Source of the DNA: Zygophlyctis sp. KS116
Taxonomy: Eukaryota > Fungi > Chytridiomycota
Assembly (NCBI GenBank): GCA_054661495.1
Contig: BAAFSQ010000100.1
Location: forward strand, 1 to 32,000
Reading direction: 5' to 3'
DNA length: 32,000 nucleotides
Shown: one piece after another, positions 1 to 32,000 of the stretch
Numbering within the stretch: the first letter of the stretch is position 1
Layout: each line of letters begins with the position of its first letter
Notes under the pieces: generated by a model
Seen by the model: the letters and a program-made list of their open reading frames with translations, nothing else
Database searches by the model: none
Told to the model about the DNA's origin: nothing
Made by a program: the position numbers and the translations under genes

Positions 1-247
1 TTCAAGCTCTTTATGAGTACTAATTTCATCATCATCTTGATCTTTTGATTCTATTGCAGCGTCAGATTCTAACAGATTAACAGATTCAGATATTGAATCT
101 GCAATCCCATCTTGATAGTGCAACAATTCCATGGGTACACTTTGATTAGTATCTTCATGAACTTTCACTTCAAGCTCTTTATGAGTACTAATTTCATCAT
201 CATCTTGATCTTTTGATTCTATTGCAGCGTCAGATTCTAACAGATAA
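1..247. repeat. Coding tandem repeat, period 168 bp (56 aa), in the C-terminus of the SH3 protein
   Basis: ttcaagctctttatgagtactaatttcatcatcatcttgatcttttgattctattgcagcgtcagattctaacagat occurs at both 1 and 169. Confidence 0.9.
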
Positions 248-1726
248 GAAAACTCAGATACTGAGTTTGTATTCATTTGATCGAGATCATCGTTATGCAA
301 CATAATAGAATTCATGCGCTGACTTTGATTATTATCTTCTTTTCTTTCTAACTGAGCTTTAGCATCGAATTCGATCAAGGTAACAGAATTACTTTGTTCC
401 AAATGATCGTTGGTTAAATCTTCAATTTTAGATACTGAAGGAGAATCACTAATTGAATCGGATAAAGTACTTTTGATTAATTCAGCATCACCAGTATCCG
501 ATTTTTGCAACTGTGGTATGTCCATAATCACAATTTGTGTAATACGCTGCTCGTCTTTCTTATTTATCTCTGGAATATCGAAGCTTTTTATTTGTTCATC
601 ATCAACTTCCACAAGCTCTTCAATAATCGTATTAACTTGATGCAGAACATTTTTAGTCTCCTCCAATGACTGATTTACAATTTCATCCACCTTTTTTAAT
701 TTTGGATCAATTTCCAGTATTTTAATGTCAAGATCAGCCAGGCCATCTTGTGATCCCTGATCAGACACTACAGGATTGAGATCATCACGTTTGAAATCCA
801 TACTGGGCGTTTTCTCAGATTGAAGATTTTTCAAAATATTTGATAAACTTTGATCCTCAATCCACTCCAACACATTAAAAGGACAATCCCCACTTTCCAA
901 AGTTTCGATATTCATACTATATAATGAGAATTGTGATAAAATACCCCTGACACCACCCATCTGAAAAAACAGACGACACATTTACAATGTTTCCCTTTAA
1001 AAGCATTAATTCATTTGCTTGTAGTGGTATACGGTCTACTAAAACCTTATAGTATCCTACACTTGAATTTGAAACATTTTTTAAGAATTTGGCAGCTTTT
1101 GATCCTTTAAGAATATTTAAAGGTGCGATTCCTTGTTCCCCTGTAATTTCATTTAAACATAGTCCCCATCCATCACTAAAAACCATTAAAACCCTAATTT
1201 CTTGACCAAATTGTAAACTAATTTCATTAATCCTTTCAGCCATTCTATCAACCACACAAGTATAACTCCCTGGCTCTTTGACAAGAATGTCATCTGATAT
1301 TGATAATTTCTTTACTAGCTTTGGTTTATTTTCCTTATTCTCAAACTGATGCTCATCAAACTCTCGATCTGAAACCTGAAATCCACTTGTAGACTTCAAG
1401 ATTGATAGTGGAACGATGCCTTCTTCTCCTGATTCTTCATTTATACAATGTCCCCAACCATCACTAAACGCCATCATCAATCTTACAGATTGAAACTTTT
1501 GCAATGAGAGCTCATTTGATTGTGTTGCAATTCTTTCGGACATTGCCATATACATTCCAGCGGCAAAATAAATGTCCGGTGAATGATCTGCTGCTAGATC
1601 GGTTCGACTGATTACAGCATCTTTCAGACTTTTACTTAAACCTTCAAGTTTTGCTTCCAGCTCTTCAGCTCTTCCCTTAAGTCTTGAAATTCTTGCCTGG
1701 CGATCATTTCTCTTGATCATGGTCAT
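1..1726 (-). CDS. Multi-SH3-domain protein (N-terminal coiled coil, three SH3 domains, long acidic repetitive C-terminus); 3' end runs off the window
   Basis: Three SH3-like units (NELSL..FSDGWG..GEEGIVP; NEISL..FSDGWG..GEQGIAP; NELML..FSDGWCQG). Removing the 28-nt GT-AG intron 917-944 completes the third SH3 (DGWCQG-MNIETLESGDCPFNVL); the frame then continues toward position 1. Confidence 0.8.
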
Positions 1727-1873
1727 TAAGGAACTTGCCTACAAATTTTTCCTGTGCAAAGAAATTTTTGTTGACAGGTCCAGGTCTTAAACCTAAATTT
1801 TTGAAATTTGAAAGAGTGGTGGATGGTCAGGGGGTTCTAATCTTCTACTTTAAACCTCATACTACAAGAAAGG

Positions 1874-3050
1874 ATGAACCTCTTATGGAACAAAAAATAT
1901 CTTAAACAGATCATAGTAATAATATCATCAATTATTCTCTTAATCATGGGATTAAACCTAGAAAATGATTTTACAAAACAAGCAATTTATCTCTTGGCTA
2001 CATCGACATTCTTTCTCGGTCTAGGTCAAAGTTCAAACCTACTATTGGCAAGTTTACTGCTAAATGTCTTGGGTTTTGTGATTTTTAACAAATCCAATCA
2101 TGAAACATTTTACGAAATTTCGAATTTTTCAGTCTCATCAGACTTGCAATTACAAAAACAATCACAAAAGCCTTTAAAACTACGAATTCAACTTTTGGAT
2201 CCACAATTTAGGGTTACTGTCGACCCTAATAACAAACCTCCGCAGATTTTGGCCGTGAGCAAAGGAAGAGTTAAAGAGTGCAATCTATTTCAATCCTCTT
2301 CAAGCGATTTTGATGAATCGCGATTATATTTTCTTAATTATACAATGGTATGTGATCAGATGGTATCTAATACAATTTATACAATAATTAAATTTGAAAA
2401 AGAAAAAACAGGTACCTCATTTTATTCAAATTATAGGATTCTGTTGTGATTCAAGTCAATGCTTTCCAGTATTATCTCATAAAATTAACTGCAATCACTT
2501 ATTCAAGAATTCTTTCTTTTCAGATCGTGACTCTTATAAAAAAATGGAATTACAAGTACTGCCAAAAAAGGAAGTTTTGGAATTGAATTCAGTAGCGACA
2601 TCTAAACAACCCCAAATAGAAAACCCATCATGTCAGAACTGGCAATCTTACATCCCAAACCTTTTAGATCGATATTTGAGAAGGAATTTGGTGATTTCTG
2701 ATATAGAAACAACTCTTACTAATAAAGAGATCGTCAATAATACCAAAAGAACATCCTCGACTTTAAATTCTGCTGATTGCTCAAATGAAACATTAAATTC
2801 TGCTGATTTCTCAAATGCATCTTATAATGCTTATCTAGAATTTGATTTAAATCTAGATAAAAAGAGTCAAAAATTCGTATCATTGGATAATCCATCATCT
2901 GTGATCAAGATTTCAAATGGCTTAATGCAAATTTCTACTATACGATTTTGGCAAGTTTTAATGTTTTGCGGTTTAATGCTTCTCTTCATAACATTTTGCT
3001 GGGTAATGTTCATGGTACTGATTGAATTTTTCTCTCTAGAGTATTCATAA
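1874..3050 (+). CDS. Hypothetical membrane protein (2-3 N-terminal TM segments, one C-terminal TM)
   Basis: ORFs 1874-2449 and 2394-3050 join in frame through the 25-nt intron 2412-2436 (EKTG-FCCD); hydrophobic stretches at both ends; no family recognised. Confidence 0.6.
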
Positions 3051-3179
3051 TAAAAATTGGTTTGATCATTAATTGAATCTAAATATTGAGAGTAGAACGT
3101 CTGCGCTTCCGACCAAACGCCAAGCCTTTCAGACATATGTTGGCACCTGTGGCTTTAATGCTTTATGATTTATTGAAGA

Positions 3180-4790
3180 ATGCTTAATCCCGCATTGAAC
3201 TATTGGATCTTACTCTCTACAATTTTGCTATTTGCCTTGCCTGCTGTTTGCCGTGAGGAAGAGATTGTAGAAATTGATCATGTTGATTCCCGATCGGGAC
3301 AGGTCTGAGTATTTAGCTGATGATTAGATTTATGATAAACTGGGAAGATCTAGAATATTTCATGGAGTCAATATTGTTTACAAGGCATTTCCATACTATC
3401 CGGACTTGGACAACTTTGATCCGCGGTGGAGTTTCTCAATGGAGGATGTTAATCTATTGGCTGATCTTGGGATGAATATGATCAGACTTGATGTTTCATG
3501 GGCAGGAGCAGAACCCGAAAGAGGAAAGTATAATCAGACATATTTTGAAGTGGTACATAGGATCGTTGATATGTGCAAAAGTCGTGGGATTTACGTACTT
3601 TTAGAGTGGCACCAAGATATTTTCTCTGAACGATATTGCGGTAATGGGGCTCCTCTATGGGCTTCAAGACCACTTGACCGTGGAAATAGATTCGGGTTTC
3701 CTTTTCCAATGGGGCGGCCATTTAAGATTAATTCGTTATCCGGACTTCCGGATGCAAAACAATGCGATAATTTTTTTGTCCTGGGATATGGTAGCTACGC
3801 TCTTAGTCAAGCTTATGAAGATTTATATTTTAATTTTAATGGTATAAGGGACTCATTTGTCGACTTTTGGAAAAAGGTTGCAGTTGAATTTAGAAATTCT
3901 TCAAACGTGATTGGCTATGAATTTATTAATGGTAACTCTATTTCTTTAAAATTAGAGCCTTGGGTAGGCCAATGGGCACATGATCCATTTATTTTGACAA
4001 AGAAAGCAGATCGTACACGTCTTCAGCCATTTTATGAAGCTATATCTAGTGGAGTGAGACAAGTTGATGATCAAAAACTCTTCTTCATTGAATCTATTAA
4101 TATAGATTTGTTTCAAATTGGATTTACTAAATTTCCAGTAGCTCCAGAATACCTTAACAAGACTGTTCTATCTTGGCATTTTTACTGGAATCCACTTGGA
4201 AAACAGAGATATATCAAGGCTAGATTTGATGAAGCCCGTAGATTCCACACTGTTTCTTTTGCATCAGAAATTGATATCAGCTGGAAAGATGGAATCTCCA
4301 AGTTGTAATTATCTTCTTATTTAACAGTCGAAGATTAAACAAAAAAGTTTCGAATACATTAGAAACTATAAAAATGTTGGATAAATACAAAGTATCCTGG
4401 CTTGGATGGGAATATAAGACTTTTGTGAGAAAGACTGGATTTAATGATGGGATTTTCGATGAATCAAATGGCGAAAAGAGATCTGAAGTTCTAAAAGCGT
4501 ATTCACGCCCATACGCACATGCAGTGCCAGGCGTGATTGACTATATGAATTACGATGATGATAGAGGAAATTTCACTTTGATATGGACTGTCCCCCCATA
4601 TTATTCTTCTAAAGGCGCAGTGATATCTACGGGAAAACGTTGGCATTATCCAAAAGGAATGTTGGTTAAATTGACTCCAAACATTTCTGATTCATATCAT
4701 GAAAATGGCGCTATACTATACGTGAATAATGCAAGAAGACAATATCCTCAAACTATAAAGATAGAACTTCTTCGTGCAGATTCATATTAA
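3180..4790 (+). CDS. Secreted GH5 glycoside hydrolase, endoglycoceramidase-like, copy 1
   Basis: Signal peptide; GRSRIFHGVNIVYK, GMNMIRL, WAGAEP, HQD; acid/base GYEFINEP after splicing; nucleophile region FASE; WLGWEYK; YSRPY. Introns 3303-3327, 3932-3955, 4305-4327. Confidence 0.9.
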
Positions 4791-5394
4791 CAATAAACTC
4801 ATTGTATTTCTAGGAAAAACAGCCATTTATTCGCTGCTTACCAGTCAAATTTAGGGGATCCGCTTGTTTACACTGATCAGCCTCTTTCCACTAGGCAATA
4901 CTTGAACTTTATAATGTACTTAAAGATCTTACTCTCTACAATTTTGCTATTTGCCTTGCCTGCTGTTTGCCGTGAGGAAGAGATTGTAGAAATTGATCAT
5001 GTTGATTCCCGATCGGGACAGGTCTGAGTATTTAGCTGATGATTAGATTTATGATAAACTGGGAAGATCTAGAATATTTCATGGAGTCAATATTGTTTAC
5101 AAGGCATTTCCATACTATCCGGACTTGGACAACTTTGATCCGCGGTGGAGTTTCTCAATGGAGGATGTTAATCTATTGGCTGATCTTGGGATGAATATGA
5201 TCAGACTTGATGTTTCATGGGCAGGAGCAGAACCCGAAAGAGGAAAGTATAATCAGACATATTTTGAAGTGGTACATAGGATCGTTGATATGTGCAAAAG
5301 TCGTGGGATTTACGTACTTTTAGAGTGGCACCAAGATATTTTCTCTGAACGATATTGCGGTAATGGGGCTCCTCTATGGGCTTCAAGACCACTT
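3206..5394 (+). repeat. 470-bp identical direct repeat (3206-3675 = 4925-5394) shared by the two GH5 paralogs
   Basis: Identity by eye from gatcttactctctac to gcttcaagaccactt at offset 1719, including intron 1. Confidence 0.92.
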
Positions 5395-6491
5395 ATTCAC
5401 GGGGATAGATTTAGATTCCCGTTTCCTTGGAGTAAAACCAGAGTCGCATTATATCACAATGGGCCAATGAATGAAGAAACATGTTCAGGATTAAATTTTG
5501 CGAATGGATATTTTAATTTTGAACTCTCTCAGGCTTTTGAAGACCTGTACTTAAATTACAATGGGGTCAGAGATTCATTTGTTAATTTTTGGAGAAAAAT
5601 AGCATCTGAATTCAAGAATGAGTCTAATGTTGTCGGCTATGAATTTATAAATGGTAACTTAAATTAAAAGTAATATTAGAACCCTGGGTTGGACAATTTT
5701 GGAAGAATCCGGGGCTGATTTATACTCCAAATGCTGACTTTAATCGTCTTCAACCTCTTTACGAGTTATTACACGAAGCAGTTCGTAAAATTGACACTGA
5801 AAAGCTAATTTTCTATGAACCAGTTCCTGTCGATTTGCAAAAAGTTGGTTTTAAATCTCTTCCTGGCTCTAGTGATCAAAAATCTGTTCTTTCATGGCAT
5901 TTTTACTGGAATCCAGTTGGAAAATCAGCAGTTTTTCAAGGTAGAATTCAAGATTCAAAGAGACTTAATGTTGTACCATTTGTTTCTGAATTTGATATAA
6001 CATGGGATGGATCCTTGAGAAGAAATTTAGAAGTTGATGAAGGGGGCCTTCAAGTCAATGATTCTCTAGATACTATGAAAAGATTAGACTCTGATTTAAT
6101 TTCATGGCTTGGATGGGAATATAAAACTTATATCAAAAAGACTGGATACGGCGAAGGAATTTTTGATAGTATTAATCAAGTTCAAAGACCTGACATGATC
6201 AAACTCTATTCACGACCATTTGCACAATCTGTTTCTGGAAAAATAATTTACATGGATTATGATGATCAAGAGAATACGTTCAAGTTAAGTTGGGAAATTC
6301 CGCCATTTTCACTGTCAAAATCTTCCACTGTTATCTCTACAGGAAGAAAATGGCATTATCCAAATGGAATGGTAGTTACTATAACCCCCAATGATACCAC
6401 TTCGTATCTTTTAAAGGACAATTTGATGTTTGTGAATGCTCAAAGCCGCCAATTTACACAAATTATTAATTTGACATTAACTAGAAAATAG
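4914..6491 (+). CDS. Secreted GH5 glycoside hydrolase, endoglycoceramidase-like, copy 2
   Basis: Same motifs (GYEFINEP, FVSEF, WLGWEYK, YSRPF). Introns 5022-5046 and 5654-5679. Confidence 0.9.
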
Positions 6492-6626
6492 ATCAAGTTT
6501 TATATAATGCGGAATAATGGTTGCATACTGAGTTTGGGACAATAAGGGACAATGAGGGACAATATGAGCCAATAGGTTAGCTGGTGCGGGGCGGTCACCT
6601 TGTCCGAATTTAGAAAAAAAAAGTTG

Positions 6627-7571
6627 ATGATGACGCAAATCGAAACAGTTCCCACACATAATGATATAATATGTTCTTCCTTGTACTCTAACGGATATGT
6701 CAAAGGACTATATTCTGATCTTACACTTCGAATTCATTCTACAAACTTGTCTATGGACGGAATTCATTTTAAAATTCATAAACTCTTGGCCGTCAAGTCT
6801 CCACTTTTAGCATCATGCTTATCAAATGAATCTGAAATTAATTTGACTCTAAATGATTCAAACATCACTCCTGAAGGTCTAGGAATAGCTATTGGTCATT
6901 TGTATGCTTCATACTCTTCTTCTATCCTCATTTCTTCTTTAACAGGTTCCACTAGCCTCCAAAGAGCTAAACTTTTGAAAAGTGTTCTCTCGGCAGCGTC
7001 TCTTTTGAGATTAGCTGATTTAGTTCATTTGGTTTCCACTTTAATAACTACAGATATTTGTTTAGAAAATGTTGTCGAATATGTTTATCTGGAAGAATAT
7101 TCCAATGCTGAAATTTCAAAGAATATTTTTGAATTTTTAACTAGAGGTAAAAAAAAGTTTTTATAAGTATTATTAGGAATCTTCAAGAAACTTGATAATC
7201 CATGGAACAAGTCTTTAGAAACTTATGATCAACTAGTATCTGTATTTTCAAAACTTAACTTTGAATTACTTAAAAAAGTAATTGAATCAAAGGAATTTCA
7301 AGTCCCAAGTGATATGGAAAGATTTTCATTTGCTAAAAAAGTGGTCTCTGTTCGTGCTGCTCGCAATCCAAAAACAAATCTTAATTATGCTGGCGAAGAG
7401 AATGTATTATTATCTTTTGGATTGAAATCTGGTGAATCTGGTGAATCTGGTGTTACTTTAGTTAGAAAATCTCCCAAATCTCTAAACTCCAAAAAAAGCC
7501 TTGCACAACCCAGTAATCTCTTGTCTTTAAGTGAACGCAAGATTTGGAAGGCTTTTGAAACATCTGATTAA
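6627..7571 (+). CDS. BTB/POZ-domain protein (germ cell-less-like fungal family)
   Basis: LYSNGYVKGLYSDLTL..FKIHKL..KSPLL..DSNITPEGLGIAIGHLY. The 30-nt intron 7147-7176 joins it to the ..KKVIES..DMERFSFAK exon. Confidence 0.75.
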
Positions 7572-7909
7572 TTTAATGCCTAATAAAATCTTTGCGTTTA
7601 ATGCAAATCTTTTGAACTGTTACTAGGTTAAATTGACCCCAACACTACGCAATTTTTATGACTGCAAGTCCAAAAACAGAAAAGATTACACGGAAAGAAA
7701 AGATTTCTGAATTACTATCAACTGCTCATACAATTGAATCTAAATTACTACAACTCAGTCAAGATCTCAATACTCACATTAACACTCAAAGATTTTGTAT
7801 TATAGAATATAGATCAAGCCTCAGGAGTCTTAAAATCCAGAATGTTTAGGTTCTAAGCCTTAGTTTAGGGTTGTCAAGCAAATTAACAAAGATTTAAATC
7901 TAGTGATAA

Positions 7910-8461
7910 ATGTTTTTTTTATATATGGCTGTATTCCTGACAATTGTCTCATCCTCCTTGACTGGAAGAGAAGTTTTGGACAATCCTAGAAATAGACTTG
8001 AAAGTCTTGATTTACAGCCTATTATTGAAAGAGATTTTCAGAAACGTTTAAATTCTCTAAGGGCAAGGGCTAGTGAGACCTCGCAAGATCTAGATCACCG
8101 GCTTAAAATCACAAAAAATTTAGTTCCAGCTTTAGAACAGAAATTAGAGGACTGGAGAAATGCACTCTCTTTTTTAGATGGACACAAATATTCTCCTGAA
8201 TGGTTCAACAATATTAGGCGTATGTTGAAATTACCTACTGTGTCAGAGCAGGGTGCCAAAATAGGTGGATTTAGGTCCAAGACAAGGGTAGCAATTCTGA
8301 AAGAAATTAAAGATTTACATGAAAAAATCAAGGATTGCAAGTCTAAAATAGAGAATTTGGATGAACAAATCACAAATGCTATATTGTCAGATTTTGTTGA
8401 AATTCGTAAAAATTTAAAGGATGAAAATGGATGGGAAATTATTTTTGATTATGGTCGGTAA
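7910..8461 (+). CDS. Hypothetical secreted coiled-coil protein, intronless
   Basis: 183-aa ORF with a hydrophobic N-terminus (MFFLYMAVFLTIVSS) and a heptad-like helical body; no family recognised. Confidence 0.55.
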   Translation: MFFLYMAVFLTIVSSSLTGREVLDNPRNRLESLDLQPIIERDFQKRLNSLRARASETSQDLDHRLKITKNLVPALEQKLEDWRNALSFLDGHKYSPEWFNNIRRMLKLPTVSEQGAKIGGFRSKTRVAILKEIKDLHEKIKDCKSKIENLDEQITNAILSDFVEIRKNLKDENGWEIIFDYGR

Positions 8462-8597
8462 ACTCAACTTTAAAAGGATTTGTTGACTGCCGCTAGAAGA
8501 GCTGTATATGATCTACGTAAAGGTTTTTTCTTTTAGTGCTTTCAGAAACCTCAAATAAATTTAAAAATAATGATTATAAGGGTGTTTTCTTTGAAAA

Positions 8598-10337
8598 TTA
8601 CAATTCATCATCACTAGATCCTTTTTTGCAAGGTTTCTTTAATTTTCTTGCTTCTGTTTGCATTTCTTCCCAGTCTTCCATAATTGAATTTTTAGAGGCT
8701 TCTTTAGCCTTTGCAATTCCAATCTTTCTTTTTTCTTTTTTTTCCTTACGATCGAGTCGTTTCTCCTTGAGCTGTTTTTGGTTTGACCATGATACGGGCT
8801 TACGTTTAAGAGATTTAACCTCTTTGATTTCTTTGAGTTGTTCCAAACGCTTTTTCTCCCTATTCTTGTCCAGATAAGAAATCTTTTGAGTGTCAACTTC
8901 TACGGGTTCAAAGTCAACTTTACCTTTTGCAAGTTCAGGCATTTTTGGAAGTCTGAAAAGACCAAAAGACCTTGCAATTTTTCCTAAATCCAATTTTTTC
9001 AAATTAAAGATGAAATTAGCTTGATGTTCATTATAATATCTTATCCAACTGACAAATGCTTTGATGCTTTTTTCATAAATATCACGATCCAATTTGTTAA
9101 TTTCTATAATTTCCTTGCAGTAATCTTCAACAAACTCATCCATCGGCAGAGCTAATTCTTCCATGGGCACTTTTCGAATCTTTAAAAATTCAATAAAAGT
9201 ATCCTCTTTTGGATCTAGAAATACCAATGCCGAACCTTCTTTTCCAATCCTGGCAGTCCTTCCACACCTATGAGAAAAAGATTTTGGATCTTGTGGAGGA
9301 TCATACTGTATTACATAATCAATATCAGGAAAATCCAATCCTCTAGCAGCAATATCTGTACAAATCAAAATCGATTTAGGTCCTGAACTTGCAAATTTTG
9401 AATATACTGCTTGTCGTCTTTTCGGGTCCATTTTCCCATGCAGAGAAAACCAATCAAATCCATTAAACCTCTTCCAATTTGTTAATAGTTTGTAATAGTA
9501 ATCTACTACTGCACACGTAGCAACATAAAGTATAAATTTCTGGTTTGGATTCATTTGTAAAACTTGAGATAAGTTGAACCATTTCTGACTTGGCTCACTT
9601 AGTCGGTAATATATCTTTAAACCTGATGGTATCCTTTGATTTTCATTTTCCAACTGGTTAAATTCTACTTTTGTGATTTTTACAGGATTTCTTAGTCCTA
9701 CTCTACTCCATTCATTCAAAGAATCTGACATTGTAGCAGAAAATAAACCTGTTCTCCTTTGTTTTGGTAAGAATTTCAAAATTGCATTTAAAGAAAATTC
9801 GAACCCCATATCTAGTAATCTATCAGCTTCATCTAAAACTAAAACTTCCAAGTCTTTTGTATTATATAGATAAGAGTAAGTAGTCAGTAATTCATGTATT
9901 CTACCTGGAGTTCCTACTAAAATATTCCCACCTTTTTCCTGAAATTCTTTCAAATCCTTTTCATGATTAGATCCCCCAATCAACAACTGAGTAGACAATG
10001 AATGCTTGAATTTTTTAAAGTAAAATGAATTGACTGAATCCAAAAATAAATTTAAAATTTTAAATATTTGTTCTGCTAGCTCTCTTGTTGGAGCGATTAT
10101 TAATGCACCAATACTATGCATCCGTAATTCATTTTCTAATTTAGACTTTATCAGAATCTGTAGAGTCGGCAAAAGAAACCCTAAAGTTTTTCCAGATCCA
10201 GTAACTGCCTCTACAATCACATCCTTGTTCCTCATAAATAGAGGTAGAGTAGCTTCCTGGACAGGAGTCATTGTCTTGAAATCCAACTTTTCTAATGTCT
10301 GAAGAAGAGGCGGATAGAGATCAGAAGGGAAATTCAT
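8598..10337 (-). CDS. SPB4: DEAD-box RNA helicase SPB4/DDX55
   Basis: Q motif MTPVQ, AVTGSGKT, PTRELA, TPGR, DEAD, SAT, ARGLD, HRCGRTARIG, C-terminal RLPKMPEL and Lys-rich tail; intronless. Confidence 0.93.
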   Translation of the reverse strand: MNFPSDLYPPLLQTLEKLDFKTMTPVQEATLPLFMRNKDVIVEAVTGSGKTLGFLLPTLQILIKSKLENELRMHSIGALIIAPTRELAEQIFKILNLFLDSVNSFYFKKFKHSLSTQLLIGGSNHEKDLKEFQEKGGNILVGTPGRIHELLTTYSYLYNTKDLEVLVLDEADRLLDMGFEFSLNAILKFLPKQRRTGLFSATMSDSLNEWSRVGLRNPVKITKVEFNQLENENQRIPSGLKIYYRLSEPSQKWFNLSQVLQMNPNQKFILYVATCAVVDYYYKLLTNWKRFNGFDWFSLHGKMDPKRRQAVYSKFASSGPKSILICTDIAARGLDFPDIDYVIQYDPPQDPKSFSHRCGRTARIGKEGSALVFLDPKEDTFIEFLKIRKVPMEELALPMDEFVEDYCKEIIEINKLDRDIYEKSIKAFVSWIRYYNEHQANFIFNLKKLDLGKIARSFGLFRLPKMPELAKGKVDFEPVEVDTQKISYLDKNREKKRLEQLKEIKEVKSLKRKPVSWSNQKQLKEKRLDRKEKKEKRKIGIAKAKEASKNSIMEDWEEMQTEARKLKKPCKKGSSDDEL

Positions 10338-10603
10338 TTGGAAAATTCTGCCGTTGGTAGCCGCAACCCCAATTTAACGCTCTGGACAATTTCTCTCTCG
10401 ATCAGGCATTTCTATTTTGTGTTGGCTGGATTGTACAAGTATCAAAGGAGAGGAATGGGTCTGCTGAGAATTTCAATTCAAGTTTGAGTGTCAACTACGT
10501 TCATGAACTACTGTACACAGACCCTAGCCCTAGACAGTAGGAACTGACTTATAAATAGTGTTGTTGACCAATTGATCCAAGTCGTTCGACAGCGTAGCAA
10601 AAC

Positions 10604-10685
10604 TGATCAGAGTGGGGTTCGAACCCACGCCACGTTAGTGAACAGAACCTGAATCTGTCGCCTTAGACCACTCGGCCATCTGACC
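10604..10685 (-). tRNA. tRNA-Leu(CAG)
   Basis: Minus strand GGTCAGATGGCCGAGTGGTCTAAGGCGACAGATTCAGGTTCTGTTCACTAACGTGGCGTGGGTTCGAACCCCACTCTGATCA: acceptor stem GGTCAGA/TCTGATC, anticodon arm ACAGA-TT-CAG-GT-TCTGT, long variable arm, GTTCGAA T loop, followed by TTTT. Confidence 0.95.
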
Positions 10686-10819
10686 GTAAAAATTCTATTT
10701 TTCTCAGAATATAACTTCCAAAAATACCCTACCCCGTCGTTGTTCAACCCTAAACATTTGGTTGCCCCCTCTCTAGAATCCCCTCATCAAAGTTGAAAAT
10801 AATTCTGAAGAAATTTCAT

Positions 10820-13313
10820 TTATTTAGCTACTAAACACCAAGTCTCTTCTAAAGGCCGGATAGTCTTGAAAACGCGGTTCATAATCCCAGTTATCCTTTT
10901 ATGTGTATCAGCAGATGTAGACACGACACGGACACCTTTTCCATCTTCTCCGACATAAACATCTGCATTATAATCATCCCATTGGATCCTCCAATGTAAT
11001 TCCTTCTTATTTTCAGACATTGCTTCCACATCATCTGAAAATCCTAGATATTTAACACCTTCAGAACCAAAATGATTTGACAAAAAAGTAGAAACATTCT
11101 TGATCCACATATCTCCTTCCAAAATTGTTTTGGTTGGAGCTTTTTCTTGAATGGATACTTTTTCGTCATCTTTACTCGATTCAAGTTCTGCTGATTCTTC
11201 ACCAGTGTTTTTAACTTGAGATTTTAAATCAGAATTAATAATTTCTGTATCATCTTTAGTCTGATCATTATGATCATGACTGTGATTATGAGAATGAGAA
11301 GATTTGGTGGCTTTGAATTATTAAATAAATCGTCATACCTTTAACACTTGCAGGAATGCTTTCAGATTGAATGATGATTGCCAGGACAGAATCAGCAATC
11401 ATGTCATTGACAGCATCACCTTTCCATTCTAAAACTAAATAATCACCATCCTCAGAGGTCGAAACAGTTACTGTGTCAAAAACTCTGAACGAACCATCCT
11501 CAAAATGTTCTAAAGTTCCATACATGTTTTCTAGATGCCATTTTATAATTCCAATTGGGGCTCTACAGAATATCTTTTGTTTTTGATTTAAATTTGTCAC
11601 AACAAGATCTGTAAATTGAGGAAGATCGTCAGGATCCATTAATGCATATGTGTAATCCCGAGAAACTAAAACACCCTCCAACTGACTTTCATCGGTCAGA
11701 GTTTCCGCAGCAAGAGTTCCAACAGTCTATGATTACTCTAGCCGAATATTACCTTTGCTAATTTCTCACCCCTAAAGTACAATTCCACTGATTCACAATT
11801 ACGTGGGGTAAATATATCAATTGCAACTTCGCGCTCAGCATATCTACTAGCAAGAGCTGCGCGTAGTCTATTCATTCCATGATGATCTCCATGGACCAAT
11901 ATTAAATTCGGTGCACCTAATTCCTCGATGAAAGCAGCATTCTCTTTAAAATCGACATGTGCAGAGAAAGAGATATATTGTATTGTTAAGCGTAAGGGGA
12001 GCTTTGTTCCTGACATTGAGACCACTTCATCCGGTTGACTCAAAATATCCTTTGATTTTATTTCAAATTTTTAATTTTACCTTTGCTAATGTACCTTCCA
12101 CAACATATCCCGGAATCACGACACCATTGCGCTTATCTATGCACCATAATTCAAATAATTCTCTTGAAAGTCCACTCTATTTCGATTACTAATAAAAATC
12201 ATACTTGTAACATCCCAGGACTTGCAAACATAACACAAGGCCCAACATCATCAAAATGCTGCATACTTTTCAAATTTGAAATATGTTTAAATTTAAAAGG
12301 ATTAGAAATCTTTGCTTGTTGTCTTATATGATCATTCATCATATTTGTATAAGTTTGATACACTGTCATACATTTTTTTGCAAGCTAAGTGTAAAATAAT
12401 CATATTAATTACTGAAGAAGCATAATAAATGGGAATATTATGCAATTCCGGATGTGCTTGCCAATATTCATCCAAAATCAACAATAGTTCTTGAGCTCTC
12501 CCCAGAGCAAAAACTGGAAGTAAGCACCGCCCTCCCCTCGTAACAACTTCATGAACCATACTTGTAAACCTATGTTCTCTTTCTGGCCTTGGCTCATGAG
12601 ACTGTACACCATAAGTTGACTCACAAATAAGAACCTCTGGAACAATTCCTGGCGGAGGCTCAGCAGCCATTAAATGTCTATCTTCTTCCCTAGAGTAATC
12701 ACCAGTATATAATATCCTAATACCAGCAATTTCAAGTAAAAACATTGCTGCTCCCAATACATGCCCTATCTTATAAGTCTTAATTTTCATACCGGCATTA
12801 AATGCAGTAAACTTGATTCCTTCAACTTCTACTTCCTGATGATAATCAACGACTTCGATTTTCTCGTAAGAGTTTTCTAAATCTTTTTCATCGTATAGCT
12901 GATCATCTGTTGAAATTGATGAAATTTTAACGTAATCAGCCAGTAGCCATTTATAAATAGCTTTTGTAGGATGTGTCATGAATACTCTCCCTTTAAATGC
13001 AGTCTTTTCCATGAAAAACGGTAAACCAGCAGCATGATCAACATGGAAACTTTGATTAGAAAAATAAAACTTACTGTGATATCAAAATCAAATCGATCGA
13101 AGAAGGATCGATCTCATCAAAAAATGGCAAAGCTGCAATTCCAGTATAAGCAGGATGAAGACCGCAGTCAAGTAAAATCGTCTTGGACTTATATTCAACA
13201 AGAATGCAACTGCGACCAACTTCCTGGCCTGCTCCCAATGGAGTGATCTTTAACATATCCGACTCATTTCCAGCCGGTACAAGAGTAGGAGGGACAATTT
13301 TTCTTTTGCTCAT
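10820..13313 (-). CDS. YSH1: CPSF73/YSH1 beta-CASP pre-mRNA 3'-end endonuclease, about 8 exons
   Basis: [18 protein letters not shown] (after intron 13050-13074), [54 protein letters not shown]; seven 25-31 nt introns. Confidence 0.95.
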
Positions 13314-13432
13314 TGAGATTTCAAGTTAAGACCTTGATCACAACAGCAAAAACTCACTTAACTAAAAATTAATCTCAACATTAATCAGACAAAGAGTACC
13401 ATAACATTTAAAGTTTGATGAATTAAATAAAA

Positions 13433-15175
13433 CTATTGCTTCACTTGATTCAAAGCTCGACGTTTCAAGTATTTTGGTAATTTACCCTGATCATATAAAA
13501 TATCGTGAGCATCCTTTCTTTTTCTATTTTTCTCTGGTAATAGAGATGAAGATTCAGAGTTATTCCAATTTATAACTGGACATAAGTAAATTTTAACTTA
13601 CCTGTTGTAGAAGAAAAATGTTGCATTAGCTCTGGAAGTGATGCTGGTAAAAGGCTTGACTTAGAAGAAGGCTTTTCATTTTCAGCATTATTCCGTTTTT
13701 TAGGTTTGCAAATGTCATGGCTAGAGTGATTTTTATCAAAAACCTTCCAAGAATTACTCGTCGAATTACAATTCACACCTTCTGCAAGTTTTTCCAAATT
13801 TTTAACAACTTGCTTTCCAGAATTGGCATTTTTTCCAGATTTCGAGACAATTGGCTCTGGCTCTTTAATCTTTTGAGCCTTAAAAATTATATCTGCTTTT
13901 TCTTGTTTTTGATGTTTTTCTGAACAAGAATTTTTAATGGGCTCAGACACTATAGAATTCTTACCAGTCTTACTAGTAGATAAATTCTTGCTATTGCCAT
14001 TTATAGGCGATAGTGGGGGTGTTGGGAACGTTTTAATGGCTTTTGCAACTGCTGCTTGAGAATCCCCAAATTCCTTTTTAGAATAAATAAGCATGTAAGC
14101 TCTTTGAGACAACACTGTTGAAAGTGATACTTGCGACACATTTGAATCATCCATACAATACCAGACACCATTTGAATTTTTTACAAAACTATAATAGTGT
14201 CCAGAATTAGTGGTAAATCCTGCGTGTACAACAACTCCAACCAAATGGTACTTTTGATGTCTCTAGTTATATAAAAATAAGGGTGATTATACATTTTTAT
14301 CCTTCATAAAAGGAGCCAAATCAAGTTCATGATCAAATGCAACATGATTATTCATCTTGGATCCAAAGTTATGCATGAAACCAAATCGTTTAAGCTGTAT
14401 AATCAAAACTAGGGGCTCTTGCTGAATTTTCAATTGCTTTTGAGCTTCTACTTGTTTTTTACATCTAATATTATGTCTTGTCAACATACCTCTCACAAAA
14501 ATAACGATTTCCTCCCGACAAAAGTTCTTTTTTGGTATAAATAGAGAATGCAGTCTTTAAATTAGGACAGTTTTTAATGTCTAAAGCAATATCCAGAATA
14601 GGATCAACCTTTTTAGACTCAAAACTGCAAACCCTACATTTTACAGTACTTAAAATAGATCCATTAAAGATTGTTTTAACATGACTTGATGAGTCTAGCT
14701 TCCTTCCCATACAATTTTTTTGCATAGACTCCAAAAGCCCCAATAAAAATTCATGTGCATCTTCTTGACGTCCCAGTTTCATTGATTTTGAGATGAATCT
14801 CAATTTACTCAAGATCGGTTTTGGCACAATTGATCCTTTTGCATTGTCCATTATTTTCAAATGTTCTTCCATTGCAAATAAAGTGCAAGTTGATTTTGAT
14901 GCACACTCATGCCTAGATTTTATAACTGCCTGAGCCAAAGCAGGAATGTATGATAAGCATTGTAAAACAGAGTTTAAAAAACAAGTGTTGCCCATATTAA
15001 CCAAACCAGGTCCGATAGTCTTAATCTTTTCCCAATCCAATTGCACACTTGTCTTTTGTGGCACCGACAAAACATTGTTCGTTGGATGGCTAGACTGTCT
15101 TTCTCCCTTTGCCTGAACAAATTCAATTCTTGATTCTAATATATTGCCTTTTTTTGACAAATCTTGTAATAACAT
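13433..15175 (-). CDS. Ubiquitin-specific protease, USP36/USP42-like (peptidase C19)
   Basis: Cys box GLVNMGNTCFLNSVLQCL, GRQEDAHEFL, QLKRF, His box VHAG..SGHYYSFV..WYCMDD. Introns 14465-14489, 14263-14292, 13576-13601. Confidence 0.9.
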
Positions 15176-15337
15176 TGATCCAGAAAAGGAAATTTTCTTG
15201 TTTCACCTCGGCCTCAGACCTTTTGTTTCATGCGGATCAGTATCATTACTTTACGCTTTTTGATAATGCATCCAACCAGAGCATAGCTAAAGCATTATCA
15301 TACTTTAGAAATCAAAAAATGATCCATCTTCTTATTA

Positions 15338-16222
15338 ATGAGTTGTGAACACGTCATCAGCACATCATCTTTACACTGGATGGATAGTATCACAAATTCT
15401 TATCCAGCTCTAGAGACAAAACTAGCGATCGCAAAGAAGAATGCATTTAATGGATTGGGATGTATAATAAGTCGGGATTGGATACAAGAGTTACAAAAGA
15501 ATTTACTGATTCCTTCAGATTCTGCAGATCTAGAACAGTTTCTTACCGCCAATAAGCAGAATCTCACTAAAATATTCAAGATCCCAAGACCAAAACTCAA
15601 AAAAGATTCTGAAATCAAAATTAGATTAGACTCTATTCAAAAATACTTGGATTCTCTTGGTTATTGTTACTTGCAATTAGCATTCTTTGATATTAAGAAG
15701 AAAACTTCTCTTAGATCATTAATGAGAACAGCACAAGAAATGTAATTGATTTATTTAAGAAAAAGAATTTCTTTCGGACTACCAATCAAATGCTTAGAAG
15801 CCCTTTTGGTAGGCGCATATCTATCATCATCAATTACAAATTTAGATAGAATCCCTTTAGCATTCAAATCTGAATACAATAAATCTGAATATAGACATAT
15901 TGTATTAGTATGCAAGTCTAATACTCATTGGGGTGCATTGGGACTATCAAGAAAACCAGATCTAATGTATAAACCGTTAATATTTCCTACATTGATGGAT
16001 CTTATTAAAAGTTTTATTGATGCATATCATAAATATGGACACAAGGTGTTGAAAATTAAGATTGGATTACCAATAAGATCAGATCATGCATCTAATCAAG
16101 GGATTATATGGAAATTTACTAGTATAGATACAATGCTGGGTAATGTACATTTTACAAATTGGAACTCATCTAGTGTATATCTAGAAATTGAAAATTATGT
16201 TAAAAAGGTTAGAATGATGTAA
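15338..16222 (+). CDS. Vasohibin-family tubulin tyrosine carboxypeptidase
   Basis: After the 24-nt intron 15742-15765: AQEIISFGLPIKCLEA..RIPLAFKS..YRHIVL..WGALGLSRKPDLMYKPL..KVLKIKIG, with the Cys/His/Ser motif residues present. Confidence 0.88.
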
Positions 16223-16345
16223 AATTAGCGATTGGAATTCTACAAATTTAAATAGTACTATAATTGCATAGATCAAGTCAACAATTTCTAATGGTTTAAT
16301 AAATTGCGATTTTACACGCTAATTTGCTGCAAAAACGCGAGGAAA

Positions 16346-17537
16346 ATGTTTCGAAGCAGGCGACGAATTTCTACTATTTATGAGAATGAACTGGATTTTC
16401 AGCTCTACTACAGAAATACTAAAGATAGGAAATCACGGCACTTGTACTCCCATCCCCGCTCCCTTCAAGACCTTGGCGATCGGCCCCTTCGGTTGGTACC
16501 CGTACGGTTGGATTTGGAATGGGAAGGTTACAAAATTAAAGATTCTTTTACCTGGAACATGAATGGTAATTTCAAGACTTGATTAGGTAGAAACTTGTTT
16601 AACCCCAGAGATGTTTGCACAGTTGTTGGCAGACGATTATGATTCTCCAATCGTTCATCAATTAATTCCAGATGTCATTGATCAGATAAGAAAACAAGTA
16701 CTAGAGTATGGAATTGCAATGGAAGATGATCCAGTAGGAGATGGGACTACGCGGGTTTCTGATGAAGAAGGAATAGAAAATCAAGATTTTAGAATTGTTA
16801 TAAAGGTACTCTCAAACATCTAAATAATAGATTGATTTAATTTCTGGGAATTTAGGGCTAAAGGATCAATTTGAATGGCCATTGTTTTCTACTTTTCCTA
16901 CACTTCCAGAGGATTTTGCAAGACAAATGACGAGTGAATTAGGGATTTCTTCAGAATTTGTGCCAATGATTGCACATTCTATAAGAGAACAAGTCGCGAT
17001 TGCTAGACTAAATTTTGAAGAAGCAACTCCAGCTCCAATTATAAAGACTAGGCCATTAAGGATGGATATTTTACAGGAATCTTGGGGTCCTGAATTGAGA
17101 ATAATGACTGAAGAGGAATTGGAAAAGATTTTCAAAGAGCAAGAGCGAAGTTCACGGTATTACTTAGTTTGACTAAATTTAGACGAATGAGAAGGCAAAG
17201 ACTGTATGATAGACCAAGATCTCCGGCTCCCCCTCCTAATCCTGAAGCGGTTCTTCCTGAAAACACACCTTTATTTGAACCAAATCTACAAGCAGTTTTT
17301 CCAAATATTATGAAATCAATATTGGCAGCAATTAATATTGATACTGCACAATCATCTCCTATAAATGATCAGATAGATTTACCTGATGGATTTCAACAGG
17401 GCTCTCCTTCTCCTCTCAATTCACCAACAGCAAATACTTTTCAATATTCAAAAACTCTTACATCTCCCAAGAGAACCAAGATTGAAGACAATAGAAGTCT
17501 CTTGATTCATGATACACCTCCAGATGAATCATTTTAG
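16346..17537 (+). CDS. SNF5/SMARCB1/SFH1-family chromatin remodelling subunit
   Basis: LVPVRLDLE..KIKDSFTWNMNE..TPEMFA and KDQFEWP..PEDFARQ..ELG..IAHSIREQ repeats. Introns 16566-16590, 16806-16830, 17157-17182. Confidence 0.88.
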
Positions 17538-17646
17538 GAATGTTGATTGTACTAATTGATCTCTGGAATGTCTAATTACGACTCTAATTTTGATAATATG
17601 TAATTTATAAAAGGCTTCAATTATAAAGATTTGTAAAATTTTGTGG

Positions 17647-18877
17647 ATGAGTTGGATCACTATTGCTACCGCCAATGTTGAATTTAAACTTGATCATTTT
17701 ATGCAGGTTATGGATCTATGGATCAATGAACCAGAATCTGTCTCTAAACCAATATTAAGATCTGATATTGAATCTCTTGATTCTTCTCAAAATTCCAGAA
17801 TTATCAAGAGGAAATTGATTCCGAGAAATCCAAGGGATCATTCGATTGAACAATTAGTCACAATTACAAAATCCGACAATGATGCTAAAGTACTTCATTC
17901 AATACAAACTGATCAGAAACTTCCTAGTTATTATCCATCAGTCGTAGAGTTTGCATACATTTATCATCAGGGATCAGTCAGCCTCCAAGTGCTTCCGATC
18001 AATGAATTAGATCCAAAAGCTGAAAAAGTGTTTCAATTCTTGTTTAAGAAACTCTTAAAGTTTGGAAATGGATTCTTAAATGGATATCAAAAGAGAGTTC
18101 ATCATGATATTGTTATCGGAAAAGTACAGTATCAAGATCTTTATTCGATTTTAAAAGCAAAGTATGGACATTGGGTGCATAAGTGGGTTGAAGTCACAGA
18201 TCCGTCAAAGCATGTTTTTGAAGATATTGCTATAGCTACGTGGTTAATCTGTCTATGGAAAGAAGATAAAAGTCAGAGATTTGTTGATCTAGGATGTGGG
18301 AATGGCTTCTTAACATATGTACTTTCACAAGAAGGTTATATTGGTTATGGGGTAGATATGACTAAAAGAAAAATTTGGAACGATTTTCAAAATACAGATT
18401 TGAGAGGTATTTTTGTTGGTTTATTTAAACTTAGAGGAATCTATAAATCCAACTGATGCAAAGCTATCAAATGTAGATTGGATTATTGGAAATCATCCAG
18501 ATGAGCTGACTTTATGGATTCCTATTATTGCTGCTCGCTCAAATTCAAAATTTGTCATTATTCCTTGTTGCTTTCACGATTTAAGTGGTAGGAAAGCTAG
18601 TGACTATGATAGCAAACTTGGTAGATATGAAAGTTATCTAGTAAAGGTGGAAAGCTTTTGTCGCAATTGCAATTTTGTTCCAGAACGGGAAGTCTTGAGG
18701 ATACCTTCGACTAAAAATATTGCTATACTTTGTCGCCAAAGAATTGATCAAGATTGGCAAGTAGAAAATTTAGATCCGATATTTTCTGGAACTTGTTTTG
18801 TTCCTCGTAAATCAGACAAGGAAAAAAATCAGGTTCTTCAAGCTAAAAAGGCAGCAAAGCATTCTTCCATTATTTAA
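17647..18877 (+). CDS. TRM44: tRNA (uracil-O(2)-)-methyltransferase Trm44
   Basis: YQKRVHHD, WVEVTDPSKHVFEDIAIA, FVDLGCGNG, WIIGNHPDELTLWIP, IPCC, LRIPSTKN. Intron 18407-18434. Confidence 0.9.
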
Positions 18878-18945
18878 AGTATTTAGTTTGGGTTATAAGT
18901 TTTAAAAAAAATCACAATCTTTATTAAATTATTCTAAACTTATGT

Positions 18946-19915
18946 TTACGCAATAATCACATCTTCTACAGACTCATTATCTTGAATAGTATTTAATCCA
19001 ACAGAATTCGGTAAATCACTTTTTGCTTCTGTTTTTTCTGGTAAAATTTCTATTTGATCCTTATCCGGACGAAATATCGAATTAAATCCTTCAAAAGATG
19101 TAGCTTTAACTGGCCAGTGAATTTTGTTTTGGATATCTGATATAATTGGTTGGAAACCTTCCTCCATTTTCTTTTTGGCTTGTTTAGCAGCCGGAAACAA
19201 AAAATATGCAATTGCTAAACCTCCAGTAAACAAGAATGGGAAAATCATTGCGTTATCCTTCATCCCAGTATATGCAACTTGTCCAATTATTGCTCCAAAA
19301 AGGTAAGAAACCAGCAAAGGAACCAAAACTTTTAATCTCCATAATTCAGCATTTTCAGAATCCGTTCTACATGCTTGTCCGAGAATATTTCCAATATCTG
19401 AAAATTATTATATTGCTCATACCTGTAACTATTCCAGTCATATGTGTTGTCCTAACAGCAAATCCACTAAAAGATGTAGCCAGAGCATTTTGTAACCCAC
19501 AAGCAAATGCAGCGATCCATTCACCAATCACCAGCTCTGATTTGATAAAAATATAAGCTGCTAAAAGAGAAAATGATTCAAGCAGCAATGCATATCCATA
19601 ACTCTGTCCCAAGCGGAACCTAGAATCTCCAACCATGAATCCAGCAACAAAACTTCCAAACATGAATGCTCCTACAATAGATGCAACCAAAGCGAAAATC
19701 GTCAAGTCTTCATTGAAAATTGAGATTCCAATTCTAGTAATATTACCAGTGACATGGGAAACTGTTGCCGAATAAGCGCCTGCCATTGCACAAACATTTA
19801 TATAAGCTGCATTAAAGCTAAGAACAGATCCACCAAGAACTATAGCATTAAATTCCTTTTTGGCCAGATTATTCATTATATTTAGTGGGACAGGCAAATG
19901 ACGTTTTCGATTCAT
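18946..19915 (-). CDS. YoaK/DUF1275-family multi-pass membrane protein
   Basis: VSHVTGN..GLQNALATSFSGFAVRTTHMTGIVTDIG after the 25-nt intron 19398-19422; multiple TM segments. Confidence 0.8.
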
Positions 19916-20062
19916 GCATGTGTTGTTAATGGCTGGTTGAATGCATTACGGATCAATGTTCACTCGCTTTCACTGGTTACATAGACTAGAATGTAGTCTA
20001 GACTCTACCAGCCTCTCGGACTCGACTCGGGCTTATCACGTCGCGCGTGTAAATCCCTTGGA

Positions 20063-21746
20063 ATGAAATTATTGACAGTTGCCGTTACTTTGCTAGCAGC
20101 TATTGAGGCTACGCCGTTCTTGAAATATCAAAATGATCCTGCCGTATGGCCGATTAAAAGTGAATCAAAGACGCCTGCTACTGCGATAATTCACAAGGAA
20201 AATAGTGATTGGAGTATCTACTCTCATGCTTCTTTTCCGGGATATTCAGTACGAGTAAGAAATAAAGAATCAAAATTATGCGATAGCAGTGTCAAGCAGG
20301 TATATTATTATTATTACTGATTTATAGAAAGTTGGTTATTTGGATGCAGAAGGCAAACATTTCTTCTTTTGGTTTTTTGAATCGCGAGCCAATCCTCAAG
20401 ATGATCCACTTATTTTATGGCTAAATGGAGGGCCTGGATGCTCTAGTTTAACTGGTCTCTTGATGGAATTAGGACCTTGTAGGGTAAATCCTAAAGGAAA
20501 CGGAACGACTTTCAATCCCTACTCTTGGAACACGGTATCTTGTCCAAAATAATTTTTTATAGAATGCAAATGTTATTTTTCTAGATCAGCCAGTAGAAGT
20601 TGGATTTTCTTATGCTGATGATAAGAAATTTCCTACTAACTCAGTAGATGGTATGATATTTTTCAATTTTTAAAATTTAAGCTGCTAAAGATGTCTATGT
20701 TTTTCTACAAATCTTTCTGAATAAATGGTCTGAATTTGCAGATAATGACTTTCATGTAACTGGGGAATCTTATGCAGGACATTATATACCAGCAATAGGT
20801 AAAGAAATATCTGATGCCAATAAACGGCATAAACAGAATGCATTTATTATTCCAATTAAACTAACTTCTTTGGCTATTGGAAATGGTTTGACAGATCCTT
20901 ATAATCAGTATGGTTCTTATCCTGATATGGCCTGTGATGAAAAATGTAACCTTTCTAAAGTTTATAAATAGATGGACCTTTCTTGGAAGAAGAACAGTGT
21001 GACAAAATGCGAAAACAGTTTCCTTCTTGTCAAAGACTTATTGGGTCTTGCTATGATAAGGGATCTGTATTTTCCTGCGTGTAAACATTTTTATTTGATA
21101 GGAATAGGCCATCTGCAATGTACTGCAACAACGTTATGATCAGTCCTTTCCAAAAGACAGGAAGAAACGTGTATGATGTTAGAAAGACTTGTGATGTTTC
21201 CAAAAATCCATTGTGTTATGAAATTGCCAATGATATTGAAGCTTATTTGAATGATCCTGCTATTCAAACAGAACTTGGTGTTGATAGAAAATATAAAGGA
21301 TGTGATATGAATATCAACTTGAAGTTTTTACTTGCTGGTATATAATTCTATGGTAATAATTAGGCGATTGGATGAAGCCATATGTTCGGGACTTGCCTCC
21401 TCTTTTGCAAGAAGGAGTAAGGGTTCTCATATATGCTGGTATTAATAATGATGAATAATCAATAGGTGATGCTGACTATATTTGCAACTGGAAAGGTAAC
21501 AAAAAATGGGTGCATGAATTGGAATGGAAATACAAGAAAAACTTCAATTCGGCAAATGATACCGCGTGGGTTTCCGAAATAACAGGAAGACCACTCGGAG
21601 AACTGAAGTCATACAAAAACTTTGCGTTTCTCAGAGTATTTGAAGCAGGTCATATGGTTCCATACGACCAGGTAATCAATCTTGTTGACTAATTATAGCC
21701 TGAACACGCAAATGAATTTATAAACTGGTGGCTCAAAAAGCAATAA
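20063..21746 (+). CDS. Serine carboxypeptidase S10 (carboxypeptidase Y-like), 9 exons
   Basis: Signal peptide; [62 protein letters not shown]. Introns 20300-20327, 20535-20562, 20651-20681, 20946-20971, 21081-21107, 21338-21363, 21439-21465, 21672-21698. Confidence 0.93.
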
Positions 21747-21799
21747 ACCGGGAATAAATAGAAAATAAATACCGATATTCGCAGTAAATCTTTAATGTT

Positions 21800-23234
21800 C
21801 TAATGAATCCCTTGTCCTCTTGTTTCTAATGGTAAAAATATCATGAGACATCCAACAATAACTAAAATTGTTGATGAAACATGCAAAGTAATGTATAAAT
21901 TTTCTTCGATCAATCGCCCAGAGATAACTGGAGCAATTGCTCCACCAATACGTCCAAGGGAAGAAGAAAGTCCAAAGCCAATCGTTCTTAATGCTGTCGG
22001 ATAAACCTCAGTAGTGTACGTATAGAGCGTGCCCCACATGCAGTTTCCCAAGAATTGAAAGATACATGACACAATCCACTGACTACGAGAGGAAGAATCA
22101 AGGGTAAATAGATATAAGCAGCACGATGATCCTAGAGTTGATAAGCATAGTACCCATTTTCTTCCCAACCTGGAATCAACAAGAAAAGAAATCAAAATCG
22201 TCCCTGGTATTCCGCCTAATTTTTATTTATAACAGTCATACAGAGAGATACAATTAAATAATGCCAGTAAGTTTCATCTACACTAAGCTTTGCTCCGTTT
22301 TTGAGAAAAACAGTCAAAAAGCTACCAAACATCCCGAAACCAATTGAAGTTCCCATCCATATAAGAGATAGCAAGATTGCAGTTCTAACCAAGGATAGAT
22401 TCCATTCTTTTGAATTCCAAAAATCAAGCCAATTATTATCAGTTGAATAATCTTCAAGATCATCATCAAAATCATCCACTTCTAAATTGATCATTTTACC
22501 ATTTTGTACTCCCATCTGAGTTAAAACATGAACTGTATCTTGTATTCTTCCTTTTGAAAGCAACCATCTTGGAGTTTCATGTAATTTAAACATGATTCGG
22601 ACCAGTAAAGAAAGCAATGAAAACGTGCTAACTGCAAACAACAAATATCGCCAACCTCCACAATCAGCACTTGATAAACATTCATATTTAGGAATAATCA
22701 TCCAAGCCAGCCAAGTACCAAAAGCTCCTGCAAAAGACCAAAATATCTAAATTTAATATTTTTCAAAATTACCGTAAGTAGCACTAGTAAATACTGATAT
22801 TTTGAAGCAATTGATTCAATAAAGAGACTTGAGTCAACAGGAACATTTCCTCCCACTCCAATACCAATAAATACAAAACAAACACAAATTATAGCAAACG
22901 AGTTACTTAATGCACTCAATATTCCAAATATTGGTGGTAGAACAAAGCTCAGATAGAAGCAAGGGACTCTGCCGACCCTGTTAGCCAGCAGTCCAAAGCC
23001 GATTGATCCAAAGATCATCCCAGAGACAATGCATGATGCAACTGCAGAAACCTTACTAGGAGCCAGACTAAACTCTACTGATAATGGGATTAAAATGGAA
23101 GATGGAATAGAAAACCATAATGAATCAGCCATATAACCCAATCCACATGTTATAAACAGAAAGATTTGATAATATCCAAAACCAATGTCTTGTAATGTCT
23201 GATCTACCAAATCATCTGTGGACATTTCACTCAT
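21800..23234 (-). CDS. MFS transporter (SV2/SVOP-like)
   Basis: IGFGYYQ, ANRVGR, GGNVPVD, GGWRY, HETPRWL, LGRK, YTTEVYPTALRTIG, LPLETRG. Introns 22747-22772 and 22216-22241. Confidence 0.88.
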
Positions 23235-23609
23235 AAGGGCTGACGGTGAATTATACGCTAATTAAATCTTAATAATATAAGATGAAGATCTAAAGGATCT
23301 CAAACAAGATAAGAGGGATTGTATTGAAATCATCAAACAATCGGCAAAAGAAGAACCGGAATTATACTCTGGGACTTTTAATGATTCAGATGATAACTGG
23401 ACCCCAAGTGTAATAGGAATAGATACTACTTACAGAGATTGGGCTACTTTTCATTCGGATGACTCTAACAATCACTCTAACAATTCAAACAGTCTTTGCT
23501 TGTGTTGAAGCAAATGCCCCCGATCTGCAATCTCAATCGCAGATCAGGGATCTTATAGTATTTTATAAAGTGATTAATTCCTAATAAGACTTACTTAAAA
23601 AAATTGAAA

Positions 23610-24183
23610 ATGTTGTTTTTCATCTTCTACATTTCTCTAGTGTCTTCATTATATGGTAATAGTTTTTATTTTATAATGAATAGTTCGGCAATTAGAAACA
23701 AGTTCGCCTCTTCCGCCAGTTGATCCGCCAGTTACAGACCCATCGGTTTCACCAACTGTTACCACAACGACAACAAGTACTACTACTACATCTCCTCCAC
23801 CTCCAACAACAACAACAACGATCCCCCCAACAATCACTTCAACAACCAATACTCCTTCAAGTACGACCATAACTTCCACCTTAACTAATCCGACCACTTC
23901 AAGTACTAGCACCAATATTCAATCACCAATTGTGACTCCATCTGGAACTGGTTCAACTTATACTTTAACTAGCATCAGTACGAATAAGCCAAACGCCACT
24001 TCAACCAATAGTCCTGAATCTGTTGAATCATCAGGCTCTTCTTCGAGTAATAAAGGTGGGATAATAGCTGGTGTTGTAGTGGGAGTTTGTGTTCTTTTAT
24101 CATTAATCTTATTGGCAGGTCTCAAATTCTGGAAGCCAAAAGGAATGTTGAAGGAGCGATTTGAATCTTCAAGGGAGTTTTAA
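23610..24183 (+). CDS. Thr/Ser/Pro-rich single-pass surface protein (Mid2/mucin-like) no. 1
   Basis: Signal exon MLFFIFYISLVSSLY, 28-nt intron 23656-23683, Thr-rich stalk, TM GGIIAGVVVGVCVLLSLILLAGL, short basic tail. Confidence 0.75.
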
Positions 24184-24382
24184 TCTGATTTTTAAAAAAA
24201 TAATACATGATCAATTATTATTGAATAAGATGGAAAACTGGAAAATAATATTTTACCTACTATAGTAATTGTAATAAATTAGACTATTATTCTGGATTCA
24301 TAAAGCGGCACAACACTGTCACGGGGTATCGCCGCAATCTTTATATATCTTTTTCATTTCTAAAAATAGTATAAGAAATAAT

Positions 24383-25083
24383 ATGCAACTCATTTCCAAA
24401 CTCTTCATTATTAGTTATCGTAAGTGTTTCTAATGTTTTAATTGATAGTTATATTCGATAGTTCTCAACAGCCAAAGGGGACCAGGCCTTCCCCATCTCC
24501 GCCAGAATCTCCTCCTCCAGTCTCTGTGTCGCCAGCATCTCCTCCTCCAGTCTCTCCTCCTCCAGAAACATCACCGGTTATAATAAGGCCATCTCCATCT
24601 CCTCCGTCTCCGTCTCCATCTCCTCCTCTCCCATCACCGGTTATTCCATCTCCAACAGATCCTTCTGATGAACCGGGGACCACTTTCATTATTGTTACCG
24701 ACAACGACGGAAGTTCACCAGTTGTTAGAACTGTAATACTCCCACAATCTACTCCAACTTCTAAAGTAAATAATACAGCCTCGAAAAGCTCTTCTGAAGC
24801 CAGTAATTCTTCCAATGTGGCATTGGGAGCTGGTTTAGCAGTTGGAATTCTGTGTCTAGCGATACTTGGAATTTGGATTTTCAAAAAGCAAGTTTCTAAA
24901 TCGGAAGAGTTTAAGAATAGACTCAACAGACCGGGATCACCGCCACCTGCTGCTTATGAGAAAAGTATTCCTTCGAATGGGAGTGCAGAATTGGAACGAC
25001 AGCAACCATTTGGAGGATATGATGCGGACTCTTTTGAATATAACGCTAATCCAGAAGGCAAACCGAAATATGCACTATTTTAG
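24383..25083 (+). CDS. Pro/Ser-rich single-pass surface protein no. 2
   Basis: MQLISKLFIISY, 29-nt intron 24420-24448, SP/PPS stalk, TM VALGAGLAVGILCLAILGIWIF, tail with SEEFKNRL and GYDADSF. Confidence 0.75.
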
Positions 25084-25248
25084 TGAATCAATAAATTCTC
25101 TCAACTTGAAATTCTTAATGATCCATTGAGGACAAACAATCCATTGAGTAATAAACTAGACGTTTAAACATTATGAGACTTATCCTGAGAAACTTAATTA
25201 TGGATTATCATGCGACTTTCAGCATGAACAAGCTGCTTTTGATACAAA

Positions 25249-26310
25249 ATGATGCAGGAGTTAAACAAGTGGAACAATGCTAAATGGAAATATTGGACTT
25301 TGACTATTAAAGATTGTAATTGGAAACCTCCTGGAAGAATTGAAAAACTCTCAAATATAAAATATATCAGAGGACAGCTAGAGTTTTCTAAAAGTCAATA
25401 TCTTTACTGGAAAATTGCCATTCAATATTTTGAGCCAACTAGTGTCTCTAACGTAAGAGATCAGTTTTCAAAGGAAGCGCATGTAGAACCCATATATTCG
25501 CAAACTGAATGGAATTATGTCTGGAATGAAAATTCTTTATGTAAGGGGACTCGATTTGAATTGGGTGATAATTCGGACATGATGAATACAATTTCTGCAA
25601 GAAAGTCAGGATCAGAAGTAAATCCATTTGTGGTTGAAACTCAACAAAAATTAGATATCAATGATTTGGAAAAAAAACTGATAAATATAGCAGAAAATCT
25701 ATACTTTCTTCCAAATGAATTCTTGGAAATATTGTGGAATATTGTTCAAAATGTAGAAATTGATGAAGTAATCGATGCAACAAATTTGAAAGATTTTGAT
25801 AAACTATTGGGTGTAGAATCACCAAATATGATTGATCCTTTAAAAACAAATTTTGAAATTCCAAAGAATCAAGGAAAAGATCAGGATATTCAAGAGCTTG
25901 AAAAATTGGTTCAATTAATTCATTCAACAAATTTAGAAGATTATGATGAATTTCTGGAAATGGAATCTCAAGATATTGCAAAGTCTTTAGGGCTGGTGAC
26001 TCCTCCTTCAAAGAGAACCATTGGTTTTCCTAAAAATCACGGAAAGAAATGGCAGGTTATAGATATTGAAGATTTGGATAAGGATTTAAAATCAGATTTT
26101 ACTCTTGAAGAAATTGCTCAAAAATTAAATCGGACAAAGAAATCAATTCAAATTAAAACTTGTGAATGTGCAATCAGATTAATCAATAGTGGAGTTTGTC
26201 CTGAAAGGGTGATTCAGCTTTACAAGAATAAGGTTGACATGAAAATGCTAATCGACCATCTGGTATACAGAAATTTAAGTACAAGTAATAAAAGACCAAA
26301 AACAAAATGA
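25249..26310 (+). CDS. Chimeric protein: CRESS-DNA-virus Rep-like HUH endonuclease domain (altered motifs) plus repeated Myb/HTH-like C-terminus; putative endogenous viral element-derived gene
   Basis: aa 11-106: YWTLTI (motif I), YIRGQLE, YLYWK (motif II position), AHVEP, YVWN (motif III position), GTRFELG. C-terminus PKNHGKKW..TLEEIAQKLNRTKKSI. No Walker A; intronless. Confidence 0.75.
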   Translation: MMQELNKWNNAKWKYWTLTIKDCNWKPPGRIEKLSNIKYIRGQLEFSKSQYLYWKIAIQYFEPTSVSNVRDQFSKEAHVEPIYSQTEWNYVWNENSLCKGTRFELGDNSDMMNTISARKSGSEVNPFVVETQQKLDINDLEKKLINIAENLYFLPNEFLEILWNIVQNVEIDEVIDATNLKDFDKLLGVESPNMIDPLKTNFEIPKNQGKDQDIQELEKLVQLIHSTNLEDYDEFLEMESQDIAKSLGLVTPPSKRTIGFPKNHGKKWQVIDIEDLDKDLKSDFTLEEIAQKLNRTKKSIQIKTCECAIRLINSGVCPERVIQLYKNKVDMKMLIDHLVYRNLSTSNKRPKTK

Positions 26311-26479
26311 TTTAAGTTTTGTATTTAAATCTAAATTTGTGAACTAATTAGTCTCATGTCCGAATACTAAATCAGTAGAAAATTATTTAACCTGAAAGAG
26401 AAATTTCTCTATCAGCTCATTGTCGGGTGGTGAAATAAATGCCCGATGAGAACAATGCAACATTTAAGAAAAAAACAAA

Positions 26480-26837
26480 ATGAAATGGATCATCATTCTC
26501 ATTAGCTTTTGTAAGATTATCAACATAAAATTAATTATAGTTGTTCTGATAGTTGTTGGCCAAGCAAATAACACTAGTGTTGCGCCTCCACAAGCTACAT
26601 CAAACAGCACACCATCCCCAAAGGTAATGATGAATCTTGTCGGACTTAGAACCTCACCATCAAACAATACCGCAACATCATCATCGCCAAATGCACCAAG
26701 TCCTTTGGTCTGGGGCATTATCATTGGAGTGGGCATACTTCATTTCTGTTGCGATCATACTGTTTAGAAAATATTCTAACAGGATATCGCAAGAGGGTCG
26801 GGTTACATCTGTTAGGCTCCTATCAGAGCTAAATTAA
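26480..26837 (+). pseudogene. Frameshifted, shortened paralog of surface protein no. 4
   Basis: Near-identical upstream region, signal exon and 30-nt intron (26511-26540) to the gene at 27513. The TM segment switches frame (WGIIIGVGI.. / ..FISVAIILFRKYSNRISQEG), with a stop at 26767 in the first frame. Confidence 0.6.
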
Positions 26838-27512
26838 TATAGGAATTTAATAGTAAGTGGGCGTATTCGGCGAAAAAAACGCACGCTCGAACTGATTACG
26901 ATGTACAAATTTGAGCCATGAGTGCTTCCAATGATTAAAGAACAGCTCTGACAGACCGCATTACAGCCCAAAAAAGTGATGAAAATATTGATTTGACAGA
27001 GGAAATTCTTAAACTGAATAACTTGTAGTTTTCTCAAAGAAGGAAGTATATATAGCTGAATTTATGCTCATAGATGTTTTCGAGGGAAGAGATATGATCG
27101 GACTTAGAAGTGGGAATGGTTCGGTGAATGATAGAACAATTGGGGCAGCAGCTTGGGGAAATCTTAAACGTTCTGAACAAAAAGAATGGGAACAAAAGGA
27201 ATTATTTTATAACTTATTGGTAGAAGAAGTAGCTATGATTCATTAAATTTCATACATCTCCAATACACACAAAATCATGGGTTAGTTCGAGCGTCACATT
27301 TTATTCGCCGAAATCCGCCCTTGACTGGGGTTTTTGGTTTTTGTTGTGGTTCCTATATATTCAAATGTATAAATAAGATGGTTGTTATCGTATTTGAAAC
27401 TTTTCATCTTAAGCCTATTTTAAATTCATGATGAAAAATTCAACCAACGGATGCATTGTTTAGTGAAATAAATGCCCGATGAGAACAATGCAACATCTAA
27501 AAAATAAACAAA

Positions 27513-28283
27513 ATGAAATGGATCATCATTCTCATTAGCTTTTGTAAGATCATCAACATAAAATTAATTATAGTCACTTTGATAGTTGTTGGCCAAGGAA
27601 ATAACACTAGTGTTGCGCCTCCACAAACTTCACCTCCACCAGCAACCTCCAGCCCGCCTCAACCACCACCTCCTCCTCCGCCTCCACCAACATCATCCAT
27701 TCAACCACCTCCTCCTCCGCCTCCACCAACATCATCCATTCAACCACCTCCTCCTCCGCCCCCACCAACATCATCCATTCAACCACCACCTCCTCCGCCT
27801 CCACCAACATCATCCAACCCTCCACCGACATCTGCTCCACGACCTTCTTCAACTCCTGCCTCCAGTCGGACGAATTCTGGTCAACAGGGTACTACTACTA
27901 TGACTGATTTAACAACTTCTACAACTTCTACAACTTCACCATCTTCAACATCAAACCAAGCCTCATCATCGTCATCAAATGCTTTGATCGTGGGAATTTC
28001 AATCGGATTAGTTTTACTTGTCCTAGCAGTTGTTGGAATTATGATTTTTAGAAATGGAATGAATGGATTATCTAAAGCTGGTAATGATTCTGAATCTCAA
28101 GGCCATGAATTGACTCCAGTACAGTACCAGCGTCAACAGGCGTCAACACCGATAAGAGAAGGCAGTTTTCAGTCTCAACCCGCACAGACACCACCGAATG
28201 GTTATAATGCTGATTATTTTGATTCACAAGGAAATTTCAGTTATGATTCACCTCGAGCTAGAAATACTGGCGCATATTTATGA
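27513..28283 (+). CDS. Polyproline/Thr-rich single-pass surface protein no. 4
   Basis: MKWIIILISF, 30-nt intron 27544-27573, FTLIVVGQ; repeated PPPPPPPTSSIQ; TM ALIVGISIGLVLLVLAVVGIMIF; tail GYNADYF. Confidence 0.8.
   Translation: MKWIIILISFCKIINIKLIIVTLIVVGQGNNTSVAPPQTSPPPATSSPPQPPPPPPPPPTSSIQPPPPPPPPTSSIQPPPPPPPPTSSIQPPPPPPPPTSSNPPPTSAPRPSSTPASSRTNSGQQGTTTMTDLTTSTTSTTSPSSTSNQASSSSSNALIVGISIGLVLLVLAVVGIMIFRNGMNGLSKAGNDSESQGHELTPVQYQRQQASTPIREGSFQSQPAQTPPNGYNADYFDSQGNFSYDSPRARNTGAYL
27660..27830 (+). repeat. 36-bp coding minisatellite (about 4 units encoding QPPPPPPPPTSSI-like peptide)
   Basis: Repeated caaccacctcctcctccgcctccaccaacatcatccatt-type units. Confidence 0.9.
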
Positions 28284-28380
28284 TCAGCTACTTTAACTAT
28301 TAAATAAATTTTCTGATAACAATGATATTATTATTTCTAGTGCATTGGCGGATGTATTCATTATTGTCCAGAAGGGTTTA

Positions 28381-29388
28381 ATGCCAAAGATCCCCATTAC
28401 AGTATTTACAGGATTTCTAGGAGCTGGAAAGACGTCAATCATTCTTTCTTTGTTGAACTCATTACCCAAAGAGTACAAACCAGTTCTACTTAAAAATGAA
28501 TTTGGAGACGCTAATGGTACCGATTTTTAATAAAAATTAGTTGATAGTAGACTGGCAAACGAACAAAATATTAAGGTTTCTGAAATGATTAATGGCTGCT
28601 TGTGCTGTGTTTTGGTCGGTCAAATGAAGAATGCGCTTTATGATCTAAAGGAATTAAGTCCTGATCGGATCATTATCGAAACTTCAGGATCTGCATTCCC
28701 TGCTCCTATCGCTTGGCAAATAAGAGAGTTGGAAGACGACTTTGTATTAGATGCAATTATAACTGTGATTGACGTTGTATCATTTACTGGATATTCGGAC
28801 ACAAGTTATACAGGTATTAGAGAAACTATTTGACTCACTTTAGCACGACTGCAAGCTCAGTATACAGATCTGATCATTATGAACAAGCATGAACTAGTCA
28901 CAGAAAGAGAATTTGATTTAGTTTTAGATTCTGTCAACGATTTAAATTTGGACACCCCAAAAGTAAAGTTTAGTCTAAAAGATGGGATATCTTCTGATGT
29001 GGTTTTTGGAATAGACACTAAATTATTTGAGCTTGCCAACAGGGAGGAGCAAGCAGTTGAATTTACGCTGGAAAGAGATCACCACGAAAACGAAGTTGAT
29101 GTAATTAGAATAAAGTATGACTCAGGACCGGACTGGTCTCAATCAGAATTGGATACGTTTCTTTCTTCTCTTTCGGTTGAATATTATTATAGAGTCAAAG
29201 GCGTGATAAGATTTGGAACTGAAGTCTATATTCTCAATTGGGCTTTTGGGAGATATTCGTTAACGCAAGCTACAAAAACTTTTAGTGAAATCTCAAAAGT
29301 GCATTTGAATATTATGGGTATAGATCTCAAGAATACAGTTCAAACTTTAGAAAAATCATTCGGAGCAGGAAACGTAATTCTTATTTAA
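28381..29388 (+). CDS. COG0523/CobW (Zng1-like) metallochaperone GTPase
   Basis: IPITVFTGFLGAGKT, NEFG, GCLCC, IIIETSG, NK motif, YRVKG. Introns 28517-28540 and 28814-28843. Confidence 0.9.
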
Positions 29389-31009
29389 CTACTTTCTTTT
29401 CCCGCTTCTTGTCCCCCCATCAAACAGGCTATCAGAGCAGCTCCCTGACCTGAACCATCTCGTGCTATGTTCAAACTATAATATTATATTTACCTTGAGC
29501 CAGAACAATGTTCTCAGCCGTTATACCTACAACTTCCCGAAGCGCATCTTTCATTCGATTCGCATAATGTGGATAATTAACAAATACACTACCATCAATA
29601 GCCACAGTACAATCATTCAATCTATTGATTTTTGTAATAATAGCTGCTATCCCTGCTGCTGCTAACCTTGCCGAACGAGTTCCGACCAACTAAACAATTA
29701 TGTTAATAAACTTTACCTCACAAATTCGTTTGACAGCACGACGATCATCAAAAGATGTAAAAGGAACTTTGAAAAGATCCTCCAAAACTGCCTTTGTGTC
29801 TGAAAGTTCCAAGGAATGATCTCTTTCAATTCGTGACATGTGAGACGTGTCTATAGAATTTTTGGTCTCCAAAACTTTTGATGAACACCCGGAAAACAAT
29901 TCACCAGTTGATATAAGATCTACAATAACTAGTCTAACTATTTCTCCCAAATATAGACCCGAAATCATCTTTTCAAACCGTTGCTAAATTCAGGCAGATG
30001 ATTATTACCTCTTTTGGATGAGCAGATTCTCTATCCAATTGTAAATCATAAGGTGTAATAGGAAGTACTACCGATTCATTATCAAAAGCTCCCCATTCCA
30101 TATTCACAATCATTTCCCCAGTTGATGGGTTTGGCCCTTCCCATTTTGGTATCTCTTCAATCCTTTCTAAATATGCTGCATTAGTTCCAGTACCAATAAT
30201 TGCACCGATATATGTTGAAGGATCAGCATAAGAATGCGCAATCAGTGCGCCTACAGTATCATTGACAATTGCAGTAACTTCTACAGACAACCCCTGTCTC
30301 GTTAAAGCATCTTGAAGAAGCTTTCCAATATCCTGCCCTTCAACCCCTGATGTATTAAATCCTTTAGTCCATTGTATAAGATATGCATTCTTTATATTGA
30401 ACTGCTTGCAAGGAAATGAGAATGTGAATCCCAACTGACGAAAAGAATCTTGTTGTATTCCATTTTCTACAAAGAAATCAACGATTGATGCAGCAAAAAA
30501 ATCAAACAAATCCTCACCTTTCCCAGTTCGTAATTTTTCTGATACAACAAACTTCTTTTGTAGCATTCGGACTATAATTGAGCGTAAAACAACTTACCAG
30601 AACCATTTCCTTCGAGATTAACTTCGCAAACTCTAAAATTCGTTCCGCCAAGATCCAAAGCCAAATAAAGACCTTTTTCCTGTCCAGTTGCTCTTCGTAT
30701 TACATGAGATGGAATCATCCTGAGTGTAGAGTCAGGAAAGCTCAATCCCCGCACCATTTCTTTCACAAAATGCTTGACCATTTCATGAAGTTTGGATGTA
30801 GGAACTGACAGCAGAGATTCAAGTCGGGTCAGTGTGTCTTCATTGATACTTCCTCTGGACCGACGTGTTGAAGTCGAGCGATGTTTCGATGCGTTATTGA
30901 CATCTTCAGTTTTGGTAGATTTTAAAACACTCAATAAAAACACAGCGGTTGAGGCTATTACAATACCTGTAGTAACACCAAACATAAAGTTGAGTCTATC
31001 ATTGTTCAT
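29385..31009 (-). CDS. Hexokinase with N-terminal hydrophobic segment
   Basis: LALDLGGTNFRV, LGFTFSFP, WTKGF, VNDTVG, IGTGTNAAY, NMEWGAF, FEKMISGLYLGE, DGS, DGSGQGAAL. Introns 30572-30597, 29984-30008, 29690-29716, 29465-29493. Confidence 0.95.
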
Positions 31010-32000
31010 TTAAAGCTTTCAATCCGAACCCAAGCCCAGTGGGCGTCGTCAATGTTCCTAGCGCTCGTCTCCATTTTCGACTCATCATATTTAAACCAAT
31101 CTGAAAAGATGCATTCATCCATCCAAATCCTTCCTTGACGACATACTTAAAGTCAGCACCGACATTCCCATATTCTACATCAACTTTGTGTGTCATGTTT
31201 ACAATATCAAACTTTTCAGGAATGACTCCATTAAAGTCAAAAAAGGCTTTTGTGAGCGTATATAACCAACGATAAGCTACACGATGTGCATCCTCAGTAA
31301 ATCCATAATTTAAAAGGCCGTTCCAAGCTAAAATCTAAGGTTAAAAATCAATGATAATTACTTGATGTGGAGCCCATCCAAACGGATAATCCCACCTAAA
31401 ATTTATCTAAAATATAAATTACTGTCGATTTGGTCTATCTACTCCTATTCTACCTCGAGATCTTTCAGTCCCAGAAACTAGACCACCTTCAACTTCGAAA
31501 AGAGAAAGTGCCACAGGTACCATTTTTTCAGCTTGTTCTTTACTAGCTACATTTGACCAAAGGGCCCAAAAGCATGTTACTGATTCATACTTTATTTGCT
31601 CTTTTTTAGAAGTGTCATAGTCAAAATATAAGGACTTTTCAGGATTCCAGAGGTATAAATCGATCTGATCTTTAGACTTTTTTGATAATTGTGAGAATAA
31701 TGATGAATGCAAATAAACCGTAAAATAATTATCTCCGCTTGGGCCTTCTTCCATCAATACTAGTTCAAATTCCTTCTGATGGTATCCATGGCGGTAATCC
31801 TCGTCTGCATCATCATCAAATACCTTTATTCCTTTTGCCCAAGATGAATCCCAGTTTCCGTGATTTCCTATAGAGCCAGTGACTCCCTTTTCACGTATCA
31901 TTTTTTCCCACACTTTGTAAGATTCTAAATAGATATCGTCTTTGCCTTTACGAACATGCAGCTTAATAGAGCTATCAAAATGTTTCGATAGTATAGCTGA
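30999..32000 (-). CDS. Neutral trehalase (GH37, NTH1-like), 3' portion; 5' end lies beyond the window
   Basis: YLWN..YFDYD, YESVTCFWALW, GGLVSGTE..RQWDYPFGWAPHQ (introns 31396-31422 and 31335-31361), EYGNVG..EGFGWMNAS. Confidence 0.92.

Follow-up and report, generated by a model that had tools for sequence, protein, structure and literature searches.

What is a virus-like replication protein doing in the chromosome of a chytrid fungus? The question is raised by an open reading frame of Zygophlyctis sp. KS116, which lies in the 32,000-nucleotide stretch of DNA analysed here (the window; contig BAAFSQ010000100.1). The protein it encodes, P0001, begins with a nuclease domain like that of a CRESS-DNA virus Rep and ends with a predicted Myb-like helix-turn-helix (HTH) module. 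The reading preferred here, in which we place about half of our confidence, is that P0001 belongs to a domesticated Rep family and has been kept by its host as a protein that binds DNA without cutting it. The frame and its two neighbours are arranged as follows.

25249..26310, + strand: whole open reading frame, P0001, 353 aa; HUH domain, helical hairpin, Myb-like HTH module and basic tail, with relatives of the same architecture
24385..25083, + strand: upstream host neighbour, a spliced Pro/Ser-rich single-pass membrane gene (context)
26430..26767, + strand: downstream neighbour, a shortened duplicate of the gene at 27513-28283 (context)

The initial annotation described an intron-free gene of 353 residues at this position on the forward strand. 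The frame is present and without a stop. In a chance test of its length, the longest stop-free frame among 1000 shuffles of 25001-27500 had 159 codons, against 353 residues in the ORF. The word "intron-free" holds for the open frame and goes no further, since RNA contigs span only the upstream neighbour, whose spliced form is visible in one. Three shallow metatranscriptomes gave contigs over parts of that neighbour and none over the ORF (3/3), too thin a sample for the gene to be called silent. The GC3 of the ORF is 0.24, which is inside the range of the eight other ORFs of the window (0.21-0.30) and thus host-like.

The locus had been taken to be chromosomal. It is, and as far as tested it is single-copy. 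One 15.8-kb contig crosses the ORF and joins it to host genes upstream; its depth is even, at 149 and 144 in two deep runs. Among the contigs listed for these runs, none is a second copy with an identity of 88% or above. Data from other studies cover the junctions as well, with one contig across the start of the ORF (run X5) and another across its 3' end (run X6). No capsid or helicase is matched in the window, where two capsids served as queries and divergent ones could escape. The origin nonanucleotide ANTATTAC is absent between 24741 and 29633, and Rfam has no match at the locus.

Around the ORF, genes for Pro/Ser/Thr-rich single-pass membrane proteins form a tandem array (23676-28283). Within this array, 26430-26599 duplicates 27463-27632 at 94%, and 39-base repeats occur within 27626-27859. 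The array adjoins a 462-base element at 26859-27320 with terminal inverted repeats of about 35 bases that begin GGGCG. Several diverged copies of the element exist in the genome (depth up to about 4x background, with loose ends); it looks like a MITE, with a target-site duplication not evident. A 10-base direct repeat, possibly a chance one, occurs in two copies at 25121-25148, about 100 bases 5' of the start codon.

The N-terminal part of the protein contains one feature.

25279..25569, + strand: CRESS-virus Rep HUH (Y1) endonuclease domain, aa 11-107 (by hhalign, Foldseek, BFVD and ESM Atlas)

A CRESS Rep origin had been proposed for this part, and profile, fold, BFVD and ESM Atlas comparisons agree on it. 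The family profile matches 32 CRESS Reps, 29 of them with a Walker A motif, at an hhalign probability of 99.84 (E 2.9e-30), and it matches the viral Rep P0131 at E 3e-22. The match to the 32 Reps is confined to aa 9-109, with nothing beyond. P0001 also has no Walker A motif, so the helicase is missing as had been claimed. The Pfam model Viral_Rep (PF02407) gives no hit for P0001 at its curated cut-off of 26 bits. The best relative reaches 24.7 bits, and the model also misses some complete viral Reps, P0131 (25.3 bits) among them. Single-sequence searches of Pfam, NCBIfam and PDB sequences returned nothing informative; their alginate lyase, RXLR-effector and ABC-flippase rows are at chance level. 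From 1.84 billion representatives, a search retrieved 123 hits. Among the 105 weaker ones, a motif II-like word is present in 97 and Walker A in 29.

The fold leads to the same viruses. The AlphaFold model (pLDDT 76-88 over aa 11-110) is closest to nanovirus and circovirus Rep nuclease domains. Foldseek lists 18 matches at E 0.001 or below, headed by 6h8o, 7kii, 8h56 and 6wdz, the best being nanovirus M-Rep (6h8o; E 6.9e-6, TM 0.80 by target). Likewise, BFVD returns Cressdnaviricota Reps (best E 2.7e-11) and the ESM Atlas returns Cressdnaviricota Rep clusters at 0.94.

Among CRESS Reps (Cressdnaviricota, circovirus/nanovirus-type HUQ, Y1), the nearest are the unclassified environmental Reps P0131 and P0025 and those of the loci L002 and L004. 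What is shared with them is the HUH domain, over about 99 columns at 31-40% identity, including motif I, GQLE, W54, H-x-E, Y90 and FELG. Unlike CRESS Reps or proviruses, the chytrid gene has no detectable oligomerisation domain, SF3 helicase, capsid or origin. The chytrid family is set apart from CRESS Reps by a long branch and by conserved residues of its own (W88, D107, Q59-Y-F and P63).

L002 (2813 bases) and L004 (2653 bases) are ordinary unclassified CRESS genomes. Each contains a Rep and a capsid-like gene; in L002 the latter lies on the opposite strand, in L004 on the same one. Their Reps align to the window only at 25288-25596. L002 was the one genome returned by a viral-contig scan with the family alignment. 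Similar scans with the HUH and HTH parts of the window gave L001, a spurious stretch of phage, in one case and no contig in the other.

A few residues bear on whether such a domain could still cut DNA.

25294..25308, + strand: rolling-circle motif I, W-T-L-T-I, intact
25381..25383, + strand: E45, likely the third metal ligand, intact (role from PMC10288648)
25405..25413, + strand: motif II, altered to Y-W-K, with both metal-ligand positions changed
25516..25527, + strand: motif III, partly altered; catalytic Tyr kept, Asn at the Lys position

All motif words read earlier from the sequence are found in the translation of the ORF, and the changes reported for motifs II and III are real: the residues are Y53-W54-K55, with Y90 kept and N93 in place of Lys, while T19 and E45 are also kept. 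At the five catalytic positions, helicase-bearing viral Reps have E, H, Q or H, Y and K in 60 of 60 cases, compared with E45, Y53, K55, Y90 and N93 in P0001. An active CRESS Rep requires H-x-H/Q in motif II and Y-x-x-K in motif III, and P0001 has neither. Since P0001 has lost the two ligands of motif II as well as the Lys of motif III, it is unlikely to nick DNA (HUH chemistry as described in PMC10288648). In its close relative P0002, a change at position 78 falls on a His that is conserved in viral Reps.

Beyond the HUH domain, the protein is no longer Rep-like. Four features follow.

25645..25776, + strand: family-specific two-helix hairpin, aa 133-176
25744..26046, + strand: in-frame internal tandem duplication, aa 166-210 and 214-266; units 67% identical in nucleotides
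26026..26277, + strand: predicted Myb/SANT/GcrA-like HTH and three further helices, aa 260-343; nearest are HTH proteins of viruses and prokaryotes
26278..26307, + strand: basic C-terminal tail; 4-11 K/R in the last 22 aa in 16 of the 16 relatives printed

The hairpin was considered as a remnant of the viral oligomerisation domain. This was ruled out, as its match to 80 viral oligomerisation domains (probability 0.2%) falls within 40 shuffles. When two hairpins were modelled together, the predicted complex scored 0.01. The score of the internal duplication was reached in 0 of 500 shuffles, and among the aligned relatives only P0001 and P0002 have it.

The C-terminus had been called Myb/HTH-like. 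As a predicted fold, this is supported by the structural model and by matches to phrog_323 and to HTH clusters. The module is modelled with a pLDDT of 88-97. It superimposes on the Myb domains of Cdc5 and Reb1 at Z 7.0 (rmsd 1.3-1.4 over 49 residues), which is under the guide value of Z 8, and on the GcrA DNA-binding domain at a middling Z of 6.2. The phrog_323 match is found in 9 of 12 family members, and Pfam Myb in one relative only (17 bits). The basic tail is likely to be a nuclear localisation signal.

The same architecture is found in Globomyces, Terramyces and Boothiomyces and in many metagenomes. Globomyces pollinis-pini (Globomycetaceae) has KAI8892490, and Terramyces sp. JEL0728, which we take to belong to the Terramycetaceae, has KAJ3267660. 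Boothiomyces macroporosus (Terramycetaceae) has two Rep-bearing genes with adjacent locus tags, KAJ3253603 and KAJ3253604, which are diverged from each other, and a third, Rep-less gene (KAJ3254819) located elsewhere. The clusters of these named chytrid proteins have one member each. UniRef already labels one Boothiomyces member as CRESS-DNA virus Rep endonuclease domain-containing. The Rep domain is thus detectable automatically, though no published description was found. A single metagenome scan yielded two loci from 165 candidate stretches: L003, a family member of 1053 bases, and the CRESS genome L004. P0001 is evidently no one-off fossil, and belongs to an old gene family present in three chytrid genera.

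How often was the Rep domain acquired? A tree was built from the HUH domains of 15 family members together with 20 viral Reps, the best among 121 that bear a helicase. P0057 was excluded for its very long branch, and so were two near-copies and the partial sequences P0019 and P0021. All family domains fall on one side of a branch (100/100), and the Terramyces and Boothiomyces copies group together (99/99). A quick tree with 60 viral rows agrees on the single clade except for P0057. Because the family domains form one clade, the tree indicates one old capture. On a tree of the C-terminal part, weighing a Rep-less ancestral form against a derived one involves four changes, with the forks mostly open.

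The initial annotation had supposed that nicking was lost first and that the fusion came later. The family tells against this order. The fusion is family-wide, and all five catalytic residues are kept in 10 of its 16 members, so that catalysis was lost after the fusion. The fusion likely arose as an active nuclease, and catalytic loss is secondary and repeated. P0001 lost H, Q and K, the Globomyces member the Tyr, P0012 four of the five residues, and one Boothiomyces paralog the His. At least two changes are needed on the HUH tree, and more if the C-terminal tree is right, since the latter pairs P0012 with an intact member.

Individual members vary further. In P0006, a helix-hairpin-helix domain (HHH_8) sits between two copies of a duplicated segment; the insert looks as though a Mus81-like host gene fragment had been captured. 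P0057 is very diverged, with nearly all HUH motifs lost and the HTH module kept. P0004, P0008 and P0022/P0241 carry N-terminal extensions, and that of P0241 joins the hairpin and HTH directly, without a Rep domain. These extensions seem to us to resemble the Crinkler-type ubiquitin-like headers of chytrids; Pfam gave no Crinkler-header hit on those of P0004, P0008 and P0241. P0001 itself has no such header. Many relatives are broken or truncated (P0009, P0010, P0015, P0019, P0021 with P0018, and P0236 with P0239). This counts against a host function, as transposon copies or dispensable paralogs would look the same.

The rival explanation that survives best takes the family to be the transposase of a low-copy, helicase-less HUH transposon of Rhizophydiales, derived from a CRESS Rep independently of Replitrons. 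P0001 would then be an immobilised, dead relic. In such an element, nicking and joining of the ends would fall to the HUH domain, and their recognition and pairing to the HTH and hairpin. This is possible, though we consider it doubtful. It would explain why so many members are catalytically intact despite deep divergence, and the order of nuclease, helical domain, HTH and basic tail would suit a transposase. The broken copies, the variable N-terminal extensions and the P0006 insert are consistent with it, as is the setting of the ORF, a tandem array that is unstable and adjoins an inverted-repeat element. Low copy number is no obstacle in itself, as autonomous Replitrons are often very low in copy in compact genomes according to PMC10288648. 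On the other hand, no second copy was seen among the contigs listed for the two deep runs. The flanks of the ORF have no terminal direct or inverted repeats and no stable hairpin, and no termini are shared between the locus and the 1053 bases of L003. The Rep-bearing copies of Boothiomyces are adjacent and diverged, not dispersed and near-identical, and the clusters of the named chytrid proteins are single-member.

If P0001 instead belongs to a domesticated Rep family, as we prefer, its history could have run in three steps. First, the HUH domain alone would have been captured once, without oligomerisation domain or helicase, into a gene that encoded the hairpin and Myb-like HTH. This capture would predate the split between Globomyces and the Terramycetaceae. 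Next, the fusion would have been retained as a likely active, helicase-less nicking enzyme, as the intact motifs of most members suggest, with duplication and loss along the way. The last step is visible in the sequence: in the P0001 lineage, the two ligands of motif II and the Lys of motif III have changed, with frame and fold retained.

A variant of the first step places the fusion in a giant DNA virus that held a captured CRESS Rep and was later endogenised in the fungus. We consider this improbable. It was suggested by the six best BFVD rows for the C-terminal model, all giant-virus proteins (from Marseillevirus, Harvfovirus, Hyperionvirus, Terrestrivirus and Yasminevirus; E 0.002-0.03). 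BFVD contains viral proteins only, however, and no C-terminal match in it reached E 0.001; bacterial and phage HTH clusters also match the module, at 0.84-0.90. The relative P0093 lies on a 27-kb IMG/VR contig together with RNR, ThyX and a methyltransferase, and avipoxviruses have made such captures of a CRESS Rep. Giant viruses do infect zoosporic fungi (as reported in PMC13533422). Against this, scans of viral contigs, which were pattern-based and of low sensitivity, found no contig encoding the fused protein, and the tested neighbours are host genes. A giant-virus source for the HTH module is a lead, not a result.

A broader proposal, which is speculative and would more probably fail than hold, combines these elements. 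Rhizophydiales would hold a helicase-less HUH nuclease family, assembled once from a CRESS Rep nickase and a giant-virus-type Myb-like module. Its intact members would be a further, independent lineage of eukaryotic HUH transposons or a host nuclease directed at the origins of ssDNA viruses, and its dead members, P0001 among them, would have been retained repeatedly as decoys that regulate them. If true, parts of two unrelated virus groups would have been joined in one chytrid nuclease family.

Is the dead version kept by its host? Purifying selection had been claimed. A codon model gives an omega of 0.27 overall (p 5e-9) for a single pair, P0001 and L003. By domain, omega is 0.23 in the HUH domain, 0.21 in the hairpin and 0.30 in the HTH, at a dS of about 1.6. 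Constraint acts on the three domains alike. L003 belongs to the cluster of P0012, is itself catalytically altered and is the sole relative that provides DNA for the model. Simple counting on the same pair gives about 0.45, and the codon-model estimate covers ancestral time in which the active site was possibly intact. The strain variants listed for runs X4 and X6 comprise 9 synonymous and 8 non-synonymous changes, where about 20% synonymous would be expected (p 0.002-0.016; contigs of depth below 5). In the HUH domain, the listed variants are 3 synonymous and 0 non-synonymous. X6 has up to 8 further differences; if all were non-synonymous, p would be 0.04-0.17.

These data bear on another rival explanation, in which the family was once functional and P0001 is a recent pseudogene in early decay, its frame open only because little time has passed since its loss. 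In simulation, 17% of neutral frames as long as this one remained open after 3% substitution (indels ignored), so the recent split between P0001 and P0002 proves little. The missing RNA contigs point weakly in the same direction, 8 of the 14 listed X6 variants are non-synonymous, and P0012, the other dead lineage, has an allele split inside its HUH domain. Yet synonymous variants are in excess, and the internal duplicates have diverged down to 67% identity with in-frame gaps only. The stem leading to P0001 and P0002 also speaks against this explanation: it measures 0.24 substitutions per site on the HUH tree and 0.48 on the C-terminal tree with the frame intact, whereas 0 of 2000 simulated frames survived 0.2. 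Recent decay is for these reasons rather unlikely, slightly more so than an origin in a giant virus.

Finally, a free virus, a plasmid or a misassembly is out of the question for practical purposes, as the ORF is contiguous with host genes at equal depth, its junctions occur in independent runs, and annotated homologs exist in three cultured chytrid genomes. In its favour, the window probably stems from a metagenome assembly.

This leaves the reading of P0001 as a non-cutting DNA-binding protein kept by the host, and what such a protein might do. The protein would be nuclear. Its Myb-like HTH would grip double-stranded DNA, and the dead HUH fold could hold single-stranded or hairpin DNA without nicking it. 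In this way, P0001 might occupy sites used by active Reps, be they the origins of CRESS viruses or the targets of family members that are still active. The outcome would be a decoy or a repressor, its target being a guess within the non-cutting reading. The initial annotation had suggested a dominant-negative factor. The usual basis for such an effect is gone, because the viral oligomerisation domain is not detectable, and poisoning of viral Rep oligomers is accordingly less likely on the evidence of the domain layout.

Captured Reps with altered endonuclease motifs have been described elsewhere. An example is apvRep of avipoxviruses, which has dead HUH motifs and a dN/dS of 0.17-0.33, and of which apvRep-1 is endonuclease-only (PMC10193959). 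The chytrid protein resembles apvRep and U94 of HHV-6, as that source describes them, in being a captured Rep with altered motifs under similar purifying selection. Here, however, the recipient is a cellular eukaryote and the captured domain has gained a new DNA-binding module as its fusion partner. Moreover, all apvReps have an inactivated HUH motif (PMC10193959), whereas most members of the chytrid family are catalytically intact.

Replitrons are another example of eukaryotic helicase-less Y1/HUQ Reps that are related to CRESS Reps and followed by a helical domain (PMC10288648). As characterised there, they occur in algae, plants and stramenopiles and carry the signatures GYxxK and SUTU. Their domain 2 has four helices, and their termini bear short direct repeats. 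Their type of Rep, Y1 HUQ without helicase, is matched at the level of the chytrid family, though in P0001 the motifs are altered. Unlike Replitrons, the chytrid family has [DN]YVWK and W-[IL]-L-T in place of GYxxK and SUTU, is far closer to extant CRESS Reps, and has a Myb-like HTH. Terminal repeats are absent around the ORF, but old termini could have decayed.

Rep sequences have also been found in fungi. BdDV-1, a CRESS virus integrated in Batrachochytrium dendrobatidis, is already in print, with integrated Rep homologs ORF3 and ORF4 (10.1101/2023.03.16.532857). Like P0001, it places a CRESS Rep sequence in a chytrid chromosome. By its description in that source, it is a recent, strain-specific provirus with a capsid, whereas the chytrid family would be an old capture of a single domain in a chimeric gene. 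Tuber melanosporum has a geminivirus-like transposon with 42 near-identical copies and terminal inverted repeats, and among other endogenous Rep-like genes of fungi some are conserved and expressed and some transposon-like (PMC3198968). These share with P0001 an ssDNA-virus Rep in a fungal chromosome. They are geminivirus-like, and the account in PMC3198968, so far as it covers them, reports no Myb-like fusion such as the chytrid family has. A full-text search of the literature, supplementary tables of endogenous elements aside, found no account of a family of Rep-HUH and Myb-like proteins in chytrids. CRESS integration in a chytrid, fungal Rep genes and captured dead Reps are thus already known; on that search, what appears to be new is the architecture of the family.

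Captured CRESS Reps are usually short-lived fossils. The chytrid capture gave rise to a fungal gene family that has lasted long and is under selection; it has acquired a new partner domain and includes both intact and dead versions. This raises the question of what use a eukaryote makes of a captured rolling-circle nickase, be it transposition, antiviral defence or regulation. Since one cultured species, Boothiomyces macroporosus, has three family members, the question is testable in culture. The capture further suggests that chytrids have long hosted a CRESS lineage that is abundant in the environment and unclassified. According to PMC13533422, the known DNA viruses of fungi number no more than a handful.

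Two minor observations may be added. The P0029 cluster (10 ENA members, on contigs of up to 5 kb) combines a CRESS HUH domain with intact motifs and two PC4 ssDNA-binding domains, also without a helicase. Elsewhere in the window, at 3439-6491, glycosidase-like genes form a tandem duplicate pair with near-identical starts, which we assume to be endoglycoceramidase-like.

Follow-up and report, generated by a model that had tools for sequence, protein, structure and literature searches.

Gene content of the locus

The stretch of DNA analysed here, 32,000 nt in length and referred to as the window, carries at its end the 3' part of a neutral trehalase gene, followed head-to-tail on the same strand by a hexokinase gene (Table 1). 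The 5' part of the trehalase, where an N-terminal Ca-binding domain (PF07492) would be expected, lies beyond the window end. In a Pfam search, the trehalase family was recovered with an E-value of 5e-20 in each of two exons, and the last exon shares 74% identity with a chytrid nth1. From the EGFGW motif onward the protein has a tail of 44 aa; tails as short or shorter occur in 18 of the 114 homologues bearing this motif, and the length is normal. By Pfam and homology, the enzyme is an ordinary member of the fungal neutral trehalases (Nth1, GH37).

The hexokinase gene has four introns of 25–29 nt, and Pfam places both the Hexokinase_1 and the Hexokinase_2 domain in its one frame. Residues 8–26 are likely a membrane anchor, as predicted from their hydrophobicity, which recalls the plant type B hexokinases. 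Within this segment, in the first approximately 25 residues, there is an FG-x-T-T-G-like motif that lies 5–21 residues past the protein's own Met in 40 hexokinase homologues and nine residues past it in the window hexokinase; this conservation supports the first ATG (31009) as the start. The protein is an ordinary member, by Pfam and homology, of the chytrid "hexokinase A" group with a hydrophobic N-terminus. In a quick hexokinase tree, it groups with the hexokinases of the metagenomic locus L001 and of P0005 and P0006 (support 97), and FastTree places it with P0006, P0005, and P0261 (100), beside Batrachochytrium salamandrivorans (97). The best named homologues of both the trehalase and the hexokinase are from chytrids, and the DNA likely belongs to an uncultured chytrid resembling Rhizophydiales.

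Several other features were observed in the window. Two tandem duplicate GH5 genes (3180–4790 and 4914–6491), which we take to be endoglycoceramidase-like, have near-identical 5' parts and diverged 3' parts, a pattern resembling the one left after recent gene conversion or assembly collapse. A series of Ser/Thr/Pro-rich genes occupies 23610–28283, each with a likely single membrane span by prediction; the genes at 26480 and 27513 have their N-terminus in common, and an intronless frame of 353 aa (25249–26310) inside the series has no Pfam match at E 0.01.

Table 1. Coordinates of the features discussed (positions in the window)
Feature	Position	Strand	Basis or remark
tRNA-Leu(CAG), between two protein genes	10604-10685	-	
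Neutral trehalase gene (Nth1-like, GH37), 3' part	30999..32000	-	Pfam PF01204; homologues named nth1
Trehalase exons	32000-31423, 31395-31362, 31334-30999	-	spliced frame runs uninterrupted to a single stop
Trehalase intron, 27 nt, GTA..TAG	31396..31422	-	exons join in frame; intron at same place in L001
Trehalase intron, 27 nt, GTA..TAG	31335..31361	-	exons join in frame; intron at same place in L001
ATG-free stretch of trehalase tail, most plausible site of hexokinase transcription start (inferred)	31010..31073	-	
Proposed 34-nt intron, rejected	30996..31029	-	splice score, L001 comparison, X18 contig
In-frame TAA immediately 5' of hexokinase ATG, closing the hexokinase frame upstream	31010..31012	-	
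Coding sequence shared head-to-tail, 11 nt, from hexokinase ATG through trehalase TGA	30999..31009	-	sequence and X18 contig
Hexokinase gene, 505 aa	29385..31009	-	Pfam PF00349 and PF03727; spliced model with single terminal stop
Hexokinase exons	31009-30598, 30571-30009, 29983-29717, 29689-29494, 29464-29385	-	
Hydrophobic N-terminal hexokinase segment, residues 8-26	30932..30988	-	mean Kyte-Doolittle 2.07; common to chytrid hexokinases
Second in-frame hexokinase ATG (Met9), 13 nt past trehalase stop	30983..30985	-	private to window sequence
4-nt convergent overlap, hexokinase stop and CobW-like gene stop (+ strand)	29385..29388		

The junction and its counterpart in a relative

The preliminary description of this DNA had claimed that the two coding sequences overlap by 11 nt, and this holds: the trehalase frame ends in ..LKALNEQ with a TGA at 31001–30999, directly followed by a second stop (TAG), and the hexokinase ATG stands at 31009–31007. 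The next hexokinase ATG, described there as close behind the trehalase stop, is found at 30985. It encodes Met9, a position occupied by Leu in L001 and by Met in none of the 40 motif-bearing homologues; Leu-to-Met is a common substitution.

The spacing is extreme for this DNA. In gene models drawn up by hand, the window has 13 further tandem gaps, which span 97–745 nt with a median of 135, and both the −11 of the window pair and the 49 nt of its counterpart in L001 are smaller than all of them, the overlap being the extreme of 14. The convergent gaps in the same models, in which one stop was placed 2 nt off, are about 136, 68, 51, and −4 nt, the last being that of the hexokinase and the CobW-like gene, so that the hexokinase overlaps a neighbor at each end. 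The introns of 24–30 nt, the median tandem gap, and this second overlap at the 3' side together mark the genome as compact.

The region 27500–32000 was compared with contigs from four runs, three of RNA libraries and one of DNA. One contig of the RNA-library run X18, which comes from a study other than that of the possible source run X1, matches 30873–31168 with no differences and no gaps at a depth of 3.4 and crosses the junction unspliced; the window sequence is therefore no assembly slip. Such libraries can contain DNA, and the contig may be RNA or DNA. It is compatible with overlapping transcripts as well as with one bicistronic RNA, as a contig over two genes does not amount to a single transcript. 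A contig of run X19 stops at 30598, the exact end of the first hexokinase exon, with two of its 285 letters unplaced, which weakly suggests that this run contains spliced RNA. No RNA contigs covered 31169–32000 in the RNA-library runs. At least half of the sampled sequence words occurred in 8 of the 24 runs listed, seven of which are freshwater or lake metagenomes and one the possible source; the small shares in runs X18–X20 were set aside as regards habitat.

It is scarcely conceivable, given these data, that an assembly error, a frameshift, or stop read-through yields one long frame. The assembly is environmental and the two frames are one base apart, which would suit such a reading, but the independent X18 contig matches exactly, and in L001 the two frames are separated by a stop and a spacer. 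The TAA right before the hexokinase ATG and the doubled trehalase stop led us to reject both +1 frameshifting and stop read-through.

A scan of metagenome contigs gave eight loci, among them L001, in which a trehalase 3' end is followed by a hexokinase on one strand without overlap: its TGA lies at 610–612 and its ATG at 662, leaving a spacer of 49 nt. L001 and the window share 92% identity over the last trehalase exon and 70% over the first 138 hexokinase residues, and only nine of 38 four-fold sites are identical, which means that silent sites are saturated between them. Against this background, the seven trehalase codons at 31037–31019 specify the same residues in L001, six of the seven through silent changes, and hexokinase codons 2–4 differ by two silent changes and one D/E exchange. 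Being conserved as protein, both stretches are likely translated. In the simplest history, the window lineage would have lost approximately 54 nt, comprising the old stop and the spacer; an insertion in L001 is the alternative, and parsimony alone picks the direction. Two distant hexokinases, L002 and L004, have no trehalase within the 2012 and 785 nt available upstream; L003 and L005–L008 have less than 125 nt upstream of the hexokinase, and L009–L010 are prokaryotic loci with no hexokinase match. The viral contigs searched gave no match.

Expression of the two genes

The overlap is real, and the two ordinary enzymes are very probably not fused. The locus is probably best understood as two genes that share 11 coding bases and that likely give two separate proteins from overlapping transcripts. 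The preliminary description had offered a spliced fusion, a bicistronic or reinitiation transcript, and a hexokinase promoter located within the coding part of the trehalase gene; the last of these is, by inference, the most likely, the bicistronic or reinitiation transcript is unlikely, and the spliced fusion is not supported by the evidence that follows.

A spliced bifunctional trehalase–hexokinase had been proposed through removal of a 34-nt GT..AG segment (31029–30996). The segment is present, its removal brings both frames into register, and its acceptor scores well (6.2 bits); elsewhere, hexokinase was found joined to G6PD domains in five of the long representatives scanned. The same description had called its donor and length atypical, and so they are: the donor is GTT and the length 34 nt, whereas all 26 hand-picked window introns start with GTA and measure 24–30 nt. 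A splice model was trained on these 26 introns with leave-one-out scores; six of them are fixed by homology in the trehalase and hexokinase genes and the remainder come from low-GC candidates, which makes any GC comparison of introns partly circular. The segment reaches a total score of 5.0 against 9.0–19.4 for the introns, below all 26, and as high a score is reached by 7 of 156 GT..AG decoys taken from within coding exons; a GT..AG of this kind is within chance expectation. As an outside check of the model, the three homology-fixed introns of L001 score 10.6–14.0. As a side observation in this ultrashort-intron genome, the acceptor AAG is used by 3 of the 26 window introns, and GAG occurs in L001.

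The comparison with L001 also speaks against splicing: the proposed donor GT reads CT there, and the conserved trehalase tail codons and hexokinase start codons described above lie partly or wholly within the proposed intron. No splice joint was found among the contigs of the four runs, and the low-depth X18 contig crosses the site unspliced, although contigs lose rare forms and a rare isoform could escape them. The search for GH37–hexokinase fusions in other proteins was likewise negative: none of 397 proteins matched both enzymes by BLAST, the two Pfam families did not meet in one protein among the best 120 of 172 and of 359 matches, and among the best 150 of 5099 representatives, a scan of 28 long proteins revealed hexokinase in duplicate or joined to other domains, but never to trehalase. 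Fusion would, in addition, make the hydrophobic hexokinase anchor internal. A spliced fusion through this segment is very improbable. The G6PD–hexokinase fusion proteins among the representatives are P0282, P0305, P0307, P0344, and P0377.

Fusion routes were also sought in L001. A two-intron route (602–627 and 645–673) is in frame, with scores of −2.4 and 3.5 and a GC content of 38%, and was rejected; four single-intron routes would need introns of 55–103 nt, beyond the intron size range. The 645–673 stretch contains a GTAAGT donor-like word in the spacer with an in-frame AG 29 nt on, and it scores low.

With two overlapping transcripts as the preferred reading, the following mechanism may be proposed. 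A deletion in the window lineage would have removed the spacer together with the former trehalase stop, with the result that translation of the trehalase stops three codons inside the hexokinase frame. The hexokinase would have its own transcription start within the last approximately 65 coding nucleotides of the trehalase. Transcripts of the trehalase would then have to terminate inside the hexokinase gene or pass through the whole of it, and on such read-through RNA the hexokinase frame would stay mostly untranslated. Upstream of the hexokinase ATG, the 937 known nucleotides of the trehalase mRNA contain 27 ATGs, the last at 31074, which makes scanning to that ATG on the trehalase mRNA implausible. 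Since neither leaky scanning nor a conserved UGGGA is supported, an own hexokinase start between 31073 and 31010 is the best inference. The 100 nt before the hexokinase ATG hold six CpGs, where coding tiles average 1.8; with seven in 30900–30801, this patch, a putative promoter mark, may not be special. On the sense strand, no AATAAA or ATTAAA occurs from the trehalase stop to 29300, a weak sign, as approximately two are expected by chance; such words are found within 80 nt of the stop in 10 of 21 other genes, and also in 12 of 98 coding tiles. The spacer of L001 has a GC content of 45%, above all 19 window post-stop stretches (14–41%, a comparison across species), and in this it is unlike a terminator. 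The missing words and the GC-rich spacer make some read-through RNA plausible.

Trehalase and hexokinase catalyze consecutive steps, from trehalose to glucose to glucose-6-phosphate, which favors an operon-like bicistronic mRNA, on which ribosomes finishing the trehalase would restart at the ATG at 31009 or 30985 and so couple both enzymes. Stop and start are near each other in the window (−11 nt) and in L001 (49 nt), the L001 spacer lacks any ATG as well as a terminator-like composition, the polyadenylation-type words are missing past the trehalase stop, and the pair probably persists at approximately 62% protein identity. The private Met9 also favors it, being the first in-frame start available to a ribosome that has passed the trehalase stop; initiation there would retain the hydrophobic anchor of the hexokinase. 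Against it, eukaryotic ribosomes reinitiate inefficiently once they have translated a long frame, and leaky scanning needs few upstream ATGs where at least 27 are present. UGGGA is absent 40–90 nt before the window trehalase stop, the nearest copy being at 31170, and the copy at 557 in L001 is not kept in the window. The stop–start geometry, too, differs between the two species. On balance, a bicistronic mRNA is unlikely, and were it nevertheless present, fungi would have a novel way of expressing genes in the manner of an operon. A bolder form, in which a freshwater chytrid clade has a true trehalase–hexokinase operon with one mRNA and a restart after a trehalase frame of approximately 750 codons, helped by the new ATG, is improbable; if true, it would be a nuclear, translationally coupled fungal metabolic operon that depends on no leaky scanning and no viral TURBS.

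Linkage in other chytrids and comparison with known systems

The preliminary description had raised conserved linkage as a further question, and the answer is divided. Linkage is found at the DNA level in L001 and probably in a third, more distant case: the JGI trehalase fragment P0234 and the hexokinase P0006 each lie on a contig of 2601 nt, with 477 nt left over, and are approximately 62% identical to the window proteins, from which a shared contig and the same orientation are inferred. For the hexokinase P0005 (contig 9836), no trehalase partner was found among seven matches. Linkage was seen in none of the 13 named chytrids with both genes listed (Polyrhizophydium among them), as judged by contigs of differing size, a count weakened by paralogues and unlisted matches. 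Batrachochytrium stands outside this count, its trehalase and hexokinase accessions coming from different species.

These data also bear on whether the pair is a selected two-gene unit, in which two monocistronic coding mRNAs are made and the amount of hexokinase is adjusted by trehalase transcription crossing the promoter of the hexokinase, through interference or shared chromatin. This idea differs from the two overlapping transcripts preferred here solely in its claim of selection. The gene order is kept in L001 despite the saturated silent sites, and probably in P0234/P0006, and interference with the downstream gene has been proposed for fungal read-through pairs (PMC4503453). The linkage may be passive, depending on the background rate of gene-order conservation in the clade, and the 13 named chytrids show none of it; selection on the pair is rather improbable.

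The noteworthy part is that the genes of two consecutive enzymes are linked in a conserved and exceptionally close arrangement in a chytrid clade. If the likely history is correct, the locus documents how a coding overlap arose in a compact fungal genome when a spacer was lost, a relative having kept the state before the overlap. The pair offers a test locus for RNA-level coupling of trehalose breakdown and glucose phosphorylation in zoosporic fungi. In annotation, a gene caller could wrongly fuse or truncate the two genes. In the non-subscription literature, no title was found on adjacency, clustering, or a bifunctional pair of trehalase and hexokinase in chytrids, and none on this pair under chytrid overlapping transcripts, polycistronic Chytridiomycota, or compact short-intron chytrid genomes.

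Several known systems resemble the locus in part. Viral termination–reinitiation (TURBS) depends on a UGGGA motif 40–90 nt before the stop (PMC3542737), and for green algal bicistrons, leaky scanning is reported as the mechanism (PMC11291117). The window pair shares with both a start codon a few bases from the upstream stop (PMC3542737; PMC11291117). Unlike TURBS, it has no conserved UGGGA and a stop–start geometry that differs between relatives (PMC3542737), and unlike the algal bicistrons, it has many ATGs upstream of the second frame, which are not depleted (PMC11291117).

Microsporidia are described as showing transcription overrun into neighbors in compact genomes, and in E. cuniculi true coding overlaps are rare, with 120 of 129 annotated overlaps vanishing once starts are corrected (PMC2803860). 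The compact genome, the tiny introns, and the transcripts presumably forced into neighbors are like those of microsporidia; unlike in the E. cuniculi overlaps, conservation supports the first ATG here, and gaps of about 130 nt are typical (PMC2803860). In Agaricomycetes, read-through transcription units are reported to consist of tandem same-strand genes in which upstream termination signals are weak or missing; the genes are also transcribed independently, and some pairs hold their order in relatives (PMC4503453). The trehalase–hexokinase pair, which unlike the units described there involves a coding overlap, consecutive enzymes, and a chytrid host and is known from DNA and short contigs, resembles them in its conserved adjacent order on one strand (PMC4503453).
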